Virus genome (UHGV): UHGV-0112899
Direction: 5' to 3' (one strand)
DNA: 64,000 bases
Source of the DNA: a virus
Of this stretch, positions 1-64,000 are shown piece after piece. The notes below the pieces were generated by a model, which was not told the origin of the DNA, did no database searches, and saw only the letters and a list, made by a program, of their open reading frames with translations. A program made the position numbers and the translations under genes. How positions within the stretch are numbered: the stretch's first letter is position 1; each line of letters begins with the position of its first letter.

Positions 1-43
1 GCATTTATCATCTCCATAAAACAAAACTCGCCGTAGCGAGTTC

Positions 44-73
44 AGATAAAAGAAAACCCGCACTCGGCGGGTT
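44..73 (-). terminator. rho-independent terminator (minus strand)
   Basis: 7-bp stem aacccgc/gcgggtt at 55-73; on the minus strand it is followed by a T-rich run (plus-strand A-rich 45-54). Confidence 0.5.
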
Positions 74-352
74 CGCATTCGTTCAAATTGCGTTTACTTC
101 TTGGCGTTCTGCTCATCCATATCGATATACCATGGGTTGCTTCCCTTGGGCATGTTTAACGACTGCTCGCGATAGTATCTGATGCGCTCCATGAAATACT
201 CGCGTGAGTGCTCAGGTTGCTCTCATGATACCTGCTCAGTGATAACAGGTATGTTAAGGCGCTCTCTGTACTCCATGCCTGATGCTGCAAGGTCAACGTT
301 TACCTTGTTCTGTTTTTCTTTCGATTTCTCGGCGATGTTATGCCTGACATTG

Positions 353-637
353 TCAACCCGCCTCCTTCTGAACATAACGGTTATAAATCAGTCCCTGAGG
401 GCCATAAGGAAGCGGGATGTGCAACTCCTCTGGTTCAGAAACTATCCATTCCCCGGCCATCTCCGCTGGAGAGGTAATGATAAGTTGTTTGCTAATAAAA
501 GGACCACTCCTCTCAACAACAAGCTTACCATCTTCATTAATAAAAGCTTGGATGTCAGGTGTGCTTCCACACTTAGTGATGCAGCGTTTGAACATTTTGT
601 GTCCCCCCATTTTATGGACGGGGTAATTATAACACAT
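353..637 (-). CDS. hypothetical protein
   Basis: 94-aa ORF with balanced composition, same strand as the neighbouring operon; no clear RBS, start uncertain. Confidence 0.3.
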   Translation of the reverse strand: MCYNYPVHKMGGHKMFKRCITKCGSTPDIQAFINEDGKLVVERSGPFISKQLIITSPAEMAGEWIVSEPEELHIPLPYGPQGLIYNRYVQKEAG

Positions 638-721
638 TGAAATATAGTAATATTTGACGTAGATTTCTTTTGATCTATAAGCGATTTTTTAATGCTTTTA
701 AGTTATAAATACTTGTTTTCA

Positions 722-1330
722 TCACCCATCTTGCTGCGGTGCTACTATTGAAAAGTACTCACACCCTTTAGCCCAAATAGTTTTGATAGTTGTCCAAGTG
801 ACTGGAACCTTGATTTCGATTCTCCCGCTGCCGTCACAAGTTTCGCAATCATCATCACCAAAGCATTCCGGGCAGCTTATAAACGTAGTTTCTGAAAATT
901 CACCGGATAGCACACCCTTAGCGCCGTTCTCAGCGGTTAGTTTCTTCGGCACTATAACCCAACCATCCGGAGTTACCGGAGAGTTGCCCGATGGCTCGTT
1001 CAACTTGCAAGTTTGGCTTACAGGTTCGGCTTCCAGTTCTGCTATGCGCTTTTTTGCTGTTTCCAGCTCGCCCAGCAGCGCCAAGACGGTAGCCGGATTG
1101 GCTGCGGCGATGAATTCAGCATTGGCCTGCTGTTCCATTTGGAAATCTTCATCGAAACCGCTTTCAGGATGCGCTCCTTCAATTCTGCAAATGGGAAGAT
1201 ATCCAACAACTTCACGATGAATTAGTGCATCACCAGCATCAAATCTCTCCTCTCCATATTCGAGCGACCACACACCACTCGTTGCTTTCTCTGCCTTTTC
1301 ACGCAGTGCCTGATAGTCAATCTTGCTCAC
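722..1330 (-). CDS. hypothetical protein, coiled-coil with C-terminal Cys-rich motif (Ead/Ea22-like)
   Basis: GTG start 6 nt after AAGGAGG; GTGA overlap with upstream stop; CPECFGDDDCETCDGSG cysteine cluster. Confidence 0.45.
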   Translation of the reverse strand: MSKIDYQALREKAEKATSGVWSLEYGEERFDAGDALIHREVVGYLPICRIEGAHPESGFDEDFQMEQQANAEFIAAANPATVLALLGELETAKKRIAELEAEPVSQTCKLNEPSGNSPVTPDGWVIVPKKLTAENGAKGVLSGEFSETTFISCPECFGDDDCETCDGSGRIEIKVPVTWTTIKTIWAKGCEYFSIVAPQQDG

Positions 1331-1830
1331 TGGTTGCCTCCTTTGCGAATCTGTTCCGCCCATTCTTCAAGGGATTTCTCCGCATATTCACCGGACAGGC
1401 CATCAATCGGATGCGGTTCATTAGCCAACTCTTCTTTCGCTGACAAAATCATGCGTGTAACGTCGAAAACTTCACGCAAAGACTTATTGATAAATCCGTG
1501 ATTGAACGCAGCAGCAAGACGGCTTGCGGTGTAGTTAATCCCCTCGTTGCGTGCCTCCGCACGTATTTCAGCCAGGAAAGCGTCGGTGGCTGACATATTT
1601 CCTGTTGCCTTCATGGCCTTCAAAATAACCAGAACGCCATCTTGCCCAACCAACTCGGAGATAATCTCAGTGTTGTCGCCAACAACCTCACAGAATGCCT
1701 GAACAGCTTTACGAGCAAGTGCATTCTCCGCCGCCAGCGCCGCGCGCTCTTTCTCAAGTCGGGAAATTTCCGTTACATACTCAGCGTTACGCTCTGCCAG
1801 TTGTGCGGGCGTTAAACCTTCAGACTTCAT
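1327..1830 (-). CDS. hypothetical coiled-coil protein
   Basis: 167-aa ORF translationally coupled to the downstream gene. Confidence 0.5.
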   Translation of the reverse strand: MKSEGLTPAQLAERNAEYVTEISRLEKERAALAAENALARKAVQAFCEVVGDNTEIISELVGQDGVLVILKAMKATGNMSATDAFLAEIRAEARNEGINYTASRLAAAFNHGFINKSLREVFDVTRMILSAKEELANEPHPIDGLSGEYAEKSLEEWAEQIRKGGNQ

Positions 1831-2137
1831 GTACTCTCCTTTCGAAATAAACGTACTGATTAATCATTCCCAGGGGCATTTCGAGTTTTTCTGCGATCTC
1901 ACGGCGGGGAACACCACACTGATGAAGCTGCCGCGCCAGTTCTATATCGCTCTGCCGGTATTTGGCTGACTGGTGAAAGTCTCCTTTCAGAATCATGCTG
2001 ATCCGCAGTTGCCGCGCTTTAGTCCTGACAGCACCACCGGTACGCCCGATCAGTCTCCCAATACCCTCGACTGTCATAGTCCCGGCGCACTGGCGGAGTA
2101 TCATGATTTCTGCCCTTCCCCATCCCCGCCAGCTCAC
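1820..2137 (-). CDS. hypothetical small protein with HTH-like segment
   Basis: 105-aa ORF in the same operon; helix-turn-helix-like stretch GVPRREIAEKL. Confidence 0.4.
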   Translation of the reverse strand: MSWRGWGRAEIMILRQCAGTMTVEGIGRLIGRTGGAVRTKARQLRISMILKGDFHQSAKYRQSDIELARQLHQCGVPRREIAEKLEMPLGMINQYVYFERRVHEV

Positions 2138-2745
2138 GCAGAACTCCTTCTAACCAAAAGAACGCCATCTTCAGAAACAACGTTGCAGGACTTCAGGTAA
2201 TTCATTGCCTCTTTCGGTAATGGATTCTTTGGATCGGCGCTTGCCAGGGATTTCGATAACCTCATGATAAATTTGATCATTACCTTCTGACGGAGCTTGT
2301 GCTCATGAGATGCAGACAGGTAATAGGAAATGGTATGGGCTAAACGCTCACGAAGCTGTTCTGTGCCGTGATATACAGCAGCGATATCACGCAGTGCATT
2401 GACCAGTTCCCGGTAAATATGCGGAGCAACCTGGCATTCAATGTTGGTTGGTGACTCATAAATTACATTCAGCCCCAGCTTTTGAGCCAGCTCGTGCTCT
2501 GCACGAGCGCCAACTGATTCCTCCCACCCCTTGAGCAAATAGACCGCATTAGCCGAACGCACCATTGCAAGGCAAATATCCATGTATTCGCTCTGGCAGA
2601 GGCCAGCAGGTAACAGCGCCGGATTCAGAACAATATGCCCTACCTCCATCAGCTCTTTTGCTTTCGAAAAAAACGCTGTGCGGTTGTAGTCGGGATAACC
2701 AGTCATCGGACCCGCGATGTAAATTTTCATAATGCGTTTTGACAT
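2134..2745 (-). CDS. nucleoside 2-deoxyribosyltransferase-like protein (DUF4406-like)
   Basis: N-terminal MKIYIAGPMTGYPDYN motif typical of this family; ATG at 2745 with GGGGA upstream. Confidence 0.5.
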   Translation of the reverse strand: MSKRIMKIYIAGPMTGYPDYNRTAFFSKAKELMEVGHIVLNPALLPAGLCQSEYMDICLAMVRSANAVYLLKGWEESVGARAEHELAQKLGLNVIYESPTNIECQVAPHIYRELVNALRDIAAVYHGTEQLRERLAHTISYYLSASHEHKLRQKVMIKFIMRLSKSLASADPKNPLPKEAMNYLKSCNVVSEDGVLLVRRSSA

Positions 2746-2940
2746 CAAAGTTTCCCCAGGAACGTTACGCAAAAGTTGATGAGAGCAAAGAGTTCAATGC
2801 CCAGCTCAAACAACGCCAGGACAGTGAAAAACAGGGCATATAGCAACCCAATTTCTGTACCGGATTGCTGGTGGATTGCACTTATTGCGACAAGCATCAT
2901 GACCTCCTGATATAGCGTCTGAAAAAAAGTATCTTCATTT

Positions 2941-2974
2941 TGTGTTAGAAAATCAATTTTGATTTTCTAACACA
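2941..2974. promoter_or_regulatory. 34-bp perfect palindrome, putative repressor operator
   Basis: tgtgttagaaaatcaa tt ttgattttctaacaca in a divergent intergenic region; half-site recurs at five other loci. Confidence 0.5.
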
Positions 2975-3017
2975 TTTGATCAACCATAGCGGCGATGTAG
3001 ACAAACCGGGTATTTCT

Positions 3018-3593
3018 ATGAAGCAAAGCTATTGGGAGAAACAGACACAAAAAGCCCTGCAAAAACTGGCTGATCCGAAATGGCGGGAGGAACAAAGGGC
3101 AAAGCGTCTTCAGCAAGCTCAACGCCAGCAGCAGCGTGCGCGAGAAAAAGCCGCATCGCCTGAATATCGGCAAAAGAAAATTGAAAAAGCGAAGCAATAT
3201 GAACAGCGAAGAAAAGAGAAGGCCGCTTCTGCTCCTGTCAAAAAAACTCGCGCGTCACGCGGCCTGAAAGGCAGAACACTCACAGCAGATGAGCGCCGGA
3301 TACAAACTGCCATCGGTGCTCTCCCCTGCATTGCCTGCCATATGCACGGACAGCATAGCCCTGTGGTATCCCTGCACCACATCTTCGGGAGAACAGCAGA
3401 GAACGCGCATAAATACGTCCTCCCTTTGTGTAAATGGCACCATCAACACGCAGCGCCAGCAGAGATCCGCGAGCAATACCCCTGGTTGGTTCCTGTTCAT
3501 GCTGATGGAAAAATAGGCGGCAAAGCAGATTTCAGGCGGCACAATGCTGATGAAATGACGTTGTATCAGATGGTGACTGAATTAATAAATTAA
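3018..3593 (+). CDS. HNH-motif protein with basic N-terminus, Ref-like (DUF968-like)
   Basis: Lys/Arg/Gln-rich N-terminal half, then CIACHMHG...HHIFG...CKWHH Cys/His cluster; ATG at 3018. Confidence 0.45.
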   Translation: MKQSYWEKQTQKALQKLADPKWREEQRAKRLQQAQRQQQRAREKAASPEYRQKKIEKAKQYEQRRKEKAASAPVKKTRASRGLKGRTLTADERRIQTAIGALPCIACHMHGQHSPVVSLHHIFGRTAENAHKYVLPLCKWHHQHAAPAEIREQYPWLVPVHADGKIGGKADFRRHNADEMTLYQMVTELIN

Positions 3594-3607
3594 TTTTCTA
3601 ACATTTT
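3592..3607. promoter_or_regulatory. operator-like motif copy
   Basis: aattttctaacatttt matches the dispersed TGTTAGAAAAT core. Confidence 0.35.
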
Positions 3608-3924
3608 AAGTTGAATTGTGAGATCCACCGTTGTACATTCACAACCGATTGGTACACCGGTCAACTTTTTGAGACAAACCGTTTGGTTTTTCGTATGATT
3701 GCCGCCGCCATACCAATGGCGGTGCAATATAGGTGGCTGAAAAGCCCCCGTTGACTCACGGTGTTCCAGCCTTTATTGCGCCGCCACCAGACCGTGGAAC
3801 AGTCGATGGCGGCTCCGAAAGCAAGGAGTCACTACACTATGAACAGCTACTGTCTTTTCCCATCACTCGTTGTCCGCCACTCACGCGATAATCTGCATTC
3901 TTTACTCGCGCTGGGGGTGTCAAA

Positions 3925-4092
3925 ATGACCGTTCGCTACCTCAACTTTCAAATCCAGAACATCACTGGCGGTTGCTATGACTGGTTTGTCACTCTCGGAA
4001 AAGAAGTGATCACCGGGAAGCTGGATGAAGTGAAAGCTAAAGCAATGGCCTACGCCTGCAAGCAAGCCCAAAAGAAGAAAAGAAAAGCATAA
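3925..4092 (+). CDS. small basic protein (55 aa)
   Basis: ATG preceded by GGGGGTG RBS; below the ORF-track length cutoff; terminator downstream. Confidence 0.3.
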   Translation: MTVRYLNFQIQNITGGCYDWFVTLGKEVITGKLDEVKAKAMAYACKQAQKKKRKA

Positions 4093-4197
4093 GAAAACAC
4101 ACAGTTGCGCCCTGGCATTATCGTGGGGTATATTTCTACGGCACCTTAGAAAAACGGGTGCCGGGATTGGAACCCCGGATAATGCAAAAGGCGACAC

Positions 4198-4220
4198 AGA
4201 CGCCGAAAGCGTCTTTTTTT
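4198..4220 (+). terminator. rho-independent terminator
   Basis: stem agacgc/gcgtct with 5-nt loop followed by T7 run. Confidence 0.6.
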
Positions 4221-4229
4221 GTGTCATGC

Positions 4230-4400
4230 CATCGCACAGCCATGCGTAGCGTTTAGCTCAGAGATCAATGGTAGTGCTGGCTGGGCTGCCGAAAGGCAGG
4301 CCGGTTCCCTTTTGCGCCGGTAGTTCCAACCCAGTCAGTGCTACCGCCATTGAGATTGGAACCTCACGCGGTAGCTCCTTAAATTAGCAAAAGGAGGCTG
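4230..4400 (+). ncRNA. candidate structured leader / antisense-type regulatory RNA (c4-like by position)
   Basis: long-range complementarity (caatggtagtgctgg vs cagtgctaccgccattg) plus ggctgcc hairpin directly upstream of the coupled small ORF and Rha gene. Confidence 0.25.
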
Positions 4401-4405
4401 CCAAT

Positions 4406-4621
4406 ATGGCTACTATCCCTACCCCAACTCATTCTGAATTTATCTGGCGTTTCTATTCCTGCCAAAAACACCTCTATATCTGCGTAATGGCTGCTACCGA
4501 AGCAGAGGCGCGCTCATACCTTCCCGAAGAACCCTGTATTTTTGCTGCTCGCTTCACTCTTGATGCGATGGAGATCCTCAATTACTGGAATCTGCCGATG
4601 AACTGCGTGGAGGTGCACTGA
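4406..4621 (+). CDS. small protein translationally coupled to antirepressor (icd-like by position)
   Basis: AGGAGG RBS; stop overlaps the Rha start (TGATG); paralog at 55481. Confidence 0.5.
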   Translation: MATIPTPTHSEFIWRFYSCQKHLYICVMAATEAEARSYLPEEPCIFAARFTLDAMEILNYWNLPMNCVEVH

Positions 4622-5562
4622 TGAATCTGTCCATCTCTCAAAAAGCGACAATGACCAGCATTGAGATCGCGGAACTGGTGGGAAGTCGTCACTCTGATGT
4701 TAAACGCAGCATCGAAAGACTTGTTGCTAAAGGAGTTATCCAACATACGCCATTGGCTACAGTTGAGAATAATCAATCACTTAGCCCTAATAAATACACA
4801 AAAGCCTATTTCTTCGAAGGCGAACAAGGCAAGCGCGATAGTATTATCGTCGTCGCGCAGCTCTCTCCGGAATTCACCGCCCGGCTGGTGGACCGCTGGC
4901 GCGAACTGGAGAATGTCAGGGGACCGTTAAAATCAAAAGCCGAAATCCTGGCTGAAATGGCGCAAATGCATCTTGAGCATGAACGCAGGATCAACGCCGT
5001 AAATGCCCAGGTAGCCGAGGTATCGGCACAAGTGTCCAGGGTCACCGAAACACTTGAGCAGATCAAGAAAGGCAATATTCCAGAAGGCTACATTGGCTAT
5101 CGCCAGTTGGCGGCAAAATGCGGCCTGACTGAAGCCAAATGCCGCAACCTGGTCAACGCTTACCGGATACCCACTGATACGCATGAGTTTTTAACTCCCG
5201 ACGGTTTGCTTGCGCGACGCTCCATTGTGGCCCTGGCCCCCTTCCGGAAAGCCTTTAAGCAGGTTATGTCGGAGGCAGAACCACGTAACAAACGCTGGTA
5301 TCATCCCAGGATGGGGCTATTTCAGGCCATTCACCATCCTGTGCCTGAAAGTCCAAAGGCAAACCTGTCGTTGCATACCGCCAGAGAGAAGATTAAAACA
5401 GGGTATGCAACCGTATGCCGTCGAGCATCCTGGCCTGAAAGTGTCTGGGTATGGCCCGAAAGAGGCTCACGGAAAAACTGGCGCACCATTCGCGACGGCA
5501 AGATCTGTGCGATTGATTTACAGCCAGAAGATGTAGCAGCGACCGACTGGATTGTTAGTTAA
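4621..5562 (+). CDS. Rha-family phage regulatory protein / antirepressor-like
   Basis: N-terminal SIEIAELVGSRHSDVKRSIERL (Rha-type); paralog at 55705; extra C-terminal domain present here. Confidence 0.65.
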   Translation: MNLSISQKATMTSIEIAELVGSRHSDVKRSIERLVAKGVIQHTPLATVENNQSLSPNKYTKAYFFEGEQGKRDSIIVVAQLSPEFTARLVDRWRELENVRGPLKSKAEILAEMAQMHLEHERRINAVNAQVAEVSAQVSRVTETLEQIKKGNIPEGYIGYRQLAAKCGLTEAKCRNLVNAYRIPTDTHEFLTPDGLLARRSIVALAPFRKAFKQVMSEAEPRNKRWYHPRMGLFQAIHHPVPESPKANLSLHTAREKIKTGYATVCRRASWPESVWVWPERGSRKNWRTIRDGKICAIDLQPEDVAATDWIVS

Positions 5563-5600
5563 TAGATTTGCCCCGGTCATGCCGGGGCTTTAACTACTAA

Positions 5601-5939
5601 GTGACCGGACACAGCAAAATGTATGCCACGAAAAAAATTGATTTCACTTATTCTTCCGCCACAATTGAGCGGCGCTTCACCCTCATTAGAGAGTTGGAAC
5701 TGTCAAAAGTCTGGTATCAAATTCTACTGGATGAAGAGTTCTCACTGATGATAATGGCTAAAAAAGAAGCAATGCCGAATGACCGGCATAAAGTCATTGC
5801 CAGCCTTGACCTGGTGACAAACAGATACTGGGAGACAGAGGAACTGCGTGAAGCGGGAGTAATTCGTGACCTGATGGAGAGTTCCGTTCCCCGCCGCTAT
5901 CGTGCGGGAAACGAAATCTCCGTGATTAAAGGGGCTTAA
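5601..5939 (+). CDS. hypothetical protein
   Basis: 112-aa ORF; GTG or downstream ATG start uncertain. Confidence 0.35.
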   Translation: MTGHSKMYATKKIDFTYSSATIERRFTLIRELELSKVWYQILLDEEFSLMIMAKKEAMPNDRHKVIASLDLVTNRYWETEELREAGVIRDLMESSVPRRYRAGNEISVIKGA

Positions 5940-6379
5940 AGCTCACCAGCACGCTGTTTTTCAAGCGTAGATTTAACATTGGGCGCTTTCCCTTTAAAAG
6001 AATGGAAAGTGCCACATTTTTCTGTTTTAACCTCGCGCAGAGCTTCGCCATCGGCGTTCTGCCATTGATGAGATAACGTCATATCACCGCGAGAAGGAAC
6101 ATCCAGCGAGTACAACGTGTAAGTTCCCCCCATCTCGGCATACTCCTGGAACACATAGCTCATTACGTCAGATTCAGTTTTCCGGTGCGCGTTATCAACC
6201 TTATTCCCATTCAGAAATATGGCGTTCGGATAGATTTTTATATCAAACCTACCGCACTTTACCTGCAAATTCCCAGCATTAGCAATCAAAGGAAAAAACA
6301 TTAATGCCGCTATAGCCAGCTTATTCAAGTTTGATGTCTTTGTTGAAGAAAATGGTTTCTCTTTTTTTATGCGTATCAT
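5936..6379 (-). CDS. secreted protein of unknown function
   Basis: N-terminal signal peptide ending LIANA-G; GGAG RBS 8 nt upstream of ATG 6379. Confidence 0.5.
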   Translation of the reverse strand: MIRIKKEKPFSSTKTSNLNKLAIAALMFFPLIANAGNLQVKCGRFDIKIYPNAIFLNGNKVDNAHRKTESDVMSYVFQEYAEMGGTYTLYSLDVPSRGDMTLSHQWQNADGEALREVKTEKCGTFHSFKGKAPNVKSTLEKQRAGEL

Positions 6380-6422
6380 TTCATTAACTCCATACATTGT
6401 TGTCTTTTCATCCAATTTGAGG

Positions 6423-7052
6423 TTAATTAGTACAATTCATTTTTGCAGCGACTTCGGCTACCCCACGATCAATGTAAGGCTGCTCACTTAATATCTTTTG
6501 GATCTCACTACGAATGCATTCCGCTGTAGGTTGCTTAGGTGCTTGTTTTTGCTTCGCGGATCGTTCAAGTTCCATCATGTTATTGAATCCTGCCACATCA
6601 CTTTGCCGAAGCATCCCTTTCCGGATAAGAAACTGCTGCCCTTCAGGCACCCAAGCCAGCATATACAAAGGCTGCAATAGATCTCCCATTCCTTGCTGAC
6701 GATAAAGCTCAAACTGCAACACGCCGTTACTTAACACCGACATTGTGTCTTTGGTGGAATACCCTGTCTTTTGTATGGCTTTGCCTGTTTCATCTGCTGC
6801 ATATGCAAATACACAGAACTCAATGTTGCTTTTAAAGAATGGCTCTACAGGTTTCAGCGGGATATTTTCTTTCTGGCAATAGTTTGAAACTTCATCAGGC
6901 GTATAGTTTGTTTTGGCGTTTCGCAACACCTTCAGCCCAGCCTCATACTTTGCAGGTAACGCGCCTGCATAGGCAGCATTAAGAGAAACTCCCCCCAATA
7001 TAACCGCGAGCACTGCTCCCAAAACCCTTAACTTCACAAAACCATCCTTCAT
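6423..7052 (-). CDS. secreted protein of unknown function
   Basis: signal peptide MKDGFVKLRVLGAVLAVILGGVSLNAAYA; same operon as 5936-6379. Confidence 0.5.
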   Translation of the reverse strand: MKDGFVKLRVLGAVLAVILGGVSLNAAYAGALPAKYEAGLKVLRNAKTNYTPDEVSNYCQKENIPLKPVEPFFKSNIEFCVFAYAADETGKAIQKTGYSTKDTMSVLSNGVLQFELYRQQGMGDLLQPLYMLAWVPEGQQFLIRKGMLRQSDVAGFNNMMELERSAKQKQAPKQPTAECIRSEIQKILSEQPYIDRGVAEVAAKMNCTN

Positions 7053-7267
7053 GTAAACAAACTGAAGTTTTATGTTACAAAAACAAACATCTACGCCAAA
7101 ATGACTTAGGCCAAATTCAGCGCGAATAAAAAATTCAAAAAAATTGTTGACACTATTCTGGAAATCACAATCTGGACAAAATCCATTGCGCAAACGGCTC
7201 CCGTTGAAGGTTCTTTTGACGACTAACTTTCAGCCGATGCGCGGTAGGGAGTCATAACGCCAAAGCA

Positions 7268-7291
7268 GGCCGCCATGTGCGGCCTTTTTTT
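7268..7291 (+). terminator. rho-independent terminator / attenuator
   Basis: stem ggccgc/gcggcc, loop catgt, T7 run; lies 27 nt upstream of the 7318 start. Confidence 0.5.
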
Positions 7292-7317
7292 GTGCCTGCT
7301 ATCGTGGAGTAAAAGCC

Positions 7318-7971
7318 ATGCAAAAGATCGCAATATTCAGTCTTTCTACTAACAAGCCGCTGATGGCTACGGCAGTCCTGAAAGACGGCGCGCTTGTAAT
7401 TGACAAAGTAAAGCCGCTCCCTGCATCTGCTATTGAACAAAAACGAAAAATTCCACCAGCAATTGCCGAGCTGCGTAAAAGTGAATTTAAGGTGCTGGTT
7501 GACGAAATCACGCCAACCATTTCAGCCGGTACAGGTGCCAGCCAGGTAACATTAAAAACACGGCACGCCGACGGCAGAGCAGCGATCATTGTCGGCATGG
7601 AGAGATACCGGGAGCTGAAACTACAAAGGCTGCTATCCCTGCCTGACAAGAACAAAGGGGCATTTGAGATCCCCGACTCTATCGTCGATACCGAATACAA
7701 CGGCAACGGTGAAGAGGTTTATCGAGTTAACTGGCAAGATATCCGACCAGAGCACATCCTGATGATTCTGTGCTGCTATGCAACGGTATACCACAATGTT
7801 GCCAGCGCGGATTACCTGAAACAAATGACAGGAGCGGTAGAGAAAGAAAACAAAGCAGGGATAATGGCCTCGTTCCTGTCCATTATCAGCGATCAAAAAG
7901 CTAAAGCAGGAAATACCCAACCAAAATCGCTGGCCGGGCAAGTAATTGATGAAGATACGGTGATACTTTAA
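7318..7971 (+). CDS. hypothetical protein
   Basis: 217-aa ORF with GGAG RBS. Confidence 0.5.
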   Translation: MQKIAIFSLSTNKPLMATAVLKDGALVIDKVKPLPASAIEQKRKIPPAIAELRKSEFKVLVDEITPTISAGTGASQVTLKTRHADGRAAIIVGMERYRELKLQRLLSLPDKNKGAFEIPDSIVDTEYNGNGEEVYRVNWQDIRPEHILMILCCYATVYHNVASADYLKQMTGAVEKENKAGIMASFLSIISDQKAKAGNTQPKSLAGQVIDEDTVIL

Positions 7972-8302
7972 TCAACTCAGTAGCTTTGTTAACTCCCTTA
8001 ATACCAGGTAGAAGAGTAACAAAAATACTAACGCCAGTATTTGCGTGGTCAACGAGGCGTTCATAAACAGAACAATTAGCTTTAACAATTCGAGAATAAC
8101 GTCCATGTCATTCACACTATTTAATTTTTAATCTACAGCCAGCAAACAATGAAGCTGGCCCCCGCATAAAGATTAATGAAAGTCACTTGTCACCAGTGAG
8201 GGGATTTATGAACCACATCCCCCTGAACTGGTGGACTGTCTGTTTCTCGCATTTCACACCCTGCATACAGTTCCCCCCAGGTTATGACTGTGAGGAACTG
8301 TT

Positions 8303-8632
8303 ATGAGTTACAGCAGGCTCGACGATCGATGCATTGAAGACGATGTGCTGCGCGCACTATTCCATCAGGAGATGATCAAGCGGGTATCGGAGTATCACTC
8401 CGATAATTTCCAGTACACGATAAAAATTGATGAGGTTTATCGCTCAGACCTGGCGGCCTATCGCGCCTATGGCAACGCTGATTTGCGCTGGGTATTTCGC
8501 GTGCTGGTGGGCCATGAGTCAGAAATGGAAGAAATGCCGGTCGGGACAACGTTAACTCTTCCTGACGCAGCATGGCTAAGAAACAAGATTCGCGATTACG
8601 CTGGCTCGGCACCGGAGATAGAAAATGCCTGA
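8303..8632 (+). CDS. hypothetical protein
   Basis: 109-aa ORF with GAGGA RBS; 8-nt overlap with the next gene. Confidence 0.5.
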   Translation: MSYSRLDDRCIEDDVLRALFHQEMIKRVSEYHSDNFQYTIKIDEVYRSDLAAYRAYGNADLRWVFRVLVGHESEMEEMPVGTTLTLPDAAWLRNKIRDYAGSAPEIENA

Positions 8633-9821
8633 CTTCCTGAAAAATCAGGACGGGCGATATATCACTGACGGCCTGTCCTCTAAGGATTTCACACGCGTAT
8701 TTGAACTCATCAGGAAAGAGCAAAACCGCAAACGCCGCCAGGCGCACAGGACACTCACGCCGGGCAGGCTTAGGAATAAATCAGCTGAAGACATTCTTAA
8801 GCTGGGGAAAAAGAAAGGCGGCACGTTCTTTACGCGTGACGATCTGAAAGGCTTCGAAAAGCTGCGAAGCAAAGCACGCGAAAAATATGACAGCAAGACG
8901 GCTGGCATCACATACGCACAACTGGTAGCGTCCAGCCAGGCTATCGATATTAAGCGAGCAAATAACGCCGTAGACGACGGTTCTGGTATCAAAAGAGCTA
9001 CGCCCGTATCTCTTCGTCACAATGTGATTAATATCCGCGTGGAAGCGTCCGATATATCCGTTCACCAGCACCACATTGTCCGGGTACGTTTTGAAGAATG
9101 GGATCAGATGGTCGATGACATCGCAGAAGACGATAAATCAGCCCTGAAAGTCACAAAATCACTGTGTGCCGGGCGAGTGTCTTTCGACTGTGACTGCGGT
9201 CGCCATCAATACTGGTATCGCTACATCGCCACTGCGGGTAACTTTGCCCTGGCCCCGCCAAAAGAATACGCCTATCCAAAAGTTCGCAACCCTAAGCTGC
9301 AAGGCGTCGCCTGTAAACATGTGATCCACTCAATGACACGACTACAGTCTGCCAGTTGGCAGATGAGTATTGCTCGTGCGCTACAAAAGGCTGCAACGCA
9401 AATTGCATTTGGTGACGATCGCCGCCGTACAACCAAACACTTCTCAAAAGAAGACGAGAAGGAGTTTAATCGCAATCGTAGCAGTAAAACGAACGTTGAA
9501 GCCGCCAAACGCGAATGGAGGCTCTATCAGAAGCGCCAGGCAGCTTTAAGTACAAAACTGGCGAAGGACAACGGCAAGATCGACAAGCTACGTGACCAAC
9601 TGACCAGGGCCAGAAAGTTGTCAGACGCACAGAAAAAACGAGCGGCAGCAAAAGAAGCGGCCTTGCAACGTGAGAAACAGAAAAACAAGGAGCTTCAGCA
9701 ACGCCTTGCCGATCAGTTCGCACTGAAGAAGCAGGCGTTCATTGATGCGCTGGTCATGGCAGGAACGTCACCTGGGCAAGCTGAAAAAATGTTTATGGAG
9801 TACGTGAAGAAAGGTTCTTGA
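8625..9821 (+). CDS. SWIM-like zinc-finger protein with Lys-rich coiled-coil C-terminus
   Basis: CDC...CKH motif (CxC-x39-CxH) followed by a basic coiled-coil tail. Confidence 0.45.
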   Translation: MPDFLKNQDGRYITDGLSSKDFTRVFELIRKEQNRKRRQAHRTLTPGRLRNKSAEDILKLGKKKGGTFFTRDDLKGFEKLRSKAREKYDSKTAGITYAQLVASSQAIDIKRANNAVDDGSGIKRATPVSLRHNVINIRVEASDISVHQHHIVRVRFEEWDQMVDDIAEDDKSALKVTKSLCAGRVSFDCDCGRHQYWYRYIATAGNFALAPPKEYAYPKVRNPKLQGVACKHVIHSMTRLQSASWQMSIARALQKAATQIAFGDDRRRTTKHFSKEDEKEFNRNRSSKTNVEAAKREWRLYQKRQAALSTKLAKDNGKIDKLRDQLTRARKLSDAQKKRAAAKEAALQREKQKNKELQQRLADQFALKKQAFIDALVMAGTSPGQAEKMFMEYVKKGS

Positions 9822-9855
9822 TTGACAACAAAGGCGGTCATACAGACCGCCGAAC

Positions 9856-10215
9856 TCATACACCAACCAGGCTTTCAAGAGGAATGCCAAACTGGGAATG
9901 TAAACGACGAATCATAGGTAACGTTAAATTTCGTGTTCCATTTAGCACTTCGTAAACACGATTTGACTTACCAATCGCCGGTTCCAGATCCTTCACGGTC
10001 AGCCCTTGCTGTTCCATACGGAATTTAATGGCCTCAATAGGTGATGGTGGCTCAATTGGGTAATGTTTTTTCTCGTACTCCTCAATGAGAAGACACATGA
10101 CCTCAAAGAAATCACCTTCCGGGGTGTTCATTTCCGGTTCGTTATCGAACATCGGTTCGACCGCACGCAGTGCGGCCTCATAATCTTGTTCTGTACGGAT
10201 AGGTTTAATGTTCAT
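9856..10215 (-). CDS. HigA-type (XRE HTH) antitoxin-like protein, orphan copy
   Basis: C-terminal LEPAIGKSNRVYEVLNGTRNLTLPMIRRLHSQFGIP resembles E. coli K-12 HigA-type HTH; no adjacent cognate toxin. Confidence 0.5.
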   Translation of the reverse strand: MNIKPIRTEQDYEAALRAVEPMFDNEPEMNTPEGDFFEVMCLLIEEYEKKHYPIEPPSPIEAIKFRMEQQGLTVKDLEPAIGKSNRVYEVLNGTRNLTLPMIRRLHSQFGIPLESLVGV

Positions 10216-10271
10216 TAATTCCAAAGGAAAGCCCACTTGTTAAGTGGGCTTTTTGTATGTGTTTTACTATA

Positions 10272-10610
10272 TCAGGCTGCTTTTTTATTCAGGTTCCGCT
10301 GAGAAATAAATTTTTCAGCAGTATTGATACGACTTAACTCTTCCTGAACGCGCATATCATTTTCGACTTCCCACAGGTCTACTGCGGTCTGAAGATTAAT
10401 CCAAAAATCTACAGAAGTATCGAATGCTTTTGCCAGGCGATATGCCATATCCATCGTTAGCTTACGATTATTATTAACAAGAGCACTTACGGTGTTACGA
10501 TGAACATGAAGTATTTCTGCTAACTCGTTGATCTTAAGCTCTAACGGCTCCAGGTATTCGTACAGCAGGATATCACCTACAGTCGTCGGTTTTCTGGTTG
10601 CCTGTTTCAT
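10272..10610 (-). CDS. higA: HigA antitoxin (XRE HTH)
   Basis: VGDILLYEYLEPLELKINELAEILHVHRNTVSALVNN...FWINLQ HTH signature; downstream of higB. Confidence 0.7.
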   Translation of the reverse strand: MKQATRKPTTVGDILLYEYLEPLELKINELAEILHVHRNTVSALVNNNRKLTMDMAYRLAKAFDTSVDFWINLQTAVDLWEVENDMRVQEELSRINTAEKFISQRNLNKKAA

Positions 10611-10681
10611 TTTTTGCCCTTACTAGCGTGCGTATTAAGTGGACTCTGGTCAGTACCCGGTCCATCCGCCGGGTATTTGTT

Positions 10682-10984
10682 TTAGTATTTGTGAGGGTCG
10701 AGATACAAGTCCTCGGCCTTTCCGTTAACCCACTTAAAAATTAACCTGTATTGCTTATTCACCCTTATTGATGAATAGCCGTTTAGCTTCCCTGACAATT
10801 CCTCATACCGATTACCTGGTGGTGATCTCAAGTCCTTCCAAGTAGTTGCAGCATTGATAATATCCAGCTTCCGCAACAATGTAATCTGAATATCAGAAGG
10901 TATCTTTTTGTGTGGTATTGAAAATTCAAAAAAATCATCAAGCCACTCATCCCTGAAATTCTTTATGTTAATCTTTTTGCTCAT
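10682..10984 (-). CDS. higB: HigB toxin (RelE/ParE superfamily)
   Basis: 100 aa; ...PPGNRYEELSGKLNGYSSIRVNKQYRLIFKW... signature; toxin-first gene order. Confidence 0.7.
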   Translation of the reverse strand: MSKKINIKNFRDEWLDDFFEFSIPHKKIPSDIQITLLRKLDIINAATTWKDLRSPPGNRYEELSGKLNGYSSIRVNKQYRLIFKWVNGKAEDLYLDPHKY

Positions 10985-11147
10985 CGATCATTTTATCCTC
11001 CATGATTATTAATGAATGTCATAATGATAGCGCACCGTTGCACCGTGCGCAAGTGCATATTGTAACAATTCCCCTCCTCCATCCAAAATCACAATCTCCC
11101 GAAAATCTTCCTTTCGATACCTGATAAATCGACCTTTGAGGACGCTT

Positions 11148-11939
11148 ATGGGCCGTTTTGATGAATGGCTTGCTGATGATGCAAGCCTGATGAGAAAGGG
11201 AACAGAACATGACAGCACGCAGAGAGAAGAGACAACGACGGTTGAAGCGAATGAAGGAAGCACAACGGAAAATGGGAATGTCAGTGCAGGGCCATTCAGT
11301 ATTCTGGAAGAGCACGCCGCCACCCAATCTAATAGCCATGATAATTGGCCTGATAATGCTGGTGACTCTGTTACGGAAGTGATTGAACCTGACATCGCTC
11401 CCCTACCGGCATCGCTCGCTAACAGAGAACCAAACCAGCAGCTTAAAACCCGATATAACGGACATAAAGCGTTCAACGACCAGATCCGCGCCGATTGGAT
11501 GCTCATTATTGAATCAAGCCCTGACGCGTTCGAGGCGCTTTTATACCGCCCGGCTGATGGCACCTATGGCGTCGTAAACGATGAAACAGGTGAAGAGTCT
11601 TTCACGCAACTGGACAACAACCAGCGTGAGCTTACCTATCTGGAACCGGAAATCGTATACGTCCTGGATAACCCGGACGGAAGGGATTCGTTTCATGCCA
11701 TTGATGCCGATGGAGAACAGGATGGTCTTGCTGATGAAGTGCTAATCCTGCGTATTGCTGCAAACAACGTACCTGTTGGTTCAATCCTGGAATGGAACGA
11801 AGAAATGGCGAATGGCCTCGCCCGCCGCTGGTGGTACGTGCATCGAATCTTCAGCTACGGAACACAACACGTCGGCTCCCTTTATTACTGCATCCCGGCC
11901 AGGAACTTTGATACCACTCAAAACGGAGTGATCGAATGA
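11148..11939 (+). CDS. hypothetical protein (possibly tail/baseplate-associated)
   Basis: ATG 11148 after GAGGA; ATGA coupling to the next gene. Confidence 0.4.
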   Translation: MGRFDEWLADDASLMRKGTEHDSTQREETTTVEANEGSTTENGNVSAGPFSILEEHAATQSNSHDNWPDNAGDSVTEVIEPDIAPLPASLANREPNQQLKTRYNGHKAFNDQIRADWMLIIESSPDAFEALLYRPADGTYGVVNDETGEESFTQLDNNQRELTYLEPEIVYVLDNPDGRDSFHAIDADGEQDGLADEVLILRIAANNVPVGSILEWNEEMANGLARRWWYVHRIFSYGTQHVGSLYYCIPARNFDTTQNGVIE

Positions 11940-12703
11940 CACCCAACAAAACTCTCCTGTCCCGCATTGGCGAGTGGCAGACAACGCGTACTGGAAAATT
12001 CCAGACAACTGGTCTGGAAAGAGTGGATAACGCTTTTGCTACGCTAATCAGTGACATTTTTTCTGACGTAACGCTGGTGGAACCAGCAAAAGAAGAAAGG
12101 CGCTTTGCATCATTCCTGAGTCGCCCACCAGCGGAGCGTGTTTATGTTGCCCGTTTTGATAACGCGGTCGAGTTCCTTAAAGCGGTTCGCCGTGCTAATG
12201 CCGGGCAAGGGAGAAAGCCAGAGAATCCGAACATTAATCGCGATGCACTCCCTCTGATTAATATCTCGCGCTCAATGGATATCAGCTATATCAACAATGA
12301 CCAGCAGATAGACCGCAAAAGATGTGATCACTTCTGCGAACCTGGCAGCGGTATGCCTTTAGTAGCCCTGGAATACACCCAGGCAAATCTGACGTATGAC
12401 GTTACATTAATGGCGACGGATAAGGCGACCATGAGTCTGATGTGTAACTCGCTAGGAGCACGTCTTCGCTTGATGGCAGGAACGCAGTTTGAAGCAACAA
12501 CCCCGCTGGTACGAGTACCCGTCCCGCTAATTTGCGCGATTCAGGATGCTAAAGACATCAGTTTTACTGATGTTTCAGCCCCAATTGGGGAAGAGCGTAT
12601 TTATGCTGCACAAACGGCAATTAGTGTTATAGCAGACGTGATCACCGCCTGGGAGCTGGACGCGAAACGAATTATTACTGAAACCTCTCTGAGAATGGGG
12701 TAA
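11936..12703 (+). CDS. hypothetical protein (possibly tail/baseplate-associated)
   Basis: 255-aa ORF coupled to flanking genes. Confidence 0.4.
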   Translation: MTPNKTLLSRIGEWQTTRTGKFQTTGLERVDNAFATLISDIFSDVTLVEPAKEERRFASFLSRPPAERVYVARFDNAVEFLKAVRRANAGQGRKPENPNINRDALPLINISRSMDISYINNDQQIDRKRCDHFCEPGSGMPLVALEYTQANLTYDVTLMATDKATMSLMCNSLGARLRLMAGTQFEATTPLVRVPVPLICAIQDAKDISFTDVSAPIGEERIYAAQTAISVIADVITAWELDAKRIITETSLRMG

Positions 12704-12706
12704 GCC

Positions 12707-13687
12707 ATGTCCCAGGAGCTACAGCAATACTTTCTACAGTCCATTACCATCAACGGAAACAAAGTGCCCAGGGAGTGGATATTCACTGCCGTATATGTGG
12801 AAAAGGCAAACCTGCGAGCACCATTGCTGAAACTGGAAATTCACGACATTACCGGCACCATAATTGATGACTGGAAAACAAAATACGGCGCAGCACTGGT
12901 TGCAGAGATGGGAGATCCACAAGGCAATTCAGGCACGTTTAAAACAACTTTTTTCGTAACATCTGCGGTGCTGGCTGGTGATGTCATCACGGTCATTGCA
13001 GTCAGTGAAGACGTTCGGATATTTAAGATCCCCGCTATACGGGCTAACCTGCATACAAATAAAACGCCTGATACCATTTTCAAGACGTATACCGGTACAC
13101 TGAAAATCGCCTCCAGCGCATTGAAACGAAGCTGTACGTACCATCTTTCCGCCGGGGAAAAACCCTCCAAAATGCTATCTGAAATGGCCCGCGATAAAGG
13201 CGCTTTATGCTGGGCCTGCCGTGGTCAGTTTAACTTTTATACATTAGCTGACCTTATGAAAGCCAAACCATCATTCACCTATGAAGGGAACAACCCCAGG
13301 GCGGAATACACGATTTCAAAAATGAGGCTTATACAGCAAGAGTATGCCGTTACGGCAAATACTCAGTATCGATTTACCGGCTATTCAATGACTGAAGGCT
13401 ATGTCGAATATGGCGATAGCTCACTTCCAATACGCTATATATCCGATCCGGATATGGAAACTCTGCGCAATATGCAATTGTCGCTCGTACCCAAAATGGA
13501 TATTGAGGTCGCGGGTAATCCCGACATCACGCCGGGAATGGTTATTGAGATCCTCGTGTATCGTTACGACCAGGAAAATAAGCTGGACGAATCGTTGCCT
13601 CGTAAGCTGCTGGTGAAAAACGTAGCCCATTTTGAAGACCGGATCGGCTATACAACACGAATGATATTAGGAGTACCCAACCAGTGA
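12707..13687 (+). CDS. putative baseplate hub / tail protein
   Basis: 326 aa, immediately upstream of the spike-like gene; assignment by position and size only. Confidence 0.3.
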   Translation: MSQELQQYFLQSITINGNKVPREWIFTAVYVEKANLRAPLLKLEIHDITGTIIDDWKTKYGAALVAEMGDPQGNSGTFKTTFFVTSAVLAGDVITVIAVSEDVRIFKIPAIRANLHTNKTPDTIFKTYTGTLKIASSALKRSCTYHLSAGEKPSKMLSEMARDKGALCWACRGQFNFYTLADLMKAKPSFTYEGNNPRAEYTISKMRLIQQEYAVTANTQYRFTGYSMTEGYVEYGDSSLPIRYISDPDMETLRNMQLSLVPKMDIEVAGNPDITPGMVIEILVYRYDQENKLDESLPRKLLVKNVAHFEDRIGYTTRMILGVPNQ

Positions 13688-14361
13688 AACGCAGAGCGCA
13701 AATCGTAGGGACCAAACACCCTGCCGGACTTATGCGAGCGCAGGTCCGCATACTGCCTGACTGGGACGGTGTACCGGATGAAGACCTCCCATGGGCAGAG
13801 TATCAAATGCCTATCGGTAACGCCTTTACACCTACAGTCAGCGGCGATTTAGTCTGGGTCGAATTTCCTTATCTGGATGCTAAAGGCAGGATAGACACGC
13901 GCCGACCTTTAATCGTTGGCGCGGCGCAGGATGCCCCAGGAGGCGTACCAAATGTGCCTCCGGAAGCCTCCGGACAAGGAAGTGGATGGTCGCCAGAAGA
14001 AGTTGATGGTGCTCCTGCCCGCCCCCAGTTTTCGGCGACTGAAGATTTTGTTATTCACCGAAACAATATCCTTGAGGTCAGAACGGCTGGCGGTGGCTAT
14101 GAAATAGCAAACACCGCCGCAGGATCAAGGATAGGGATGAACGAATCCGGCCAGATTTACATAATCGGCCCGGCGAATATAGTGCTTAATGCTGGTGGTG
14201 AGGTTAACGTCAAATCAAGCAGCAAAACCAATGTATCCTCTGATGGAGACGTTAATGTAAAAGGCAGCAATGTAACCGTCGCCGCTGATGGTGATATAGC
14301 CCTGAAAGCTGGTGGCGCGCTAAAAGCAACAGCGAGCAATTTCTCCTTTGTAAAGGGATAG
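13684..14361 (+). CDS. baseplate spike protein (gpV-like)
   Basis: N-terminal VRILPDWDGVPDEDLPWAEY...GDLVWVEF OB-fold-like motif and C-terminal beta-helix-like repeats. Confidence 0.45.
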   Translation: MKRRAQIVGTKHPAGLMRAQVRILPDWDGVPDEDLPWAEYQMPIGNAFTPTVSGDLVWVEFPYLDAKGRIDTRRPLIVGAAQDAPGGVPNVPPEASGQGSGWSPEEVDGAPARPQFSATEDFVIHRNNILEVRTAGGGYEIANTAAGSRIGMNESGQIYIIGPANIVLNAGGEVNVKSSSKTNVSSDGDVNVKGSNVTVAADGDIALKAGGALKATASNFSFVKG

Positions 14362-14367
14362 CAAAAT

Positions 14368-14415
14368 GCAAAACTGTGTTAGATAATTGAGTTTTATTTT
14401 CTAACACAGTTTTGC
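14368..14415. promoter_or_regulatory. 48-bp near-perfect inverted repeat with operator core
   Basis: gcaaaactgtgttagataa ... ttttctaacacagttttgc between the spike gene and rdgC. Confidence 0.5.
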
Positions 14416-14420
14416 GAAAC

Positions 14421-15326
14421 ATGAGATTAGTCGCCTTTAAAAACATATACGTCTATCGCCTTGCCCGCGAAATTAAACTGGACTCAACCACCGTTAGTGA
14501 TGCCTTAAGCCAATTCACATTCACTCCATGCGCATCACAAGAAATGGCAAAAGTCGGATGGGTGCCGGTTCTGGCTGACAACCTGATCCATGAATACCAC
14601 GGTTTTCTACTTCTCCAGCAACAGCGAGAAATTAAGCTCCTGCCCTCCCATGTCATTAAGGAGGAAGTGCAGAAAAAAGTGGAAAAGCTCGAAAATGAGC
14701 AATCTCGTAAGCTGAAGAAGTCGGAAAAAAACACCCTGAAGGATGAAGTTCTCCACTCTTTGTTGCCTCGCGCATTCACTCGCAAATCATTGTCGCGAAT
14801 CCTTATTGATCGCGACAACTATCTGGTCTTCGTAGAAGCTTCCAGCGCCAGAAAAGCAGAAGAAATGCTGGCGCTCTTACGTAAATCACTTGGCAGCCTG
14901 CCAGTGATTCCATTCACGCCGATAGAACCGCTCGAAATGACTATGACCGAATGGTTCAAGTCAACATTTCCTCAAGGCTTTAAAGCAGGCGAAGAAGCCA
15001 TATTGAAATCTCTGTTCGATGACGGCGGCGCAGTTCGTTGCAAGAAAGTAGACCTACAGTCAGAGGAAATAATGACTCATATTGAAGCCGGAAAAGTTGC
15101 AACAACAGTTGCAATCAACTGGCAGGACCGCGCGACCTTCAGGTTAAACGATGACATGAGCATCAAAGCACTGACGTTTTGCGATGATCTCTATGACCAG
15201 AACGATGACATCGACCGTGAAGATGTTGCCCAGCGATTTGATGCTGACTTCATTCTGTTCACAAGCGAATTATCCGCGATGTTTAGCTCGCTGGTGGAGG
15301 CCATTGGCGGTGAAGCAGAGCATTAA
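14421..15326 (+). CDS. rdgC: recombination-associated protein RdgC
   Basis: strong full-length similarity to E. coli RdgC (FKNIYVYRL, FTPCASQEMAKVGWVP, KLKKSEKNTLKDEVLHSLLPRAF, DREDVAQRFDADFIL). Confidence 0.85.
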   Translation: MRLVAFKNIYVYRLAREIKLDSTTVSDALSQFTFTPCASQEMAKVGWVPVLADNLIHEYHGFLLLQQQREIKLLPSHVIKEEVQKKVEKLENEQSRKLKKSEKNTLKDEVLHSLLPRAFTRKSLSRILIDRDNYLVFVEASSARKAEEMLALLRKSLGSLPVIPFTPIEPLEMTMTEWFKSTFPQGFKAGEEAILKSLFDDGGAVRCKKVDLQSEEIMTHIEAGKVATTVAINWQDRATFRLNDDMSIKALTFCDDLYDQNDDIDREDVAQRFDADFILFTSELSAMFSSLVEAIGGEAEH

Positions 15327-15342
15327 TAACCGACCGCTGGCG

Positions 15343-15990
15343 GTGAGTCTTTGTGATTATACAGGGAATATGGTTTCCCCCTGGCTGGAACACGGCATTG
15401 ATGCAGTCATTGTCGATCCGCAACACCAGGAGTCCGGCAGCCAATTGATGGAGTCAGGTGCTGTACTCACACGTATCAGCGCAATTATTGACAGTGATGA
15501 GGTCTACAATTTCCTTCGGAAAAATTTGCACAGAGTTGTATTTTTAGCCGGTTTCCCTCCATGTACTGACCTGGCTGTATCTGGCGCACGCTGGTTCGCA
15601 GATAAAGCAAAAAAAGATCCGGTTTTCCAGTTCAAAGCAATGCAGGTTGTCTGGCAGTGTTACGACATTGCAAAGATGATTGGTTGCCCGTACATGATTG
15701 AAAACCCGGTCAGCCAAATATCGACATTCTGGCGTAAACCTGATCACATATTCCATCCTTATCACTTCACTGCATATTGCAAGGAAGACAATTACACCAA
15801 AAAAACATGCCTGTGGAGCGGACAAGGATTCATCATGCCAACTCCGCGAATCGACAAGTCGTTAGGTGATCCAGATAACCGAATACACAAGGCACCGCCA
15901 GGGCCTGAAAGAGCGAATTTTCGTAGCGCGACACCTTACGGTTTTGCAAGAGCTGTATTTGAAGCAAATAAGGAGGGAATCCGTGGCTGA
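15343..15990 (+). CDS. short C5-cytosine methyltransferase-like protein
   Basis: GFPPCTDLAVSGARW (PC-motif-like) and MIENP (ENV-like); only ~215 aa; start GTG 15343 or ATG 15370. Confidence 0.3.
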   Translation: MSLCDYTGNMVSPWLEHGIDAVIVDPQHQESGSQLMESGAVLTRISAIIDSDEVYNFLRKNLHRVVFLAGFPPCTDLAVSGARWFADKAKKDPVFQFKAMQVVWQCYDIAKMIGCPYMIENPVSQISTFWRKPDHIFHPYHFTAYCKEDNYTKKTCLWSGQGFIMPTPRIDKSLGDPDNRIHKAPPGPERANFRSATPYGFARAVFEANKEGIRG

Positions 15991-16900
15991 TATTGGTGCT
16001 AAATTTATTTCTTATAGCGACAATCATCGTCCTGCGGCGGAAGCCACTATCAGCCATATGCGACGTATTCGCTCGGAGGACGAATTTGATCGCCCAGTCT
16101 TTAAGTGGGTCGGCGGCAAATTTTCTGCACTGCCCATTATCTTCGAACACCTGCCCCACGGAAAACGGTTGATAGAACCTTTCGTTGGAGGTGGCGCTGT
16201 TTTCACTAATGCCGGATTTAAAAGCAACCTGCTGAACGATATCAATAATGACCTGATTAACTTCTATCAGACATTGCAGCGTGAAGGGCATTCTCTTATC
16301 ACACTGGCATATCGTTTTTTTCAGGATTACAACTCTGCTGATGCATTTTTGAATGTTCGCAATGCATTCAACAATGGTGCTTATGATTCCCTTCACCATG
16401 CAGCGGCGTTCCTGTATCTCAATCGTCATTGTTTTAATGGCGTCACTCGCTATAACCGTAAAGGAGAGTTCAACGTCGGATATGGAAAGCAGAAATCACC
16501 CCACTTCCCTCTCGCGGAAATGGAGGCGTTCCTGGCTGACGATATTTCAAAGTATTCGGAATTTGTGTCCGGCGATTTTGCTGGTGTAATTGAGGCTGCC
16601 GGGAATGATGATGTGATTTTCTGCGATCCCCCCTATGAACCATTGCCCGACACTACCGGATTTACAAATTACTCAGGGCATAGCTTTAGGTTTGAAGATC
16701 AACAACGGCTGGTGTCACTGCTGGTGGATGCCCACAGACGCGGAGCGAAAATTGTGATAACAAACAGTGGTGCGCCTAACATTCGCGAACTTTACGTTGG
16801 CAATGGCTTCAAGGTGTATCCTATGCCATCCCGTCGCTCTGTATCCTGTAAAGCATCAACGCGAATGATAGCTAACGACATTATAGCCACACTTAATTAA
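15983..16900 (+). CDS. dam: DNA adenine methyltransferase (Dam family)
   Basis: FKWVGGKFS, EPFVGGGAVF, FLYLNRHCFNGVTRYN, DPPY motifs; GTG start after AAGGAGGG. Confidence 0.85.
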   Translation: MADIGAKFISYSDNHRPAAEATISHMRRIRSEDEFDRPVFKWVGGKFSALPIIFEHLPHGKRLIEPFVGGGAVFTNAGFKSNLLNDINNDLINFYQTLQREGHSLITLAYRFFQDYNSADAFLNVRNAFNNGAYDSLHHAAAFLYLNRHCFNGVTRYNRKGEFNVGYGKQKSPHFPLAEMEAFLADDISKYSEFVSGDFAGVIEAAGNDDVIFCDPPYEPLPDTTGFTNYSGHSFRFEDQQRLVSLLVDAHRRGAKIVITNSGAPNIRELYVGNGFKVYPMPSRRSVSCKASTRMIANDIIATLN

Positions 16901-16901
16901 G

Positions 16902-16926
16902 AAAAGCCCCATATGGGGCTTTTATA
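16902..16926. terminator. bidirectional rho-independent terminator
   Basis: stem aagcccc/ggggctt with atat loop flanked by A/T runs; between convergent dam and partition operons. Confidence 0.6.
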
Positions 16927-16939
16927 ACATCAAACAAGC

Positions 16940-17030
16940 ACCGTTACGGTACACTAACAACACCATTCTGGTACTAAAAAGGAATCAAAGTAGCCTCAAA
17001 ATAACACATGGACCCAAAACGGTGTCATTC
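16940..17030. repeat. partition-site-like repeats (two direct, one inverted copy of CACCNTTNNGGTAC)
   Basis: caccgttacggtacactaa, caccattctggtactaaa and inverted gacccaaaacggtg; related copy at 18149-18176. Confidence 0.4.
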
Positions 17031-17035
17031 CGGCG

Positions 17036-17323
17036 TCATTTTGTATCCTCAGACTCTGCAAGCATGAGGATAGCATGGCGGATCATATTCAATTTGCTGC
17101 GATTATGCTTTTTGCTTAACGCATCAAGTACCTGGTACTCGTATTCATTGAAGCCAACACGAATGGATTTAAAATCACGTGGGGCGTCCTTATCGAGCAC
17201 TTTGTTGTCTTCTGGTTGCTCACCCGGCACCAAATCAGCTTTGCTGGCAAAAGCCTCAATTCGGCGTTCAAGATCGAGGTCTTTTACTTCGGGGGCTTTT
17301 ACCGATTTACGAGGCTTAATCAC
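17036..17323 (-). CDS. ParG-like ribbon-helix-helix partition protein
   Basis: 95 aa; C-terminal RHH-like segment; GTG start after AAGGAG; coupled to the upstream ATPase. Confidence 0.55.
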   Translation of the reverse strand: MIKPRKSVKAPEVKDLDLERRIEAFASKADLVPGEQPEDNKVLDKDAPRDFKSIRVGFNEYEYQVLDALSKKHNRSKLNMIRHAILMLAESEDTK

Positions 17324-17957
17324 TTAATAACTCCTTAACCAACATCTGGATTTCACCTTTAGCTTTCCCGTTGTCCATCTCAACAACGCCCTTCCCTTCA
17401 GCCATACAATCGCGGTAAACCTTGCGATCGCGAATGATGGTTTTCAGCAACTTCAGTTGCGGATATTCAGCCAGGTACTCTTTGGCCTCATTGGCTTCAT
17501 TCACAACCGGATTGGATGGGGCCATTGTTAAAACTGCGCACGCCTTAATGCTAGGATTAGGCATCAGATCCAAAGCCTCTTCAAAGACTTCAACAAAATG
17601 CGCCAGCGTGTCTAAATCTGGCTGAGATGGCCTGAATGGAACAAGCAAAACATCCGCCGCAGTAATACCGGTGCGCATCTCTTTGCTATCACGACCAGCG
17701 GTATCAACAACCACAAATTCATAACGCTTGTCCAGATCAAGAAGTGTTTCACGAATATTCCCAAACTTCTGGACGCAATGAATTACTGGAGAAACCTCTG
17801 CCGCATTACGGTCCGATGCCCAACGGGCAGATGTTCCTTGCTTATCTGCATCAAGTAGAACTACGTCCTTATTTGCGCGGGCAAGCTCCGCACAAATGTT
17901 TACGCTGGTGGTTGATTTGCCACAGCCACCTTTTTGGCTGGCTACCAATATAATCAT
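17316..17957 (-). CDS. parA: ParA/ParF-type partition ATPase
   Basis: deviant Walker A ASQKGGCGKSTT; 213 aa (small type Ib ParA). Confidence 0.8.
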   Translation of the reverse strand: MIILVASQKGGCGKSTTSVNICAELARANKDVVLLDADKQGTSARWASDRNAAEVSPVIHCVQKFGNIRETLLDLDKRYEFVVVDTAGRDSKEMRTGITAADVLLVPFRPSQPDLDTLAHFVEVFEEALDLMPNPSIKACAVLTMAPSNPVVNEANEAKEYLAEYPQLKLLKTIIRDRKVYRDCMAEGKGVVEMDNGKAKGEIQMLVKELLSD

Positions 17958-18099
17958 ATCCGTCCCTCGGTGTTATTTTGGTATCAAAATGGCTCCAAAC
18001 AGAAGCCTTATTGATGCGGTTTTGGCTCTATAGTGGAGTCACTATGCTTTGCAAAAGTATAACACTAAACACTCGAAATTTGCCCTCTGTTGCATCCTG

Positions 18100-18176
18100 T
18101 TTAACACGAAATCAGCCTCAAAGTGGAACCAGACACAAAACAGCACCACAACAACACCGTTTTGGTACTAAAAGAG
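18100..18176. repeat. partition-site-like repeat upstream of the ParF-like gene
   Basis: caacaacaccgttttggtactaaaagag matches the motif at 16957-16983. Confidence 0.4.
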
Positions 18177-18200
18177 CACCAAATTAGAACCATAACAGTA

Positions 18201-18224
18201 TAAAAAAGGCTGCAAATTGCAGCC
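18201..18224 (-). terminator. rho-independent terminator (minus strand)
   Basis: stem ggctgca/tgcagcc with 3-nt loop; followed by T-run on the minus strand. Confidence 0.6.
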
Positions 18225-18242
18225 TTTGAAGATGTAGATTTG

Positions 18243-18608
18243 TTAATCAGGGAGTGAGTTTGCCAAATTCTGTGCAGAGCGGCTTTTCGAAACGCCAGGT
18301 TTTTTAACATCCGCTGAGGCTGAGGGGTTTCCTTCAGGGTTTTCCCGAACTTCAGGCGAAATTTCAAGAAATGAAACCAGCATTTTTCTGATCACTTCAG
18401 GGCTATTATCACCGGATAAAAGCGATGCCAACATGGGAGGTAATCTGCTATCAACCTCGCCAAGAGCGATACCTGCAAGCATCGCTGTGCGCGCCATATC
18501 ATTGCGATCTCTTAATGGATGGCCCTCAAGTTTTGCATCAGCATATTGCTCACTGGCGTTAAGACCAGGACGAAGATAAAACAATACTTTTCGACGTTCC
18601 TGAGACAT
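18243..18608 (-). CDS. parR: ParR/StbB-like partition adaptor
   Basis: 121-aa ORF immediately downstream of parM; assignment by position and size. Confidence 0.5.
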   Translation of the reverse strand: MSQERRKVLFYLRPGLNASEQYADAKLEGHPLRDRNDMARTAMLAGIALGEVDSRLPPMLASLLSGDNSPEVIRKMLVSFLEISPEVRENPEGNPSASADVKKPGVSKSRSAQNLANSLPD

Positions 18609-18618
18609 GGCAACCTCA

Positions 18619-19578
18619 TCAACCGATAGATTTTAGACCATAGACAAGAGCAAGTTGTGGATCATCAGCAACGAAAAACCTATCGTCACGAATGTTTACC
18701 TGCTCACGGATAGCATCAGCAACAAGCGGCGCGCCGCCACCAATGACCATAACATGCGTGTATCCTTTGAAATCACTGATCACATCCAGTACGCGTGTAC
18801 GGAGTCGTTCTATGCTTGACGAAATGGCTTTCTTAACATCATCAATAGCAGACGGATCGTTAATATTGTCGGTCAAATAATCCTCATCATCACGATTAAT
18901 GATTAATTGATCGACATTATAATTAGAGGTTTCGGTATTCGCTTTTGCAAGTGCCTGTCTGACCTCTTTAGTTACCAGCGAAACGCCGAGATTAGAATCG
19001 CCAAATACGCGAGAAACGGCGGTCATTTGCCCGGCGACCATCGACACATCCAGAGTAGTCCCACCAAGATCAACAATAAGCACAGAATGCGCTGGCACAA
19101 GGCTGTCGCACAGACCGATCCCTGCGGGTATTGACTCCGGGCGCACAGTCACTTTTTTGATAGTAAAAACCTGACCTTTGTTAAGGGTGACTGGTCGCAT
19201 CAGGCTGGCCTTTTTCCGCTCAATATTTTTCATGTTGTATTGTGCGTCGTCGTCATAAAACTCTGCCAGTGGCAACGTGACAACTATTTCCACTTCTTGA
19301 GGCTCAATGCCACTTGTAAGCAGGGCATGATGAACAGCAAGCACATTAAGCGGGCTGTATTGCCATTCCACATTATTCGTCGGCAGCACATCCGGCGAAA
19401 TCAAGTCATATGAATATTTTTCGTCATCAATGATGTAGTTAAACGGCTTTCCTGCGCCAAATGTGGCGGACCATCCACGTTTAAAACTGTTCGGACAGAT
19501 ATGGGTTCGAGTTTCCCCGTCTTGTTCCCACAGCATTTTGATATTGGTAGAACCATCGTCGATAAAAATGCGCATCAT
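18619..19578 (-). CDS. parM: ParM/StbA actin-like partition ATPase
   Basis: N-terminal MRIFIDDGSTNIKM and VDLGGTTLDV, VIGGGAPL actin-fold motifs; 320 aa from ATG 19578. Confidence 0.75.
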   Translation of the reverse strand: MMRIFIDDGSTNIKMLWEQDGETRTHICPNSFKRGWSATFGAGKPFNYIIDDEKYSYDLISPDVLPTNNVEWQYSPLNVLAVHHALLTSGIEPQEVEIVVTLPLAEFYDDDAQYNMKNIERKKASLMRPVTLNKGQVFTIKKVTVRPESIPAGIGLCDSLVPAHSVLIVDLGGTTLDVSMVAGQMTAVSRVFGDSNLGVSLVTKEVRQALAKANTETSNYNVDQLIINRDDEDYLTDNINDPSAIDDVKKAISSSIERLRTRVLDVISDFKGYTHVMVIGGGAPLVADAIREQVNIRDDRFFVADDPQLALVYGLKSIG

Positions 19579-19589
19579 ATTGCTCCACT

Positions 19590-19770
19590 TCTGAGACACA
19601 TTTGAGAAAGAATTGAATTTTATATGAGAAAACAAAATAAGACCAGAAGTTAGATAGCGTAAAAAGCATCAAACTAGAGACGTAAAAGAGACACAAAAGA
19701 GACTTAGATGATACATGATGTACCCATGATACCCTTTTGAGACAAATCAGAGACAAATATGAGAAGTAAG
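19590..19770. repeat. parC-like centromere: two clusters of ~11-bp GAGAC(A/G) iterons
   Basis: agagacgtaaa/agagacacaaa/agagacttaga and ttgagacaaatc/agagacaaata/tgagaagtaag flanking a central segment, upstream of parM. Confidence 0.5.
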
Positions 19771-19827
19771 AAATCTGAAGAGTGAAAATCACAAAGTGGA
19801 GAAGATTTAAGAAAAAGGAGGTGTTAG

Positions 19828-20112
19828 ATGAGTGCAATAGCGACCAGTGACACAGTTTGTTCTGGTCATGGAGGATTCCCTCCGCGACCTGTAGCAGAAA
19901 CAGTTTCCTGGTTTACCGTAAATGGAAAGCCAGTAGTTGTAGATGGGGGAGCGTTCCCCAGCCATACAGACGGAAATAGCGCGCACCCCGGATCAGCCGT
20001 ATCGACGCGCTCATGGTTTGCAATAGGCGGGAAAGGAGTTGTTTGTGTGGGAGATCCCCTTTCTTGTGGCTCAGTCATCGCCAATGGTGAGGCAATTTTT
20101 CAGGTGTCATAA
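19828..20112 (+). CDS. PAAR-like spike-tip protein
   Basis: 94 aa; VGDPLSCGSVIANGEAIF and CSGHGGFPP motifs; AGGAGG RBS. Confidence 0.4.
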   Translation: MSAIATSDTVCSGHGGFPPRPVAETVSWFTVNGKPVVVDGGAFPSHTDGNSAHPGSAVSTRSWFAIGGKGVVCVGDPLSCGSVIANGEAIFQVS

Positions 20113-20906
20113 TGCTTGATTCAATCGCTGAAGTTAATGCATTCAAAATTCTAAATGCATCAGGCACAACTACGCCTGCATCTATCACGCTAAGTAAAAC
20201 AGCGTCATCCAATGCCAGTTCTCTGGAAGAGAATATCCAGGCTCTTATCCTGAAGGATAAAGCATACCCGGCGTCGGTGGTTTCATGGGTCAATCAGCTT
20301 TCTGTCTTTTCAGAACAACTGAAAACTGTCAGTGCAGAAGCAACCAATTTAGCCGACTCGCTGTCTCCGTATACTTCGCCAACTGAATTACTTCAGATGA
20401 AAATTGGCTGGGAATGTTACGTCAAAGGTAATGAGTTATCTCCTGCGCCAGAATTTGCTCTCGTAACAGTTATGGGAGATACCCTGCATCCGCAATCGCT
20501 TATTGACGCGTTGGCAGCATTTGAACTGGTGCCAATCACTTCAGCCATGACCGCTATAAATGCAAAAGTTCAGGCGTCAAGCGGGGAGGCTTCAGGCAAC
20601 GGAAGTTCCACCGGAACAACACAGCAACCAGCACTAACAGAAGAAGAGATCAAAGCACTAAAAGACGCAGTGGAAGCAGCAACAGAACAAATAAATGCAA
20701 TAAACAACACGAGCAGTAGTCTCTCAACACTTGTACAGCAAGTTAAGGACTCTACCGGAAAAGCCAAACAGGGACTGGAGAATGCTGTAGCTATTACGTT
20801 AACCGGTTCTCTACTGGGCGATGAAGTAATGAGTCCGGCAATCAGTTTGATCATGCCACAAGGTGTGATCGATGCGCTCCAAAGCAACACTAAAAAGGAA
20901 CCATAA
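20112..20906 (+). CDS. hypothetical protein
   Basis: 264-aa ORF coupled (TAATG) to the PAAR-like gene. Confidence 0.45.
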   Translation: MLDSIAEVNAFKILNASGTTTPASITLSKTASSNASSLEENIQALILKDKAYPASVVSWVNQLSVFSEQLKTVSAEATNLADSLSPYTSPTELLQMKIGWECYVKGNELSPAPEFALVTVMGDTLHPQSLIDALAAFELVPITSAMTAINAKVQASSGEASGNGSSTGTTQQPALTEEEIKALKDAVEAATEQINAINNTSSSLSTLVQQVKDSTGKAKQGLENAVAITLTGSLLGDEVMSPAISLIMPQGVIDALQSNTKKEP

Positions 20907-20976
20907 CTACACCATTTTAGCCCATAAATGGTTACAAATTGGTACACATATCACACCAACAAAAAATCTGAAGAGG

Positions 20977-21435
20977 ATGGTTTTGAAAAAGATAATTTTG
21001 ATAGTAGTTGCGCTTTTAGCCATTTATGGAATTTACCGTACTACGGCGGCAGTTATCGATCACATCAGGTATATCCGTTCCCTGGAAGACTCAAAATCAC
21101 AACTTGAAAGCGAGAACAACACGCTTTCTACCGCATTGCAGTTAAGTGAAAAATCGCGATCTGCCATGATGGCTGAAAACGAAAGAATTAAAACACTGGA
21201 GAAGGAGTACCAGCGCAAAACAGCAGAACTGAATACCAGCCTGATCAAACAACGGGAGGAAAGCCAGAATGAAATTACTCGTCTTGAAACTGCTTTACGC
21301 AATGCTGGGGTTAATGATGTGCGTGTGCCTGATGACGTTATCAGGATGCAGCGGGAACGGGCAAAAGAAATCAATCAGCGTGCCAGTGAAAATTACCGTA
21401 GAAGCCACCAGCAAACCACAGGCAAATCTGATTGA
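20977..21435 (+). CDS. Rz-like i-spanin
   Basis: N-terminal transmembrane helix followed by coiled coil; contains the embedded Rz1-like ORF. Confidence 0.5.
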   Translation: MVLKKIILIVVALLAIYGIYRTTAAVIDHIRYIRSLEDSKSQLESENNTLSTALQLSEKSRSAMMAENERIKTLEKEYQRKTAELNTSLIKQREESQNEITRLETALRNAGVNDVRVPDDVIRMQRERAKEINQRASENYRRSHQQTTGKSD

Positions 21436-21601
21436 TTATACCCCTTGCATAGTGCCAGAGGACACGCCTGTGCTGTTAAACAAGTATCCGGCATACACTG
21501 AACAGTTATTCAGCACTATCGATGAATGCAACCAAAGAAACGCACTGAATAACCAAAGAAACAGGGAGATTTGGGAAGGGAAGGGGGATCAAGGCTCCTG
21601 A
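21269..21601 (+). CDS. Rz1-like o-spanin lipoprotein
   Basis: +1-frame ORF overlapping the Rz-like gene; lipobox LSGC. Confidence 0.5.
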   Translation: MKLLVLKLLYAMLGLMMCVCLMTLSGCSGNGQKKSISVPVKITVEATSKPQANLIDYTPCIVPEDTPVLLNKYPAYTEQLFSTIDECNQRNALNNQRNREIWEGKGDQGS

Positions 21602-22047
21602 AGCCAGATGTCCTGGCTGTCAGCTTCTTCGAAACCGTGACAGACGTTAAAGTCACTCAAGCGATACTGGCGCTGACGGCCTCTATTTCGCTCATGCCAA
21701 TGCATATATCCACCAGCAAATGCCAGCGGACAATCGCTATAGTCGATGTAGCCAATACCATTACCCAAACGCGCTTCGCGCGCCCCGGCTTTCCAGGACA
21801 GCAGAAAAGAGTCACGATCTGCCAGCATGACTACAAAATCATCCGGATCGCCTATGCAGTGAAGAATGCCTGCCTTGCATAACTGTTTGAGTGCCTTAGA
21901 CTGACTCAGGATGTCTTCACCGTAATACTGAAAACAATCATCAACAATAGCGGGATAGCCAGCGGGTGGATTCAGTCTGGTTGGTATAGCTGACGCGATA
22001 GCCAGCATTAAACGATATTGTGTTTTCGATGGGTTCGCGTGACTCAT
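21589..22047 (-). CDS. hypothetical protein
   Basis: ATG 22047 after AGAGGA. Confidence 0.45.
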   Translation of the reverse strand: MSHANPSKTQYRLMLAIASAIPTRLNPPAGYPAIVDDCFQYYGEDILSQSKALKQLCKAGILHCIGDPDDFVVMLADRDSFLLSWKAGAREARLGNGIGYIDYSDCPLAFAGGYMHWHERNRGRQRQYRLSDFNVCHGFEEADSQDIWLQEP

Positions 22048-22058
22048 GTTTCCTCTAC

Positions 22059-22451
22059 TCACTGTCTCCATGCATTTTTCAGCTCCGGAATATCAGCCAT
22101 TTCAACCAGCTTCCGAAGCCCCGCGCTGACCTTCCCATTACCAACCGCAGCAAGCCAATCCCTTACTGACTTCGGCATATAAAGAGTGGTCGTTACAGGA
22201 TCTTCCACTCTTACAGGCGTGCCAATTTGAGGCCACTTAACAGATACCAAAACGTCAGAAGGCGGGGTAAGCGCGGGAACATTAAGAATAGCCTTTCCTG
22301 AATGGAGAATCACGATTCGTTCAGCCAGGGAAAGAATGTCTCTTTCAGTAAGGATTGATGACAGTTGAGCTTCTACAAGGCATCTGCTGCTTGTATTCAG
22401 AGAATGGCTTTTAGCACCATTTTTGTATGAAACGAAGATCTTGTACGCCAT
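22059..22451 (-). CDS. hypothetical protein
   Basis: 130-aa ORF adjacent to the operator cluster. Confidence 0.45.
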   Translation of the reverse strand: MAYKIFVSYKNGAKSHSLNTSSRCLVEAQLSSILTERDILSLAERIVILHSGKAILNVPALTPPSDVLVSVKWPQIGTPVRVEDPVTTTLYMPKSVRDWLAAVGNGKVSAGLRKLVEMADIPELKNAWRQ

Positions 22452-22453
22452 TT

Positions 22454-22531
22454 GTTCTAATGTTTTATGTTAGAAAATTAAGATTAAACCATACTAACAC
22501 AAGATTGTTAACGAAAATTATTTTTCTAATG
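22454..22531. promoter_or_regulatory. cluster of three operator-like motifs in a divergent promoter region
   Basis: gttctaatg (22454-22462), tgttagaaaat (22469-22479), ttttctaatg (22522-22531). Confidence 0.45.
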
Positions 22532-22610
22532 CTATTGACTAAATAACAAAGTGAGTATTGTCACCTCGTCAAAAGAATCTTCACGCCGCGCCCGAATTTA
22601 GGGTTTAACC

Positions 22611-24308
22611 GTGAACAAGAACATTGAGCCAGCTCGTAAGCGCGAGCGCGAGATTATGAATCGGGCGGCAAGCGTCATGGCTATGACCGTCGATCCAACC
22701 ACTGATGCTGCCGGTAACATGATTACCGACAACGAAGTGATGATGGCTAACCTGGAAAAAGCTATCCAGAAAGAGCCAATGTTTGAAGGCGTTGGACCAG
22801 AAGCAGCTCGCCAGATCATTGGTAGCTGGGCCATGTCTATTCATGAATACAAACGCCAGCATGGGCATTATCCGGCAAGCGATGTATTAGCCAACGCCCA
22901 TGTAGCACTTGAGCGCCTGATGATGGAGTCCGCTAAAGAGACGCATGAAGGCGCTGGCAAAGCCATGTTTGAATCAGTAGCCAAGGACATGCGCACCTCC
23001 GATGGTGTAATGAAGGTTGCACAATATGCCGCACTGATCCTGCCTGCTTCTCTCGGCGCAGCCACCAGCGACGCATGTACGTTTATCCCTTGTGATCGTG
23101 ATGAAACCAATATTTACGAGCTGACCAACGTTGCTGGTACAAAATTCGGTACATTCGAGCAGGGCGATGAACTGAACATGCAGTCTGCTGGCGTGTATTC
23201 GCAGATGAAACGCCTGTACATCCTGACCGAAAAAGGCGATGGCAGCAAAACCACCTTCCAGTTTGATATCCAGAACTTCGAAGGCCAGGCCTGCCCGCTG
23301 CGCCAGGGCTACAACAAACTGCTGATTAACCGCAAACCGTCCAAAGTAGATGATGGTGACGGCAACCTGTATTTCAACGACAAAGACGTCAACGGCAACT
23401 CTTTCTCTGCTACAGCAAAAGTTAAATACGATACCGGCGTTATCGATATCACCTTTAATGAAGCACCAGCAGAAGGCACAGAAATCGCTGTTCAGGTTGA
23501 AATCAACATTGAACGCAATCCGAGCCTGATACCAGTCATTAACCAGTCCATGCGCAATTACGCCCTGCGCCCGTCGCAGTACGTGATCGCATCCGAACAT
23601 ACGGTTATGACAGCATCTGACCTGAGCCGTGAACACGGACTCGAACTGGCAGCATTGCAATTCTCCGCAATGCGCAACTGGATTTCCCACGAAATCGATA
23701 TGATGCGCCTGCGCACTCTGGTATTCCACACAGTTTACGGTCGTGAATTTGATGTGGCACTGCCAGAAGCGCAGAACTACGAATCGTGGGTTGGTTTAAT
23801 TCGCCATGTAGTGAACGCGCTGTCACAGGACATGGCTGACCGCACCCTGACTACCGGTATCCGTGGTGGCTTTGCTGGTGGCGATGCTGCTAACTTCCTG
23901 CGTTCCTTACCGCCGCAGCACTTCCAGTTGGCACCGGGCTATGTACAGTCGCCGTACATTCAATACATCGGCACCCTGTTTGGTTCCATTCGTATCTACG
24001 AAGTGCCGAAGCCTATCTGCAAACAATTCCAGGAACATGGCTACGACTTTGGCCTGGACGACATCTACTTCTATGGTCGTGGCGAAGGCATTGGTAAAGC
24101 TGGCCTGGTCGCTGGTGATGCTGTGCCTGCTATTCCGTATGTCCACGAAACAAATCCAGCCCTGGTAAACCGCACCACTCTTTGGGGTACAGCAATCAAC
24201 GATGTGCATCCGCGCAACGGTGAGAACTATTTCACTCGCCTTCGCCTGACACGTTCGAAAGAAGGTGCGATTGACATGTTGAGCGGGCAAATCAACGAAA
24301 AAAAGTAG
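22611..24308 (+). CDS. putative major capsid protein
   Basis: 565 aa; followed by an Ig-like small protein and a terminator; assignment by size and context only. Confidence 0.35.
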   Translation: MNKNIEPARKREREIMNRAASVMAMTVDPTTDAAGNMITDNEVMMANLEKAIQKEPMFEGVGPEAARQIIGSWAMSIHEYKRQHGHYPASDVLANAHVALERLMMESAKETHEGAGKAMFESVAKDMRTSDGVMKVAQYAALILPASLGAATSDACTFIPCDRDETNIYELTNVAGTKFGTFEQGDELNMQSAGVYSQMKRLYILTEKGDGSKTTFQFDIQNFEGQACPLRQGYNKLLINRKPSKVDDGDGNLYFNDKDVNGNSFSATAKVKYDTGVIDITFNEAPAEGTEIAVQVEINIERNPSLIPVINQSMRNYALRPSQYVIASEHTVMTASDLSREHGLELAALQFSAMRNWISHEIDMMRLRTLVFHTVYGREFDVALPEAQNYESWVGLIRHVVNALSQDMADRTLTTGIRGGFAGGDAANFLRSLPPQHFQLAPGYVQSPYIQYIGTLFGSIRIYEVPKPICKQFQEHGYDFGLDDIYFYGRGEGIGKAGLVAGDAVPAIPYVHETNPALVNRTTLWGTAINDVHPRNGENYFTRLRLTRSKEGAIDMLSGQINEKK

Positions 24309-24449
24309 CAGTGGCGAACGTGTCAGTTTCACCAACGGCAATTGAAGTAAACGAAGGTGAAACTATCGCCGCAAGCACTTCAAAGACACGAAAAACACCC
24401 AAAAAGAAGTAAGACAAGCCCCTGAATAGGGGGCTATATGGAGGAAAAA

Positions 24450-24728
24450 ATGGCTGATATTCAGGTAACTATTACCCCACCAAATGCGACAGATAAAACT
24501 TTCACTGTCGAATCCGATCATCCGGAAATTGTGAGTGTTGATGGAACCACATGCACCGCAGTATCTGCTGGTACTGCGGTACTAACCATCAAAACTACAG
24601 ATGGAAATAAAACAGCAACATGCACTGTAACGGTTAATGAAGCCGCAGTAAGTGTCAACTCTGTCAGCGTTGATCCGTCAACCAAAGAAGTGACGGTAGG
24701 TGACAGCTTCACGGTCGGCGAAGCCTGA
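24450..24728 (+). CDS. Ig-like (Big_2-like) domain protein, possible decoration protein
   Basis: Thr/Val-rich beta-sandwich-like sequence; GGAGGA RBS; terminator immediately downstream. Confidence 0.45.
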   Translation: MADIQVTITPPNATDKTFTVESDHPEIVSVDGTTCTAVSAGTAVLTIKTTDGNKTATCTVTVNEAAVSVNSVSVDPSTKEVTVGDSFTVGEA

Positions 24729-24730
24729 TA

Positions 24731-24765
24731 AAAGCCTCCCCATGCAAATGGGGAGGCTTCTCTCA
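24731..24765 (+). terminator. rho-independent terminator
   Basis: stem agcctcccca/tggggaggct with tgcaaa loop followed by T-rich tctct. Confidence 0.5.
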
Positions 24766-24793
24766 TCCGCTCGATAAAGAGGAAAAGAGCAGC

Positions 24794-26449
24794 ATGAATA
24801 AAATTGGTTTTTCTGTTGGTCAGGCGGCGGGCGTTGCGGTAGCGGACGTAAATGCCGATGCTATTCTGTCCAACACATCTGGCGGTGCTTCCGTCTTTGC
24901 CGGGCTGGTGATTTCCCGCAGAGGAGCACCAGGCAAGGTTTTGCAGGTTACAGCAGCCAACTATCAGAGCGTGTTAGGTTCACCTCTTCACCCGCGCACC
25001 GGGGCCGCATTTGAACCATATCGCCACGTTGAACGCGCAGTAAAAGGCGGCACCGGTTATGTGGTTCGCGTATGCGCAAAAGACATGAAAGTACCGGGCA
25101 TTGCCGTTTCTGTTCAGGCCAGGTCGAAAAGCACCAAGTCAGCAAAAACTCTGCAAATTGCTCCGACCGAAGCAACGGTAAATATCGGCGATACACTGAC
25201 CGTTCGTGCCGTTTCTGGAGCCACTTCTCCGGTAACTTTCGCTGCAAGCGAAACACCTGAAATTTCCGGCAGTGAACTGGCTATTTTCTACATAAAGGAC
25301 GGTGATGCTTCGACAAACCGCACGTTATCACTGACCCGTGAGGACGAAGAAAATGACCTGTTCACTCTGGAACTGAAAGAGACACAGACCGATGGTTCTG
25401 TAGAAACTTTGGAAAGCTACCAGGTTTCTTTCGATCCGGATGCAACGAACGATATGGGCCAGCCAGCATGGATTCCTGCGTTGTTAGAAAGTCAGTCCTC
25501 CAGGCTTGGAGCTGTACTGGCTGATGGTGCCGAAGACTCCGCTCACTTGCTGACTTTCGAAGATGTAGCGTTTGAAGGCGGTACAGATGGCGATCTGTCC
25601 TCAATTGACGCTGATGATTATCTGAAAGCGTTAGAGGTTCTCGAAGCGTCAGAAGTTAATTATACCGCACTGCTTTCTATGGGCTGCTACGACGCATCCG
25701 TGCTGGCAAAAATTAATTCGCTGGCAGAAGACGTTCGCGTGGATATGTTCTACGACCTGAAATGTGCTCAGACTGGTGATAACGCTATCGCGGAAGCTAA
25801 ATCACATGGTTTCGGCAAATCCCACCAGGCTGCACGTTATCACTTCCCGTACTCATGCCGTGACACTTTCAGCGGTATGAATGTGGTTTACGGAATCAGT
25901 TGTGATGCGTTCGTGGCAAAAGCGAAAGGCGTTGCGCTTGTGTCTGATGTAGGCGGCTGGCATTACGCCCCGGCTGGTCTGTCTCGCGCAATCATTGATC
26001 GCCAGAACATCACCAGACTCTCCGGAATTGGCACAATCGATCGTGAAGCGTATGTGACCGCTCGTATTAACCCTGTAAGCGTTGCAGCGGATGGTTCTGT
26101 CTACATCGACGACTCCCTGACGACATACAGCAAAAATAACTATCTGCGATTCCAGCACGTTTCATCACTGATGAATGCAATTGCCCGCAATTTCTATGAA
26201 GTTGCTCAGGCAATCAAGCATGAACCTGATGGCGTTACGCAGGAAAGTCTGACTAACGCACTGACAGATCTTCTGGACCGTTTTTATGCGGCTGGTGCGC
26301 TGGTTACACCACGCGATGAATCTCAAGGTTCTGACCCTTATGTGGTCAAGGTAACTCAAAAAGACATCGACTTGTGGGAAGTGGAATGGTCCGTGTGCCC
26401 AACAGGCACTGCCCGTCGAATCCTCGGCAAACCAATCCTGATGCGTTGA
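24794..26449 (+). CDS. virion structural protein, possibly tail sheath
   Basis: 551 aa with internal Ig-like insertion; AGAGGA RBS; assignment tentative. Confidence 0.3.
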   Translation: MNKIGFSVGQAAGVAVADVNADAILSNTSGGASVFAGLVISRRGAPGKVLQVTAANYQSVLGSPLHPRTGAAFEPYRHVERAVKGGTGYVVRVCAKDMKVPGIAVSVQARSKSTKSAKTLQIAPTEATVNIGDTLTVRAVSGATSPVTFAASETPEISGSELAIFYIKDGDASTNRTLSLTREDEENDLFTLELKETQTDGSVETLESYQVSFDPDATNDMGQPAWIPALLESQSSRLGAVLADGAEDSAHLLTFEDVAFEGGTDGDLSSIDADDYLKALEVLEASEVNYTALLSMGCYDASVLAKINSLAEDVRVDMFYDLKCAQTGDNAIAEAKSHGFGKSHQAARYHFPYSCRDTFSGMNVVYGISCDAFVAKAKGVALVSDVGGWHYAPAGLSRAIIDRQNITRLSGIGTIDREAYVTARINPVSVAADGSVYIDDSLTTYSKNNYLRFQHVSSLMNAIARNFYEVAQAIKHEPDGVTQESLTNALTDLLDRFYAAGALVTPRDESQGSDPYVVKVTQKDIDLWEVEWSVCPTGTARRILGKPILMR

Positions 26450-26492
26450 TTTATCTTCCCCGCTGAAACGCGGGGATGAATGAGGTTTCCTA

Positions 26493-27239
26493 ATGAAAAA
26501 CTATTCTGTTGTTGATCCATTCATGCGCGCGCTATTTGCAGGCAAAACAGCCGATAACGCAGATACAGCCATACTGGAAAGCGCCAAAGATTCTGGTTGT
26601 TTTGAAAGTGGCGATAACGCCATCCTGGAAAGTGCCAAGAATGGAACAGATGGCGCGGATATCGAAGCCGCAATGATGGAAGCGGTGGAATCCCGTGCAC
26701 AAAGTGACATCCGCAGTCTGGCAGCTTCAATGCTGGCGAGCTGGGTAGAAGATGGCGACCCTGAAGCGGATTCATTTGATGCGCTGGCAATCACAATGGC
26801 TGGCCTGGCCGACATTGACGAAGACACGGAACTGACCGACGAACAGGTTGACGCATATAACGACGCACTCGCGGCGTTGGCTAACGCGGCTGTGGCCCTG
26901 GGCGCTGATCAGGACGACGTCACCGAGATGATCGATGACGAAGATGACGCGGCAGCAGAACGCGTATTTGACGCACTGTCAGAAAGCGATAGTGAAATGA
27001 TGGAAGAAGCCATTGCGATTTACACCGTTGCTGGTGGCAATGCAGCAATGCTCGAAGCTGTCAGCAAAAAAGTCGTTCGTGATGGCAAGGTTACTATCAT
27101 CCGCAAACGCCCGCGCCCGCGTCGCATGACGTCCTTACAAAAGCAGGCGCTGAAAAAAGCTCGCCGTAAGGCACATACGTCGATAGCTAACACTCGCCGC
27201 CGTAAGTCTATCCGCATCCGCAAAAAACGCGGTCTGTAA
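26493..27239 (+). CDS. hypothetical protein, acidic with basic C-terminal tail
   Basis: Asp/Glu-rich body and RKRPRPRR...RRRKSIRIRKKRGL tail. Confidence 0.45.
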   Translation: MKNYSVVDPFMRALFAGKTADNADTAILESAKDSGCFESGDNAILESAKNGTDGADIEAAMMEAVESRAQSDIRSLAASMLASWVEDGDPEADSFDALAITMAGLADIDEDTELTDEQVDAYNDALAALANAAVALGADQDDVTEMIDDEDDAAAERVFDALSESDSEMMEEAIAIYTVAGGNAAMLEAVSKKVVRDGKVTIIRKRPRPRRMTSLQKQALKKARRKAHTSIANTRRRKSIRIRKKRGL

Positions 27240-27257
27240 TGATGTAAGCCACCTGTA

Positions 27258-27875
27258 ATGGTGGCCTGTTTGGGAGAAATAGCAGTGATTTGCGGCGCGA
27301 TCATGGCAGACGGCATAAGCCCGCTAATGAAAGCCTACATCAAGTCAAGTGAGGATATGGTAGTCGGATATATCGGCGAAGGTTCCTCTGCCGAACTATC
27401 GTCTCTGTGGCAGTCGCCATTTGAAGATAAAGCGATGGGCAGCATGTTAGGCGCTATTAGCGAGGCTGCATCATCTCTTGCAGGCATCGTGCAGACATCA
27501 TCAGGGTACACGAGTAAAAGCCGGTTCAACTCCACCCTCGTGTGGGAAGGGCAACAACCGCCGGAATTTACCCTTGTCCTGGATTTTTTAGCTACATCCA
27601 GCGCAAAAATTGAGGTGAATGACGCCATCACGACGTTGCTGAAAATGGCATCGCCAGAACTAAACGACATTACGCCTTTTGGTCGAGTCCCGGAGGCCGT
27701 AACGATAAATATCGGCAGGAACGTGATGTTAACGAACGTTGTGATCAAAAGCGTCAGCTATCAGCTTGACGCCCCGCGCACATCGGAAGGCTATTTCACC
27801 CACAACACGGTCACTCTGCAATGCAGTGGCAACACATCTATTAACCGCAGCAATATCTCATCTGTTTTTGTTTAG
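27258..27875 (+). CDS. hypothetical structural protein
   Basis: 205-aa ORF in the structural cluster; start uncertain. Confidence 0.4.
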   Translation: MVACLGEIAVICGAIMADGISPLMKAYIKSSEDMVVGYIGEGSSAELSSLWQSPFEDKAMGSMLGAISEAASSLAGIVQTSSGYTSKSRFNSTLVWEGQQPPEFTLVLDFLATSSAKIEVNDAITTLLKMASPELNDITPFGRVPEAVTINIGRNVMLTNVVIKSVSYQLDAPRTSEGYFTHNTVTLQCSGNTSINRSNISSVFV

Positions 27876-27883
27876 GAGTAATT

Positions 27884-28375
27884 ATGGCCGGTTTTTCAAA
27901 CACAAAAGCCGATCTCGCCTTCCTGAAAGCCAGATTCAACAAGAACCTGGCAGCAGGCGAAAAATTAATTGGCACTGAATATTGGATGACCATTAAGGGA
28001 TACGAAAATCTGTCAGTGCTGATCCGCACCGCGCAGTTACCGGAAATGACGCGTGAAGACGTAGAAGATTACGCTCCAGGCGGTATGAAGTTCAACCAAC
28101 ACGGCCCGCTGCGTAACTCAGGTGAATTTCAGGTTACCTGTGCGGAGACGATTGAAGGTGTTGTACTCGCTGCCGTCAAAGAGATGGTTTATCAGAAGAA
28201 ATATCTGGATATCTCTTTCCAGGCTGCCGCTGAATCTAACAGCGGTGACAGCAAAGGTCTGTCACGTACTTACTCACACTGCAAAGTGTATTCCGATGCC
28301 GTTGATTTCTCATCAGAAGATGTAACGGCGGTTGTCAGACCGACCCTGCGTATTGTGTACAACTGGGTTGAGTAA
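27884..28375 (+). CDS. putative tail tube protein
   Basis: 163 aa with AGGAG RBS; assignment by size and position. Confidence 0.3.
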   Translation: MAGFSNTKADLAFLKARFNKNLAAGEKLIGTEYWMTIKGYENLSVLIRTAQLPEMTREDVEDYAPGGMKFNQHGPLRNSGEFQVTCAETIEGVVLAAVKEMVYQKKYLDISFQAAAESNSGDSKGLSRTYSHCKVYSDAVDFSSEDVTAVVRPTLRIVYNWVE

Positions 28376-28426
28376 TACCGATCCCGCTCAAAAGAGCGGG
28401 ATTATCCCCCTCCGTCCGGAGTATTT

Positions 28427-28978
28427 ATGACACCTTCTGAACTATTAGAAAGCGTTAAAGCGCGATTCAATCCTCTTCTTGTACGGGAAGAGGAAACACT
28501 GAAAGCATTCCTGCTCAAAGCGTTGACTACTTACCAGGACAGGGCAGGCGTAGTTAAGGCGTTAAAGCTGGAGAAATCAGACGGCACGGCGATCCCTGTT
28601 CCGGATGATTATCTGTCTCTGGTCCACGTCACTGACCACAACGGGCTTCTGGTTTACGCCGACGAGATTGCCGGTTTTGTCGAACTTGAGCTTACCGGTT
28701 CTGAACGCTGGCCTTTCAAGATGCAATACCTTGTAAATCTCCGCGATCGCAACCTGGATGAGTGGCAAGTGCCACCTGCGATTATCGGAATGCTTGAGGA
28801 ATATCTTGAAGCACTTATCAATGTCCGCAACGTTGCCCGCCAGCGAAGGGCGTCAATTGATGGCAAGTTTGATTACTCCGATCTTCCTGATGAGGCGACG
28901 CTCTACGCGCGTGTTCAGGAGATAGAAGAAAAAATGGCAGCCAACCGGGCCATTATCCCTGGTGCTACCATTTTTTAA
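28427..28978 (+). CDS. hypothetical structural protein
   Basis: 183-aa ORF with GGAG RBS. Confidence 0.45.
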   Translation: MTPSELLESVKARFNPLLVREEETLKAFLLKALTTYQDRAGVVKALKLEKSDGTAIPVPDDYLSLVHVTDHNGLLVYADEIAGFVELELTGSERWPFKMQYLVNLRDRNLDEWQVPPAIIGMLEEYLEALINVRNVARQRRASIDGKFDYSDLPDEATLYARVQEIEEKMAANRAIIPGATIF

Positions 28979-28991
28979 CACGGAGGGCTAC

Positions 28992-29699
28992 GTGAGTATT
29001 TTTAGTGCTACAACGCAAACGCTAGCCAGTGCGGTATCGTTTAGCGCGAAATCGTTCACCAGCAACCTTATCAGCGACATTCTGGATAGAGCGGTGTCTG
29101 GCAGTGGCGTTAGTGGGAGCTACGGCAATGACATCGCTTACGGAAAGAACGTAGTTGCTACGGCTATGCGTATCCGCTATGCCCAGGGCTGGCAGTGGAC
29201 GGTAGACGTAGACGGATTAAGCGGCTTTGATATGTTCGTTAAGGACATCACTTACAGTAGCGGGAATATTGAAACAGAAAGCAAAATCATTGGTAGCGTC
29301 GAGTTCAATAAGCCAACGCACGTAACCGCCGGGCCGGTAACAATGACGGTCAGAGACACAGAAGACGGCAAAATAATGAATTGGTTCAAAGAGCGCCGCG
29401 CTCGTGTAACCAATAGCGATGGTACGCTAAACCTGCCGCCAGATTATCTCATGAATATCAGGCTATACCGCGTTACACAGGAAGGCGGGAAAGAGCTGGA
29501 AGAGGAAATGCGTGTATTTCCGACTCAGATAGGAGAGATCAGCCGCTCACGTGATCAGGTGTCCGAATTCTTGTCCTATCCGATCACGTTCCAGCGATAC
29601 ACATCTGCCGGTTCCGGCCTGTCCGCATTAGTCAATGGAGCTGCTGGTTTAGCAACAAGCGCACTTAAAAGCGCCGCCAGCAACGTGATCAAGTTTTGA
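28992..29699 (+). CDS. hypothetical structural protein
   Basis: GTG start 4 nt after GGAGGG; an alternative start at 28962 is possible. Confidence 0.4.
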   Translation: MSIFSATTQTLASAVSFSAKSFTSNLISDILDRAVSGSGVSGSYGNDIAYGKNVVATAMRIRYAQGWQWTVDVDGLSGFDMFVKDITYSSGNIETESKIIGSVEFNKPTHVTAGPVTMTVRDTEDGKIMNWFKERRARVTNSDGTLNLPPDYLMNIRLYRVTQEGGKELEEEMRVFPTQIGEISRSRDQVSEFLSYPITFQRYTSAGSGLSALVNGAAGLATSALKSAASNVIKF

Positions 29700-29741
29700 A
29701 ATGCAGTATTAAAGTGCGAGAAGGTGGGGAAGGGGCAAACT

Positions 29742-30035
29742 TGAGGGCAATATCTACACCTGCTGTTTACGTCAATGATGGCATTTTTTACACATCACAA
29801 CAAAATCAACGCGTTACAACCATAAAACATTCAACAGTAGTGCGATAAAAATAGCTATAGCATACGATGCCATCTGAGGGTGATTTTTACACATTCCTTA
29901 TTAATCAATAAATTACAAATAATGTTAGCCGTTAAAGATCCAACCAACTAACTAATGATGTAAGAATTGCCCTCAATCTCCCATCTTTAAGGGCAAATCC
30001 TACACCTACAGAGAGGTGTAGAAATTGCCCTTAAG
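29742..30035. repeat. control-type iterons downstream of rep (incA-like), mixed orientation
   Basis: tgagggcaatatctacacct, tgagggtgatttttacaca, inverted gatgtaagaattgccctca, and inverted pair ttaagggcaaatcctacacct/aggtgtagaaattgcccttaa. Confidence 0.6.
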
Positions 30036-30786
30036 ACTGCTGATAGGTGAATTTTATTTTTGTAACTCTGCCACCTTCTGTAACCTCTGAGAAAACTATT
30101 TTCATTTTTGTGTTTTTTTCGATTTCAGCTACAGCTTTTGCCAGAAAGCTTCTCTTAAATTCGGCGTACCGTTGATAGCTTTTGGGAAGACCATAACGCT
30201 CCCGCATCCATTCAACGCCAAGTATAGCGAAGCCGCTCCCATCATCCTTTCTATACTGGCATAAGGACTCATAAAGCCGCATAGAATAAGGGTTTGTCAG
30301 GCGAGACACTTCAGTAAAATTCAGCCTCGTGAACCTCTTATCAAGCAGAGTAAAAAACGGCATGAGATATGGATTCAGATGAATAATGTAAGTCCCCCGG
30401 CGTGGTGAGTAAGCCTCCTTAATCATCCAGGGATAAGACTCATAACTGTCTTCTGATTCGGTTGATTCATCAGGGTTATATATCGTGACTTTCTTCTCAC
30501 TAAGTCCGGAGATAGCTTTACGAATATCCTTGCTGGCTTCAGCAGAGGGCAAATTATACATCTCTGCATATTCGTTGACCGTCAACTCACAGGCACCTGA
30601 ACCAAGAACGCCATCCTTAGAAGCATAGCGAAGTCTTCCCACCACAATAAACAACAGTCGCTTTTGGTCGCGTGTCAGGTGATAAGCCGCCTCTGTGATC
30701 TCATTGGCCTGCGCCAAGCTACGGCTAATTGGTGTCGCTGATTCAATCAGACTGACGGCTTTTGCCGTTAATTCCGCTCTGTTCAT
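30031..30786 (-). CDS. repE: replication initiator, Rep_3 family (RepE-like)
   Basis: strong similarity to F-plasmid RepE (TEAAY..RDQKR, NPYSMRLYESLCQYRK.DGSG, PKSYQR); 251 aa from ATG 30786. Confidence 0.85.
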   Translation of the reverse strand: MNRAELTAKAVSLIESATPISRSLAQANEITEAAYHLTRDQKRLLFIVVGRLRYASKDGVLGSGACELTVNEYAEMYNLPSAEASKDIRKAISGLSEKKVTIYNPDESTESEDSYESYPWMIKEAYSPRRGTYIIHLNPYLMPFFTLLDKRFTRLNFTEVSRLTNPYSMRLYESLCQYRKDDGSGFAILGVEWMRERYGLPKSYQRYAEFKRSFLAKAVAEIEKNTKMKIVFSEVTEGGRVTKIKFTYQQS

Positions 30787-30810
30787 AACCCTGTGTGATC
30801 CTTCAAATGG

Positions 30811-30930
30811 TGAGGGCAATTTTTACATCACTTTGAGGGCAATTACTACACCTTTTGAGGGCAAATCTTACACCTGCTGAGGGCAAATCTTACACCTCAA
30901 TAGCTTAATTGAGGGCAAATCTTACACCTT
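30811..30930. repeat. origin iterons: five direct repeats of TGAGGGCAAATCTTACACCT
   Basis: copies start at 30811, 30834, 30856, 30879, 30911 with mostly 22-23 bp spacing. Confidence 0.8.
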
Positions 30931-30959
30931 GGTCCTCTACAAGCCCCGCCACCCCTGGC

Positions 30960-31069
30960 CTCCGCGATGCCTAAAAAGGATCTAAAAAGGATTAAAAAGA
31001 GAAAAAGGTTTATAAAAATACTCTGTGGATATGTGAATTGCGTCACTTAAGGTGTAAAAATCACCCTCA
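30960..31069. other. origin-associated AT-rich region, DnaA-box-like site and inverted iteron
   Basis: A-rich 30975-31020; TGTGGATAT (31024-31032, 8/9 to DnaA box); inverted iteron aggtgtaaaaatcaccctca at 31050-31069. Confidence 0.5.
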
Positions 31070-31172
31070 ATAGTTGCTGTTCGATCGACAAAGATCCTTA
31101 TTCAATACTCCCACAAATCACACACTCCCTATCCTCTGAAAAACTAACTGAACCTAGCTTTCGGAGGAATCC

Positions 31173-31997
31173 TTGAACATTCCCAAATTCCCATTGCCTT
31201 CACAGCCTGAAATAGAAATTCAGTTTCATGCACCTACTGTGAAAGATGCCCTGAAATATTCAGACATCAATCCGGCAGAAGACGAGGCAACCACAACAGA
31301 ATACCTCAATGCTATGCAAGACGGCGAAATTAACGACAGCTCAAACTGGACAGTTCAGGATCGCAGAACCGCGCTTTGGTGGATCTTTGTTAATTCCAGG
31401 CCTGATGCCGTCATGACTTACTCATACGAGTGTGGTCACTGTGGAAACGTTCATCACGCAGATATTAACCTTTCAGACCTTGCCGAAACGGTAGAAATCC
31501 TGACTGTCCCGCCGTTTATTAAAACTATGGTCCCTATAAACGGAGTACCAACCGAGTGGACGCTTAAACCACTAACAGGGAAAGGAGCTGAATTGCTTGA
31601 GCGTATGCGCGCCACTTTGCCTGATATGAAAACTCCAGAGTACAGTGCTGAGGTTGCTCGTCTCCGCATAGCTGAGTTGGCCTTGTGTACATCTCTGAAC
31701 GACGATCCAGAAGACTTCACACAAGCTGCAAACAGACGATTCGATATCATTGAAAACATGGCTCTGGAAACCGAGTTTACCCCTCTGGTAGCTCGCATTC
31801 AGCTCATGCAGAAAGACCTTCGCCACGGCTTAAAAATGGCTATTGAACGAGGCACAAGCCGCCTGATCCTACCGCCACAACGCTGCAAAAACGCTAAGGA
31901 GGGTGCAGACGTGACTACCACGCTGTACGCCCCATTTCTCAATAGAGAATTTATCCCATCAATTAGATCTGAATGGATGGCTAACCATTATCAATAA
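31173..31997 (+). CDS. hypothetical protein
   Basis: 274-aa ORF; TTG start 7 nt after GGAGG. Confidence 0.45.
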   Translation: MNIPKFPLPSQPEIEIQFHAPTVKDALKYSDINPAEDEATTTEYLNAMQDGEINDSSNWTVQDRRTALWWIFVNSRPDAVMTYSYECGHCGNVHHADINLSDLAETVEILTVPPFIKTMVPINGVPTEWTLKPLTGKGAELLERMRATLPDMKTPEYSAEVARLRIAELALCTSLNDDPEDFTQAANRRFDIIENMALETEFTPLVARIQLMQKDLRHGLKMAIERGTSRLILPPQRCKNAKEGADVTTTLYAPFLNREFIPSIRSEWMANHYQ

Positions 31998-32048
31998 CCT
32001 GACGTTATACGGCTACCAGCCAGTTAGTGACGTTGAACAATTACCGCA

Positions 32049-35000
32049 GTGGCGGGCACTCCATATGGAAAAAGCACTGGAAGAGAAATACAAAGCCCAC
32101 GCCAAAAAAACAGGGTGATCACCGCCGATGTAAGTGAGGTTATTTTGAACGATAAAAAAGACCGAATAGCGATAATCGACGCAATACAAACGGCAAACGC
32201 GAAAGAGCTAGCTGCGCTTTCAGAAATAAAAAAAGCACTTGAGTCTTACGGACGCAATCCTGATACCAGCGACGCACCACAAGGACGCGTAAGTCGTCGC
32301 CTGGCCCGAACAGGGAAAGCAGGGGCGCAACGCAACAGTTTCACACAGGGGCCGTATAAAGACCGGCTCCCTACCAGGAAACAGAGATTACGTATAAACA
32401 ACACTAGCGAGATAGATAATCCGCAAAAAGCAGCAGCAGATCACCGCACCGCTCATTCGGAATCAAAAACAGCACCGCTGGCTGAAGGCAAAGCCACGAA
32501 GTCATCACCTGAGCGCATTCAATCGCTCACTCCTGACATTCAGCCTGCAAGGCAAGAACAACCAGTTAGAGAAAACCAGAGCATCGCTGGTGCACCGTTA
32601 CGGGATAGCAACGGACGATTTGCCTCTCAGAAAAAAAACGAGGATCTCGCACGCCAGAATGAGCTACGCGCACAGGCAAAACTACAGGTTGGGTTCCTGC
32701 GAAAACTCGGTTCCATTATGGGGGTTGATGGTTCAGGGAAAGCCGACGATGGAGCTGTAACCGATGCTGCCGGGGTAGGGGCTGGTGGTCCACTATGGAT
32801 GGCAGCACGGGGCGTATTTGATATCAGCCGCGAGATTACTGGTAAGGCTAAATCATTGAAAGAATGGATAGATAATGGCAACGACAAGGCGGCTGGCGCA
32901 CCGGTGGTCGCAAAAGCCCCCGCCATTACTTACCCGGCACCTGACAATGAAAGGAAGACTCCAGATAACGCGCCCGGTTCAGCAAAGGCATTTACTGAAG
33001 CCGTTAAAGAAAAATCTGTGCGTGCGATCGAAGAACAAACGAAAGTTCTTCAACGCAACGACAGCCAGATAATTGATGAGCTGGAAACTGTATCCGAAGA
33101 GATCCGGAAGCTAAGAAAGTCCCAGGAGAGTGGGCTAAAACTGAGCGACCTCCTCGGCGGTGGCAGATTACGTACCAAAATATCCCCTACACGCGGTCGT
33201 AGCAGTGCACGTGGTGGCAACACGGGCCGCACTGGAGACAGTAAAGAAAACAAGGGCAAGAAGGGAAAAAACACCAGCAAACCTACTGAGACGGGCAGGA
33301 GTCAGGAAGGCAAAGAGGGGAAAAAAAATCAGCCAGGCAAAAACAACAGTGCGGGCGAGGAAAAAAATCGGACAAAAAATGCTGGTGGGAACGAGGGTAG
33401 TACCTCACCAAAATCATCGGGTGATAAATCTTCAGTTAAAACCAGAGCAGGTAAGGTCACTCAAGAAAGCGTAGCCAAAACGGCGGCTGGTGGAGCGGCA
33501 GGGAAAGACGCTGGTAAAGCGGCAACTTCCGCTGGGGAAAGCCTTACCAGGAAAGAGGCGGGTAAGGTTGCCGTTGCCACTGGTGAAAACATCGCGAAAA
33601 AAGAAGCTGGAAAAGTGGCTCTCAAAGCTGCCGGAGGTGTTGCCGCAAGGGCCGGATTCAGGGCGATTCCAGTCATCGGCCAGGTGGCTATGGTTGGTTA
33701 TGATGCCGTAGACGGCTACAGCGACACAGAAGCGCAGAGGGCGACTTATAACCTGAAGGAAGGGCAGGACGTTACAACACAGCAAAAGAGCGCCTACGCC
33801 GCTGCTAACGTCCTGGATATGGGCGGTCTGGTGACGGGAGCGGCTAACCTCATTGGCGAGGGGATGTCCGCGCTAGGCTTTGAAGGTGTCGGACAAAAAC
33901 TTCAGAGTCTTGATACCAGCAATATTGCTCGCGGCATAAATAGTTCTATCGACGCGTCGAAGAACGCATTCAGCAGCCTAAAAGAATCGTTCTCATCAAG
34001 CAGCGAAGGCACTGCGCAGGTTAAGAAAGCCGTTGAAGATGGCACCAAGCAAACGGTAGCCGCAATTAATGATCTGGCCCGACAGCTACAGGGCGGGCGC
34101 AGAGGTGAGGATGGCGTGGGTGAACACGGCTACAAATCGCCAGACGAATTTAAAGCGCCTGAAAAAAATACAATAACGACTGATCTGAATATAGGCGGAA
34201 GCAACGCCAAGAACAGGAATTACCGGAATAACAACCTGGGGAACCTGGTTTTTGCAAATCAGGAGGGGGCGGTACTGGAAGCGCCGAACGCGAAAGGCGA
34301 ACAGCGTTTTGCGCGGTTTAATACGCCCGAAGAAGGGATTCGGGCATTGGCAAACCAGGTATCGAGTTATTACAACGGTACAAGTGCTGCCGCTGGGTAT
34401 CAGAAGCTGCAAACAGTATCCAGCATCATTTCAAAATGGGCACCACCAACAGAGAACAACACCAATCAGTACATTGAAAACGTCAGCAAATATCTAGGGG
34501 TATCCCCCAACGATAAAATAGACGTTAGCAACCCTGAAGTTATGACGCACCTTGTTCGCGCTATTGCGACGAAGGAGGGGGGTAACCCGGCGGTTAACAA
34601 CAATTTCATCAAAACAGCTCTTGGTTCATTCAACGCTAAAACTGGGCGTTGGGAAGGGCAATTCAATGATGAAACGCTGGAACACATTAATAAAATCCAG
34701 AAGGAAAAGGGCGGTCCTCTAATCGCTCGCAACTCCCAATATAGTGTCGGTAGCAAAGTCAAATACGCCAACGGCTCATCTTCTGCTATTCCTGCGTCAA
34801 GCGTAGCCCAGGCTGTAATGCCTAGCCCTACTGACGTGGTTCAACACGCACAGGCAGCTAAAAAACCGAAGGCAGCTCAACAGGAAAATGCCCAAGCGAT
34901 CAGCCACGCGAAAGCTAGTGGCAATTCTTCCGCCGCAGCCGGATTGACGGAGCGGTTAATGAGTGCAGACGGTGTTGGGGGCGTCATCGCCGGGATAGTT

Positions 35001-35912
35001 GGGGGAGATCCCAATATGGGGCTAAATCTCGGCCCTGTCAGTTCTCCGGAAGAGATGTCCTCGTTAGCAGCAAAAGCCAAGCAATTGGATAAGTTTCTTG
35101 TTGAAAAAATATCCAGAGCAACGGGCAAAAACTTTAGTTTCCAGAAGGCGGAACAGATCGCCGATATCACTACGGCTATACAGCAAAAGCGCAACGTTAA
35201 CCGCGATACAGAAACCATTGGCCTGCTTCCGGAGAGTCCGGCAACCATCAGCGAGAAGCGTGCCACATCGACACCGGCGGGTGTGCAGATGTACGACAAC
35301 GGCTACAAGGTGGTTGAAGGTGAGGACAGGGGCTTCTTTGGCTCGCTATTTGATTCAACTGTGTCAGGGCTTAACCAGGTAGGCTCCGCCGTCCTCCCCG
35401 CCGTTGGAGATAACCTCTCGCGACTTGTGGGCGGTATTGATAGCACCGGAATGTTAAATGACTTTGTATTGCAGTCCTCTGGACAGAATACCGATGTTGC
35501 TCGCGCTATTAGTCCGTTAACAAGGAGTGTTGGCGGTTGGCTGAATGGTGGCATACAGAAAACGGCGGATACGATCAGGGACACAACTGGCGCAATCAAT
35601 CAAAGCCTGTTTGCTTCGGGCGTGGCTGCTAAAGAACCGTTCCTTGCAATGCCTCCGCAGCTACCAATCGTCACGGACCTCGCACGAAGCGGAATAAGGC
35701 AGATGCTAACAACAGATACCGCAAATAACGATCCGGCTATGTTGAAAGCACTGGAGAACGTTTATTCCGTTCTTAAAGAGATTCTTGGCGTAAGCAAAGA
35801 CAACCGCAAAGGCGATCAGGACAAAGTTGTGAACACATCACAACCACAACCTCGTCAGCGTGCCAGCACGACTATCAATGACCCATCTCTTGACAAATTA
35901 CTGGAGGATTAA
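32049..35912 (+). CDS. tape-measure-like protein with putative transglycosylase segment (Sit-like)
   Basis: 1287 aa with Lys/Gly-rich low-complexity region and EGGNPAVNN-containing segment; precedes baseplate genes; non-ATG start uncertain. Confidence 0.45.
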   Translation: MAGTPYGKSTGREIQSPRQKNRVITADVSEVILNDKKDRIAIIDAIQTANAKELAALSEIKKALESYGRNPDTSDAPQGRVSRRLARTGKAGAQRNSFTQGPYKDRLPTRKQRLRINNTSEIDNPQKAAADHRTAHSESKTAPLAEGKATKSSPERIQSLTPDIQPARQEQPVRENQSIAGAPLRDSNGRFASQKKNEDLARQNELRAQAKLQVGFLRKLGSIMGVDGSGKADDGAVTDAAGVGAGGPLWMAARGVFDISREITGKAKSLKEWIDNGNDKAAGAPVVAKAPAITYPAPDNERKTPDNAPGSAKAFTEAVKEKSVRAIEEQTKVLQRNDSQIIDELETVSEEIRKLRKSQESGLKLSDLLGGGRLRTKISPTRGRSSARGGNTGRTGDSKENKGKKGKNTSKPTETGRSQEGKEGKKNQPGKNNSAGEEKNRTKNAGGNEGSTSPKSSGDKSSVKTRAGKVTQESVAKTAAGGAAGKDAGKAATSAGESLTRKEAGKVAVATGENIAKKEAGKVALKAAGGVAARAGFRAIPVIGQVAMVGYDAVDGYSDTEAQRATYNLKEGQDVTTQQKSAYAAANVLDMGGLVTGAANLIGEGMSALGFEGVGQKLQSLDTSNIARGINSSIDASKNAFSSLKESFSSSSEGTAQVKKAVEDGTKQTVAAINDLARQLQGGRRGEDGVGEHGYKSPDEFKAPEKNTITTDLNIGGSNAKNRNYRNNNLGNLVFANQEGAVLEAPNAKGEQRFARFNTPEEGIRALANQVSSYYNGTSAAAGYQKLQTVSSIISKWAPPTENNTNQYIENVSKYLGVSPNDKIDVSNPEVMTHLVRAIATKEGGNPAVNNNFIKTALGSFNAKTGRWEGQFNDETLEHINKIQKEKGGPLIARNSQYSVGSKVKYANGSSSAIPASSVAQAVMPSPTDVVQHAQAAKKPKAAQQENAQAISHAKASGNSSAAAGLTERLMSADGVGGVIAGIVGGDPNMGLNLGPVSSPEEMSSLAAKAKQLDKFLVEKISRATGKNFSFQKAEQIADITTAIQQKRNVNRDTETIGLLPESPATISEKRATSTPAGVQMYDNGYKVVEGEDRGFFGSLFDSTVSGLNQVGSAVLPAVGDNLSRLVGGIDSTGMLNDFVLQSSGQNTDVARAISPLTRSVGGWLNGGIQKTADTIRDTTGAINQSLFASGVAAKEPFLAMPPQLPIVTDLARSGIRQMLTTDTANNDPAMLKALENVYSVLKEILGVSKDNRKGDQDKVVNTSQPQPRQRASTTINDPSLDKLLED

Positions 35913-35917
35913 GACCG

Positions 35918-36292
35918 ATGCTTTATGAGATTGATGCCCGCCTTCAGACAAACGAGAGCGGGGTGGTAATCGCTGAAGGCGACACAAACGCCTGGATAGC
36001 CCGACTCGATGAATGGCTACGGACACCAAATGGCAGCGTTTACGGATTGCCGTCATGGGGGAATCCGATGGAGGAGTTCAAACACGAATCCTTCGGTTCT
36101 GATACGTCACACATTGTTGAAGTGGCGATTGAAGCGCGAATGATGACGAAGCTACAGCAGGACTTACCAGGGCTTGGACTCCAGGCGATCCGCTGCGCGA
36201 CTGTCTCTGAAGACCAGTTACTAATTAGCTTCCAGGCAAAAGGAGGCACCGTGAATGTTGTTATGCAGAAAGATAGCGGAGATACAGCGTGA
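35918..36292 (+). CDS. baseplate wedge protein (gp25/GpW-like)
   Basis: 124 aa directly after the tape-measure-like gene; GGAGGA RBS. Confidence 0.4.
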   Translation: MLYEIDARLQTNESGVVIAEGDTNAWIARLDEWLRTPNGSVYGLPSWGNPMEEFKHESFGSDTSHIVEVAIEARMMTKLQQDLPGLGLQAIRCATVSEDQLLISFQAKGGTVNVVMQKDSGDTA

Positions 36293-37719
36293 GTATTACC
36301 GAATTACTGGACAAGTTTAATGCCAAGCTGAACGAAAACCCCTGGTGGGCGCGATTTGTAAACAGCCAGTTTATTCAAATGCAGTCCGTTTTGGGCGCGC
36401 AGATTGTTTATATTGCGCGTACATTTGCAAGCCGTGCACTTACAGAAGGATTCATTTCCACCGCGACGCGTAGAGCAAGTATTCTCGCGGCAGCGGAAGA
36501 CCGTGGCTATGTCGGTCGTTTGGTCGATGCGTCATACGGCACTGTTTCCATCACCAACAAAACCGACAGGGATATTACTCTACCCGGAGGGGCTGAATTA
36601 CTGACAAGTGACCAGACACCAATTGCAACCAGCAGTAGTGTTGTTATCCCTGCTGGTGAAACAGTACCCGGCATAGAAGTAAAACAGCATGAAGCAGTCA
36701 GCGTAACGTTCGACGTGGTGCAAGAAACACCATTCTTGACGCTGTTACTTTCCCGTGAGTTAACAGCAGAAGTCGCCAGCCTGGAAGTTGTCGTGATAAC
36801 TAATGGTGTCGAGGAAAAATGGACACATAACCCCCTGTTCCGCATGTCCAGGGATAACAGTAAACATTATGTGTTGGTTTATAAGCCGACAGAACAGATC
36901 GGCGTGCGCTTCGGTGATGGATCAATGGGGATGATGCCAGCGGCAGGGAGTCAGGTACGCATTGATATTATGGCAAGCCTCGGTGATTACACGCTGGCTG
37001 AAGGCCAGAAACTTGAACCAGCAGGGAACATCTCCGGGTATGTCGAATCACTGGAAGTAAAAACCGATTCGATCATTTCTGGCGGTGGTGGCATGGAAAC
37101 TACCGAGGAAACCCGAAACAGGGCGCAGTATTATGTGGCCTACGATGAGCAGGTTGTTTGGGGCGGTGATTACCGCCAGTTCATTCAGAACGTGGTCAGT
37201 GGCACGTCATGGCTTAACGTGTGGGGGGAGGCGCTACAGGAGAAAATCACGGGCTTTGATGTGCGTAATATCAACAAAATTTTCTTTTGTGGGCACAAGC
37301 CCGGCGTAACACAGGAAGCTCTGAAAACAGAGATATTATCAGCCCTTGAGAGTATCCCTAATGAGCTGAATAAGAAGTTCGAATACGTCGCCACCAATGA
37401 ACAGCCGTTCAACATCAAATTTACCGGTATCGTAAAAAAGAGTGTGCTGGTGGATGACGCGCTAACTGCAATTAAAGCGGCACTGGAGGAGAACTTCGGT
37501 AAAGACTCCATGTCATTTAGCCAGCTATTGCAGAGTGATGACGATTCACAGCAATGTTATGCACAGGTCAAAGTAAAAGATATCTGGCGAGTAATCGAAT
37601 CGCTGGATATGTTCCTGTCTTATGACGTGGCTACGCAGAACATGAAAGAAGCTGTGTACTTTAATGATTTTGTTTATCTGGACGTGGAATCATCAACGTT
37701 CAGCATAACCTATCCGTAA
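36289..37719 (+). CDS. putative baseplate protein (J-like)
   Basis: 476 aa, coupled to the wedge-like gene; assignment by position. Confidence 0.3.
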   Translation: MSITELLDKFNAKLNENPWWARFVNSQFIQMQSVLGAQIVYIARTFASRALTEGFISTATRRASILAAAEDRGYVGRLVDASYGTVSITNKTDRDITLPGGAELLTSDQTPIATSSSVVIPAGETVPGIEVKQHEAVSVTFDVVQETPFLTLLLSRELTAEVASLEVVVITNGVEEKWTHNPLFRMSRDNSKHYVLVYKPTEQIGVRFGDGSMGMMPAAGSQVRIDIMASLGDYTLAEGQKLEPAGNISGYVESLEVKTDSIISGGGGMETTEETRNRAQYYVAYDEQVVWGGDYRQFIQNVVSGTSWLNVWGEALQEKITGFDVRNINKIFFCGHKPGVTQEALKTEILSALESIPNELNKKFEYVATNEQPFNIKFTGIVKKSVLVDDALTAIKAALEENFGKDSMSFSQLLQSDDDSQQCYAQVKVKDIWRVIESLDMFLSYDVATQNMKEAVYFNDFVYLDVESSTFSITYP

Positions 37720-37728
37720 GAGGTCACA

Positions 37729-38571
37729 ATGCAGAATAACTGGCTAAAAGAGCGTCTGACGCAATTTAAACAGGATTCTAAATTGTGGGCCGCCTTTGTT
37801 GATACGATTCAGGACGTGTGGAATGAATCGGTTGAACCTATTCTCACGCGAATAAGCAACCGTAAATCGTTTTTCACAATGGCAAGGGAGGATATGGACA
37901 CTCGCATTGCTGAATATGGTCGTTTCTTTGTTATCACAGAAACGGACAAAACACGCAGGCCAATGCTATTAGCTCAACGACTGGATGAGGTGCACTTCAA
38001 AGGAACAGTAAGGCCGATAGAGCAAACGTTCTGGCGTGAATTTGGCACAATCCCCGTCTCATGGGAACCTTTGTATGCGCCTGTCGATACAGAAAAACAT
38101 CCCTATGGTTCATTCTTCGCGACCGCAAATGAAATACCGACCGCTCAGGCACAATATGGTGAGTTTTTCCTGACATCCAGAGGGCTGGTTGTCGTCAACC
38201 AAAATAAGCTGTATCGAGCTTATGATAGCGATGACCGAGACGTTGCTGTACAGAAGCTACTTGCTGATTTTGATACGGTTATAGCGCCGCTATTGCCATT
38301 GCATATCGTGTTTGATGGTGTTTCTTTCCAGTTAAGCGCAACATTGCCGGAAATGGCGGAGATCCTGAATTGCTTATCTGCGGAAGTGTCCTTTATTGAG
38401 GGGGTGTACACGACGCAAGAGATGGTCGATGAGCTATCTATTAGCGATACGATCATTCAAATAGGCGGCATCCAGTTCGCAGGAAGGCCAGACCGGACGA
38501 CGGAAAGAGTGCTTCATCTCGATGAACTCCCGCTCGACGCCTGGGCGCTGGATTATAATTTTGCACCTTAG
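37729..38571 (+). CDS. putative baseplate/tail protein
   Basis: 280-aa ORF within the baseplate cluster. Confidence 0.3.
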   Translation: MQNNWLKERLTQFKQDSKLWAAFVDTIQDVWNESVEPILTRISNRKSFFTMAREDMDTRIAEYGRFFVITETDKTRRPMLLAQRLDEVHFKGTVRPIEQTFWREFGTIPVSWEPLYAPVDTEKHPYGSFFATANEIPTAQAQYGEFFLTSRGLVVVNQNKLYRAYDSDDRDVAVQKLLADFDTVIAPLLPLHIVFDGVSFQLSATLPEMAEILNCLSAEVSFIEGVYTTQEMVDELSISDTIIQIGGIQFAGRPDRTTERVLHLDELPLDAWALDYNFAP

Positions 38572-38687
38572 CAAACCAGGCCCCGCCAACCTGGGTGGGG
38601 CCATTTCTCAAAACAAAAGACCACTGGAAATCACAAACTGAACATACTGCCCTTCGATTTATTGCTTGTTAAAGGGGCTATGTTCGT

Positions 38688-39134
38688 ATGGCTGAAACTT
38701 TAAAATCCCAAAGCGATTCCAGTATTTACAAGGCGCAACTCCTTTCTTACTACTACTCTCGCCGTGCAGAGTCTGCAATCGGCAGAGGTGAGCGTTTTGT
38801 TATGACAAAGGCTTATTGGTGCAAGTCCGATCTTGTGACGGTAAATAGTGCTGGTGGCTGGACTATTTCTGATATTCCGCTCGACTTCAAGTTAAGTGAT
38901 GCACAGCATTTTGCTGAATCCAATCTCATTCTTTCCAGCCTCGATGGTGTCATTACGATTAATGCCGCTTTTCCACAAGAAACGATGCCGGACGATACAC
39001 CTTACGATTTCAATACGCTGGTTCTCGTAGATGCAGAGGATCAGGCTTTTGGGGTTGTTTGTACTCAACAGGACACCTTATTCAAAGGTAAGCGATACAG
39101 CTTGCTCATGACCATTGAACAGGTCGAGGGATAA
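38688..39134 (+). CDS. hypothetical tail-associated protein
   Basis: 148-aa ORF immediately upstream of the tail fibre gene. Confidence 0.35.
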   Translation: MAETLKSQSDSSIYKAQLLSYYYSRRAESAIGRGERFVMTKAYWCKSDLVTVNSAGGWTISDIPLDFKLSDAQHFAESNLILSSLDGVITINAAFPQETMPDDTPYDFNTLVLVDAEDQAFGVVCTQQDTLFKGKRYSLLMTIEQVEG

Positions 39135-39136
39135 TT

Positions 39137-42100
39137 ATGTGCGCAGATAAAGTAAAGAACATTGTCACCTTATCTTCGGACATTTCCGCTCCACTAATTG
39201 CAGACATGCAATACTTTGAGCTGTATAGCACCGAAGCTCTAAACAGGAAGATGAAAAATATCGTTCTGCCCGGTGTGTACTGTGGGTTTGAACCGGTGCC
39301 AGGGGATGGCCTGTTTGTGCGGATTACATCCGAGAAAACAGAGGGAAGAGGGGCGGCTTCAGTTGACGTGGGTAAATGTCAGATATCCGTGCAGCAAGTC
39401 AGTGATGTTGTTGTTCCTGTAGAAGCAGGTGTAACGACAATCATCGTTCTTGAAGCTAATTACGAACATGGAGTGAAAACCAGCCAGGTAGATAGTTCAT
39501 CGGATATTAGCGCAGCGAGAATTATAGCTCTCGTTGATGAGGGCATAGCATCTAACCAGATTGAGCTATGCCGAGTGATCGTGCCTGACAATGCTCAAGC
39601 CGTTACCGCAGATATGATTAGCACTAAATATCGCGCTAATCGTGCTGTAGGTGTTGAGTTCTCCAGTGCTTTGGATAGTGACGAAGAATATAAAGCTGCA
39701 ACCCCCCTTGCTATCAGCACGTTAAATAAACTTAAAGCTCCGGTTGATAGCCCGGAATTTATAGGTATCCCTACATCTCCAACTCCGGAACAAGGTACAA
39801 ACAGTACACAAATCGCAAACGCTGCCTTTGTTCAGGCCGCTATAACCGCACTTATTGATGGTTCTCCTTCAGCGTTGGATACGCTGAAAAAAATTGCAGA
39901 TGCAATAAACAATGATCCCCAGTTTAGCCAGACGATTAATGATGCTTTAGCTCTTAAAGCGCCGTTATTAAGCCCGGCATTTACGGGGGTTCCAACAGCT
40001 CCTACGGCGTCACAAGGTACGAACAACACTCAGATTGCAACAACCGCTTATGTTCGTGCCGCTATTTCTGCATTGGTCGGCTCATCACCAGAAGCTCTTG
40101 ATACTCTTAATGAGCTTGCTGCGGCGCTGGGCAATGACCCGAACTTTGCGACTACAATGACAAATGCCCTGGCAGGTAAGCAGCCTCTCGACGCAACCTT
40201 AACCGCGCTCGCTGGCCTGGCGACGGGGGCAAATAAATTACCGTACTTTACCGGAACAGACACTGTAGCCCAGACTGATTTAACGTCAGTCGGTCGCGAT
40301 ATTCTTGCTAAAACAAGCACACTGGCTGTTATCCAATACCTTGGTTTAAGAGAACTCGGAACCAGCGGAGAAAAGCTCCCCCTGTTGAGCACAGCTAATA
40401 CCTGGAGTGCACGCCAGACTTTCAGCGCGGGGATCACTGGTACGCTGACCGGGAACGCCGATACTGCGACGAAATTAAAAACAGCCAGAAAGATTAACGG
40501 TGTGGCATTTGATGGGTCGGCAGATATTACTCTGACCCCTGAAGATCTTGGCTTAACGGATATTGCTTCTCAAGCTGGTAACGCAGTTCAGCGTTCTGGC
40601 GACACAATGGGGGGGCAGCTAAAAATTGGCACAATAAATGCCCTTCGAATATTTAACCAGGACTTTGGCCTTATCTTCAGGAGATCCGAGGAATATCTTC
40701 ATCTTATCCCGACAAATGAAGGGGAGGGTGAAAATGGTGACATCGGGCCATTAAGACCATTTTCTATAAACTTAAGAACTGGGTTGGTGTCCATCGGTAA
40801 CGGCGTAAAAGTTGGCGGTGGTATTACTGGTAATTTGACGGGAAACGCAGATACTGCCACAAAGCTCAAGACAGCTCGAACGATCGGCGGAGTGTCATTT
40901 GATGGCAGCGCCAATATCGACCTGCCTGGCGTGAATAAAACGGGTAATCAGAGCACTACCGGCAATGCTGCAACCGCAACGAAACTTCAGACGGCAAGAA
41001 CAATCGGCGGGGTGGCATTTGATGGCACTGCCAATATCAACCTGCCGGGTGTGAACATTGCTGGTAACCAGAACACAACAGGTAATGCTGCAACCGCTAC
41101 AAAACTGCAAACAGCCCGCACAATCAACGGTGTTAAGTTTGATGGTTCTGCGAACATTTCGATACCAACAATTACGTCCAGAGGGCGTGTTACTGCGCTC
41201 ACCAGTACAACGCAAGGTGCTACTACTGGATTGCAGATGTATGAGGCGTACAACAACGGCTATCCTTCTGCTTACGGGAATGTGCTTCATCTTAAGGGCG
41301 CAGCTGCCGCTGGTGAAGGCGAGTTGTTCATAGGTTGGAGCGGTACAAGTGGTGCTCATGCGCCTGTACATGTACGTTCACGACGAGATGCTGATACAGC
41401 CAGTTGGTCTGAGTGGGCGCAGGTCTACACATCGAAAGATTCCATCCCTGGTGTAAATACCACGGGCAACCAGAACACAACTGGGAACGCGGCGTCTGCA
41501 ACGAAATTACTAACGGCAAGAACTATTGGTGGTGTTTCATTTAATGGCACCGCAAATATCGACCTGCCGGGCGTGAATAAAACAGGTAATCAGAGCACTA
41601 CCGGCAATGCTGCAACTGCAACGAAACTTCAGACGGCACGCACAATCGGCGGGGTTTCGTTTGATGGTACAGCAAACATCAATCTTCCGGGCGTTAATAT
41701 TGCCGGAAATCAAAATACAAGTGGTAATGCAGCTACAGCGACAAAGTTAAAAACTGCCAGAAAAATAAGTGGAGTGGCTTTTGATGGTTCTGCAGACATC
41801 AGATTAACGGCAAGTCATGTTGGTGCGTTACCAACAACAGGTGGTACTGTTACCGGTGAAATTATATCCAGCAGCCAAAATGCTATACGCCTAACTTATA
41901 ATAATAACTATGGATTCCTAATAACTAATACTGGATATAGTTTCCAGATATCAACCACTGGGCAAAATGTTAATGGTGATGTCGTTTACACTCCATTAAA
42001 GATAGATGGCGGTGATGGTCGCGTAGAATTAGGACGTGCTGATGGTCATGTAAGGGTTATGGGGAATTTATCTGCCGCTGGTCAGATTACCCCTGGTAAC

Positions 42101-42406
42101 TATAGTAATTTCAACACGAAATATCAGGCTAAAAACACAGCATATGCCAACATTCATGGATGGCATAAGGATACATCAACTAAGGTGATGATGCAGTGGG
42201 GGTTTATAACAAATTTAACTCCAGGAAGCGTGGTTAAATTTCCGACTGCTTTTCCTGAGGCGTGTGCGGTAGTTGTGATTTCGCCTCACAGCGGGAATGC
42301 TGTCAATTCAATTCTTTATACATACAACCACTCAGCCACTGGTTTTACAGTGAAAAGTAGCTCCACTGATAAAATATATGCACAGTATGTTGCTTATGGG
42401 TATTAA
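39137..42406 (+). CDS. tail fibre protein with internal tandem repeats
   Basis: 1089 aa; many copies of GN(A/Q)xT(A/T)TKL(K/Q)TAR(T/K)I(G/N)GV.FDG.A(N/D)I; followed by a tail fibre assembly gene. Confidence 0.7.
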   Translation: MCADKVKNIVTLSSDISAPLIADMQYFELYSTEALNRKMKNIVLPGVYCGFEPVPGDGLFVRITSEKTEGRGAASVDVGKCQISVQQVSDVVVPVEAGVTTIIVLEANYEHGVKTSQVDSSSDISAARIIALVDEGIASNQIELCRVIVPDNAQAVTADMISTKYRANRAVGVEFSSALDSDEEYKAATPLAISTLNKLKAPVDSPEFIGIPTSPTPEQGTNSTQIANAAFVQAAITALIDGSPSALDTLKKIADAINNDPQFSQTINDALALKAPLLSPAFTGVPTAPTASQGTNNTQIATTAYVRAAISALVGSSPEALDTLNELAAALGNDPNFATTMTNALAGKQPLDATLTALAGLATGANKLPYFTGTDTVAQTDLTSVGRDILAKTSTLAVIQYLGLRELGTSGEKLPLLSTANTWSARQTFSAGITGTLTGNADTATKLKTARKINGVAFDGSADITLTPEDLGLTDIASQAGNAVQRSGDTMGGQLKIGTINALRIFNQDFGLIFRRSEEYLHLIPTNEGEGENGDIGPLRPFSINLRTGLVSIGNGVKVGGGITGNLTGNADTATKLKTARTIGGVSFDGSANIDLPGVNKTGNQSTTGNAATATKLQTARTIGGVAFDGTANINLPGVNIAGNQNTTGNAATATKLQTARTINGVKFDGSANISIPTITSRGRVTALTSTTQGATTGLQMYEAYNNGYPSAYGNVLHLKGAAAAGEGELFIGWSGTSGAHAPVHVRSRRDADTASWSEWAQVYTSKDSIPGVNTTGNQNTTGNAASATKLLTARTIGGVSFNGTANIDLPGVNKTGNQSTTGNAATATKLQTARTIGGVSFDGTANINLPGVNIAGNQNTSGNAATATKLKTARKISGVAFDGSADIRLTASHVGALPTTGGTVTGEIISSSQNAIRLTYNNNYGFLITNTGYSFQISTTGQNVNGDVVYTPLKIDGGDGRVELGRADGHVRVMGNLSAAGQITPGNYSNFNTKYQAKNTAYANIHGWHKDTSTKVMMQWGFITNLTPGSVVKFPTAFPEACAVVVISPHSGNAVNSILYTYNHSATGFTVKSSSTDKIYAQYVAYGY
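40440..41800 (+). repeat. intragenic repeat blocks in the tail fibre gene
   Basis: ~120-bp repeat units; a ~200-bp segment at 40928-41120 recurs near-identically at 41572-41770. Confidence 0.6.
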
Positions 42407-42437
42407 AAATATAGTTAATTAGAATGAAGGTGCTTAA

Positions 42438-42860
42438 ATGGCAAAGTATTACAGCAAAGAGACTGGTGGTTTCTACGACGACAGACTAAAAGAAGATTAC
42501 GATAAAAACGGTTCATGGCCGTCCGATACTGTACATATACCTGATGACTTATATGATGAATTGTTATCAGGGTATGGCAATGGGAAAATAATAATTGCAA
42601 ATGGCGATGGTTATCCAATGTTATCTGACCCACAACCTATGAGCTTAGAGGATAGAGTCAGCATTGCTGAAAACACCAAAAGTAGTCTTATGAATGATGT
42701 GAGCATAAAAATATCAACGCTTCAGGATGCTGTTGATATGGATATTGCCACTGATGAGGAAATAGAAATGTTGACAAAGTTAAAGAGGTATAGAGTTCTT
42801 CTTAATAGAGTTGACACTTCTGTTGATGCAGATATCTCATGGCCTGAGATGCCTGTATAA
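42438..42860 (+). CDS. tail fibre assembly protein (Tfa-like)
   Basis: 140 aa; MAKYYSKETGGFYDD...DLYDELLSG signature typical of tail fibre assembly chaperones. Confidence 0.65.
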   Translation: MAKYYSKETGGFYDDRLKEDYDKNGSWPSDTVHIPDDLYDELLSGYGNGKIIIANGDGYPMLSDPQPMSLEDRVSIAENTKSSLMNDVSIKISTLQDAVDMDIATDEEIEMLTKLKRYRVLLNRVDTSVDADISWPEMPV

Positions 42861-42903
42861 ACAATCATAACAATCCAATCAGCACTGCTTTTTTGATATT
42901 TCA

Positions 42904-42930
42904 AGCCCTCTTTTGTTGAGGGCTTTATTA
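42904..42930 (+). terminator. rho-independent terminator
   Basis: stem agccctc/gagggct with T-rich loop, followed by tttatt. Confidence 0.55.
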
Positions 42931-43320
42931 GTGAGTGCTTTTGTGACCTTTTTTAGTAATACAATCCTTTGGTACAAAAAAGCCGCCGTCCAGTCAATGA
43001 CGGCGGGCAAAATGAACACTCAGTTAGTTGTATCTGAGAGGGGGGCATTATATTCACTGAATGACGCTTGTGAAGACTCACATGTCATCATTTTGTCCTC
43101 AAGAATCAGCTCACATCTTGCGCATTCAAGCGTATTTCTCTTTAAAGCCGTGTTTGGACCATTTTGTTGATACGCGAATTTGGCATCCTCCACGCTCTGA
43201 GTGACGAGGTTTACGGACCACCGGGCCATCATATGCATCCATTTTGTGTGAATGGCATTTAGTCGGGAAATAACAAACTGGATAAGTTGAAGCCGCGTTA
43301 AACGTCATTTCTGGAGGGGT

Positions 43321-43647
43321 ATGTTTGCAGATTATGAAAATCTGGCTGTAGCAGTCATAACATCCCTGCTGAGTGGAACCGGCGTATTCCTTCTCGGAGT
43401 TAGAGACGGGCGCATTTCTGCGTCACTGCTCAACCTCGCGAGTGAATTGTTTACTGCAGTAACTGCCGGGCTTGCGGGGTTTTGGGTGGCTGATAGCTAT
43501 GAATGGCCGGAAGGCATCATTTACTGCGTTGTTCTGATTGCCAGTAACAACGGAAGTGAAATTTTACAGGGCTTGAAGTCCAGAGCTAGTAACGTCTTGA
43601 ATCTCTTAAGCGTAATAGCGAGTGGGGGAAAAGGTGGAGAGAAGTAA
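43321..43647 (+). CDS. putative holin (LydA-like)
   Basis: 108 aa with three predicted hydrophobic helices; GGAGGGG RBS. Confidence 0.4.
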   Translation: MFADYENLAVAVITSLLSGTGVFLLGVRDGRISASLLNLASELFTAVTAGLAGFWVADSYEWPEGIIYCVVLIASNNGSEILQGLKSRASNVLNLLSVIASGGKGGEK

Positions 43648-44093
43648 TGGGTGACTTTGGAAATTATTTCATTTTTATCATGGCATTTGTTGCCGTTATT
43701 GACCGTTTCTTATTTCGTCGCAAGAGTGTTGATATTTTGAGCATTGGCGAAGCTGTAGTGAAAGAGTCTGCTATAGCGTTTCCCGTGTCGCTTCGCGTTA
43801 AGCGAAGCTGGGTAAGCAATGCACAAATCGAATATTGGTTGCAGGACTTGAAAAATCCATCTGTGGTTATTTCGGGGAAAACAAGACCAGTTGACGCATC
43901 AAAACGCGGTGAGAGAGAAGAATATTTGCTCATCGACACGAAATATCTTGAGCCAGCGAAGTGGGATCTAAAGGTCACATTGACTAACGGTAATTGCCGC
44001 CTGAATCCGCTTTATCGCATTTTCCCTATCAATGACTGCATAGAACGTCAGTTTATGATTGAAAAGTGTGAAGGAGACTGGAATGTCAAATAA
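43647..44093 (+). CDS. membrane protein, possible antiholin (LydB-like)
   Basis: 148 aa with N-terminal hydrophobic helix; TAATG coupling to the holin-like gene. Confidence 0.3.
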   Translation: MGDFGNYFIFIMAFVAVIDRFLFRRKSVDILSIGEAVVKESAIAFPVSLRVKRSWVSNAQIEYWLQDLKNPSVVISGKTRPVDASKRGEREEYLLIDTKYLEPAKWDLKVTLTNGNCRLNPLYRIFPINDCIERQFMIEKCEGDWNVK

Positions 44094-44700
44094 ATCTAAT
44101 TATGTTCTTCTTAATTATGATGAGTTAAACGAAAAGGGGCTGGCAAAACTCGTCAAAGAAATCGGTAAAGGAGGCTACAAGATAGCGAGGGTGATCCCCG
44201 CCAGTAATGGCAGGAAGAAAGACGGGATCATGACGCGCACGTTTACCCTTATCGGAATCGATGAGCAGACGATGGACGTTCAGGTTAATGATACTGGTGA
44301 TATTTCTGGTGTAAAACTGAACGGAAAAATTGTTCCTTTCAAGCCAGTTAAAACGCTGATGGCTTTAGGGCAATCACTGGCTGCTTTATTTAATAAAGGC
44401 GCATCATCATTTCAGAAATCATTGGCGCGTAAGTTAGCTCGTGCGGCGAAAGATATTGATGATGGGAATAAGAAAATAAAAGGCGTTAAGTCCAATGCGC
44501 AGAAACTAGCAGAGGCAAAGGAATCTCGCGATGCGATCCGCGAGGATATTGAAAGGGCCAAAGAAAAATTAAATCAGGTGCAAGGTAATTCAGACCGCGC
44601 AACAAGAGAAACTGAAATCATTAGAACCGAGATGGCGCAGGAACTGGCGAAAACTCGCGTATTGAAAGAAGAAATAGCGCGCCTGGAGGAAGATGCATGA
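44083..44700 (+). CDS. Hdf-like protein (homologous to a DarA-like fragment)
   Basis: 205 aa; coiled-coil segment resembles part of the downstream 641-aa protein; AGGAG RBS. Confidence 0.35.
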   Translation: MSNKSNYVLLNYDELNEKGLAKLVKEIGKGGYKIARVIPASNGRKKDGIMTRTFTLIGIDEQTMDVQVNDTGDISGVKLNGKIVPFKPVKTLMALGQSLAALFNKGASSFQKSLARKLARAAKDIDDGNKKIKGVKSNAQKLAEAKESRDAIREDIERAKEKLNQVQGNSDRATRETEIIRTEMAQELAKTRVLKEEIARLEEDA

Positions 44701-46622
44701 TAAAGAAACCTATTCGAATAAATATCCAGTCCACTTTTGCAGATACGCTCACTGGATATACGCCTAATCGTTGGGTGGCGGAAGATATCACCGAGGATGA
44801 TTTACTTATCGAGCCTGCGACGCTGGAAGATATCGAGCTGGCCTATATGGGCAACGAAATTTTGGTAACTACCAATGAGGCAATGTTCGAAGCTTTAACC
44901 ACAACAAAATTGCGGTTAGCGCAAACAATGCGAGCATTTGTCCGGGCGCTTAATCGCGGCCTGAATGGCACTGACATTGCTGCGGGTACGGATGAGGCAG
45001 GTGAATATGAAGACGGACGTAATAGTATCGGTGGGGCAATCATTGGGCGCGTGCGCCGGGTTGCTAATATCCCTGTTGTAACAGCACAAATACCTCTAAC
45101 CGATGGACAAACGACAAGCATAATTTTCCATTCTCCAACCGCAGACGGCACAAGAATTAAAGGGGATGACGAGCTGGTTGCGTTTCAGTTTCTTCTTAAC
45201 AAAAGAAACGTTACGCATGTTGTTGCGCCAATCGGTGGGCGTGATGTATCTCTGAGCCAGGTGTGTCAGGCGCTTTCTAACCTCATTGAGCGTAACAGTG
45301 CAAAATTCAAAAAAGCAAAGGAGCGCCAGGACAAAATGAAGGCTGATATTGAGGGGTATCTCAATGAAGCCGACAAGCTGGCAGAAGAACGTTCTGTGCT
45401 GATTGAGCAGGTTGAAGACGCACAGCGGGGGCTGGCAGAGAAACGCTCAACACTCAATGATATGCAGAATAAATTAGACGCACAAAAAGCCCTTAACGGG
45501 GAATTGCAGGCTAAGCGCGATAATTTATTGTCAGCTAAGAGCCAAGGAACTAAAGAGCGTGCCTTCAATGATCAACTGCGACACATAAAACATAATCTTG
45601 CTACAGAAGGCCAAACAACGCTGGATAATGGTGCTGTAGTTAAGTATGTCACGTCAGGCAGTGATAGCTTTGTCACGATTGAGGCACCAGAAGGCAATTT
45701 CAGTATTGATGTCAGTGCTGTTAAAGGTGGGAGTTCAGCGGACGCTGCAACCAAATTACTTAAAGCCTATCGTGAACATAATGCTGATCAATACAAAGTG
45801 GATGTGTTGCCGGGCCAGCCTGAGCCAACTGATCAGCCGCAGCCTGAACAGGAGCCACAACCAGCATCACATCCTGATCCCCTGGAGGTTGGTAAATATC
45901 GCTATGCGCTACAATCTCGCCCGGCGGGTGTTGGTGCGGTTCCTGAAGGAAATAAAGCTGTACTTGACCGTCCTGATCAGGCTGATCCGTATTACGAATA
46001 TGCTCGTCACGGAATCATTACGTATGACCGCAAACTGACAGACGAAGAAGTCAGTCAGTACGAATTACGCTATCTGCCTGATGACGATGAACTGAGAGGG
46101 ATGGCGAACGAGCTGGTTGCGTCCAGCATGGTAAAACATATTGATGGCTATGTAGATCTGTTTGGAAGTGACCTGAAAACATTCAAGGCGCAAGTTAAAA
46201 TTCTTTTCCGCAAAGCGTTCCCGAACGTGGCATATCCACTTGGTGATGGGGAGAACCTTTTCATTATGGACGTGTATAACGCCCTTCAAAATCATTCAAG
46301 CGAAGTAAAAACAGATCCTGTAGTTGAGCCAGAATCGCAACCTGCACCAGCACCAGAACAGGAGCCGGAGCCAGAAGAAGCGGGTGAATCAGCAAGCGAA
46401 GCTGACCAGGAAGCAGATAAAGCGCTTGAGTACCTGAAATCCGTTCCGGAGCAGTTCACATCCCGCGATCTGACGGTCATAAGTGCTGAACTTGATCATG
46501 TGCAGGAAGCTGCAAACGCTCTTATCAGTGCTGGTCGATATGACGAGAACGAAGCAACTGTAGGTGCAGCCGTTGACTACCTGATCAATATTCTGGCTGA
46601 AATTCAGCAGGGAGGTGCTTAA
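44697..46622 (+). CDS. DarA-like antirestriction protein
   Basis: 641 aa; size and operon position match the P1 darA operon; no catalytic motif seen. Confidence 0.4.
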   Translation: MIKKPIRINIQSTFADTLTGYTPNRWVAEDITEDDLLIEPATLEDIELAYMGNEILVTTNEAMFEALTTTKLRLAQTMRAFVRALNRGLNGTDIAAGTDEAGEYEDGRNSIGGAIIGRVRRVANIPVVTAQIPLTDGQTTSIIFHSPTADGTRIKGDDELVAFQFLLNKRNVTHVVAPIGGRDVSLSQVCQALSNLIERNSAKFKKAKERQDKMKADIEGYLNEADKLAEERSVLIEQVEDAQRGLAEKRSTLNDMQNKLDAQKALNGELQAKRDNLLSAKSQGTKERAFNDQLRHIKHNLATEGQTTLDNGAVVKYVTSGSDSFVTIEAPEGNFSIDVSAVKGGSSADAATKLLKAYREHNADQYKVDVLPGQPEPTDQPQPEQEPQPASHPDPLEVGKYRYALQSRPAGVGAVPEGNKAVLDRPDQADPYYEYARHGIITYDRKLTDEEVSQYELRYLPDDDELRGMANELVASSMVKHIDGYVDLFGSDLKTFKAQVKILFRKAFPNVAYPLGDGENLFIMDVYNALQNHSSEVKTDPVVEPESQPAPAPEQEPEPEEAGESASEADQEADKALEYLKSVPEQFTSRDLTVISAELDHVQEAANALISAGRYDENEATVGAAVDYLINILAEIQQGGA

Positions 46623-46990
46623 TGGCTATCTCTGTTTTAGAACGCCTGAAATTAGGTAAAGAGCTATCAGATCTAATGCAGGCGCAGAAAACCGCGCCAG
46701 TATTGCAACGCGTCTCAATTGGTAAGCAGATTGTTGATGTGATGCTTAAACTGGGGCTTGGGGCTGCGGCCCAATCAGTATCGGATCCGCAGGCGCAGCC
46801 AGATACTGTTGCAGGTGACATTCCTAAGATAGTGACAGACTTCCTTGGAGGTGCATTCACAAAGTCCACGCAAATGGAATTTATTGATGCGCTACGTGGG
46901 ATCTCAAACTATGTAGGCGAGTTCCTTACGTTGGAACAGGCTAAAGAGCAGACCATAAGCTGGGTGAAAGCCAACGGTTATGCAGGGTAA
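46622..46990 (+). CDS. DdrA-like small protein
   Basis: 122 aa, TAATG-coupled to the DarA-like gene. Confidence 0.35.
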   Translation: MAISVLERLKLGKELSDLMQAQKTAPVLQRVSIGKQIVDVMLKLGLGAAAQSVSDPQAQPDTVAGDIPKIVTDFLGGAFTKSTQMEFIDALRGISNYVGEFLTLEQAKEQTISWVKANGYAG

Positions 46991-47083
46991 TCAAAGGGGC
47001 TGAAATGCCCCTTTCACTTTCCTGTAAGTCCATAAATCACACACTTTTTACACTTCCTGCTTTCTATGTAAGGGGAGTGTATT

Positions 47084-50000
47084 TTGAACAAGTCAGTTAC
47101 TTCCGCGCTATCCGAAGCAGCAGACATTAACAGTGTTATTGCGCTGGTTTCTTCATTAGAGAGGCGAGAAACACGCCAGGGGCGCAGTAGTTACGTAGTC
47201 ACCAGTAAAGGGGCAGAGGTAAAGACGGCTTTTAAGGTCGTTGATGCCAGCAGTCTGATCATTTCGAACAACCTTGACGGTACGATTAATCCGGCCTTCC
47301 CGGAAGAACTCCAACCACGAGATCGTACCCGGCTATCCAGCAAACTCCAGGTTAACCGTATTGCCTCCAATTTACGCCCGGCACAATTAACGGATTCCGG
47401 TATGAGCAGCCACGGAGCGCCGATAGTTGGTCCGGACAACGTTGTTGAATCCGGCAACGGAAGGAGTATGGGTATCTGGCGTGCCTATGAGCAAGGACAG
47501 GCGGATGAGTATCGCCAGTACCTGATCGACCATGCGAAAGAGTTTGGTCTGAATCCTGACGAAATTTCGCAAATGTCTATGCCCGTACTGGTGCGAGAAA
47601 GACTCACAGATGTAGACCGCGCTCAATTTGCCCGCGATTCAAACATTAGCGATCTGCAAGAGATGGCAGCAAGTGAAAAAGCGTATGCGGATGCGCAATT
47701 TCTCACTGAGAGCGTCATGGCGCTATTTAATCCTTCAGATGATGGAAATCTGCTGGCGCGGTCCAATGATGCGTTTATTCGTGCGTTTTTGCGCGAAATT
47801 GGCGATACAGCGACGGCAGGCTTGCTTACTGCCGATGGGCGTCCCACGAAACAGCTTATCGATCGCATCCAGAATGCAATTTTTGCCAAAGCGTACAAGG
47901 ATGAAAGGCTTGTTCGGTTGGTGGCGGAAGAGCCAGATCCGGAAATGCGTAACATCCTTACCGCATTAAATACGGCAGCCAGCGATTTTGCGCAAATGCA
48001 GTCGCTTTCAGGTGATGTTCACCATGACACGGTAACCGGACTGGTAGACGGTATAGAGCAATTGAATGGTCTGGATAAACAGGCTATTGCCGCGCTACAG
48101 GAAGCAATTAACCTTGTTCGTGAAGCAAAAGATAACGGTCAGGCAGTAGAAGAGGTGATCGCACAGCGTGGATTGTTTGGAGATAGCACTCCGGAAGCAG
48201 AAGCGCTTGCTCTGTTTATTGTTGCCAACAACCGAAGCGCTAAGCGAATGGGGGCAGCTTTCAAGAAACTGGCGCAAAAAATTAACGATGAACTTATTCA
48301 CCAGCAACAAGCGTTAGGCGATATGTTCGGCGGCGGAGATGTCGATCTGCGTAGCATTTTATCTGCCGTTTCTGATGAAATTGAGGCTGAGTATGGCGAA
48401 GGTAAAGGGCTTAATTTCGCCATGTTCGAATCGGTTTCGGGAGATGTCGAACCATACATTTCAAAGCTAATTGCTGATGCGACCAGCGTGGAGGACTTGA
48501 TCCGAATCGTGAAGGCGTCAGAAAAAATTAAGGAGTCCGCAAAAAAAATAAAGCGCAATGTATTTTTGGAACTTGGTTTTTATATTCGCAATGTCACCGT
48601 TAATGAGATTAAGGCGTGGGCTAAACGTTATGGATACAGCAACGCTGTGTTAACAACGATGTTATTGTCTTATCAACGCAGCAATTTTTATGCTAACGCA
48701 CTGCGTGACGCGATTGAAAAAGGAGATGAAGCTCCTTCACTCGCAGATGAAAGAAATATTGATTGTGACATTGAAACGTTTTGCAATATGTCAGAAGAAG
48801 GCGTGCCCGCTGAACAATTTATACGTGTTTTACATAATGCAGCAAAACATATTCCTGATGACTTTAGCATTGATGAATTGCGCAATGGTTGTCTTGTTTG
48901 GTTAGGTAACTATTTAAAATCTCCAGCGTCTATTGCAGAGAAAACAGCTTTAAGATTTAGAAAGGAAATGAATAAAGCTGGAAGCGCAGAAGAGATGGTG
49001 CGCATAATCCAAAATACTTTGAAGTTATTCAAAAAGAGCTTGCATAATATCAACGATATTATGGCGGCTGGTAGGAAAATAACAGCCAGCGTCGGAGTTA
49101 GCTCCGAACTAACGGCAGAGGAGATCGCTGATGCGTATATTGAGACACTTGTCAGGCTTAAGGAGATAGTGGAATTAGCAGAGCATTCCTCATATTACGG
49201 AATCAAGGAGCGCGTTGACTTTACTATAGAACAAATCAATAAAGTTAGGTCAAATAAGGAAAAACTCACTGACTACCTTGCTGAGGTTTTGCACCAGAAT
49301 GATCATGGGATTGGATATGATCTGAAAAAAATGCTTGTTTTTAATCTGGACATACCGGAAGACTTGCAAGCAGAATTATATGAAATAGCTTCATTAACAC
49401 GTGGACAAAAAGCCTATCCTAATGCGCTTGAAAATGTAGTACATAAAAAAGTCAGAGCCGCATTTGACATGATTCTTGAATCGTCAAATGTGTCACATGA
49501 CCAGTCTAAGGAATGGAGTCGTGGGATTGCTATTTCTGATGAAGCAGAGCAGTTAAGTGGTCACGATAATGAAACTTTCTCCCGTAAAGCATACAGTATT
49601 CGCGAGACAATTGAAAAAGCCTATATTATTTCAGGAGGGACTTTATCTACATTAAAAAATATTAACCACAAGAACAATGTTCGTGCTTTTGCAAGTCGAA
49701 ATGGGAATATAACAATTGATGCTAATAGTGATCATGAGCGTGTATTATGGCATGAAATAGGTCACCATATAGAACATTCAAATCCCCATCTATTGGAGAG
49801 GGCCAAAGCCTTCATTAAATCAAAAACTAACGGTAAAGTTTCTTATCATAATATTGGTAGCCGTGGCAGTGCTGAGTATTTGGTGCGAACCGACCTAAGT
49901 CATGGATATATGTCTAAAATTTATATGGAAAATACGGTAAGTTCTGTCAGCGGCAGATTTATATCAAAGCCACCTGCATTAAGCAATTGCAGGGCGACTG

Positions 50001-50125
50001 AGATTTTTTCTATGGCCTTGCAGATGTATGCCGATCCTGAGCAGGCGACTAACTCTGTATTAAACAATGACGGCGTGCTGGAATTTTTCTTGGGATGTAT
50101 GAAGGAGTTGCAAAATGAAGTATAG
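47084..50125 (+). CDS. DdrB-like large protein with HExxH motif
   Basis: 1013 aa; HEIGHH at about nt 49751-49768; operon position matches ddrB; TTG start. Confidence 0.4.
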   Translation: MNKSVTSALSEAADINSVIALVSSLERRETRQGRSSYVVTSKGAEVKTAFKVVDASSLIISNNLDGTINPAFPEELQPRDRTRLSSKLQVNRIASNLRPAQLTDSGMSSHGAPIVGPDNVVESGNGRSMGIWRAYEQGQADEYRQYLIDHAKEFGLNPDEISQMSMPVLVRERLTDVDRAQFARDSNISDLQEMAASEKAYADAQFLTESVMALFNPSDDGNLLARSNDAFIRAFLREIGDTATAGLLTADGRPTKQLIDRIQNAIFAKAYKDERLVRLVAEEPDPEMRNILTALNTAASDFAQMQSLSGDVHHDTVTGLVDGIEQLNGLDKQAIAALQEAINLVREAKDNGQAVEEVIAQRGLFGDSTPEAEALALFIVANNRSAKRMGAAFKKLAQKINDELIHQQQALGDMFGGGDVDLRSILSAVSDEIEAEYGEGKGLNFAMFESVSGDVEPYISKLIADATSVEDLIRIVKASEKIKESAKKIKRNVFLELGFYIRNVTVNEIKAWAKRYGYSNAVLTTMLLSYQRSNFYANALRDAIEKGDEAPSLADERNIDCDIETFCNMSEEGVPAEQFIRVLHNAAKHIPDDFSIDELRNGCLVWLGNYLKSPASIAEKTALRFRKEMNKAGSAEEMVRIIQNTLKLFKKSLHNINDIMAAGRKITASVGVSSELTAEEIADAYIETLVRLKEIVELAEHSSYYGIKERVDFTIEQINKVRSNKEKLTDYLAEVLHQNDHGIGYDLKKMLVFNLDIPEDLQAELYEIASLTRGQKAYPNALENVVHKKVRAAFDMILESSNVSHDQSKEWSRGIAISDEAEQLSGHDNETFSRKAYSIRETIEKAYIISGGTLSTLKNINHKNNVRAFASRNGNITIDANSDHERVLWHEIGHHIEHSNPHLLERAKAFIKSKTNGKVSYHNIGSRGSAEYLVRTDLSHGYMSKIYMENTVSSVSGRFISKPPALSNCRATEIFSMALQMYADPEQATNSVLNNDGVLEFFLGCMKELQNEV

Positions 50126-50408
50126 CATTGTGAGTCCCGCTGGGATTAGAGGGATTGTTGAATGCTCTGATGACGGCACATTGCGTATATTTGAAGGCGA
50201 TATTTCGGAAGAAAATATTGCGCAAGATTTACGCTTTATCAACACAAATTCCGCAATGGGGATCGTGAATACCATTCATGCCGATGGGGTGTTTGTTCTG
50301 CGGAGCCTGGAAACTGTTGGCTGGGAGGTTGAGTGGCCAGAGGTGGAAGGAGATCCTGACGACGAAGACGATACTGGCGAATCATATCAAGACATTGATG
50401 TGAATTGA
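50115..50408 (+). CDS. small acidic protein
   Basis: 97 aa with acidic C-terminus DPDDEDDTGESYQDIDVN; AGGAG RBS; overlaps the previous gene end. Confidence 0.5.
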   Translation: MKYSIVSPAGIRGIVECSDDGTLRIFEGDISEENIAQDLRFINTNSAMGIVNTIHADGVFVLRSLETVGWEVEWPEVEGDPDDEDDTGESYQDIDVN

Positions 50409-50421
50409 TATGATTGATAAT

Positions 50422-50444
50422 CCCGCCGTCAGGCGGGTTTTTTT
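50422..50444 (+). terminator. rho-independent terminator
   Basis: stem cccgcc/ggcggg with gtca loop followed by T7. Confidence 0.65.
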
Positions 50445-50706
50445 AGCGTGGTGTAAGAATAAATTCAGGATGCTCTCCAGCAAGCAATAACAGGTACTCA
50501 AATTCACCAGCCATAAGGCGTCTCGGTTTATTTCTATCTTCTTTGAATTGCCAAGCCCGGAGTTGATACCCCATTTTGTGGGCTAACTCCGTTTGCGTTA
50601 GCCCCATTCGCTGGCGGATTTCAATTATGGTTTCCGGGGTGTTTGGTGGGAGTTGTTTCACAATATGCCCTTTGCCAATGCTGTGATTCGCAACGAAGTA
50701 TATCAT
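50443..50706 (-). CDS. XRE-family HTH protein
   Basis: 87 aa; IIEIRQRMGLTQTELAHKMG helix-turn-helix. Confidence 0.55.
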   Translation of the reverse strand: MIYFVANHSIGKGHIVKQLPPNTPETIIEIRQRMGLTQTELAHKMGYQLRAWQFKEDRNKPRRLMAGEFEYLLLLAGEHPEFILTPR

Positions 50707-50718
50707 CGTTGAATCGAT

Positions 50719-51023
50719 TCACAGAGCTGCGCCGAACAGACCGCAGCATGGCATCCCTTCATCACAGTACCTGGCCCATTCTTTTTGGCATTCTTCTGTT
50801 TGCGCGTATTGGCTTAACGCGTCATCCAGCATATCCCAGGCCTTATAGGAATCCTCTGCAACGCTAAACAAAGTCCTGCCTTCCCGGCTTAGAATTTGCA
50901 GATTGTAAATGTTTTCATTGCTCAGACATGCGTGGCTGATATGCATGTAAACCGACCATGCAGGAACTCGATTTTTGATAGCAAGTTGGTGTAATTTGGA
51001 ATTAATTAAAGAGCTTTTCATGG
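50719..51023 (-). CDS. hypothetical protein upstream of the HTH gene
   Basis: 101 aa from ATG 51023 with GGAG RBS; 12-nt gap to the HTH gene. Confidence 0.4.
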
Positions 51024-51204
51024 GATTTCTCCGCAGCAAAGTGGTCAACTTTTTCAATCTTAATACGCACAATGTGCATATGCAAGTTTTATTCTTCACT
51101 TTGTTACGAGAGGGGCCAGCCAATATTTCTAGTTGAAAAGATCCATCATCAAAAATCACATACTGATTATGCTGCCGCAAACTGAAAACATTTCGCGGTG
51201 ACTC

Positions 51205-52890
51205 ATGGCAACGAAAGACAAAAACAAAGGCTTTCTGTCGGCATTGAAGAAAGCCTTCAACAGTGGCGATGTCACGCCTGCTGATCCGGTCGTTTTTACA
51301 AGCGGTCATAGTGTCGTTGCGCGTTCTGGTCTGTCTGCTTTACGTCCGGGTATCCTGGGTGGCAATAGCGATGGCATGACAAGCGCGGCAGATACAGTAT
51401 CAATTTCGGCAGAACTGCCCGGCGACCGCCTGCAAAAATACAACATACTGGAGACGATGGCGAAAAGTCCGACTATCTCCACAGCATTAAACATTCACAT
51501 TGCGCATTCTCTGGCTCCATCAAAAAAAACAGGCCTCGCATTTATTCTCGCTCCGAAAAATGGGGCAGATAAGGAGGCTGTAAGTCGATGTGAGGAATTG
51601 ACCGCTGATTTAAGCTCAATGATTAATGATGGCCTGCCATCGTGGGCCATGATCATGGCTATTTTCGGTGTGTCGTATATCCGTCCATATGCAGAGCAAG
51701 GGAAGGGGATAACTGGAATTGAGTCGAGCTATTACACGCTCCCTCATTTCGTTCAGGAGTTTTATCGCGGTAGCCAACTTGTCGGATTCAGCGGTGATTA
51801 CATTCTGGATACGCATACTTTGCGCAGAGTTATAACCGAACCATGGAATCTGGTTTCCATGAAAAACCCGTACTGGACGCCTCAGCATAATGTAATGCCA
51901 GTAACTTACGGCACTAAAGGCTATTCCTTGCTTAGTGAACAGCAGGACAAGCCGTTAATGGAGACGCAGAACTACGGTACGTCATTTCTTGAATACAGTT
52001 ATGAACCCTACCTGAATTTATGTGCCGCGCTTGCTGCGCTGAAAGCAACGCGAAACAACGCTGCAAAAATTGATCGCCTGATTGCACTCACAACGAACAC
52101 GATAGATCCGGTAAATGCGGCGAATTATACGCGCGGGGTCAGCCAGGCACTGAAGCGTCATAGCGACCTCGTAGCGCAACGGTCGATTAATTCTAATGCT
52201 CTCCCATCTGTACTTAACCATCTGATACCCGTCATGGGGGATGGGAAGAACGGGATCACCATTGATACGCAATCTATACCCGCAGATATCAGTGGTATCG
52301 AAGACGTTATGTTTCATCTCCGACAGCTCGCGGCAAGCCTCGGTATTGACGCAACAATGCTTGGCTGGGCTGATCAGATGAGTGGTGGACTTGGAGAAGG
52401 CGGTTGGCAGCAAACAGCTATCCAGGCCGCCTTACGCGCGAACTGGATCAGACAGGCCGCCCAGCGGACTATTTATCGGCTTCATGACATTCACCTCGCT
52501 TATAAATACGGGAAGGTTTACACCGAAAAAAACCGTCCTTATGACGTGCAATTCAACTCAATGAACACAGCTATCCAGGAAGAGGAAAACCGAGAGCTGG
52601 ATGCGCGCGCCAACTTCGTAGCTGTCATCTCGCAAATAATGGACCAGATCCAGAACAACCCGAAACTGGCGGGTAGCGACGCGTTTATGCGTTATCTGTT
52701 CACCGAACAGCTTTGTATCGACGATGACACTCTCAACGTAATGATCAAAGAGTTTAAAGCGAATGAATCAGAGCAAAACAACGAGCATGGTATGTACGAA
52801 TCCGCGCCGTTGTCGTCCGGTGACGATCCGGAAAACTGGACGCAAGAACAATTAATCAACTTTGCAAAATTTGTGATGAGCAATAATTAA
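51205..52890 (+). CDS. putative portal protein
   Basis: 561 aa without Walker motifs, followed by a protease/scaffold-like gene; assignment by context. Confidence 0.35.
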   Translation: MATKDKNKGFLSALKKAFNSGDVTPADPVVFTSGHSVVARSGLSALRPGILGGNSDGMTSAADTVSISAELPGDRLQKYNILETMAKSPTISTALNIHIAHSLAPSKKTGLAFILAPKNGADKEAVSRCEELTADLSSMINDGLPSWAMIMAIFGVSYIRPYAEQGKGITGIESSYYTLPHFVQEFYRGSQLVGFSGDYILDTHTLRRVITEPWNLVSMKNPYWTPQHNVMPVTYGTKGYSLLSEQQDKPLMETQNYGTSFLEYSYEPYLNLCAALAALKATRNNAAKIDRLIALTTNTIDPVNAANYTRGVSQALKRHSDLVAQRSINSNALPSVLNHLIPVMGDGKNGITIDTQSIPADISGIEDVMFHLRQLAASLGIDATMLGWADQMSGGLGEGGWQQTAIQAALRANWIRQAAQRTIYRLHDIHLAYKYGKVYTEKNRPYDVQFNSMNTAIQEEENRELDARANFVAVISQIMDQIQNNPKLAGSDAFMRYLFTEQLCIDDDTLNVMIKEFKANESEQNNEHGMYESAPLSSGDDPENWTQEQLINFAKFVMSNN

Positions 52891-52903
52891 CCGGAGGGAA
52901 ATA

Positions 52904-53902
52904 ATGCAATCACTGAATACCGTTACGGATCGCTTCTCCCTGGTAGAGAAAATCCGCAAACACACACCTCAGAACAATCGCAATTACGTTATCCAGTCGG
53001 TACGAGACACATTCAACTCGCCAGAAACAAAAGAGCGTATCGCACTGGGTGAGATGTATGGTTATTACGGTCATGGTCGCCGGGCGATGCACTATAACAA
53101 AACGAAAAGCCTGGACTTGCCGGAAGTCTCTGTTGTGATGGTAGATGGGAAGCCTGTTGTATTGGAGAACGTGCCGTCAAACAGGACTATCGACATTTCA
53201 ATTGACGACAACGGCATTGTTACCCATACACAGGAAATACTGGATACGGACACCGGACGTATTGTTCAGGGTATGATTAATTCTGGCGCAGGTGGTTGGT
53301 CATGGGCTACATCTGGTCCAGATTACTCTGTATCCCTGGTAAAGTCTTTTCACGGTTTTGATTACGTAACTGTGCCTAACTATATCAGCCTCGACAAGAA
53401 AAGCCTGATGCTTGAATCAGCAGAAGAACGCGACGCGGCGATTCATGCGGCACTTATCGAACAAGGTTTTACCGATAATGCTGCTACGGATCTGGTTCAC
53501 CACTTTTCAGCAATGAAGAGTCAGCAAGCCATATTCGAATCAGCACAACGTGAAGTTCTGGAGTCGGAACTGATACATCTTGAAGTGGAAAATATGCAGC
53601 TTCGCGACAAACTACGCGACCAGGCCGCGATGATGGAAAGCCAGGGGGAGAACGCGAAGAAATGCCGCCGTATTTTGCGTGATGCTATCCAGGAAATGCC
53701 TGTTTTTATCAGCGCAGAACAGCGCCGGGCGCTCTGCCGTATGCAGTCAGAGGATGATGCACGCATTGTCGCAGCGATGCTTGAATCCCTGGGGGCTAAT
53801 GCCACTTATGGTCTGCCAATATCAGCCAATAAACAACAAGAAATACCGGTGAAAGAGAACAAGACGGTGACTCCGCTGATCTTTGTGTCTAAGAGGATGT
53901 GA
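52904..53902 (+). CDS. putative prohead protease / scaffold protein
   Basis: 332 aa with coiled-coil C-terminus; GGAGGG RBS. Confidence 0.3.
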   Translation: MQSLNTVTDRFSLVEKIRKHTPQNNRNYVIQSVRDTFNSPETKERIALGEMYGYYGHGRRAMHYNKTKSLDLPEVSVVMVDGKPVVLENVPSNRTIDISIDDNGIVTHTQEILDTDTGRIVQGMINSGAGGWSWATSGPDYSVSLVKSFHGFDYVTVPNYISLDKKSLMLESAEERDAAIHAALIEQGFTDNAATDLVHHFSAMKSQQAIFESAQREVLESELIHLEVENMQLRDKLRDQAAMMESQGENAKKCRRILRDAIQEMPVFISAEQRRALCRMQSEDDARIVAAMLESLGANATYGLPISANKQQEIPVKENKTVTPLIFVSKRM

Positions 53903-53917
53903 GCTAAAAGCTAGCTT

Positions 53918-53950
53918 AATTTTCTAACACAGTGTGTTTTTATACACTGT
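53918..53950. promoter_or_regulatory. operator-like motif with adjacent inverted repeat
   Basis: aattttctaacacagtgtg plus IR acagtgt/acactgt. Confidence 0.4.
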
Positions 53951-54016
53951 TGATCCGACGGCACGTGATCGAGTAGGATCGCGGTCACTGCTCCGGTAGC
54001 GACTGCCAAAAAAAGC

Positions 54017-54042
54017 AAAAGCCGCTGAGTAGCGGCTTTTGG
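54017..54042. terminator. rho-independent terminator (potentially bidirectional)
   Basis: stem aagccgct/agcggctt with gagt loop flanked by A-run and T-run. Confidence 0.55.
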
Positions 54043-54101
54043 GTGTATAAATCCACTGGCATAGATTTATACGGTAGATAGATTTTTCACGGAACTATCT
54101 G

Positions 54102-55064
54102 GTGAGTATTTTAAATTCAGTTTCAGTTACTTTCAACACTTCTGAGTATAAAAACAACACTGAATACCACAAAAAAATCAAAGGTCATCAGTTGAGTTTT
54201 TTTGCTCGTCATAGCGGTTTTCTTTCCCCTTCACATAGCGCCATTATTGCCGAGTTCGCCAACCTGGCAGGAGCTACCGATGAATACATGATCCGTCGCT
54301 CATATGCGGATATGTCCGAGATTACAGGACGCAGTATTTCTACTGTGCGCCGGGCATTTGCCGAAGCGACGAAGTGCGGAATGCTTGTTAAGCAGCATCA
54401 GGTAGCGAATAACAATGCTCAGGTGTGTAACGTGTACCGGTTTACAACACAATTTCTCCACTTCATTCATGTAGCAATGGAGATAGGGAGTAAGCAGGGC
54501 ATCAAATTTGCCAACGCCACAAAACTGGTTAAGCAGTTGATTTCAAAGGTTCGTTATTTTTTTGAAACTGGGAACCCCCTGTTCAAATTGAACAAGTCCC
54601 CCCATGTTCAAAATGAACAGCCAATAGAAAATAAGAGTCACTCTATAGCCAAAAGAAGAGAAAGATCATGCGCGGTTCAGCCAAAGGCTTCACCAGCAGA
54701 TAGTTCTCAAGCGGATAATGGGGGGCTGGATAAAAAACCAGTAATCAGGGAAGAACATACCAACCACTGCCTGGCGGCGGCAAAAGCGAGAGCTGCAAAG
54801 CGTCGTTCAGATGAGGGGCACGCAAAACGGCAGGCTCTGTATCGTACCGCTGAAAAGCTGGCAAAAAAATTTGCATGGATACGTAGTGCCGCTACAGCAG
54901 TGAATAAGCCTAAACAATCCAGTGCCCTGGATTTCTCAATGGATTATTCTGGCTCCCAGGGGTGTGCAACCATTGGTGAAGCCTTTGACCTGATGAAACA
55001 GCGTGGCTATCGGTCTGAATTTGACCGGGAAGACTGGTCAATTCCGGAGGGCTTTCGGGGATGA
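54102..55064 (+). CDS. HTH-containing protein, possible replication initiator (RepL-like by position)
   Basis: 320 aa; HTH-like SISTVRRAFAEATKCGML; flanked by operator-like motifs; GTG start uncertain. Confidence 0.3.
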   Translation: MSILNSVSVTFNTSEYKNNTEYHKKIKGHQLSFFARHSGFLSPSHSAIIAEFANLAGATDEYMIRRSYADMSEITGRSISTVRRAFAEATKCGMLVKQHQVANNNAQVCNVYRFTTQFLHFIHVAMEIGSKQGIKFANATKLVKQLISKVRYFFETGNPLFKLNKSPHVQNEQPIENKSHSIAKRRERSCAVQPKASPADSSQADNGGLDKKPVIREEHTNHCLAAAKARAAKRRSDEGHAKRQALYRTAEKLAKKFAWIRSAATAVNKPKQSSALDFSMDYSGSQGCATIGEAFDLMKQRGYRSEFDREDWSIPEGFRG

Positions 55065-55121
55065 TGTTGCGATTGACTGTACAATAACCGTGCGGCGGGA
55101 ATTTCATCGCTCGAAAATGTA

Positions 55122-55221
55122 TGTTAGAAAATTAAATTGATGTTTCTAATCAAGAATGTATGATTTATATCGTCACTAAAAAACAGCATCTGATAAAAAT
55201 TCTGTTGATCTTTCTAATGTT
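55122..55221. promoter_or_regulatory. cluster of three operator-like motifs
   Basis: tgttagaaaattaa (55122-55135), tgtttctaatc (55141-55151), tttctaatg (55211-55219). Confidence 0.45.
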
Positions 55222-55239
55222 CAGGCTTATATTCATGCC

Positions 55240-55470
55240 GTCGTAGCAAATTCTGCGACCGGGTTTAGCAGCCTGAATGTTAGTGCGGACAACCGCAGAT
55301 ATCCGATATTGCGGTATTTTTGTGTCCGTAAAACCGCGTTACGCCCAAATTATGGTGGGGCGTGATGGGGAGGCTTCGGCCTGCTGGTTTCACTAACGCC
55401 AGTCTGCTAACCCCGTCACGTCCTGCCACCTGTTTAGCAGCGGGTAGCAGGTTGTTAAACCTGTTAGTGA
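55240..55470 (+). ncRNA. candidate structured leader / regulatory RNA of second immunity cassette
   Basis: multiple complementary segments (gtttagcagcc / cctgtttagcagcgggtagcagg) upstream of the coupled small ORF. Confidence 0.2.
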
Positions 55471-55480
55471 GGCCGTAACT

Positions 55481-55705
55481 ATGGTTAATGCCAATCCTTG
55501 CTCACGTCCAGAATTCATCTGGCGTTTTCACTCCCTGCAAAAACACTGCGATCACTTCGCAATTGCCGCAACTGAAAAAGAAGCCCGTTCTCTGATCCCT
55601 GATCAGTATGGCGTTCTCACTGGTCGTTTCTCTACTTCCCCACAACCAAACACCAATCCCTGGTATCGCAATATTACCAATCCCGGCATTGCGGAGGCTC
55701 ACTGA
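55481..55705 (+). CDS. small protein coupled to antirepressor (icd-like by position), paralog of 4406-4621
   Basis: shared EFIWRF...AATE.EARS motif with the first copy; TGATG overlap with the Rha gene. Confidence 0.5.
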   Translation: MVNANPCSRPEFIWRFHSLQKHCDHFAIAATEKEARSLIPDQYGVLTGRFSTSPQPNTNPWYRNITNPGIAEAH

Positions 55706-56412
55706 TGGATATCTGCATTCTCGAAAAGCCATCAATGACCAGCATTGAGATCGCGGAGCTGGTGGGAAAACGTCATGACAATGTGAAACGCACTATTGAG
55801 ACATTAGACAAAGGTGGCGTTATTGTTCGTCCTCAAATTGAGGTTTTCGAAAAAATCAATAACTTAGGACTACGACGTAGTGTTGAGGCTTACGTCTTCG
55901 AAGGCGAGCAAGGCAAGCGCGATAGCATTATCGTCGTCGCGCAGCTCTCTCCCGAATTCACCGCCCGGCTGGTGGACCGCTGGCGCGAACTGGAAGAACA
56001 AGTACGCCAGCCGTTGACCGAAATAGAGATGATCGCTGCAATGGCTGCAAATGCAGTTCAGCAGCAAAAGCGGCTTCATGTTGTTGAGTCAAAGGTTAGC
56101 CAGGTTGCTGAAACCGTCGAGCAGATCAAGAAGGGCAACATGCCAGAAGGTTACATTGGCTATCGTCAGTTAGCGGCGAAATGCGGCCTGACTGAAGCCA
56201 AATGCCGCAACCTGGTCAACGCTTACCGGATTCCCACAGATACGCATGAGTTTATGACGCCAGAGGTGGTATTGTCGCGTCGTACTATTGTGGCCTTATC
56301 TCCCTTCATGAATGCCTTTACCCTGATGATGTCGGAGGCTGAACACCGAGGAAAACGCTGGTATCACCCAAGGATGGGACAATTCCAGGTGATCGGTTGG
56401 GGAGGCGAGTGA
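55705..56412 (+). CDS. Rha-family phage regulatory protein / antirepressor-like, paralog of 4621-5562
   Basis: SIEIAELVGKRHDNVKRTIETL; ~105-bp and ~110-bp stretches near-identical to the first copy. Confidence 0.65.
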   Translation: MDICILEKPSMTSIEIAELVGKRHDNVKRTIETLDKGGVIVRPQIEVFEKINNLGLRRSVEAYVFEGEQGKRDSIIVVAQLSPEFTARLVDRWRELEEQVRQPLTEIEMIAAMAANAVQQQKRLHVVESKVSQVAETVEQIKKGNMPEGYIGYRQLAAKCGLTEAKCRNLVNAYRIPTDTHEFMTPEVVLSRRTIVALSPFMNAFTLMMSEAEHRGKRWYHPRMGQFQVIGWGGE

Positions 56413-56609
56413 TGGATATCATGCAGGCGGTAAAAAAAATCAGGGAAGGACAGGCTGAAGTGTGCCGCCGTAAAGCATGGAGTGTTGGTATATGGATCTG
56501 GCCTGATAATTGCTCTACTACCGGATGGTTTTGTATTAATGGATGCCAGATCCGGGAAGTCGATTTATCGACGGCGGATGCAGTCGGTAATGATTGGATC
56601 GTAACTTGA
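56412..56609 (+). CDS. small protein homologous to the C-terminal domain of the 4621-5562 product
   Basis: VCRRKAWSVGIWIWPD...DWIVT vs VCRRASWPESVWVWPE...DWIVS; TGATG coupling; GGAGG RBS. Confidence 0.5.
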   Translation: MDIMQAVKKIREGQAEVCRRKAWSVGIWIWPDNCSTTGWFCINGCQIREVDLSTADAVGNDWIVT

Positions 56610-56617
56610 AGTGTGAT

Positions 56618-56641
56618 GCCCCGGCCTGGCCGGGGCTTTTT
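56618..56641 (+). terminator. rho-independent terminator
   Basis: stem gccccgg/ccggggc followed by T-run. Confidence 0.55.
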
Positions 56642-57132
56642 CATGCCTCATTAGTTGAGGTTGCTGCGTCGCCGACAGGTAACAGAGCTGTATTGCGTGG
56701 TTCGCCAGCAGGCCAGCGATAGCCAGACACTCTTGATGTTGGGAATGCGCGAATATTAACAGCATCCCCCTGGTTCCCACCCAAGACAAGCAGATCGCCA
56801 TTGGCGCGGCGTCCGACAACAAAGCCTACATGCCCACCGCCTGCGCGAGTAAATACAACGATACATCCGTATGCCGGTGTATCTAATTTCTCGCCCCAAT
56901 CCAGATAGGATTTTGCCGACTCAAATCTTGTTGAGCGGATGCCTACACGTTCCAGCATTGCACCGACAAATGCTGCGCACCACGGCGTTTCATCGTCTTT
57001 AATTCCACCGCGCTTAATATCCCGCCAGAACTGGACGATCTCAGGATTGTGTTTCGCTCCTTTTATTTCGGTGACTCCAATATTTTTACGGGCTTCAATA
57101 AGCCAGCGAGGTTCATTATTGATCATAATCAT
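56641..57132 (-). CDS. putative peptidoglycan hydrolase (TIGR02594-like / CHAP-like)
   Basis: 163 aa; GVTEIKGAKHNPEIVQFW...TPWCAAFVG signature with candidate catalytic Cys. Confidence 0.45.
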   Translation of the reverse strand: MIMINNEPRWLIEARKNIGVTEIKGAKHNPEIVQFWRDIKRGGIKDDETPWCAAFVGAMLERVGIRSTRFESAKSYLDWGEKLDTPAYGCIVVFTRAGGGHVGFVVGRRANGDLLVLGGNQGDAVNIRAFPTSRVSGYRWPAGEPRNTALLPVGDAATSTNEA

Positions 57133-57319
57133 GCTCCGAATGAAAAAAGAGCAATAACTATGTTGAGAATGTGATTTCTATTACACCAAACATTATTAAA
57201 CGGCATTCATCTTTAACTTTATTCAATGTATTATCTAACAGAAAAGTTAAGTTGCGCTAAGTTAATGATAACACTGGTTATTATTTGTTTGCGTTATTTA
57301 TTTGAGAAAAGAGAAAGTT

Positions 57320-57817
57320 ATGAAAAAAGCAATATTAGCGACTATTGTTTGTGCATTTGCATTATCAGGATGCGCTCCGGTTCAGACATACAACAAGCCT
57401 CAGCAAGTAAAACAGTTTGTTAAACGCCCAGCATTCCCTGTAGAGGAATATCAGGCATTGCCGAAAAAAGGCACAGGTAAGGTTAAGGGGGAATTATTTG
57501 GAGTAACTCGCGGAGGGGATGTGAAGATTGGTGCTGGCTCCAATATCATACTGCGTCCGTATACTTCATATATCAAAAATACCCCCAAAATTGATTACGA
57601 CACTCAGACCTTAGAAATAATCGACGGCAGGGTTGCGGAATATGACAGAACTGTCCTGACTGATGCTCAAGGCAAATTTGAGTTCGAAAACGTACCACCA
57701 GGCCAGTATGAAGTGATTGGTTCGTTCAGTTGGTATGCTGGAAATTTCCCGCAAATCGTTCTTCTGAACAAAATCATTACCGTTAAGAACGGTGATGTTA
57801 TCCAGGTTCAACCATGA
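57320..57817 (+). CDS. lipoprotein with carboxypeptidase-regulatory-like domain
   Basis: signal peptide with lipobox ALSGC; TDAQGKFEFENVPPGQYEV beta-sandwich-like motif. Confidence 0.55.
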   Translation: MKKAILATIVCAFALSGCAPVQTYNKPQQVKQFVKRPAFPVEEYQALPKKGTGKVKGELFGVTRGGDVKIGAGSNIILRPYTSYIKNTPKIDYDTQTLEIIDGRVAEYDRTVLTDAQGKFEFENVPPGQYEVIGSFSWYAGNFPQIVLLNKIITVKNGDVIQVQP

Positions 57818-57928
57818 TCCCCTTTTGAGTAAGAACCTTCGGGGTGTGATTCTGCGAAATTAACACACTCCATACCCTCTCAAACCGTACCGCTTAAGGC
57901 GGATTTAACGGTTTTGAGGGGGCTTCCT

Positions 57929-60900
57929 TTGGACAAAATAATTGATTCAATTAGCCAGGCCACCAGCATTGGGGCGCTGATTGAAATTGTTAGTCGGTTG
58001 CATAAACCGCGAGCTGTAGTGACCTTTGGCGTTAAGAAAGTCGATGGCGTCAGTATTCAGAAAACACGCCGGGCAGCAAACAACGCCGCAGTAAATCTTC
58101 TTAATTCCCTTCCGCCTGGCTTCGATGGGGCGAAATTAACTGACGAACAGCGCCAGATTCTTGCCGGGTATACCGGTGAAGGCGGCCTGACAGATGGTGA
58201 GGGCAGCCAATACGAATACTATACGCCACAGTTTATGGCAGAAGGTATATGGGATCTCTTCGGCGACTACGGTATTGATAGCGGTCACGTACTGGAACCG
58301 TCAGCAGGCACAGGTATTTTCCAGGAGACAAAACGGCAGGGCATGATAATGACCAGCGCCGAACTGTCTCCGATCTCCGGTCGAATAAACCAGCTTTTGC
58401 ACCCGGAAGATGATGTGAATATCGGGGCGTTTGAGGCGCTGGCGGCGAAAGATGCAATGTATGACCACGCAGTTGGTAACGTACCGTTTGGCGAAGGGCG
58501 TTCCGGCGTCGCCGGGCTTGATCCGGCATATGCAAACGAGAAGAACGTTGGCAATTATTTTGTGCTGCGCACGATCGACAAGGTTAAGCCTGGTGGACTA
58601 ATTGTATTGGTGGTGCCGAATGGCATGACCGATGGTACGAAATACAAAAAATTGCGCGATAAAGTCAGCCGTAAAGCGGAATTTTTGGGCGCGCATCGTA
58701 TGCCTTCTGGTACGTTCAGCGAATCCGGTACAGATACCGTGGTGGACGTATGGGTATTGCGTAAACACCCGGAAGCCTTTCTGGAGATGATCCCCGATAC
58801 GGATGATTCGACGCTCAAATCGGCAAACGTCCTTTGGGATACCTTCCTCAAAGGAAAATGGTTTACAACCGAAGGGAAGCGATTTGTTTACGGCGATATG
58901 GAGCGTACCAGCTTCCGCAATACCCTGGTGGTGAAAAAGGACGGTCGTGTATCCAATGAGTCGATGAAAACCGCTCTATCGCGCCGCTTTGAAAGCCGCA
59001 TTAATTGGGATTTGCTCGGCGTAACTACTCAGGCATGGCAGGGCGCGAAAGTGGGCGATAAACGCCTTGTAGGCGGCATCTGGCATGAGTTTGATGGCCT
59101 GAAATGGGTCAAGGACACGACAACCAAATCCTCCGCGCTTGATGTAAGCCGATATGGTGTTTCGACGTTTGGCGATCTGCAGATCGCGTTTCAGTCAACA
59201 AATGGCATTCTGGCGTTGTCATGGGACCAGATATCGGCGATCGCGTCCGACTATCCATCGGTTATCAGTGATGAAGTAGCGGCAATGATTCGCTTTGCTG
59301 GCAAGCAGAGAGAAAAAGACAGAGAACGCGTTATGCGCGGCGCACTGATAGGGCAGTTGATCAACAAGGCGCTTGATAAGCGTAATCTGGGGGAAAATGT
59401 TGATGATGAACTTGCTGATGCCGCGCGCCTGGCGGAAGCCGAAATTGCGAAGTATGGTCCGCCGCACGCGATTAAGCTGAATGGGATTGCTGAAGCTGGC
59501 GCTAAAAACTGGATGACTTTCACTGGCAACGTGAAACAGGACGGCTCTGCTTCTGACCTCCTTGCTGGACGACTTGATGTAACGGATGGTGCTGCCGGTA
59601 TTGACTTTACACGCCCGGAACAAGTTGTAACCCACCTTTTCAGTGACGTGGCACTTAATCCAATCACACTGGACGATTTTCGTGAGGCGTTTGCTGGCGA
59701 ACTGCCAGGAGACGACGATGCTGCTCTGGAATACCTGGCGAAATTTGATGATATCGCTATTGATGGGTATGGCTGCCTGCTGCCGATGGACCGCGCCACC
59801 AGCGGCGATATTGCAACCAAAACAGCATTGCTGGTGGGCTGGCGTGATGCGTCAACAGGTGAGCAGAAAGCGAACTTTGAGCGTCAGTTGGCGAAAATCG
59901 AAGAGAAACGCATTTTTACGCCGCTAAATAAAGTCACCGTTAATCTGAACGCCCGCTGGCTGGATCGCCGCTTGATAAAAGAGTTCCTGGCAGAGCAGGG
60001 CTATGACGAGTTTAAGTATACAGAACCCGACCTTAAGGTTGAGGACGGCATTCTGGTATCTCCGGACGATTACGAAGGTAAGGACGGGGTATTTACTGGC
60101 TATCAACTACGAACCGTAAACGGCAAAAACGGGAATGAGTTCAAGAAGGCCAACAATAAAGACGGCTTCCTGAACCAGTTAGAAAACTACCTGAACGGCA
60201 TTAAACCGCGTGGGCAGAACGCTAACGAGTACCTGGATAAGATTGCTCAACTGGAAATTAGCTTCAACGACTGGTTACGCACTCACCCGCAGGCTGATCA
60301 GATAGCCCGCGACTATAACGACGCATTTAATGGCTTCATCCCGTTTACGCATTCTGACGCACCGCTTGGCCTGGAGGGGATTAGTGGGAAGCGCATTCCT
60401 CTGACTTATCAGAATGAAGAAGTTCGTCGCTTATCAGAAGATGGGCGCGGCATCATGGGATTTGGCACCGGGCTGGGTAAAACCACGACCGCGCTTGCGC
60501 TTGAAGCGTATAACTTCGAAACAGGTCGCACTAAACGCACGTGTATTGTTGTTCCGAAGGCGGTTTATCAGAACTGGTATCACGAGGCACAGAGTTTCTA
60601 CAGTGCTGATGCCTTCGCCAATATGATGTTTATCGGTTTGGATGAAGTTCGTGATGACAGCGGAAATATTCTGACCGCGCCGGTGCTTGATGAAAATGGC
60701 GAACCACGCCTCGACAGTAACGGGCTGCCTCTTACCCGAAATGTTGTGAAAGAGTCCGCCAGTGCCGTTATCGTTCAGCGCATGAACATGATCCCGTCGT
60801 CAAATTGGCGAACGGTCATCATGACAAAAGAGCAATTCGCGTCTATCCCGCTACGAGAAGAAACCATTGAGGAAAACTCACAGCAAGCGGTCTTTAATGC

Positions 60901-63900
60901 TGTGGAAATGGGGCGTCTTGACCTGGCATCTGGCAAACACCGTGACGCGCAGAAGAAGAACAAAATTAAGGACCAGGCCGCAAATACCGGTACAACGAAG
61001 AAGCAGAATATCCCGTACTTTGAGGATATGAACTTCGATAGCGTGATAGCCGACGAAGGGCATAACTACCGCAACTCCTTTAGCGCCGGGCGCGAAGCGG
61101 GGCAACTGGCATATTTGCCTAACCCGGCAGTATCCAAAATGGCTCGTGATATGGCTGTAAAAGCTGCGTACATGATGAAACGCAACAACGGGCGTGGTGT
61201 GGTTATGCTGACGGCAACACCGCTGGTGAACAGCCCGATTGATGCTTTCAACATGCTGTCTACTGTCATTCCGCAGGAAGAGTGGATGCGCATGGGCATC
61301 ATTACGCCGGATGATTTCGTTCGCGTGTTCGGTAAAACAGCCACAGTTCAGGTTCAGAAAATTTCCGGTGAGGTGGAAGAGAAGCAGGGGCTGGTGGGCT
61401 TCCAGAACCTGGATGGTCTGCGTGGTATTTTCCATCGCTGGACTACTCTGAAGACTGCTGCGGACGTCGGGGCGACGGTAAAAATCCCTGATATTGTCGA
61501 GAATACCTTGCAGATCCCGATGACAGGAGAGCAAGAGGCCATTTACGAAGAACTTCGTAAGCGTGCACAGGAGTTAAGTAGTAAAGATGCGCTGACGGTC
61601 GATGAAAACGGGCATATCACAAACGAAAAACCGGATGATTTCATCTTCTCCATCATCCGCGACATGGATAAGGTTGCTATAGATCCTGATCTGTATGCCA
61701 GTGCGATTACATTCCAGTTCCCCGTTGAGCTTGCAGACAAGGTAAAAGCTATTGCTGATGCCCTGCCAAAAGTAGCTGGCGGTAAAGTGGCAGATGATGC
61801 GGACGAGGCCGAAGAAGATGGCGCTGGTGGGCTGGTCAGTACGCGTACCAGCAAGGTAGTGAAGACCACCTTTAGCGAACATCCGTCGCATGTTGAAATA
61901 CGTGCTGGCATTGAACTGGAAGCTGAAATACTGAAGGCCATTGCGGCTGCCGGTATTGATATGCAGCAGGTATCACACCCCATCCCGCCGAAGTATGCCG
62001 CGCTGATCGAAAACCTTCGTGAAGGTCTGAAGAACGGTAAACAAATCGTCTTCATTGATGAAAAAGCCCAGCACCAGAAGCTGCGCCGTATTATTGCCAG
62101 TGCACTGCAAATGCCGGAGCAGGAGATAGGCATTATCAATGCGACGACAGTTAGCCAGGCTGGCGGCGTCAAGCTGAAGAAGGTGAATAAGCCGACTGAA
62201 CCTACGCCAAATAAAAACGGTGAATACAAAGAAGGCGCATGGGAAACCTACTACAGCAAACTTGCCCAATATGAGGATTATCTCTCAGCTAAAAATGATG
62301 CTGGCCTTGAGGGCATGGAAGGTATTGCCGCCGACTATAACGAAGGTCGCACGCGCATCATAATCTGTAACAAGAAGGCTGAAGTAGGTATTAACTTGCA
62401 CATCGGGACAACCGATATCCACCATCTGACACTACCCTGGACTCCTGCCAGTATCGACCAACGTAATGGGCGCGGCGCTCGGGTAGGCTCACCACAAGAA
62501 AAGGTCAATGTTCACTACTATTGTGGCAAAGGCACATTTGATGACTTCCGTCTGGATACGCTGAAACGTAAGAAGGACTGGATCAATATGGTGATGACCT
62601 CCGACATGTCAGAGATCGCCAATGGTGATGCGGATGACGCAGATGAACGCGCCATTATGCTGGCGGCAAATCCGGAAGAACGCCGTGCAATCATGAGTCG
62701 TCAGGCGCAAGAGCGTGAAGAACGTCTGAAACTGAAAGCCCTACGCGAAGCCAATAATGCTCTCGATAACTACCTGAAAGCGGCGAATGCTGCCGGGAAA
62801 GATATCGGCATGATGGAGACAGAACTGAAAAGCGCGATGGAGCAGGTAGAGCATTACCAGCGCAATCTTGACGACCTGATTAAAGCGGGGACGAACAGGA
62901 ACGGGCAGAAATATGTTCTGGAACAGTTGCGAGACTACAGAAAACGTGTGCGGGAGCTACGCTTTGCGATCACCAGAGCTAAAGACGCTGACACCGTTAT
63001 GAAACGTTCTCGTGGTGATCTGGAACGTGCGATTAAAGCCGGGGTTCTGGAGCTTGATGCCGATGTATTGCAGAACCCACAGGAGTATGTACGCACTGAG
63101 AAAAATATCTTGTTGCACAAGGACAGCCATTATCGCGCGATCATCGATGAGAATCACAATACGACAGCAATTGTTCGTGTTACCGCCATTGATGCGGAAA
63201 GGGGCGGGTGTACGTGCCGCATATCCTGGCTGGATGTGGCTAGTCGTTACTCTCGTTCTCCGGGTACGGCATTATTTTTGCCCTTTAACCTGATAATTGA
63301 ATCGGTAACCTTTGAAGAGGGAGTTGCAGAATCGCGTGAAACAGCTGCACGTGGTGTTCAATGCCACCAGCTATCAACAACACTTACGCGCGATCAGTTC
63401 TATGATGCTATTCGCAATGGGGTAATGAATGTCACTGCCGGGAAGCCTGGTAGAGTATGGGGCGGTGGTTCAGCTATTAAATACTGGGCTTATCGCACCG
63501 ATGATGGTCAGATTGCACTGTCATCGGCTTATGATGGCGTAATAGGTCAAAAAATCGGGCGAGCATCGGATATAGCGCCTGAGCGGTGGATTTACCCTGA
63601 TGGCAACGATGAGGCGCTGAAGCGTGAAGTGGCAAAAATACAAGCCAGTGATAACCCGCTGAATATCGTGGACGGCGAGGGATTCCTCCAGGCATTGTAT
63701 GGGTATGATTACATCCAGGGAATGCAGGCATGGGGCGCACAGGCAACGATGGATGATGTTGTCCAGGAGTTCGAAAACTGGATGGCTGGGCGTGGTCTGT
63801 CAGGTCGTTCGCTTAATAAAGTCACTTCTGAAGATATTCTTAGCTTGTTCCGCAAACCGTCCGGAGAAGGTCTGGAATCATTCTGGAGGACCGTGCTGGC

Positions 63901-64000
63901 ATACCGTTTATTCCAGGGCAGAATGAAAGCCTTTAGCAATATCGATGATATTGAACGGATGTTTAATCAGGTCAAGATCGCGAAAATTAAGACGAAGATC
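57929..64000 (+). CDS. giant N6-methyltransferase plus SF2 helicase fusion protein (DarB-like), 3' end beyond window
   Basis: single open frame over 2000 codons; EPSAGTG and NVPFG methyltransferase motifs; GTGLGKTT, DEGH and QRNGRGAR helicase motifs; TTG start after GAGGGGG is tentative. Confidence 0.6.
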   Translation, partial: MDKIIDSISQATSIGALIEIVSRLHKPRAVVTFGVKKVDGVSIQKTRRAANNAAVNLLNSLPPGFDGAKLTDEQRQILAGYTGEGGLTDGEGSQYEYYTPQFMAEGIWDLFGDYGIDSGHVLEPSAGTGIFQETKRQGMIMTSAELSPISGRINQLLHPEDDVNIGAFEALAAKDAMYDHAVGNVPFGEGRSGVAGLDPAYANEKNVGNYFVLRTIDKVKPGGLIVLVVPNGMTDGTKYKKLRDKVSRKAEFLGAHRMPSGTFSESGTDTVVDVWVLRKHPEAFLEMIPDTDDSTLKSANVLWDTFLKGKWFTTEGKRFVYGDMERTSFRNTLVVKKDGRVSNESMKTALSRRFESRINWDLLGVTTQAWQGAKVGDKRLVGGIWHEFDGLKWVKDTTTKSSALDVSRYGVSTFGDLQIAFQSTNGILALSWDQISAIASDYPSVISDEVAAMIRFAGKQREKDRERVMRGALIGQLINKALDKRNLGENVDDELADAARLAEAEIAKYGPPHAIKLNGIAEAGAKNWMTFTGNVKQDGSASDLLAGRLDVTDGAAGIDFTRPEQVVTHLFSDVALNPITLDDFREAFAGELPGDDDAALEYLAKFDDIAIDGYGCLLPMDRATSGDIATKTALLVGWRDASTGEQKANFERQLAKIEEKRIFTPLNKVTVNLNARWLDRRLIKEFLAEQGYDEFKYTEPDLKVEDGILVSPDDYEGKDGVFTGYQLRTVNGKNGNEFKKANNKDGFLNQLENYLNGIKPRGQNANEYLDKIAQLEISFNDWLRTHPQADQIARDYNDAFNGFIPFTHSDAPLGLEGISGKRIPLTYQNEEVRRLSEDGRGIMGFGTGLGKTTTALALEAYNFETGRTKRTCIVVPKAVYQNWYHEAQSFYSADAFANMMFIGLDEVRDDSGNILTAPVLDENGEPRLDSNGLPLTRNVVKESASAVIVQRMNMIPSSNWRTVIMTKEQFASIPLREETIEENSQQAVFNAVEMGRLDLASGKHRDAQKKNKIKDQAANTGTTKKQNIPYFEDMNFDSVIADEGHNYRNSFSAGREAGQLAYLPNPAVSKMARDMAVKAAYMMKRNNGRGVVMLTATPLVNSPIDAFNMLSTVIPQEEWMRMGIITPDDFVRVFGKTATVQVQKISGEVEEKQGLVGFQNLDGLRGIFHRWTTLKTAADVGATVKIPDIVENTLQIPMTGEQEAIYEELRKRAQELSSKDALTVDENGHITNEKPDDFIFSIIRDMDKVAIDPDLYASAITFQFPVELADKVKAIADALPKVAGGKVADDADEAEEDGAGGLVSTRTSKVVKTTFSEHPSHVEIRAGIELEAEILKAIAAAGIDMQQVSHPIPPKYAALIENLREGLKNGKQIVFIDEKAQHQKLRRIIASALQMPEQEIGIINATTVSQAGGVKLKKVNKPTEPTPNKNGEYKEGAWETYYSKLAQYEDYLSAKNDAGLEGMEGIAADYNEGRTRIIICNKKAEVGINLHIGTTDIHHLTLPWTPASIDQRNGRGARVGSPQEKVNVHYYCGKGTFDDFRLDTLKRKKDWINMVMTSDMSEIANGDADDADERAIMLAANPEERRAIMSRQAQEREERLKLKALREANNALDNYLKAANAAGKDIGMMETELKSAMEQVEHYQRNLDDLIKAGTNRNGQKYVLEQLRDYRKRVRELRFAITRAKDADTVMKRSRGDLERAIKAGVLELDADVLQNPQEYVRTEKNILLHKDSHYRAIIDENHNTTAIVRVTAIDAERGGCTCRISWLDVASRYSRSPGTALFLPFNLIIESVTFEEGVAESRETAARGVQCHQLSTTLTRDQFYDAIRNGVMNVTAGKPGRVWGGGSAIKYWAYRTDDGQIALSSAYDGVIGQKIGRASDIAPERWIYPDGNDEALKREVAKIQASDNPLNIVDGEGFLQALYGYDYIQGMQAWGAQATMDDVVQEFENWMAGRGLSGRSLNKVTSEDILSLFRKPSGEGLESFWRTVLAYRLFQGRMKAFSNIDDIERMFNQVKIAKIKTKI

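What the first reader, a model, noticed from the sequence alone, without database searches (positions are those of the whole stretch)
8303..9821. Two-gene operon of unknown function: 109-aa protein plus SWIM-like zinc-finger protein
The genes overlap by 8 nt. The larger product has a CDC...CKH arrangement resembling a SWIM zinc finger and a long Lys/Arg/Glu-rich coiled-coil tail, suggesting nucleic-acid or protein binding. The pair sits in an accessory stretch next to higBA and the exported-protein genes, a typical location for defence or anti-defence cargo. No known family was recognised.
Basis: inference. Interest (0 to 1): 0.6.

Follow-up and report, generated by a model that had tools for sequence, protein, structure and literature searches.

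The report
Phage P1-type tail genes 26/25
The two genes are not mystery defence cargo but the well-known tail-building genes 26 and 25 of a P1/D6-type phage-plasmid; the only open point is that the larger protein (gp25), whose role in P1 is still unresolved, carries a strictly conserved SWIM-like zinc-finger core.

Summary
Observation confirmed: ORFs 8303-8632 (109 aa) and 8625-9821 (398 aa) overlap by 8 nt, and the larger one has CDC-x38-CKH and a basic helical tail.

Interpretation not supported. The window is a D6-like P1-family phage-plasmid. The pair are orthologs of P1 gene 26 (43% identity; solved in PDB 9ay5/9vzk as the six-copy baseplate "plug", T4 gp53-like) and P1 gene 25 ("tail stability", 55% identity; phrog_1722, 2e-195). 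Both P1 genes were found as amber mutants.

They open a conserved module, mat-26-25-7-24-6-5, that keeps its order in about 27 of 30 lineages. A gp26-like gene occurs in 240 of 243 loci. No PADLOC defence match. The real accessory DNA is the higBA insert next door (9822-11135).

gp25 is the only product between genes 26 and 5 never located in P1 virion cryo-EM. I infer it is a zinc-stabilised tail-assembly factor or a low-copy, disordered virion component.

Ordinary, already-annotated genes; modest residual interest.

The parts
8303..8632 (+). Ortholog of P1 gene 26: small acidic (pI 4.9) baseplate 'plug' protein, T4 gp53-like
   Evidence: phrog_1269 'baseplate wedge subunit' 1e-35. PDB 9ay5_S/9vzk 'Gp26' E=2.4e-18. 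43% identity to P1 gp26 and 92% to D6 orf75. P1 cryo-EM places six copies between wedge and hub.
8625..9821 (+). Ortholog of P1 gene 25 ('tail stability' protein): basic protein (pI 10.1) with a helical N-terminal region, a beta-sheet plus SWIM-like core, and a long C-terminal helix
   Evidence: phrog_1722 'tail protein' 2.2e-195. 97.5% identity to D6 orf74 and 55-56% to P1 gp25. AlphaFold2 model pLDDT 81.5.
8886..9410 (+). Conserved core of gp25 (residues 88-262) holding the putative zinc ligands C189, C191, C230, H232 (codons at about 9189-9197 and 9312-9320) and a family-specific conserved 38-residue spacer
9495..9758 (+). Long charged C-terminal helix of gp25 (residues 291-378)
   Evidence: DSSP on the model gives helices at 291-314 and 316-378. 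pI 10.4 and 33% K+R+E. The P1 GenBank note records myosin-like coiled-coil similarity.
7318..7971 (+). Homolog of P1 mat (maturation control), the conserved upstream neighbour of the module
   Evidence: D6 annotation 'similar to P1 gene mat'. phrog_1837 4.5e-90. Sits upstream of gp26 in most lineages.
9822..11135 (-). Lineage-specific cargo insert that splits the operon between genes 25 and 7: an HTH gene (9856-10236), higA (10272-10610) and higB (10682-10984)
   Evidence: HigB PF05015 1.2e-34. HigA TIGR02607 7.9e-30. The HTH protein matches positions 1-119 of 402 of PD-Lambda-2_B, 7e-43. The 25/7 junction overlaps by 1-4 nt in other lineages.
11136..14361 (+). Rest of the module: homologs of P1 gene 7 (head-tail stopper), 24 (tail terminator), 6 (baseplate hub) and 5 (spike)
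   Evidence: PHROG tail families. PDB hits 9ums_B Gp7 (7.5e-43), 8jan_y Gp24 (2.5e-17) and 9vzk_1 Gp6 (9e-76). D6 annotation.

Best explanation
The pair is the start of the tail/baseplate morphogenesis module of a D6-like, P1-family phage-plasmid.

The 109-aa protein is the gp26 'plug'. Six copies of this small acidic T4 gp53-like protein glue the baseplate wedge ring to the central hub.

The 398-aa protein is the gp25 'tail stability' protein. It is basic and is built around a beta-sheet plus a split SWIM-like Cys2-Cys-His module, flanked by helical arms. I infer that the module binds zinc.

Shown here: orthology; conserved gene order and tight gene coupling; invariance of the four ligand residues; absence of gp25 from all solved P1 virion structures.

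Taken from the literature: P1 genes 25 and 26 were found as amber mutants and are treated as essential; gp25 gave a weak mass-spectrometry signal in purified virions.

Inferred: gp25 uses the zinc-stabilised core as a protein-protein adaptor during tail assembly, so that the long sheath is built and held in its extended, metastable state. Its likely partners are its neighbours gp26 and/or the tail-end proteins gp7 and gp24. It is then either released (a non-virion assembly factor, about 45%) or kept at low copy in a disordered place such as the tube lumen with the tape measure (about 30%). It is not a defence or anti-defence gene.
For: Identity: PHROG hits 1e-35 and 2.2e-195. 84% nucleotide identity to phage D6 over 96% of window 7000-14500. 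D6 and P1 annotations. Pairwise identities of 43% and 55% to P1 gp26 and gp25. Gp26 solved in PDB 9ay5/9vzk. 98.7% identity to 92-94 kb non-mobilizable E. coli plasmids.

Core status: a gp26-like gene is present in 240/243 loci and lies immediately upstream of gp25 in 26/30 lineages. The order mat-26-25-7-24-6-5 is kept in about 27/30. The 25/7 junction overlaps by 1-4 nt in nearly all lineages.

Role: genes 25 and 26 are amber-defined essentials (PMC10695390). gp25 gave two peptides by LC-MS/MS and no HHpred match (PMC9024508). Whole-virion cryo-EM assigns gp26, gp7, gp24, gp6 and gp5 but never mentions gp25 (PMC12810830). gp25 has no PDB relative.
Against: No experiment or structure places gp25 anywhere, so the mechanism is inference.

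The MS signal for gp25 (2 peptides) equals that of gp7, which turned out to be a genuine six-copy structural protein. That argues against a purely non-virion chaperone.

Metal-site geometry could not be measured because model coordinates are not exposed.

CRISPRi knock-down of P1 genes 25 and 26 lowered plating only about 10-fold. The authors attribute this to ineffective roadblocks.

The exact EM phenotype of gene 25 ambers could not be read: Walker & Walker 1983 and Lobocka 2004 are not held.
Confidence: 0.8

Rival explanations
1. gp25 is a genuine low-copy virion component that cryo-EM cannot resolve. One possibility is a basic helical protein lying with the tape measure protein Sit in the electronegative tube lumen or hub cavity and leaving on infection. 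Another is a flexible element at the baseplate periphery.
For: It was detected by LC-MS/MS at the same two-peptide level as gp7, which later proved to be a structural six-copy protein. It is strongly basic (pI 10.1) with an 88-residue helix. Sit, UpfB and the fibres were also unresolved in the 3.2 A maps.
Against: No density has been assigned in three independent P1 structural studies. The 175-residue globular core is bulky for a roughly 40 A channel (my estimate). A two-peptide hit could be contamination.
Confidence: 0.3
2. The pair is defence or anti-defence cargo of the phage-plasmid.
For: The pair lies beside a higBA module and an HTH gene related to the N-terminus of PD-Lambda-2_B. Pfam gives no hit. 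SWIM domains occur in some nucleic-acid-handling proteins (general knowledge).
Against: Both proteins belong to PHROG tail families. gp26 is a solved baseplate protein. P1 genes 25 and 26 are amber-defined morphogenesis genes. The pair is core and syntenic in 240/243 loci across 30 lineages. There are no PADLOC hits. The accessory DNA is the separate, opposite-strand insert at 9822-11135, which is absent from most lineages.
Confidence: 0.02
3. gp25 is a nucleic-acid-binding regulator: a nucleoid-associated or MvaT-like protein, or an RNA or DNA chaperone for late gene expression or DNA ejection.
For: The homolog in Xanthomonas phage Rb1/GYRb1 is annotated as an MvaT/P16 regulator. The protein is highly basic. 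SWIM was originally proposed as a possible DNA-binding finger (general knowledge).
Against: No Pfam or NCBIfam regulator model hits it. The MvaT label is an automatic annotation with no supporting evidence that I could find. Its fixed place inside the tail module and the P1 'tail stability' annotation point to morphogenesis.
Confidence: 0.05

Closest known systems
Bacteriophage P1 gp25 ('tail stability' protein; D6 orf74; phrog_1722)
   Same: 55% identity over 359 residues and 97.5% to the D6 protein. Same length (398 vs 405 aa). Same position directly after gene 26. Same invariant CxC...CxH core and the same charged C-terminal helix.
   Different: The C-terminal 40-60 residues do not align with P1. 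Here, as in D6, the gene is separated from gene 7 by a toxin-antitoxin insert, whereas in P1 the two genes are 3 nt apart.
Bacteriophage P1 gp26 (baseplate 'plug'; PDB 9ay5, 9vzk), reported as similar to T4 gp53
   Same: 43% identity over 96 residues. phrog_1269. Same position as first structural gene of the module, just upstream of gp25.
   Different: 16 residues shorter at the N-terminus than P1 gp26 (109 vs 125 aa). Overlaps gene 25 by 8 nt rather than being separated from it by 9 nt.
SWIM zinc finger (Pfam PF04434; examples ZSWIM8 in PDB 9rwz and E. coli YehQ)
   Same: Same ligand order, C-x-C ... C-x-H. The second half lies at the start of a helix in a G-x-x-C-K-H-[VI] context. The finger is preceded by a beta-sheet. 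ZSWIM8 is the best structural match. Pfam SWIM is the commonest weak hit.
   Different: The spacer is 36-43 residues and is itself highly conserved (GRHQYWYRY.AT.GN...E..FPK.RNP). YehQ's fingers have spacers of 5 and 6 residues. Never reaches Pfam's threshold. Found in a phage tail-morphogenesis context, which I could not find reported for SWIM.
Non-virion or poorly located baseplate/tail assembly factors of other myophages, for example T4 gp51, gp26 and gp28 (recalled from general knowledge; Gonzales et al. make the same analogy)
   Same: Genetically required for tails but not assigned in the mature particle. Encoded among hub and baseplate genes.
   Different: No sequence or fold relationship was tested or is known. 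This is a functional analogy only.

Membership tests
P1 gp25 / phrog_1722 tail protein family | Significant full-length sequence similarity to P1 gp25 | tested here: met
   phrog_1722 E=2.2e-195 over residues 2-396. BLASTP against P1 gp25: 55% identity, 1e-136.
P1 gp25 / phrog_1722 tail protein family | Located in the tail module between gene 26 and gene 7 homologs | tested here: met
   Window order is mat-26-25-[TA insert]-7-24-6-5. The same order holds in about 27/30 lineages.
P1 gp25 / phrog_1722 tail protein family | Loss gives defective or unstable tails (amber phenotype) | not testable with these tools
   Known for P1 only, from the literature. The primary EM paper is not held.
P1 gp26 / T4 gp53-like baseplate plug | Sequence similarity to the structurally solved P1 Gp26 | tested here: met
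   PDB 9ay5_S/9vzk E=2.4e-18. 43% identity. phrog_1269 1e-35.
P1 gp26 / T4 gp53-like baseplate plug | Six copies bridging the wedge ring and the hub in the baseplate | not testable with these tools
   Shown for P1 by cryo-EM. Inferred here by orthology.
SWIM zinc finger (PF04434) | C-x-C-x(n)-C-x-H signature, conserved in relatives | tested here: met
   C189/C191/C230/H232 invariant. Present in 133/133 representatives. However n=36-43, against 5-6 in YehQ.
SWIM zinc finger (PF04434) | Scores above Pfam's gathering threshold (19.6 bits) | tested here: not met
   No hit for the window protein. The best family member scores 15.3 bits, and 7/48 members give sub-threshold hits.
SWIM zinc finger (PF04434) | Fold similarity to a solved SWIM domain | tested here: inconclusive
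SWIM zinc finger (PF04434) | Binds one zinc ion through the four ligands | not testable with these tools
Needs metal analysis.
Anti-phage defence or anti-defence system | Match to a known defence protein family | tested here: not met
   PADLOC gives 0 families for both proteins.
Anti-phage defence or anti-defence system | Accessory, variable distribution among related elements | tested here: not met
   A gp26-like gene is present in 240/243 loci and the module order is fixed. The variable element is the neighbouring insert.

The most novel reading that the evidence does not exclude
gp25 defines a large family of zinc-dependent tail-morphogenesis proteins built on a split SWIM finger. The family has about 650 clusters at 50% identity and sits in phage genomes of about 45-118 kb. 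Its conserved 36-43-residue insert forms the working surface. The protein acts as a transient assembly factor, or as a lumenal, ejected component, that is needed to keep very long contractile tails extended. On this reading it is the last unplaced essential protein of the P1 tail, and SWIM would gain a role in virion assembly.
Probability: 0.35. Interest if true: 0.5.

Novelty: already known. Interest (0 to 1): 0.27.

Why it matters
For the genome scan, this removes a false lead. The pair is core tail machinery of a P1/D6-type phage-plasmid, and these genes are already annotated as tail and baseplate proteins in phage D6 and in RefSeq plasmid records.

A smaller point may interest P1 and contractile-tail specialists. 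gp25 is the one essential product between genes 26 and 5 that three recent cryo-EM studies have not placed, and an HHpred search could not classify it. The invariant, split SWIM-like Cys2-Cys-His core found here gives a concrete handle. Metal analysis and ligand mutants could test how a 220-nm sheath is assembled and kept from firing.

The work also marks the 25/7 junction of D6-like elements as a cargo insertion site.

Tried and rejected
- Pfam on both proteins: no hits.
- NCBIfam: only a spurious coiled-coil hit far below cutoff.
- PDB sequence searches for gp25, with a single sequence and with a 48-sequence profile: only chance or coiled-coil hits.
- Foldseek of the full model against the PDB: nothing below E=0.6.
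- The P1 late-promoter pattern (LP26 -22 box plus -10) is not enriched in the window: 6 matches against 6.5 expected, none upstream of 8303. The upstream region does not align with P1. The inverted repeat at 8183-8199 is unique in the window. The promoter therefore remains unidentified.
- The 'SWIM' hit in a Xanthomonas phage paper turned out to mean swimming motility.
- Two Pfam scans of 20 distant members gave no SWIM hit. The signal comes from other subgroups.
- hhalign of the ABMM1-clade downstream ORF against the gp7 family: no relation, 0.2%.
- hhalign of the family profile against YehQ: inconclusive.
- Lobocka 2004 and Walker & Walker 1983 are not held.
- Model coordinates are not exposed, so Cys/His geometry could not be measured.
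- The third large protein search, the genome scan and the metagenome scan were deliberately not spent.

Full report
**1. Observation**

They overlap by 8 nt (ATGCCTGA), and each is preceded by a Shine-Dalgarno-like sequence.

They are real genes. The large-database search returns 301 relatives of the 398-aa protein (best E=1.6e-253) and 37 relatives of the 109-aa protein (best 7e-63).

The CDC...CKH arrangement (C189, C191, C230, H232) and the Lys/Arg/Glu-rich tail are both present. Residues 263-398 have pI 10.3 and 34% K+R+E, and the AlphaFold2 model is almost continuously helical over 291-378.

**2. What the genes are**

PHROGs is not silent. The 109-aa protein matches phrog_1269 'baseplate wedge subunit' (1e-35). 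The 398-aa protein matches phrog_1722 'tail protein' (2.2e-195).

Window 7000-14500 is 84% identical at the nucleotide level to Escherichia phage D6, a P1-family phage, over 96% of its length. It is 98.7% identical to 92-94 kb E. coli plasmids. In all, 122 related plasmid records match, and 120 of them are predicted non-mobilizable. The window is therefore a D6-like phage-plasmid.

The D6 record annotates the two genes as 'similar to P1 gene 26' and 'similar to P1 gene 25'. In P1 they are the first two genes of the late operon 26-25-7-24-6-5, driven by the late promoter LP26. There gp26 is annotated 'baseplate' and gp25 'tail stability', with a note about a myosin-like coiled coil.

Pairwise identities:
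- 43% to P1 gp26 and 92% to D6 orf75.
- 55% to P1 gp25 and 97.5% to D6 orf74.

**3. What is known about the P1 proteins**

P1 Gp26 has been solved (PDB 9ay5 and 9vzk); the window protein matches it at E=2.4e-18. Two cryo-EM studies place six copies between the wedge ring and the central hub. One calls it T4 gp53-like (bioRxiv 10.1101/2025.07.21.665459). The other calls it the 'plug' that attaches the wedge to the central region (PMC12810830).

[quoted passage not shown] CRISPRi knock-downs nonetheless lowered plating only about 10-fold and were not polar on genes 7-24-6-5.

gp25 itself remains unplaced:
- Virion proteomics found it with two peptides, and HHpred gave no role (PMC9024508).
- The 2026 whole-virion study says it identified almost all proteins from head to tail. 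It assigns gp7 (stopper), gp24 (terminator), gp6 (hub), gp5 (spike) and gp26 (plug), and never mentions gp25.
- The window homologs of gp7, gp24 and gp6 hit PDB chains 9ums_B, 8jan_y and 9vzk_1. The gp25 homolog has no PDB relative, either as a single sequence or as a 48-sequence profile.

**4. Core gene or cargo?**

I fetched 243 loci encoding gp25 relatives. All contigs are about 45-118 kb. I clustered the gp25 proteins at 60% identity, which gave 30 lineages.

An iterated profile finds a gp26-like gene in 240 of the 243 loci. It lies immediately upstream of gp25 in 26 of the 30 lineages. In most of the others it is 0.1-2.5 kb upstream on the same strand.

The whole order mat-26-25-7-24-6-5 is kept in about 27 of the 30 lineages. 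The gp25/gp7 junction overlaps by 1-4 nt in nearly all of them. In the most divergent group (Acinetobacter phage ABMM1-like), only the 26-25 pair stays detectably together, and it sits between portal-like and capsid-like genes. The ORF downstream of gp25 in that group is conserved with the one in Xanthomonas phage Rb1, but it is not detectably gp7-like.

This is the signature of core morphogenesis genes. It is the opposite of accessory cargo. Neither protein hits any PADLOC defence model.

The accessory DNA in this neighbourhood is the opposite-strand insert at 9822-11135. It carries:
- higB (PF05015, 1.2e-34);
- higA (TIGR02607, 7.9e-30);
- an HTH gene that matches the first 119 of 402 positions of PD-Lambda-2_B.

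Only the D6-like lineage uses the 25/7 junction as an insertion site. Inserts there range from 294 to 2878 bp, and some D6-like loci have none.

**5. The SWIM question**

The four candidate ligands are invariant in 21 homologs and in 48 sequences down to 23% identity. In that second alignment the only invariant residues are G94, C189, C191, E214, P218, N222, G227, C230, K231 and H232, apart from the start methionine.

An exhaustive profile search of 1.84 billion cluster representatives finds 651 family members. All 133 full-length ones among the best 150 have CxC-x36-43-CxH, and most have a spacer of 37.

At the sequence level, Pfam SWIM (PF04434) is the family hit by the most members: 7 of 48, against at most 2 for any other. 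It maps correctly. In P0169 it covers both halves in one stretch. In P0185 it covers the CxC half only. In P0204 it covers the CxH half only. It never reaches the 19.6-bit cutoff, and the best score is 15.3 bits.

At the structure level:
- The full model (pLDDT 81.5) has no Foldseek match in the PDB.

A verified canonical SWIM protein, E. coli YehQ, has spacers of only 5 and 6 residues. Its profile comparison with the family is inconclusive.

My reading is that the core is a divergent, split SWIM-like finger whose long spacer is itself the most conserved part of the protein. Membership of PF04434 is not established, and zinc binding is inferred.

**6. Mechanism**

Shown: the orthology, the synteny, the invariant ligands and the absence of gp25 from solved virions.

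Inferred: gp25 is a basic protein (pI 10.1), whereas its upstream partner gp26 is acidic (pI 4.9). I infer that gp25 acts as a zinc-stabilised protein-protein adaptor in tail assembly and is needed for a stable extended tail.

I split the unresolved part three ways:
- About 45%: a transient assembly factor that is not kept in the virion. This fits its absence from 3.2-3.5 A maps that account for the ordered density.
- About 30%: a low-copy disordered component, for example with the unresolved tape measure in the tube lumen. This fits the MS signal, which equals that of the genuine six-copy protein gp7.
- The remainder: other roles.

A regulator role rests only on an automatic 'MvaT' label in one phage record. 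A defence role is contradicted by everything above.

**7. Verdict**

The genes are already known and annotated as tail-module genes. The residual interest is the conserved SWIM-like core in the one P1 tail protein that still has no assigned place, which I could not find reported.

Noticed in passing
window 9822-11135 (minus strand); L001 5815-7928: The 25/7 gene junction is a cargo insertion site only in the D6-like lineage. Other lineages overlap the two genes by 1-4 nt, while D6-like loci carry inserts of 294-2878 bp in many sizes, or none. The window's insert holds higB, higA and an HTH gene. D6 has the same genes plus an extra 242-aa ORF (orf73) that has no PADLOC hit.
   Followed up: partly
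window 9856-10236 (minus strand): This 126-aa HTH protein matches positions 1-119 of the 402-position PADLOC profile PD-Lambda-2_B (7e-43). It looks like a stand-alone or truncated N-terminal domain of a defence-system protein sitting next to higBA. Whether it is functional, or a regulator of the toxin-antitoxin pair, is unknown.
   Followed up: partly
L003 5758-6879 (Xanthomonas phage Rb1, PQ569993): The gp25-family protein of this phage is annotated 'transcriptional regulator MvaT / P16 subunit'. A 2026 paper calls the corresponding ORF the one best conserved with Acinetobacter phage ABMM1. This is probably a mis-annotation of a tail-morphogenesis protein.
   Followed up: partly
L004 4299-5709 and loci of clusters 0 and 26 (e.g. 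L089, L085): In the ABMM1-like clade the gp26-like/gp25-like pair lies between a terminase-plus-portal-like block and a capsid-like gene, not with hub and spike genes. It is followed, with an 11-nt overlap, by a conserved 182-aa ORF. That ORF is homologous to the 167-aa ORF of Rb1 (hhalign 93.5%) but is not detectably gp7-like.
   Followed up: partly
window 8183-8199: An inverted repeat, TCACT-N7-AGTGA, lies about 100 nt upstream of the gene 26 homolog. It is conserved in D6 and unique in the window. The P1 LP26 late-promoter pattern is not recognisable here, so the promoter of the pair is unidentified.
   Followed up: partly
window 9833-9851: A GC-rich hairpin followed by a T-run on the minus strand sits just past the end of the HTH gene. 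It looks like the terminator of the minus-strand insert operon. On the plus strand it follows the gp25 stop codon without a T-run, so read-through from gene 25 toward gene 7 is not obviously blocked.
   Followed up: no
P1 genes 26/25 (literature), relevant to window 8303-11136: CRISPRi roadblocks in P1 genes 26 and 25 were not polar on genes 7-24-6-5 (PMC10695390). An internal promoter before gene 7 would explain this, and would also explain why the D6 lineage tolerates an insert there. This is my inference and was not tested.
   Followed up: no
window 7318-7971: A homolog of P1 mat (maturation control) lies directly upstream of the gene 26 homolog here and in most of the 30 lineages. In P1 itself the divergently transcribed pmgL-pmgS genes lie there instead. 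The ancestral module may therefore begin with mat.
   Followed up: no
window 14412-15326 and 4621-5562: An RdgC-family protein (PF04381, 1e-100) follows the spike gene. D6 annotates the corresponding gene as similar to P1 hrdC. An Ant/Rha-type anti-repressor (phrog_63, 1e-57) lies upstream of the region. Two minus-strand ORFs at 5936-7193 match PHROGs of unknown function and replace the simB-like gene of D6.
   Followed up: no

Follow-up and report, generated by a model that had tools for sequence, protein, structure and literature searches.

Introduction

Toxins of the Rts1/GraTA class act as ribosome-dependent mRNases and are neutralised by HigA. Other toxin-antitoxin (TA) modules contain a third gene, which in toxin-antitoxin-chaperone (TAC) modules encodes a SecB-like chaperone. 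Phages can also carry genes acting on TA toxins of their hosts, such as Dmd of phage T4, which counters RnlA/LsoA. In the defence system PD-lambda-2, component C is akin to an antitoxin of phage P4. PD-lambda-2 is an Escherichia coli system (ECOR42) in which component A neutralises the toxic component B (PMC9519451). Orphan antitoxin-like enzymes carried by phages counter DarTG1 (PMC11825919). An example of anti-addiction is the chromosomal CcdA of Erwinia chrysanthemi, which acts against CcdB of the F plasmid (PMC7354431), and anti-addiction and orphan antitoxins have been reviewed as concepts (PMC7354431, PMC12548467).

Here we analysed virus genome UHGV-0112899 over a stretch of 64,000 nt (hereafter the window), which belongs to a D6-like (P1-family) phage-plasmid. 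The host of this phage-plasmid is E. coli, in which the element lives as a plasmid. Three ORFs, all on the minus strand and denoted higB, higA, and HTH3, are placed between homologues of the P1 tail genes 25 and 7 (Table 1). The gene 7 homologue is divergent from higB, and the gene 25 homologue is convergent with HTH3. No tRNA gene was found in a scan of the window. A literature search for a prior account of the HTH3 orphan in D6-like elements turned up no more than references to 'higA-higB' as a system of post-segregational killing.

Table 1 Features of the higB-higA-HTH3 site and its borders in the window.
Feature	Position	Strand	Basis
Right border of the variable site: tail gene, P1 gene 25 homologue	8625..9821	+	D6 annotation orf74, 'similar to P1 gene 25'
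GC-rich hairpin (GGCGGTC-N5-GACCGCC) where HTH3 and the gene 25 homologue converge	9833..9851	.	Terminator scan
HTH3, orphan K-12-type HigA antitoxin, 119 aa	9856..10215	-	PDB homology, fold match, PADLOC
higA-HTH3 spacer, 56 nt, hairpin at 10226-10254	10216..10271	-	Alignments, folding
higA, 112-aa cognate antitoxin of PF05015 HigB (TIGR02607, YbaQ-like)	10272..10610	-	NCBIfam, PDB
higB-higA spacer, 71 nt, hairpin at 10652-10677	10611..10681	-	Terminator scan, folding
higB, 100-aa RelE-fold toxin, HigB-like family PF05015 (Rts1/GraT type)	10682..10984	-	Pfam, PDB, PHROGs
Upstream region of the swapped-in higBA cassette, expected site of the higB promoter	10985..11085	-	blastn and alignment breaks
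Left border of the variable site: tail gene, P1 gene 7 homologue	11136..11939	+	D6 annotation orf69, 'similar to P1 gene 7'

A PF05015 higBA pair followed by a K-12-type HigA

The sequence-only reading had described the first two genes as a standard toxin-first higB-higA pair with a RelE/ParE-like HigB containing a YRLIF motif, and the HMM searches that it proposed for the two families agree with this description. HigB matched the full length of the PF05015 profile (HigB-like_toxin, positions 1-91 of 91, E = 1.2e-34) with a score of 119 bits against a Pfam gathering cut-off of 27, and the YRLIF string is present. Its nearest solved structure is the GraT-type toxin 6F8S_B (E = 7e-14), and in PHROGs it falls into phrog_3066, 'toxin of TA system'. 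HigA matched TIGR02607 (antidote_HigA, E = 7.9e-30) with 102.5 bits, above the NCBIfam cut-off of 47.7, and among solved structures E. coli YbaQ is the nearest (2EBY, E = 1e-53, ~80% identity). The pair thus combines scores above both family cut-offs with the order higB then higA. HigA is 99-100% identical (0-1 aa differences) across all D6-like loci examined, and higB occurs among D6-like plasmids as two alleles at 89% aa identity (dN/dS 0.21).

The third gene, HTH3, can start at GTG 10236 (126 aa) or at ATG 10215 (119 aa). The shorter form is the one annotated in phage D6 and in RefSeq plasmids, and it gives a gap of exactly 56 nt to higA, the distance at which the sequence-only reading had placed a K-12-type HigA. 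The assignment to this type was confirmed by a phmmer match with HigA of E. coli K-12 and Shigella (5IFG_B, 5YCL_A; E = 2e-8, residues 6-112) and by the predicted fold. The AlphaFold model (pLDDT 93) has an N-terminal two-helix hairpin (helices 9-24 and 32-51), which we take from the literature on 5IFG to be the toxin-binding part, and a C-terminal Xre-type domain of five helices (59-117). The only PDB entries matching the model over its full length are HigA chains of E. coli and Shigella (6KML_B, 5YCL_A; 29-32% identity). In PHROGs, HTH3 is assigned to 'transcriptional regulator'.

Homologues of HTH3 are usually partnered by a toxin of family PF09907, as described below. In the window, the upstream neighbour of HTH3 is the 112-aa HigA, and no PF09907 toxin was found within the 64 kb by tblastn (E <= 1e-5). 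HTH3 is therefore truly an orphan in the window, as had been proposed from the sequence.

Two other assignments of HTH3 were tried and rejected. HTH3 matched the PADLOC model PD-Lambda-2_B (E = 6.7e-43), over positions 1-119 of 402 only. True fusion proteins of the PD-lambda-2B type are 399-403 aa long and carry PF06114 (ImmA/IrrE, M78), and the region 3' of HTH3 in the window is occupied by a terminator hairpin and a convergent tail gene. HigB of the window gave no PADLOC match with PD-Lambda-2_A, the models matching only canonical toxins of other loci, and neither the three window proteins nor orf73 of D6 matched PD-Lambda-2_C. HTH3 was not assigned to PD-lambda-2, since it has the HigA-like domain without A, the peptidase domain, and C. 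It should be noted that PADLOC-style matches with PD-Lambda-2_A or PD-Lambda-2_B can arise simply from ordinary K-12-type higBA pairs or from what remains of them. The other candidate was D6 orf73 (242 aa), which lies 3' of HTH3 in D6, as the missing partner of HTH3. The sole family match of orf73 is phrog_8191 (function not assigned), and the gene is positioned beyond the terminator hairpin. Its presence, absence, and allelic replacement are independent of HTH3, and the window lacks the gene.

Spacers and putative regulatory signals

Judging from the sequence, the higB promoter should be located in the region directly upstream of the gene (Table 1). A consensus promoter scan gave nothing above threshold upstream of higB and nothing convincing for HTH3. 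By eye, a putative higB promoter TTGCGC-17 nt-TATCAT with an inverted repeat GCGCAC-N9-GTGCGC can be recognised, and a candidate extended -10-like element (TGATATAGT, 10274-10266) overlaps the stop codon of higA.

The hairpin in the higB-higA spacer scores as a terminator for the plus strand only, which is antisense to the TA genes. The hairpin between higA and HTH3 (~-15 kcal/mol) is followed on the minus strand by CCUUUGG, a poor U-tract, and the earlier term 'weak terminator' is a fair one. Transcription of HTH3 would occur by read-through of this hairpin from the higBA promoter, and its Shine-Dalgarno sequence in the window is the weaker GGAAT rather than GGAGT. Downstream of HTH3, the GC-rich hairpin (fold -14.8 kcal/mol, z = -3.1) is kept in all architectures (alignments A1 and A3) and is likely a terminator.

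Replacement of the PF09907 toxin gene by the higBA cassette

HTH3 homologues were paired with a PF09907 toxin at 112 of 143 loci. On the Kluyvera chromosome, in Salmonella prophages, and in Xenorhabdus, a 100-aa PF09907 gene lies 4-5 nt 5' of the HTH3 homologue. In our census, a PF09907 toxin adjoined the homologue in 68/80 species genomes and 44/64 viral contigs, and the only other recurrent upstream neighbour was the PF05015 higBA of D6-like elements (16 contigs).

The canonical arrangement was also found at the site studied here. Seven sister contigs (L016-L021 and L056) carry a PF09907 toxin and HTH3 between the same tail genes, with HTH3 proteins that are 99-100% identical (100% in L016 and L056). 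The gene-7-side flank of L016 and L056 is 99% identical to window positions 13697-11086 and then diverges (blastn). Alignment A3 breaks likewise at ~11086, where homology with the sister plasmids carrying the other toxin ends. Homology to the canonical loci resumes ~12 nt 5' of the HTH3 ATG (alignments A2 and A3), and these last ~12 nt of the higA-HTH3 spacer (TGGAATTAATG) are similar to the stretch of the canonical pairs that comprises the 3' end of the toxin gene and the ribosome-binding site. Furthermore, the HTH3 protein is identical to WP_021551809.1, which adjoins the toxin WP_021551810.1 in NZ_LT906557.1 and NZ_CP069886.1 (rep_cluster_1704) and is an orphan in pS143-4, which likewise belongs to rep_cluster_1704. 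A second HigA-family gene located upstream in pS143-4 is not present in the window.

Because the sister plasmids keep, at this site, a PF09907 toxin together with an HTH3 of 99-100% identity, we read the locus as the product of a toxin swap. On these alignments, the ancestral site is a 100-aa PF09907 HigB followed 4-6 nt on by HTH3, between tail genes 25 and 7. The comparison shows that, in the lineage of the window, an unrelated PF05015 higBA cassette of ~870 bp took the place of the old promoter and toxin gene (~380 bp), and that the ancestral antitoxin gene remained intact together with its ribosome-binding site.

The ancestral module would have been autoregulated through GTCCCA-N3-TGGGAC palindromes in its promoter, and at the sister locus the operators upstream of the toxin gene are TCCCAgcaTGGGA and GTCCCAtatTGGGAC. 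In the 64-kb window, outside which ~28 kb of the element lies, the palindrome TCCCA-N3-TGGGA of the canonical pairs has no exact match. With two mismatches, three matches were observed against 1.6 expected, which is the chance level. The window thus lacks the cognate operators of HTH3, and the protein cannot now serve to autoregulate its promoter.

Selection on orphan HTH3 copies

Intact orphan copies of HTH3 are under purifying selection. Their mean dN is 0.011 and their mean dS 0.20, with dN/dS of about 0.05-0.14. At dS of 0.1-0.4, values of only 0.02-0.10 were obtained, and inside orphan-only clades dN/dS was 0.06-0.10. Changes private to orphan copies comprise 7 nonsynonymous and ~15 synonymous ones (binomial P = 8e-6, for a neutral expectation of ~77% nonsynonymous). 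It should be noted that orphan and paired alleles interleave in the tree, and the low dN/dS could therefore be partly inherited by recombination from paired copies. The dN of orphan copies is ~6-fold higher than that of paired copies at similar dS, which suggests relaxed selection.

The PF05015 cassette occurs in 76 complete E. coli genomes, ~25 of them with a full-length HTH3 and 51 with a truncated one. The truncations are at nt 182 or nt 106, and RefSeq calls one such copy a pseudogene. HTH3 is interrupted by an internal stop in L049 and is disrupted in L058. These truncated, stopped, and disrupted copies imply that the gene is dispensable. Given their shared breakpoint at nt 182, the truncations probably go back to one or two events with clonal spread rather than to continuous decay.

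Possible targets in E. coli

Among 5426 complete E. coli genomes, 19 have the toxin of the sister type, always on plasmids. A related pair, in which the toxin is 89% and the antitoxin 94% identical, occurs in 148/5426 genomes on lambdoid, chromosomal prophages, and in O103:H2 12009 it adjoins the prophage immunity region. The HigB of the O103:H2-type prophage is WP_000692026.1. HTH3 is thus an antitoxin with no linked toxin and with matching toxins on other elements of the same host species. No complete E. coli genome carried both plasmid types (one place per genome), and encounters between them are therefore inferred.

By sequence relatedness, the nearest toxins that HTH3 could neutralise are those of competing sister plasmids. 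The prophage-borne pairs on E. coli chromosomes are a possible second target, which fits the idea of the sequence-only reading that HTH3 is an anti-defence candidate. This idea remains plausible. However, it is not the most direct reading of the locus, as HTH3 is the retained half of a PF09907 module and the sister-plasmid toxins are nearer. That two-thirds of the copies in the cassette context (51/76) are truncated speaks against a strongly selected function.

Function of HTH3

We consider it somewhat probable, from the sequence comparisons, that HTH3 is a retained trans-acting antitoxin that gives cross-immunity, as anti-addiction or anti-abortive infection. That it would neutralise PF09907 HigB is suggested by the identity of HTH3 with WP_021551809.1, the operon partner of WP_021551810.1, and through it the cell is probably still protected against the old toxin where this is produced by rival plasmids or prophages. 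The PF05015 pair would provide the element itself with a module for addiction (post-segregational killing) or abortive infection. HTH3 would act in trans, its N-terminal helical hairpin binding PF09907-type HigB made by other elements in the cell, namely by lambdoid prophages and by sister D6-like plasmids that share its replicon cluster. The carrier would then be immune to their killing or growth arrest while imposing its own TA pair on them, and HTH3 might additionally repress foreign higBA promoters. Points against a function of HTH3 are that its native promoter is gone and that the gene lies behind a hairpin.

Another reading, which we regard as possible but rather doubtful, is that HTH3 is a decaying leftover of the toxin replacement, being lost and without a present function. 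An antitoxin without its toxin would be harmless and might, equally tentatively, persist for a while on that account. The loss of native promoter and operators, the truncation of 51/76 orphan-context plasmid copies, the stop codon and disruption in L049 and L058, and the enrichment of nonsynonymous changes in orphan relative to paired HTH3 all point this way. Orphanhood by decay is also common, the toxin being decayed or missing for ~10-14% of HTH3 homologues in bacterial genomes. However, the low dN/dS inside orphan-only clades and the deficit of private nonsynonymous changes argue against mere decay, the truncations with the common nt 182 breakpoint probably count as one or two events, and the start codon and ribosome-binding site of HTH3 were kept exactly through the swap. 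A co-opted regulator, that is, a DNA-binding factor only, for genes of the phage-plasmid or host or for the neighbouring higBA, would agree with the intact Xre-type HTH domain, the PHROGs category, and transcription in the same direction as higBA. We consider it improbable, as the palindromes in the window are at chance level and most plasmids have higBA without a full HTH3.

The match with PD-Lambda-2_B also raises the question of a counter-defence, in which HTH3 would mimic the HigA-like N-terminal domain of PD-lambda-2B and titrate the HigB-like PD-lambda-2A or occupy the operators of the system, thereby blocking this form of abortive infection. The system is native to E. coli, and the canonical partner toxins match PD-Lambda-2_A (E = 1e-40 to 1e-42). 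However, over the shared domain HTH3 is only 48-59% identical to the ~400-aa HTH and Peptidase_M78 fusions, and far closer targets exist, with antitoxins 94-100% identical. Moreover, with B as the toxic component and A as its neutraliser, titration of A should be lethal and not rescue the cell, and we regard this reading as very improbable. The least credible of the readings is a single tripartite TA system of HigB, HigA, and HTH3, even though the three genes are adjacent on one strand and probably co-transcribed. The trio is confined to D6-like elements, the canonical partner of HTH3 in all other settings is a different one, and higBA persists without a full HTH3 in the 51 plasmids noted above. 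In addition, HTH3 is neither a SecB-like chaperone nor any other known third component.

If HTH3 is indeed a retained antitoxin, one D6-like lineage within a single replicon cluster may have swapped its toxin and kept its old antitoxin in a natural instance of the TA arms race of plasmid-competition theory, with immunity and a new addiction together displacing the sisters. We put this forward tentatively. The sisters could then not neutralise the new toxin, while the swapped lineage would escape the post-segregational killing of its ancestors and sisters. During infection, the orphan might also counteract the related higBA modules that lambdoid prophages carry. Genome annotations contain many orphan antitoxins, which can rarely be traced to a specific toxin, and here the history can be read directly. 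With paired, full-length orphan, and truncated states all present in nature, the locus is a clean natural system, suited to questions of competition between incompatible phage-plasmids or of escape from prophage TA modules.

Comparison with known systems

The orphan HTH3 belongs to a known kind, of which it offers a good example from nature, and its mechanism is not new. With HigB/HigA of E. coli K-12 (YgjN/YgjM; PF09907; 5IFG, 6KML; Shigella 5YCL), HTH3 shares the two-domain antitoxin architecture, and its homologues share the toxin-first operon, the PF09907 toxin, and the promoter palindromes. It differs from K-12 HigA in sequence (~30% identity) and length (119 aa versus 138 aa), and the toxin and autoregulated promoter are missing in the window. 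The window pair resembles Rts1/Proteus HigBA, Pseudomonas GraTA, and E. coli YbaQ in its toxin-first order and PF05015 toxin. In contrast to these systems, its higB-higA spacer is unusually long (71 nt) and contains a hairpin, and the module is a moron within a phage tail-gene cluster. PD-lambda-2 is similar in that A is a PF09907-type HigB and B shares homology with HTH3 in its N-terminal domain. Unlike in TAC modules, the third gene of the window encodes an HTH antitoxin by sequence and fold.

Like Dmd and the proteins acting on DarTG1, HTH3 is a phage-borne protein that could neutralise a host-resident TA toxin. However, those cases come from lytic phages and were shown experimentally, whereas HTH3 belongs to a temperate phage-plasmid and is read from sequence, and its nearest targets lie on sister plasmids and not in host defence systems. 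As in anti-addiction modules, HTH3 is without a toxin of its own and the matching toxin is found on other mobile elements of the host species. It differs from them in being located on a phage-plasmid and not on a chromosome, and it is known here from sequence comparison. A further difference from those modules is that HTH3 arose by the swap of a toxin cassette, and because of this origin the element would be immune to the old toxin and at the same time armed with a new TA pair.

Organization of the higB-higA-HTH3 locus

The window shares 93% identity with Escherichia phage D6, a phage-plasmid of the P1 family, and has matches in 118 records of ~90-kb plasmids from E. coli, Salmonella and Shigella. 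The three genes form a reverse-oriented insert flanked by tail genes homologous to P1 genes 25 and 7. In print, the locus of D6-like elements has been called simply a higA-higB post-segregational killing system (PMC6799933). D6-like plasmids were also reported to carry four tRNA genes (PMC6799933); ARAGORN found no tRNA genes in positions 1-64000, and the four presumably lie in the ~28 kb of the element beyond the window.

Genes of the toxin-antitoxin locus in the window
Gene	Position	Strand	Product and evidence
higB	10984-10682	minus	HigB-like toxin, 100 aa; PF05015 full length, E 1.2e-34
higA	10610-10272	minus	antitoxin, 112 aa; TIGR02607 (HigA), E 7.9e-30
HTH3	10215-9856	minus	119 aa from the ATG at 10215, as annotated in phage D6 and RefSeq plasmids

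The sequence-only reading had described a toxin-first higB-higA pair followed by a third gene encoding an HTH protein, and this was borne out by profile searches for the HigB and HigA families and by the ORFs at 9856-10984. The nearest solved structure to the window HigB is the GraT-type toxin 6F8S_B, and E. coli YbaQ (2EBY) can be aligned to the window HigA with E 1e-53. The assignment of the second HTH protein to the K-12 HigA type also held: HTH3 matches HigA of E. coli K-12 and Shigella (E 2e-8), and its AlphaFold model (pLDDT 93), in which a two-helix hairpin at the N-terminus precedes a five-helix HTH domain, has full-length PDB matches only to K-12/Shigella HigA chains. The HTH3 ORF has a further GTG upstream at 10236; starting from the ATG leaves the 56-nt gap to higA described earlier, and the spacer contains the expected weak terminator, a hairpin of ~-15 kcal/mol with a poor U-tract after it. 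Hairpins at 10226-10254 and 10652-10677 both score as intrinsic terminators on the plus strand, antisense to the toxin-antitoxin (TA) genes, and could keep transcription of the convergent tail gene 25 from running on into the TA genes.

The HTH3 family and its toxin partner

Standalone ~119-aa proteins related to HTH3 make up a very large family. Its members on a Kluyvera chromosome, in lambdoid prophages of Salmonella and in Xenorhabdus are preceded by a gene for a 100-aa PF09907 HigB that ends 4-5 nt upstream. Among the loci of our census, a PF09907 toxin lay directly upstream in 68 of 80 species genomes and 44 of 64 viral contigs, with partial toxins at three more loci and C-terminal toxin remnants at a few. 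The only other recurrent upstream neighbour was the PF05015 higBA of D6-like elements (16 contigs).

In Salmonella lambdoid prophages (L010-L014; e.g., L010 3693-4360 and 7511-8090), the PF09907 higB and HTH3-like pair sits between minor tail and tape-measure genes, with further TA genes close by (PF05015 HigB with an HTH protein, or YafO); TA morons within tail-gene clusters therefore recur in unrelated temperate phages. One genome, Pasteurellaceae bacterium Macca, carries at least eight copies of the pair on several contigs (L117, L119-L125), all equal in identity to the query, which is either an unusual multi-copy case or a mobile-element-borne repeat. In one paired-type viral contig (L057 3001-3356) the PF09907 toxin gene is intact and the antitoxin apparently frameshifted, which could reflect a sequencing error or a toxin without antitoxin.

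Replacement of the toxin in D6-like elements

Seven D6-like IMG/VR contigs (L016-L021 and L056) carry a PF09907 toxin followed by HTH3 at the same site. L016 and L056 share 99% identity with the window in the gene-7-side flank. All seven contigs encode an HTH3 protein of 99-100% identity, and the HTH3 DNA differs at 10-20 positions, mostly synonymously. Homology between these sister contigs and the window ends at ~11086 and restarts ~12 nt upstream of the HTH3 start codon, implying that ~380 bp comprising the old promoter and toxin gene were replaced. Comparison of the aligned loci thus shows that, in the lineage of the window, a cassette of ~870 bp with PF05015 higB-higA took the place of this segment and the old antitoxin gene stayed with its ribosome-binding site; HTH3 is the antitoxin kept from a K-12-type higBA module that was otherwise displaced. 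In the sisters the old promoter contains the two palindromes TCCCAgcaTGGGA and GTCCCAtatTGGGAC, both of them typical operators of HigA; neither has an exact copy in the 64-kb window, and near matches occur at chance frequency.

In RefSeq, WP_021551809.1 is the antitoxin adjoining toxin WP_021551810.1 in NZ_LT906557.1 and NZ_CP069886.1 and also an orphan in plasmid pS143-4, which confirms the swap at the protein level; all three plasmids are typed rep_cluster_1704. Across D6-like loci, higB has two alleles 11/100 residues apart (23 nt, dN/dS 0.21), higA is almost invariant (0-5 nt differences) and the adjacent HTH3 differs at 10-29 nt, so the cassette is a recombination mosaic.

Distribution, decay and selection

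Among 5426 complete E. coli genomes, HTH3 DNA was found in 95, always on plasmids of ~90 kb and in one copy each. The sister-type PF09907 toxin (19 genomes) and the PF05015 higBA cassette (76 genomes) were likewise confined to plasmids, and their sum of 95 fits a single site that is occupied by either of two alternative cargoes. Full-length HTH3 copies numbered 44, so about 25 of the 76 orphan-context plasmids have an intact gene. In the other 51, HTH3 is cut at nt 182 (in one at nt 106), its 3' half overwritten by a different allele of the downstream gene; RefSeq labels such a copy a pseudogene. Among IMG/VR orphans, L049 has an internal stop and L058 is disrupted.

The 66-position phrog_10398, matching HTH3 residues 1-66, corresponds to the truncated N-terminal fragment of most D6-like plasmids, and this "family" seems to be an assembly of pseudogene fragments. 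The N-terminal helical hairpin is preserved in the fragment. In the HigBA structure, the N-terminal part of K-12 HigA is the toxin-binding part, so the fragment may have residual activity. The downstream gene (phage D6 orf73, L001 4353-5081, 242 aa) lies behind a terminator hairpin in many D6-like plasmids and is absent from the window between 9822 and 9855. Its product (phrog_8191, unknown function) has predicted transmembrane helices and a coiled-coil region, and divergence is extreme among the alleles of D6, P31_YH1 and pO157_154. Its presence is independent of the toxin swap. It looks like a fast-evolving moron, possibly with a role in exclusion or defence.

Intact orphan HTH3 copies had mean dN 0.011 and dS 0.20, compared with 0.0017 and 0.18 for paired copies, and dN/dS was 0.06-0.10 in orphan-only clades. 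Orphan-private changes comprised 7 nonsynonymous and ~15 synonymous (neutral expectation ~77% nonsynonymous, P = 8e-6). These substitution patterns indicate purifying selection on orphan HTH3, somewhat looser than that on paired copies. In the neighbour-joining tree, orphan alleles are intermixed with paired ones; recombination shifts alleles between contexts, so part of the constraint may be inherited.

Possible targets and function

Sister plasmids, whose antitoxin is 99-100% identical to HTH3, are one possible target in E. coli. Another is a closely related chromosomal pair in 148 of the 5426 genomes, including many STEC-type strains. The copy in O103:H2 12009 is located within a lambdoid prophage near dicB and the prophage's divergent repressor-type regulator genes. 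The toxin of this pair shares 89% identity with that of the sister plasmids, and the antitoxin 94% with HTH3. K-12 HigB is distant, matched by the sister-plasmid toxin only at E 2.4e-7. Chromosomal ybaQ, whose product is a HigA ~80% identical to that of the window, occurs in ~4,830 of 5,426 complete genomes, with a RelE/ParE-type toxin gene just upstream in only ~1,260. In the remaining genomes, K-12-like and O157:H7 strains among them, ybaQ encodes an orphan antitoxin on the host side that might blunt the plasmid's PF05015 HigB, a mirror image of the HTH3 case.

We consider it somewhat probable, judging from these comparisons, that HTH3 is retained as a trans-acting antitoxin following the logic of anti-addiction and plasmid competition (reviewed in PMC7354431 and PMC12548467). 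Transcription of the new higBA would continue through the weak hairpin into HTH3, and the N-terminal domain of HTH3 would bind PF09907-type HigB from other elements in the same cell. This would make the carrier immune to the post-segregational killing that sister plasmids of its replicon cluster exert, and possibly also to prophage higBA acting through abortive infection or growth arrest. At the same time, the carrier's own PF05015 pair would addict the cell. The proposal that the orphan is an anti-defence gene is thus plausible, with prophage TA systems as a second possible target, but incomplete; the evidence points first to the toxin swap and phage-plasmid competition.

The main rival, that HTH3 is a harmless leftover in the course of being lost, draws on the truncation of 51 of 76 copies and is a lesser though serious possibility. 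A purely regulatory HTH3 is improbable and is weakened by the lack of cognate operators in the 64-kb window. Still less probable is counter-defence against PD-lambda-2, for which the identity is moderate and the toxicity logic of that system reversed, and a true three-component HigB-HigA-HTH3 module, contradicted by the distribution, is the least credible.

Comparison with known systems

PD-lambda-2 (PMC9519451) is an E. coli defence system of three proteins: one is HigB-like, another joins a HigA-like domain to an ImmA/IrrE peptidase, and a third completes the set. HTH3 matches PADLOC PD-Lambda-2_B at E 6.7e-43 (profile positions 1-119 of 402), and the canonical PF09907 partner toxins match PD-Lambda-2_A at E 1e-40 to 1e-42. 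The window has no PD-lambda-2 part besides the HigA-like domain, and the fusion proteins (~400 aa) are 48-59% identical to HTH3, so we rejected a PD-lambda-2 system here; the PADLOC models simply recognise the K-12-type HigBA family.

Our literature search found no paper describing this orphan-antitoxin case. Each of the three proteins is a typical member of a known family, and both orphan antitoxins and anti-addiction are well-established ideas; the novelty lies in a well-resolved phage-plasmid case in which the paired, orphan and truncated states all occur naturally.

Follow-up and report, generated by a model that had tools for sequence, protein, structure and literature searches.

The 64,000-nucleotide window analyzed in this work, the whole stretch of DNA that was available, contains between positions 14421 and 16900 the D6-type counterpart of the P1 hrdC-dmt operon, and the middle gene of this operon belongs, at full length, to a large family of DNA cytosine methylases of unusually small size. 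Its product is probably a compact SAM-dependent DNA cytosine-C5 methyltransferase (C5-MTase) in a P1-type operon controlled by a C1-like repressor; we infer the activity and target of the enzyme, the control of the operon and its role. The cluster of rdgC, cytosine methylase and adenine methylase genes of a D6-type phage-plasmid is already known, and is real but ordinary.

Genetic organization of the region

The window is 100% identical to the E. coli plasmid NZ_LR890273.1, and phage D6 shows around 75% nucleotide identity to it with a matching gene order; the source element is an E. coli phage-plasmid of the D6 type, related to P1. The three genes of the region, rdgC, a middle open reading frame (ORF) and dam, are located where the preliminary description of this DNA had placed them, head to tail on the plus strand, each of the last two starting before the stop codon of the gene ahead of it. 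The overlaps, 17 nt between rdgC and the middle ORF and 8 nt between the middle ORF and dam, translationally couple rdgC, the compact methylase gene and dam, and the three genes form one tightly coupled unit, in line with the single operon that had been claimed. The P1-type layout is present: the RdgC homologue comes first, the cytosine-MTase module lies directly 3' of it, and a Dam of P1 type is third. The same trio was found in 23 of the 80 viral loci with the compact gene, all of them P1/D6-like. No tRNA genes were found in the region, and a sigma-70 consensus promoter scan of positions 14200-17100 found none, including near the operator-like palindrome described below.

The first gene, rdgC (14421..15326, plus strand), encodes a P1 hrdC homologue of 301 aa, which the RefSeq and D6 annotations describe as RdgC/hrdC-like. 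According to Pfam, the product matches the full length of the RdgC model PF04381 (model positions 3-298 of 298) with an E-value of 1.2e-100, and NCBIfam NF001462 gives 375.6 bits (cutoff 330), which confirms the earlier view of a clear RdgC homolog. By analogy, a modulation of RecA by this protein would be a reasonable expectation.

The third gene, dam (15983..16900, plus strand), encodes a D12-class N6-adenine DNA methyltransferase of 305 aa, with an E-value of 2.2e-53 for Pfam MethyltransfD12 (PF02086), 231.6 bits for TIGR00571 (cutoff 114.85) and the DPPY catalytic motif present as CDPPYEP. Its GTG start at 15983, shared with the RefSeq and D6 annotations and preceded by AAGGAGG at 15971-15977, lies ahead of the TGA of the middle ORF (15988-15990), so that both the methylase and the GTG start over the previous stop had been correctly recognized. 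Dam is 69% identical to residues 471-753 of P1 Dmt, its alignment to the phrog_116 profile spans positions 493-777 of 779, and its N-terminal 35 aa, approximately, are the counterpart of the linker in fused Dmt proteins. A natural fusion of a compact Dcm with a Dam was found in P0241, a protein of 563 aa (54 and 48% identical).

Start, length and family of the middle gene

The frame of the middle ORF is open from 15184 to 15990. Its most likely start is GTG 15310, for a product of 226 aa (15310..15990, plus strand), in place of the start at 15343 that had been assigned previously. GTG 15310 is preferred because GGAGG is found 5' of it at 15296-15300, because D6 orf64 and plasmid L010 also use this start, and because the N-termini of the homologues reach beyond position 15343. 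The RefSeq start at ATG 15370 would remove the conserved SLCDYTG motif (motif I), and the RefSeq product name is hypothetical protein.

The protein matches phrog_757 over residues 2-212 with an E-value of 4.7e-77. Its family includes 6484 proteins at E<=1e-3, with 2571 cluster representatives (50% clusters) that are mostly 205-260 aa long, and 1571 phage records show a member. The dN/dS ratio of the middle ORF is 0.075 in relation to phage D6 and 0.088 in relation to another plasmid lineage, values that show purifying selection.

Predicted fold and conserved motifs of the compact protein

The tertiary structure was modeled with AF2 (215 residues, pLDDT 87, pTM 0.86). Foldseek comparison of this model with the PDB gave top matches that were almost all MTase domains of DNMT3A/3B, with a best probability of 0.99, and the model superposes on C5-MTases over 169-180 of its 215 residues, whereas the smallest matched MTases have 291-348. 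The predicted structure is that of a class-I MTase catalytic domain closest to C5-MTases, and the option of a different fold, which the preliminary description had kept, was rejected.

Sequence searches gave negative or marginal results. No match of the middle protein to the Pfam model PF00145 was obtained even at E<=10, or to NCBIfam models at E<=1, while P1 Dmt scanned likewise matches PF00145 with an E-value of 1.6e-35; the profile HMM comparison with C5-methyltransferase models that had been suggested as a check is therefore misleading if taken alone. Phmmer found no match in the PDB, a profile of close homologues gave only chance ornithine-decarboxylase matches in the same database, and a deeper family profile reached DNMT2 only at an E-value of 0.09. 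With M.HhaI alone, the M.HhaI family (all at least 71% identical) and P1 Dmt N-domains as hhalign templates, the best pairwise P, against M.HhaI, was 0.017, an alignment that is in register but not decisive; the two database searches behind these templates had yielded close relatives only. BLASTP revealed no similarity between the middle protein and the C5 domain of P1 Dmt, and the frequencies of CCWGG, GATC and other sites in the window were uninformative on methylase specificity.

The PC-like motif GFPPCTDLAVSGARW and the ENV-like motif MIENP are both present exactly as previously quoted. Conservation was measured in 98 diverse family representatives, whose identities to the window protein are 33-51%: residues C85, E131, P133, K164, T166 and W169 are invariant, and Asn132 is kept in at least 90% of the members. 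Since the Cys and the Glu are invariant across the 98 representatives, the PPC and ENP motifs are not due to chance. Motif IV is FPPC with Cys85, in register with the PC of DNMT2 and M.HhaI, and motif VI is ENP with Glu131, in register with the ENV of M.HhaI. Motif I, SLCDYTGNM, is in register with LYSGIGGM of DNMT2 and FAGLGG of M.HhaI; here DxTG replaces FxGxG and only one Gly is retained. Overall, the alignment in register covers motifs I, II and IV for DNMT2 and motifs I, IV and VI for M.HhaI. The RxR of motif VIII (QxRxR) is absent from the protein, and a conserved YTKKTCLW, with Lys164/Lys165 in TKKT, is found there instead. A separate target-recognition domain (TRD) between motifs VIII and IX is also absent: KKT and the C-terminal RSxTPxGF are only approximately 35 residues apart, in agreement with the earlier remark that no such domain was obvious. 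Some family members show insertions of 14-32 aa within or just before this stretch.

Sequences flanking the operon

Directly 5' of rdgC lies an operator-like palindrome (14368..14416), an inverted repeat of a recurring 13-mer. Its 34-bp core, TGTGTTAGATAAT-N8-ATTTTCTAACACA, is located at 14375-14408, includes GATAAT at 14382-14387 and extends through outer arms to a 16-bp stem. With <=2 mismatches allowed, the window contains 11 copies of the 13-mer where 1.8 would be expected. Another 10 copies lie in the rest of the plasmid, and at least five inverted pairs show a common 21-bp offset. Sites of this kind adjoin ref and precede icd/ant-like genes, and one precedes by 18 bp the gene of a distant C1 homologue (WP_029701835.1; 21% identity, E-value of 6e-6 in a small database). 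Their positions parallel those of the P1 C1 operators Oref, Oc4, Oc1 and Odmt, and the palindrome before rdgC has the position of P1 Op68 before the hrdC-dmt genes. D6 and other plasmids keep the palindrome core, and the changes in their outer arms are compensatory; folded as RNA, the palindrome gives -25.5 kcal/mol (z -6.5). The P1 C1 operator consensus has no matches in the window at <=3 mismatches; the 13-mer and the P1 operators share a TCTAA core, seen in a by-eye alignment only. The P1 late-promoter -22 box (AAGTGACTT) shows no resemblance to the palindrome.

Downstream of dam, a terminator-like hairpin, AAAAGCCCC-AUAU-GGGGCUUUU (16902..16923, plus strand; -14.6 kcal/mol and z -4.2 by folding), closes the operon. 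It is not listed by a consensus terminator scan because its T-run is short.

Proposed mechanism and alternative readings

The compact enzyme is proposed to retain the complete catalytic (large) domain of C5-MTases. The FPPC cysteine, Cys85, would attack C6 of a flipped-out cytosine, the ENP glutamate, Glu131, would protonate N3, and Lys164/Lys165 would stand in for the canonical motif-VIII arginines. The loop of approximately 35 residues may substitute for a separate target-recognition domain, an architecture that would therefore be nearer to the DNMT3 catalytic domain than to M.HhaI. Dam would act as a GATC N6-adenine methyltransferase and the RdgC-family protein as a DNA-binding protein. The palindrome is a candidate bivalent operator for the C1-like repressor of the element; with such an operator in front, the operon would probably not be expressed in the plasmid prophage and would be turned on by induction or infection, as for P1 Pdmt/Op68. 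Replicating phage DNA could then be marked by both methylases. By P1 precedent, Dam may serve pac cleavage and gene regulation, and the likely benefit of m5C would be protection from cytosine-site restriction; protection by self-methylation is, by analogy, a reasonable suggestion. A known cost of m5C would be that phage Dcm enzymes of this kind can trigger retron Ec86.

A homologue provides experimental background. K42 Dcm, encoded by a 711-bp gene, raised 5mC in msDNA as determined by LC-MS and triggered retron Ec86, and expression of K42 Dcm alone from a plasmid was enough for methylation and retron triggering, while the C82A/E128A/K175A/K176A mutant showed neither effect (bioRxiv 10.1101/2023.08.16.553469, preprint). 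From superposition with DNMT3A, its authors viewed K175/K176 as substrate-binding (bioRxiv 10.1101/2023.08.16.553469). The host used, MG1655, is dcm+ (bioRxiv 10.1101/2023.08.16.553469), and the CCWGG specificity claimed for K42 Dcm is uncertain for this reason.

The wording "degenerate or non-canonical" of the preliminary description holds in its second part: the fold, the motifs and the 5mC reported for the homologue fit a non-canonical C5-MTase-like protein, and the invariant catalytic residues speak against degeneration. A catalytically dead methyltransferase remnant, kept as a spacer, regulator or DNA-binding protein, would account for a short ORF with no Pfam match and a RefSeq name of hypothetical protein, and neighboring genes are indeed fragmented in some related plasmids. 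It is nevertheless very improbable, given the invariant catalytic Cys and Glu, the dN/dS of 0.075, a length typical of the 2571 cluster representatives and the loss of activity on mutation of conserved residues in the homologue; the label "truncated" fails on the same length, residues and ratio. Moreover, one family member bears an intein, with a Hint domain from residue 73, and after this domain its match to the family picks up again at the catalytic Cys, profile position 74. A protein of C5-MTase fold that carries out another chemistry or uses another substrate (carboxymethyl transfer from Cx-SAM, RNA/tRNA as in DNMT2, or single-stranded DNA) is unlikely.

It is quite unlikely that the short protein works only in a complex with co-translated Dam, which would act as its DNA-binding or targeting module and lead to methylation of cytosines near or within GATC. 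The 8-nt overlap of the two genes, the natural compact-Dcm and Dam fusion and that of a C5 domain to Dam in P1 are compatible with such a complex, as are the lack of a TRD in the compact enzyme and the linker-like N-terminal extension that Dam retains. However, 57 of the 80 viral loci with the compact gene show no relative of the window Dam within approximately 4 kb, where the contig allows, the immediate neighbors of the Hanrivervirus gene include no annotated methylase, and K42 Dcm suffices by itself. On a further reading, the compact enzyme could represent the smallest type of DNA C5-methyltransferase, TRD-less and with an unusual way of reading DNA (through the loop of approximately 35 residues, through DNMT3-like oligomers or with Dam as a targeting module). 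We consider this rather unlikely; if true, the D6-type pair would place a joint m6A/m5C mark at GATC or close to it, or would act with very relaxed specificity.

Significance of the compact methylase family

For the window itself these results carry little weight, the D6 operon being already annotated alike and a homologue already studied as a retron trigger. The family as a whole shows an annotation gap: with 1571 phage records and more than 2500 clusters at 50% identity, it has no Pfam or NCBIfam model, and the RefSeq entry for the middle gene combines the name hypothetical protein with a start codon that cuts off motif I. The family is also under-characterized enzymologically, and we know of no structure, target sequence or DNA-recognition mechanism for a C5-MTase of approximately 220 aa without a TRD. 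Compact methylases bear both on the escape from restriction and on the activation of retrons in phage-plasmids that are spreading through clinical E. coli and Salmonella.

Comparison with known systems

Phage D6 (MF356679) shows the same three genes in orf65-orf64-orf63, in the same order and with the same 17- and 8-nt overlaps, annotated as an hrdC-like RdgC, a putative DNA-cytosine methylase and a site-specific DNA-adenine methylase, respectively. The orf64 protein is 84% identical to the window middle protein, and the upstream baseplate gene and the palindrome core are as in the window. The two differ in the outer arms of the palindrome and in glnS, which is found downstream of dam in D6 and is absent from the window.

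The P1 uhr-hrdC-dmt operon also shows an RdgC homologue, a cytosine-MTase module and then Dam; however, uhr is not found in the window, and P1 Dmt joins C5-MTase and Dam in one polypeptide where the window has two genes. In P1 the C5 module, a canonical PF00145 domain, spans approximately 460 aa and is not detectably similar in sequence to the window ORF. Upstream lies the C1 operator Op68/Pdmt in P1, and a repressor-operator-like site of different sequence in the window.

The K42/KarlJaspers (Bas06) Dcm was compared through aaroes gp12, which contains exactly C82, E128, K175 and K176 and shares 97.5% identity with the KarlJaspers "Dcm-like C5 cytosine methyltransferase". It belongs to the same family (40% identity to the window protein over the full length; 236 versus 226 aa), and the active-site Cys, Glu and Lys-Lys are common to both. 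In contrast to the window gene, it is a stand-alone gene of a virulent Drexlerviridae phage, with neither an annotated methylase nor rdgC among its neighbors. It also has a 14-aa insertion and a different TRD-replacing loop, so the target sequence is not transferable, and the specificities of the two enzymes may differ.

In relation to the DNMT3A/3B catalytic domain and the bacterial C5-MTases M.HhaI, M.HaeIII, 3g7u and 3lx6, the window protein is 60-110 residues shorter and has no separate small domain, with KK in place of the RxR of motif VIII and DxTG in place of the FxGxG of motif I. Its predicted model nevertheless shares the catalytic-domain fold with them, and DNMT3, like the window protein, has a very small TRD.

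Genes and start codons of the rdgC operon

The region 14400-16900 shows 100% identity to plasmid 4 of E. coli MINF_7C (NZ_LR890273.1, 92.8 kb), matches 113 plasmid records of E. coli, Salmonella and Shigella, and has about 75% nucleotide identity to phage D6, a P1-related phage-plasmid. Genes of P1-type tail and baseplate precede the region, and ParA-like and ParM/StbA partition genes follow it, in agreement with a D6/P1-related phage-plasmid identity. The downstream genes form two distinct partition-type modules which adjoin each other (17316-17957; 18243-19635 (minus strand)): one has a small ParA/MipZ-like ATPase, and the other a ParM/StbA actin-like ATPase and a StbB-like partner.

The operon contains rdgC, a putative compact methylase gene and dam, and HMM matches and an open middle frame support this trio as given in the preliminary description. 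rdgC (14421-15326) matches the Pfam RdgC model with an E-value of 1.2e-100 and NCBIfam NF001462 above its cutoff. dam encodes a D12-class adenine methylase with a DPPY motif (PF02086, E 2.2e-53; TIGR00571, 231.6 bits versus a cutoff of 114.85). Its GTG start at 15983, common to the RefSeq and D6 annotations, is preceded by AAGGAGG and, as had been noted, overlaps the previous stop; the overlap with the middle ORF, TGA included, is 8 nt. This ORF lies in a frame open from 15184 to 15990, and both motifs reported for it, the PC-like FPPCTDLAVSGARW and the ENV-like MIENP, are present. The unit ends with a hairpin 3' of dam (16902-16923; −14.6 kcal/mol, z −4.2).

The most likely start of the middle ORF is GTG 15310 (15310-15990, 226 aa) instead of the 15343 proposed previously, because GGAGG is located 9 nt upstream, this start gives a 17-nt overlap with rdgC, the same 226-aa product begins at this codon in D6 orf64 and another plasmid lineage, and conserved residues of homologues reach upstream of 15343. 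The RefSeq start, ATG 15370, is disfavoured because the conserved SLCDYTG motif would be lost; this entry (WP_068981782.1), in which the motif-I region is cut off, is labelled "hypothetical protein". In D6 (6370-8031 of locus L001) and several related plasmids, a glutaminyl-tRNA synthetase gene lies directly 3' of dam; the window lineage does not have it (compared over 16901-17035). Furthermore, the related plasmid L012 (CP042620.1, 1867-2888) has two ORFs in place of one dam, and L013 (NZ_CP069647.1) has only fragmented copies of rdgC and the middle gene, which reflects either decay or sequencing errors.

Family and predicted fold of the compact methylase-like protein

The profile phrog_757, annotated as DNA methyltransferase, covers the middle ORF end to end (E 4.7e-77). 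With tblastn, 1571 phage records were found to have relatives, Drexlerviridae and many Klebsiella phages among them; the usual annotation there is DNA or cytosine methyltransferase. A large protein database contains more than 6484 relatives. The earlier reading of a truncated or degenerate gene is contradicted by its length, which is the family norm (almost all of the 2571 representatives of 50%-identity clusters retrieved by exhaustive profile search have 205-260 aa), the invariance of C85, E131, P133, K164, T166 and W169 across 98 representatives 33-51% identical to the window protein, and a dN/dS versus D6 of 0.075, with saturated dS, which matches the constraint on rdgC (0.093). Some methylases carry additional domains. 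P0334 (548 aa) and P0216 (740 aa), the latter a relative of the P1-type Dmt, are intein-bearing methylases with Hint and LAGLIDADG domains. The Hint domain of P0334 begins at residue 73, and beyond it the family match restarts at profile position 74, the catalytic Cys. P0295 (348 aa) fuses a compact Dcm-like protein to a C-terminal HNH endonuclease domain, and may work as a restriction-modification-like or homing unit in a single chain.

Sequence-to-model tests speak against a C5-methyltransferase, whereas structure-level tests speak for it. The comparison with C5-methyltransferase models suggested in the preliminary description gave no PF00145 match even at E≤10; NCBIfam models and PDB sequence searches gave no match either, and no Pfam or NCBIfam model was found to cover this very large family. 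A deeper family profile reached DNMT2 at a non-significant E of 0.09, with motifs I, II and IV in register, and with hhalign the best pairwise result against the templates built was P 0.017, for M.HhaI over motifs I to VI (template sequence verified against 10mh_A). On the structural side, the AlphaFold model (pLDDT 87, pTM 0.86) retrieved DNMT3A/3B methyltransferase domains from PDB with a Foldseek probability of 0.99. This result rejects a different fold, which had also been considered, and supports the non-canonical cytosine methyltransferase: with the predicted C5-methyltransferase-like fold, the modeled product has the whole catalytic domain and no small domain. The stretch from the KKT element to the C-terminal RSxTPxGF motif has about 35 residues, modelled at lower confidence, and some relatives show insertions of 14-32 aa in or just before it, which would be the behaviour expected of a specificity loop. 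The family represents an under-studied minimal C5-methyltransferase.

Operator-like palindrome upstream of rdgC

Directly 5' of rdgC there is a palindrome (14375-14408, within 14368-14416) with the core TGTGTTAGATAAT-N8-ATTTTCTAACACA. The 9-mer TGTGTTAGA has five copies in the window versus 0.46 expected, and the 13-mer TGTGTTAGAAAAT has 11 at two or fewer mismatches versus 1.8 expected, with 10 further copies on the plasmid outside the window. The 13-mer forms at least five inverted pairs, all with a 21-bp offset, and also occurs as single sites. Sites are located at 2941-2974, 14375-14408, 53919-53931, 22466-22478 and 3593-3605 of the window, and at 2536/2557, 6316/6337, 26468/26489 and 10779 of a further locus, L095. 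They lie at the ref gene, at rdgC and before icd/ant-like genes, and one is found 18 bp before a 345-aa gene flanked by pacB and a cre-like recombinase, whose product is distantly similar to P1 C1 (E 6e-6 against a small database; 21% identity across 241 aa). The P1 operators Oref, Oc4, Oc1 and Odmt have corresponding positions, and a TCTAA core is common to both motifs by eye; the P1 operator consensus is absent from the window. The set looks like a candidate group of repressor operators in the D6 lineage, comparable to the C1 operators of P1, and from these sites we infer that a C1-like repressor would regulate the operon. The left half-site before rdgC is GATAAT in all lineages examined and may double as a −10 element; a consensus promoter scan around the palindrome detected none.

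The outer arms of this palindrome vary by lineage yet stay complementary (AAAAC/GTTTT, CCATT/AATGG and CCAAT/ATTGG; window 14368-14416, D6 3803-3848, and related plasmids L010-L012 at about 365-415). Other copies of the motif show no complementary outer arms, and the pattern points to a further hairpin role, as RNA or DNA, at the rdgC site alone. As RNA, the palindrome folds with −25.5 kcal/mol (z −6.5). Since its 3' arm stops 5 nt ahead of the rdgC start codon, the hairpin could mask rdgC translation, speculatively on read-through transcripts from the tail operon.

Comparison with phage K42 Dcm and P1

The same gene arrangement has been annotated before, in phage D6, and functional data on the compact family exist through a homologue, the Dcm of phage K42 (KarlJaspers strain). 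Retron Ec86 escape mutants of this phage were isolated, and all four disrupt or potentially disrupt a 711-bp dcm gene; Dcm alone triggers the retron and raises 5mC in msDNA by LC-MS, while a C82A/E128A/K175A/K176A mutant, designed from an AlphaFold model superposed on DNMT3A, has neither effect (preprint, bioRxiv 10.1101/2023.08.16.553469). Phage aaroes gp12, also encoded by a 711-bp gene, shares 97.5% identity with the KarlJaspers "Dcm-like C5 cytosine methyltransferase" and has Cys82, Glu128, Lys175 and Lys176 (counted by hand). It shows 40% identity to the window protein over the full length, and these residues correspond to C85, E131, K164 and K165; however, the specificity loop differs. 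The K42 data come from a preprint and a dcm+ host. The CCWGG target should not be assumed for the window enzyme.

The rdgC-Dcm-dam trio was found in 23 of 80 viral loci with the compact gene, all P1/D6-like; the other 57 show no relative of the window Dam or RdgC in about 4 kb of flanking sequence, where the contig is long enough. Taken with the K42 data, these counts argue for a compact enzyme that acts without a partner, and the association with Dam seems a habit of the lineage and not something the enzyme requires. P0241 (563 aa) is a natural fusion of compact-type methylase and Dam (54% and 48% identical).

In P1, the corresponding operon is uhr-hrdC-dmt, controlled by the C1 operator Op68 and the promoter Pdmt. 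P1-type Dmt variants (P0235-P0240, about 672 aa) are 91-92% identical to P1 across only 57% of the C5 domain, which suggests that target-recognition regions are swapped among P1-like plasmids. P1 Dmt itself joins a canonical PF00145 domain to Dam. The window Dam has 69% identity to its residues 471-753, part of the linker included, whereas no similarity was found between the middle ORF and the P1 Dmt C5 domain; therefore, one slot is occupied by two C5-superfamily members that are very distant from each other.

Follow-up and report, generated by a model that had tools for sequence, protein, structure and literature searches.

The 64-kb window analysed here (the whole stretch of DNA, to which all positions refer) belongs to a D6-like (P1-related) phage-plasmid, i.e., a prophage living as a plasmid, and very probably carries its plasmid-maintenance (segregation) region, in the form of two complete and separately transcribed tandem partition cassettes on the minus strand. 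One of them consists of parM and parR (type II), the other of parA and a gene for a 95-aa ribbon-helix-helix (RHH) protein (type Ib). The original prediction, that two partition cassettes of different types adjoin each other and that each possesses repeat arrays of its own, is borne out by the gene matches and the phased arrays; the ORFs also proved to be as claimed (a Walker ATPase, its 95-aa partner, parM and parR), and all of them lie on the minus strand.

Genomic context and organization of the locus

The E. coli plasmid NZ_LR890273 is 99.7% identical to the window and phage D6 82%. In NZ_LR890273, the locus is flanked by phage tail and baseplate genes, and capsid genes are present on the same plasmid. 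From 14.9 to 23.6 kb, the window is collinear with phage D6 (75-83% identity), and the locus lies among phage structural genes, as expected of D6-like (P1-g2) phage-plasmids. Phage D6 (orf58-orf61) and D6-like plasmid prophages, e.g. pYU39_89, carry these four genes at the equivalent genomic position and in unchanged order. In D6 they are annotated as "partition protein" (twice), ParA-like and hypothetical, the two "partition proteins" appearing in the GenBank copy MF356679 as StbA-type and StbB-type plasmid stability proteins. A glnS gene follows the cassette in D6, whereas it is absent here. NZ_LR890273, D6 and L005 were compared in detail, and in each of them all four genes are present in this tandem order; the remaining D6-like records align over most of the locus and list both cassettes where annotated. 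Plasmid pSa1423-90k was left out, as this region is almost devoid of intact ORFs there, probably owing to sequencing errors. All four genes are under purifying selection (dN/dS 0.01-0.13). An Rfam search of 16800-19900 returned no RNA family, and no study of this locus or of its D6 counterpart was found in the accessible literature.

The two operons are separated by an intrinsic terminator (18227..18205, minus strand; 10-bp stem, 3-nt loop, T-run), detected in the promoter/terminator scan and conserved in D6 and L005. As this strong terminator follows parR, a single four-gene operon was rejected. At the other end of the locus, a repeat search revealed a perfect 11+11 palindrome (AAAAGCCCCAT/ATGGGGCTTTT, 16902..16923, 100% complementary), which is probably a bidirectional terminator ending both the dam gene (plus strand) and the parA-RHH operon (minus strand). 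With the sigma-70 consensus, no credible promoter was detected for either operon; the sole minus-strand match overlaps the parA start codon.

The type II cassette

The gene parM (stbA; 19575..18619, minus strand) encodes an actin-like ATPase of 318 aa with matches to Pfam StbA_N (2e-69) and ParM_N (9e-56). The protein aligns over its full length with the R1 ParM structures (E = 2e-110, 54% identity), its translation shows the nucleotide-binding motifs DDGSTNIK, DLGGTTLD and GGGA, and the gene has a dN/dS of 0.01. Starting 10 nt past the parM stop codon, parR (stbB; 18608..18243, minus strand) encodes the type II adaptor of 121 aa (Pfam Plasmid_stab_B, E = 3e-14), whose best solved relative is pB171 ParR (PDB 2jd3, E = 4e-7) and which shares 33% identity with ParR of pO86A1. 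At the level of Pfam and PDB matches, the identities of ParM and ParR are thus confirmed.

Upstream of parM lies a parC-like centromere/operator of twelve 11-bp units (19593..19771, minus strand), also listed in period-11 rows of TRF. The units end in (G)TCTC on the minus strand and form three groups of four, located at 19593-19636, 19677-19720 and 19728-19771 and separated by a 40-bp core (19637-19676) and a 7-bp spacer, respectively. The two clusters of GAGACA iterons that had been proposed for this region are real in-register 11-mers, and the group at 19593-19636 adds a third. In the 252-bp stretch upstream of parM, GAGAC occurs six times versus 0.19 expected (Poisson P = 5e-8). A conserved -10-like TAAAAT falls inside the proximal group, and its conservation in D6 and L005 suggests that it may be a promoter element of the parM operon. 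The parC regions of D6 and L005 have the same layout but different unit sequences (TTCTC/ATCTC/CTCTC in D6 versus GTCTC here).

The cassette resembles parMRC (stbAB) of R1/NR1 in its ParM, in a ParR of the Pfam family Plasmid_stab_B and in a centromere of clustered 11-bp direct repeats upstream of parM. R1 parC comprises ten 11-bp iterons, arranged as two sets of five around the promoter. The arrangement found here (twelve units in three groups of four) differs from this 5+5 pattern, as does the iteron sequence, and in place of the central core of R1 the putative -10 element TAAAAT would lie within the proximal group.

The type Ib ATPase

The product of parA (17957..17316, minus strand) is a type Ib ParA of 213 aa, counted from the first start codon past an in-frame stop. 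It possesses a deviant Walker A motif (KGGCGKST), has no N-terminal DNA-binding extension, and matches the Pfam families AAA_31, MipZ, CbiA, VirC1 and ParA. It aligns over the full length with ParF of TP228 (4dzz, 206 aa; E = 3e-18) and is 43% identical to the pB171-type ParA of pO86A1. The NCBIfam model ParA_partition is covered completely (positions 1-203 of 203), with a score of 158 bits, under the curated cut-off of 180. Judged by its sequence, the ATPase is a short deviant-Walker-A protein of the ParF/pB171-ParA type.

An unnamed family of RHH adaptors

Directly downstream of parA, and overlapping it by 8 nt, is the gene for the candidate centromere-binding adaptor (17323..17036, minus strand; 95 aa), with a GTG start and an AAGGAG ribosome-binding site. 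The protein has a basic N-terminus (MIKPRK), a helix at residues 15-29 and a C-terminal RHH (~residues 50-92). Pfam, NCBIfam and PDB searches with the single sequence returned nothing (no PDB match at E ≤ 10), and a homologous-protein search retrieved close relatives only. The protein and its relatives, roughly 100 in number, are annotated only as "hypothetical". The fold was settled only with 101 distant representatives, a profile and a structure model: the AlphaFold model and the Pfam matches of relatives indicate an RHH fold, the best fold matches being NikR, antitoxins and CopG. Against the PDB, a 93-sequence profile of the family gave only weak RHH matches (HP0222, CopG) and did not return ParG of TP228, itself a solved chain (PDB 1P94). 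Comparison with pB171-type ParB was likewise negative (BLASTP E = 2.1, hhalign probability 0.5%), and profile comparison revealed no similarity to pESBL-type ParB. Sequence similarity to characterised type Ib centromere-binding proteins was hence not detected, and the adaptor family is unnamed, which is a new detail of this locus. The designation "ParF/ParG-like" in the original prediction holds for ParF; for ParG it applies at the level of fold and role, and at the sequence level it does not.

Apart from the full-length ParA match, the cassette has in common with ParF/ParG/parH of TP228 that the partner is small, its N-terminus being flexible or basic and its C-terminal part an RHH. The repeats of TP228 are ACTC tetramer boxes, known only from upstream of the operon, whereas the present cassette has GGTGC/GTACC units, phased at 11 bp, both upstream and downstream.

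Repeat arrays of the type Ib cassette

The motif CACCNTTNNGGTAC matches the 64-kb window exactly three times with one mismatch allowed (at 16939, 16961 and 18155), and all three matches fall within the two non-coding stretches that, as had been proposed, flank the ATPase operon on both sides; two are downstream and one is upstream. They belong to larger arrays of 11-bp-phased units, and their interpretation as chance matches was rejected. The downstream array (16922..16976, minus strand) is centromere-like and consists of five 11-bp units (TAGTACCAGAA, TGGTGTTGTTA, GTGTACCGTAA, CGGTGCTTGTT and TGATGTTATAA in the minus-strand reading), including two of the CACCNTTNNGGTAC copies. Arrays are present at the equivalent position in D6, L005, Serratia and Acinetobacter. 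The terminator scan lists 16952..16938, a CACC...GGTAC element, as a hairpin; this reading was rejected because the element belongs, as a single unit, to a phased array that is found again upstream. Sequence reading and the repeat search further revealed an isolated, reverse-oriented near-copy, CACCGTTTTGGGTC (17026..17013, minus strand), which lies 10 nt past the stop codon of the RHH gene.

Upstream of parA there are two sets of repeats. The proximal one, adjoining the parA ribosome-binding site, comprises six degenerate 11-bp-phased units (17964..18029, minus strand; ..GGAGCCATTTT / GATACCAAAAT / AACACCGAGGG), with half-sites opposite in orientation to those of the distal array. The latter (18127..18192, minus strand) consists of six 11-bp units (TGGTTCTAATT, TGGTGCTCTTT, TAGTACCAAAA, CGGTGTTGTTG, TGGTGCTGTTT and TGTGTCTGGTT) and contains the third CACCNTTNNGGTAC copy; in the repeat search, a 38-nt stretch of this region was 82% identical to 16956-16993. 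Between the two upstream arrays, the 9-mer TGTTATACT (18056..18064, minus strand) is conserved in D6 and L005 despite the diverged surrounding spacer. This conservation points to a candidate extended -10 element of the parA operon, one that the consensus scan had missed.

The phasing was evaluated as lag-11 self-identity against 2000 shuffles. The z values were 3.1 for 16924-17035, 5.0 for 17958-18204 and 5.6 for the parC-like region at 19576-19780, with harmonics at lags 22 and 33; 17958-18040 gave 3.5, and the distal array (18127-18192) 3.4, 2.6 and 3.1 at lags 11, 22 and 33. When 110-nt windows across the 64 kb were ranked by 11-bp periodicity, 20 of the top 25 fell in the three non-coding stretches. 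Enrichment of GYACC/GGTRC half-sites alone was moderate (P = 0.002-0.05; downstream array, P = 0.002-0.007). The 11-bp phasing is also found up- and downstream of the homologous cassettes in D6, L005 and Serratia. As a check, the method was applied to the IncI1 pESBL-type locus, where it picked up the octamer repeats described in PMC7602700, with z = 9.5 at lag 8.

These arrays bear on the question whether the ParA-like ATPase and the RHH protein might not serve partition at all, being instead a pair for transcriptional or copy-number control or positioning something besides the plasmid. Such a role would fit the annotation of pYU39_89 with "cop, parA, stbB and parM" (PMC6799933), in which "cop" adjoins parA, the fact that RHH proteins are often plain repressors (note the fold matches to NikR, antitoxins and CopG), and the ParA score below the NCBIfam equivalog cut-off. 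However, the matches to ParF and pB171 ParA span the full length, homologous ATPase-RHH cassettes adjoin replication-initiator genes in unrelated plasmids (of Aeromonas, Acinetobacter and Arsenophonus), and phased arrays on both sides are a type Ib hallmark, whereas an operator at the promoter would suffice for a simple repressor. We regard a non-partition function as highly improbable and retain the assignment as a type Ib partition cassette.

Comparison with other double and type Ib partition loci

The pairing of a type Ib with a type II system had been considered uncommon, which is contradicted by the plasmid record: the combination of a type I RHH-ParB with a type II system ranks among the three most frequent dual ones (971 PLSDB accessions; PMC13245405), and it is the textbook arrangement of the pB171 double par locus, as in pO86A1. 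The pairing as such is therefore already well known and fairly common. In pB171, par1 (parMRC, type II) adjoins par2 (parA-parB with parC1 and parC2, type Ib), just as a type II and a type Ib cassette adjoin each other here. For the comparison we used pO86A1, a close relative with the same divergent locus, in place of pB171; its ParM, ParR and ParA are 42%, 33% and 43% identical to those of the window. Flanking of the operon by arrays on both sides, typical of type Ib, is described for pB171, pSM19035 and pESBL (PMC7602700). The loci differ in the following respects: the pB171/pO86A1 operons diverge around a shared parC1 region, whereas here they are in tandem on one strand with a terminator in between; the small adaptor of the pB171 type has neither sequence nor profile similarity to the 95-aa protein; the repeats of pO86A1 are phased at lag 7/14 instead of 11 bp; and the replicon is an IncF virulence plasmid in the case of pB171 and a phage-plasmid here.

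The type Ib par locus of IncI1 pESBL (compared as pMS20649B) resembles the one described here in its ParA (45.5% identity), in an adaptor of ~100 aa without homology to known ParBs and in arrays upstream and downstream of the operon (PMC7602700). Its adaptor is, however, unrelated at the profile level, and it has octamer repeats (lag 8) instead of 11-bp phasing.

Separate histories of the two modules

At the protein level, ParM (94%), ParA (96%) and the RHH protein (96%) are highly similar to their D6 counterparts, whereas ParR is only 62% identical and differs by a 9-aa indel. The parR/parC module shows 66-67% nucleotide identity to D6 versus 75-83% for the backbone. D6 and L005 share the parMRC module and differ in the ParA-RHH module. 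The parR/parC allele of the window occurs in only seven PLSDB plasmids; the adaptor allele, by contrast, is a common one. The modules differ in their histories, and the suggestion of a mosaic origin gains support from this discordant divergence among D6-like elements. Very low copy number, the other reason put forward for carrying two systems, is plausible for a P1/D6-type prophage. The separate module histories are, together with the tandem instead of divergent layout, new details of this locus. It is conceivable, albeit tentative, that the cassettes are independently exchangeable specificity (incompatibility) modules, a common ParA-RHH module being combined here with a rare ParR/parC variant.

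One could also imagine that one cassette alone segregates the plasmid, the other being kept mainly for incompatibility or exclusion against related phage-plasmids, or as a host- or condition-specific back-up. In other dual-par plasmids, such as SCP1, R27 and pINV, one system is often dominant in the laboratory (PMC13245405). The hyper-divergence of the parR/parC module and the rarity of its allele also form the pattern expected from selection on specificity. On the other hand, none of the four genes is disrupted, each is under strong purifying selection, and they are maintained in the same tandem order in NZ_LR890273, D6 and L005. Furthermore, both pB171 systems reportedly stabilise plasmids (Ebersbach and Gerdes, 2001). 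We thus consider segregation by a single cassette unlikely and favour two functional partition cassettes.

Proposed mechanism

By analogy with the R1, pB171, TP228 and pESBL paradigms, we infer the pairing of each adaptor with its arrays, autoregulation and a stabilising effect of each cassette. In the type II system, ParR dimers would cover the parC-like array of twelve GTCTC-type 11-bp iterons, and the ParR-iteron complex would cap growing actin-like ParM filaments, so that sister plasmids are pushed apart; binding of ParR to the iterons would probably also autoregulate the parMR operon. In the type Ib system, the 95-aa RHH protein would bind the 11-bp-phased GGTGC/GTACC-type arrays on both sides of the parA-RHH operon, and its basic N-terminus may stimulate the nucleoid-bound short ParA ATPase, the plasmid being carried along ParA gradients. 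Bound at the two upstream arrays, between which the candidate promoter lies, the RHH protein may autoregulate the parA-RHH operon.

Significance

These findings leave the current understanding of plasmid partition unchanged. D6-like phage-plasmids occur widely in E. coli, Shigella and Salmonella and often escape plasmid-typing tools; known centromeres and adaptors offer handles for typing, prediction of incompatibility and curing. The 95-aa protein and its relatives could receive a family name of their own, as type Ib RHH proteins that bind centromeres at GGTGC/GTACC-type sites with 11-bp phasing. Moreover, the discordant divergence of the two modules represents a small natural experiment on the evolution of partition specificity. 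If the modules are indeed exchangeable, a lineage could exchange one centromere specificity, or diversify it, while keeping segregation active throughout, and would thereby escape from partition incompatibility with co-resident relatives.

Partition genes and their repeat arrays

The four open reading frames of the original prediction were borne out at their positions on the minus strand. They form a type II cassette with parM (19575..18619) and parR (18608..18243) and a type Ib cassette with genes for a 213-aa ParA ATPase (17957..17316) and a 95-aa RHH partner (17323..17036). ParM possesses both ParM Pfam domains and is 54% identical to R1 ParM, and ParR matches Pfam Plasmid_stab_B, with pB171 ParR as the only solved relative found. 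The ATPase carries KGGCGKST, is not longer than 213 aa because of an in-frame stop upstream, and aligns end-to-end with TP228 ParF and with NCBIfam ParA_partition (score below the model cut-off). Single-sequence searches of Pfam, NCBIfam and the PDB with the 95-aa partner gave no match. Purifying selection on all four genes is strong (dN/dS = 0.01-0.13), an argument for both cassettes being in use.

The predicted repeats were likewise confirmed and, if anything, understated. Even when one mismatch is permitted, CACCNTTNNGGTAC has three matches in 64 kb, all within the two non-coding stretches bordering the ATPase operon; in coding orientation, these copies belong to arrays of 11-bp units. Five units lie downstream of the operon (16922-16976), together with a single inverted copy of the motif (17013-17026), and six lie upstream (18127-18192); six further degenerate units (17964-18029) adjoin the parA ribosome-binding site. 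The parC array upstream of parM consists of twelve 11-mers ending in (G)TCTC, arranged in three groups of four. Lag-11 self-identity of the three non-coding stretches is high (z = 3.1, 5.0 and 5.6, with harmonics at 22 and 33), and these stretches contain 20 of the 25 most 11-bp-periodic 110-nt segments of the whole window. GAGAC occurs six times (0.19 expected); the enrichment of the GYACC/GGTRC half-site is more modest. As a control, the same analysis recovered the published octamer repeats of an IncI1 pESBL-type locus (lag 8, z = 9.5), and the period differs in a pB171-type locus. Lag-11/22 self-similarity is also unusually high in a 110-nt stretch near the window end (~63781-63890), and a 120-bp tandem repeat at 40859-41125 (2.2 copies, 76% match, TRF score 318) may lie within a gene.

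Identity and surroundings of the element

The 2.95-kb par region is 99.7% identical to that of the E. coli plasmid NZ_LR890273 (92.8 kb, non-mobilizable), and 122 plasmids of ~90 kb from Escherichia, Salmonella, Shigella and one Enterobacter match it. In NZ_LR890273, the locus is surrounded by phage tail, baseplate, rdgC and Dam methylase genes. The only matches in the phage collection are two records of Escherichia phage D6 (82% identity). Together, these matches and the flanking phage genes show that the window is a D6-like (P1-related) phage-plasmid. The D6 counterparts of the four genes, orf58-61, are annotated as two "partition proteins", one ParA-like partition protein and one hypothetical protein; the GenBank copy MF356679 names the two "partition proteins" as StbA-type and StbB-type plasmid stability proteins. 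A D6-like Salmonella plasmid was previously annotated with "cop, parA, stbB and parM" (PMC6799933); a literature search found no experimental work on the D6 par locus. The par region of the D6-like plasmid pSa1423-90k (NZ_MK356557) is homologous in DNA but contains hardly any intact ORFs, which suggests poor-quality sequence rather than real gene decay.

A plasmid replicon is present at 30031-30897, with a minus-strand gene for a RepE-like initiator (262 aa; NCBIfam RepE, 6e-84); after it come about four iterons of 22 bp (30811-30897) and a repeat of 11 bp (30971-30999). A distance of ~11 kb separates this replicon from the par region, so that the element does not have replication and partition side by side. 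Immediately past the parC repeats, and divergent from parM, is a gene for a 94-aa PAAR-motif protein (19828-20112; Pfam PAAR_motif, 6e-7), annotated in D6 as a P1 upfC homologue. On the other side, two overlapping ORFs occupy 15184-16900. The longest (15866-16900) matches the Pfam D12-class N6-adenine methyltransferase, its counterpart in NZ_LR890273 being annotated as Dam and ~117 nt shorter; the D6 homologue of the upstream ORF (15184-15990) is annotated as a second DNA methyltransferase. Phage D6 has a glutaminyl-tRNA synthetase gene (glnS-like; 2069-3730 of the D6 locus) between dmt and the RHH gene, which is missing from the window, where 135 bp separate the end of the Dam gene from the RHH gene. 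In NZ_LR890273, the block of tail and baseplate genes also contains an annotated HigB toxin and HTH antitoxin (2439-3104 of that locus), some 6-6.6 kb ahead of the par region. The HigB system acts by post-segregational killing and would hide plasmid loss in stability assays.

Comparison with other partition loci

The original prediction regarded the coexistence of type Ib and type II systems as uncommon. This is wrong, because the pairing is that of the pB171 double par locus, seen here in pO86A1, whose ParM, ParR and ParA are 33-43% identical to the window's, and the combination of type I RHH-ParB with type II is among the commonest dual ones (971 PLSDB accessions; PMC13245405). The window's locus possesses all sequence-level features of type II and type Ib systems, but does not belong to the specific family of the pB171 locus. 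Four differences set it apart from pB171: the operons are in tandem rather than divergent, the RHH adaptor family is unrelated, the arrays are 11-bp-phased and the host is a phage-plasmid. The locus is a real, correctly read but ordinary feature of an already known kind.

The ATPase and RHH pair is also found in Serratia, in Moraxella (tblastn matches that overlap an ATPase gene) and in plasmids of Aeromonas, Acinetobacter and Arsenophonus, where it adjoins the replication initiator and has no neighbouring parMR. The 11-bp phasing occurs on both sides of the homologous cassette in D6, a D6-like relative (L005) and Serratia, upstream in Aeromonas, and downstream in Acinetobacter (upstream weak, z = 2.3); the same lag analysis detected none in the Arsenophonus flanks. 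Similar half-sites (GGTACC, GCACC, AGTAC) can be seen by eye in Serratia, Aeromonas and Arsenophonus flanks.

Transcription and proposed mechanism

The parR gene is followed by a strong intrinsic terminator, which divides the region into two transcription units. On the model of R1 and pB171, ParR would coat the parC iterons and couple the plasmid to ParM filaments. The RHH protein, as in pB171 par2, TP228 and pESBL, would bind the arrays flanking its own operon on both sides and then activate nucleoid-bound ParA via its basic N-terminus; the N-terminal consensus of its family is MxKxR. The 9-mer TGTTATACT between the two upstream type Ib arrays is kept in D6 and L005, and TAAAAT is conserved within the proximal parC group. 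Both are candidate -10 elements, although a consensus promoter scan did not call either; such a role would make both adaptors autorepressors.

Separate histories of the two modules

The window and D6 share a backbone identity of 75-83%; for the individual segments, the identity is 92% in parA, 94% in the RHH gene, 80% in parM, 66% in parR and 67% in parC. Between D6 and L005 the pattern is reversed (parM 97%, parR 96%; parA 84%, RHH gene 73%). The window's parR allele is present in only 7 PLSDB plasmids, while 94 of 123 records carry an RHH allele with at least 90% identity to that of the window. These opposite divergence patterns and allele distributions indicate that the two modules have had separate histories, and parR/parC is a diversification hot-spot. 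The parR allele (18243-18608) and the distal parC iterons (19637-19771) represent a minority variant; the majority D6-type allele is too diverged from it for detection by blastn. Beside this variant, ParM stays 94% identical in protein, and the variant seems to reflect a swapped centromere specificity. The diversification of parR/parC agrees with selection on centromere specificity, a mildly novel reading.
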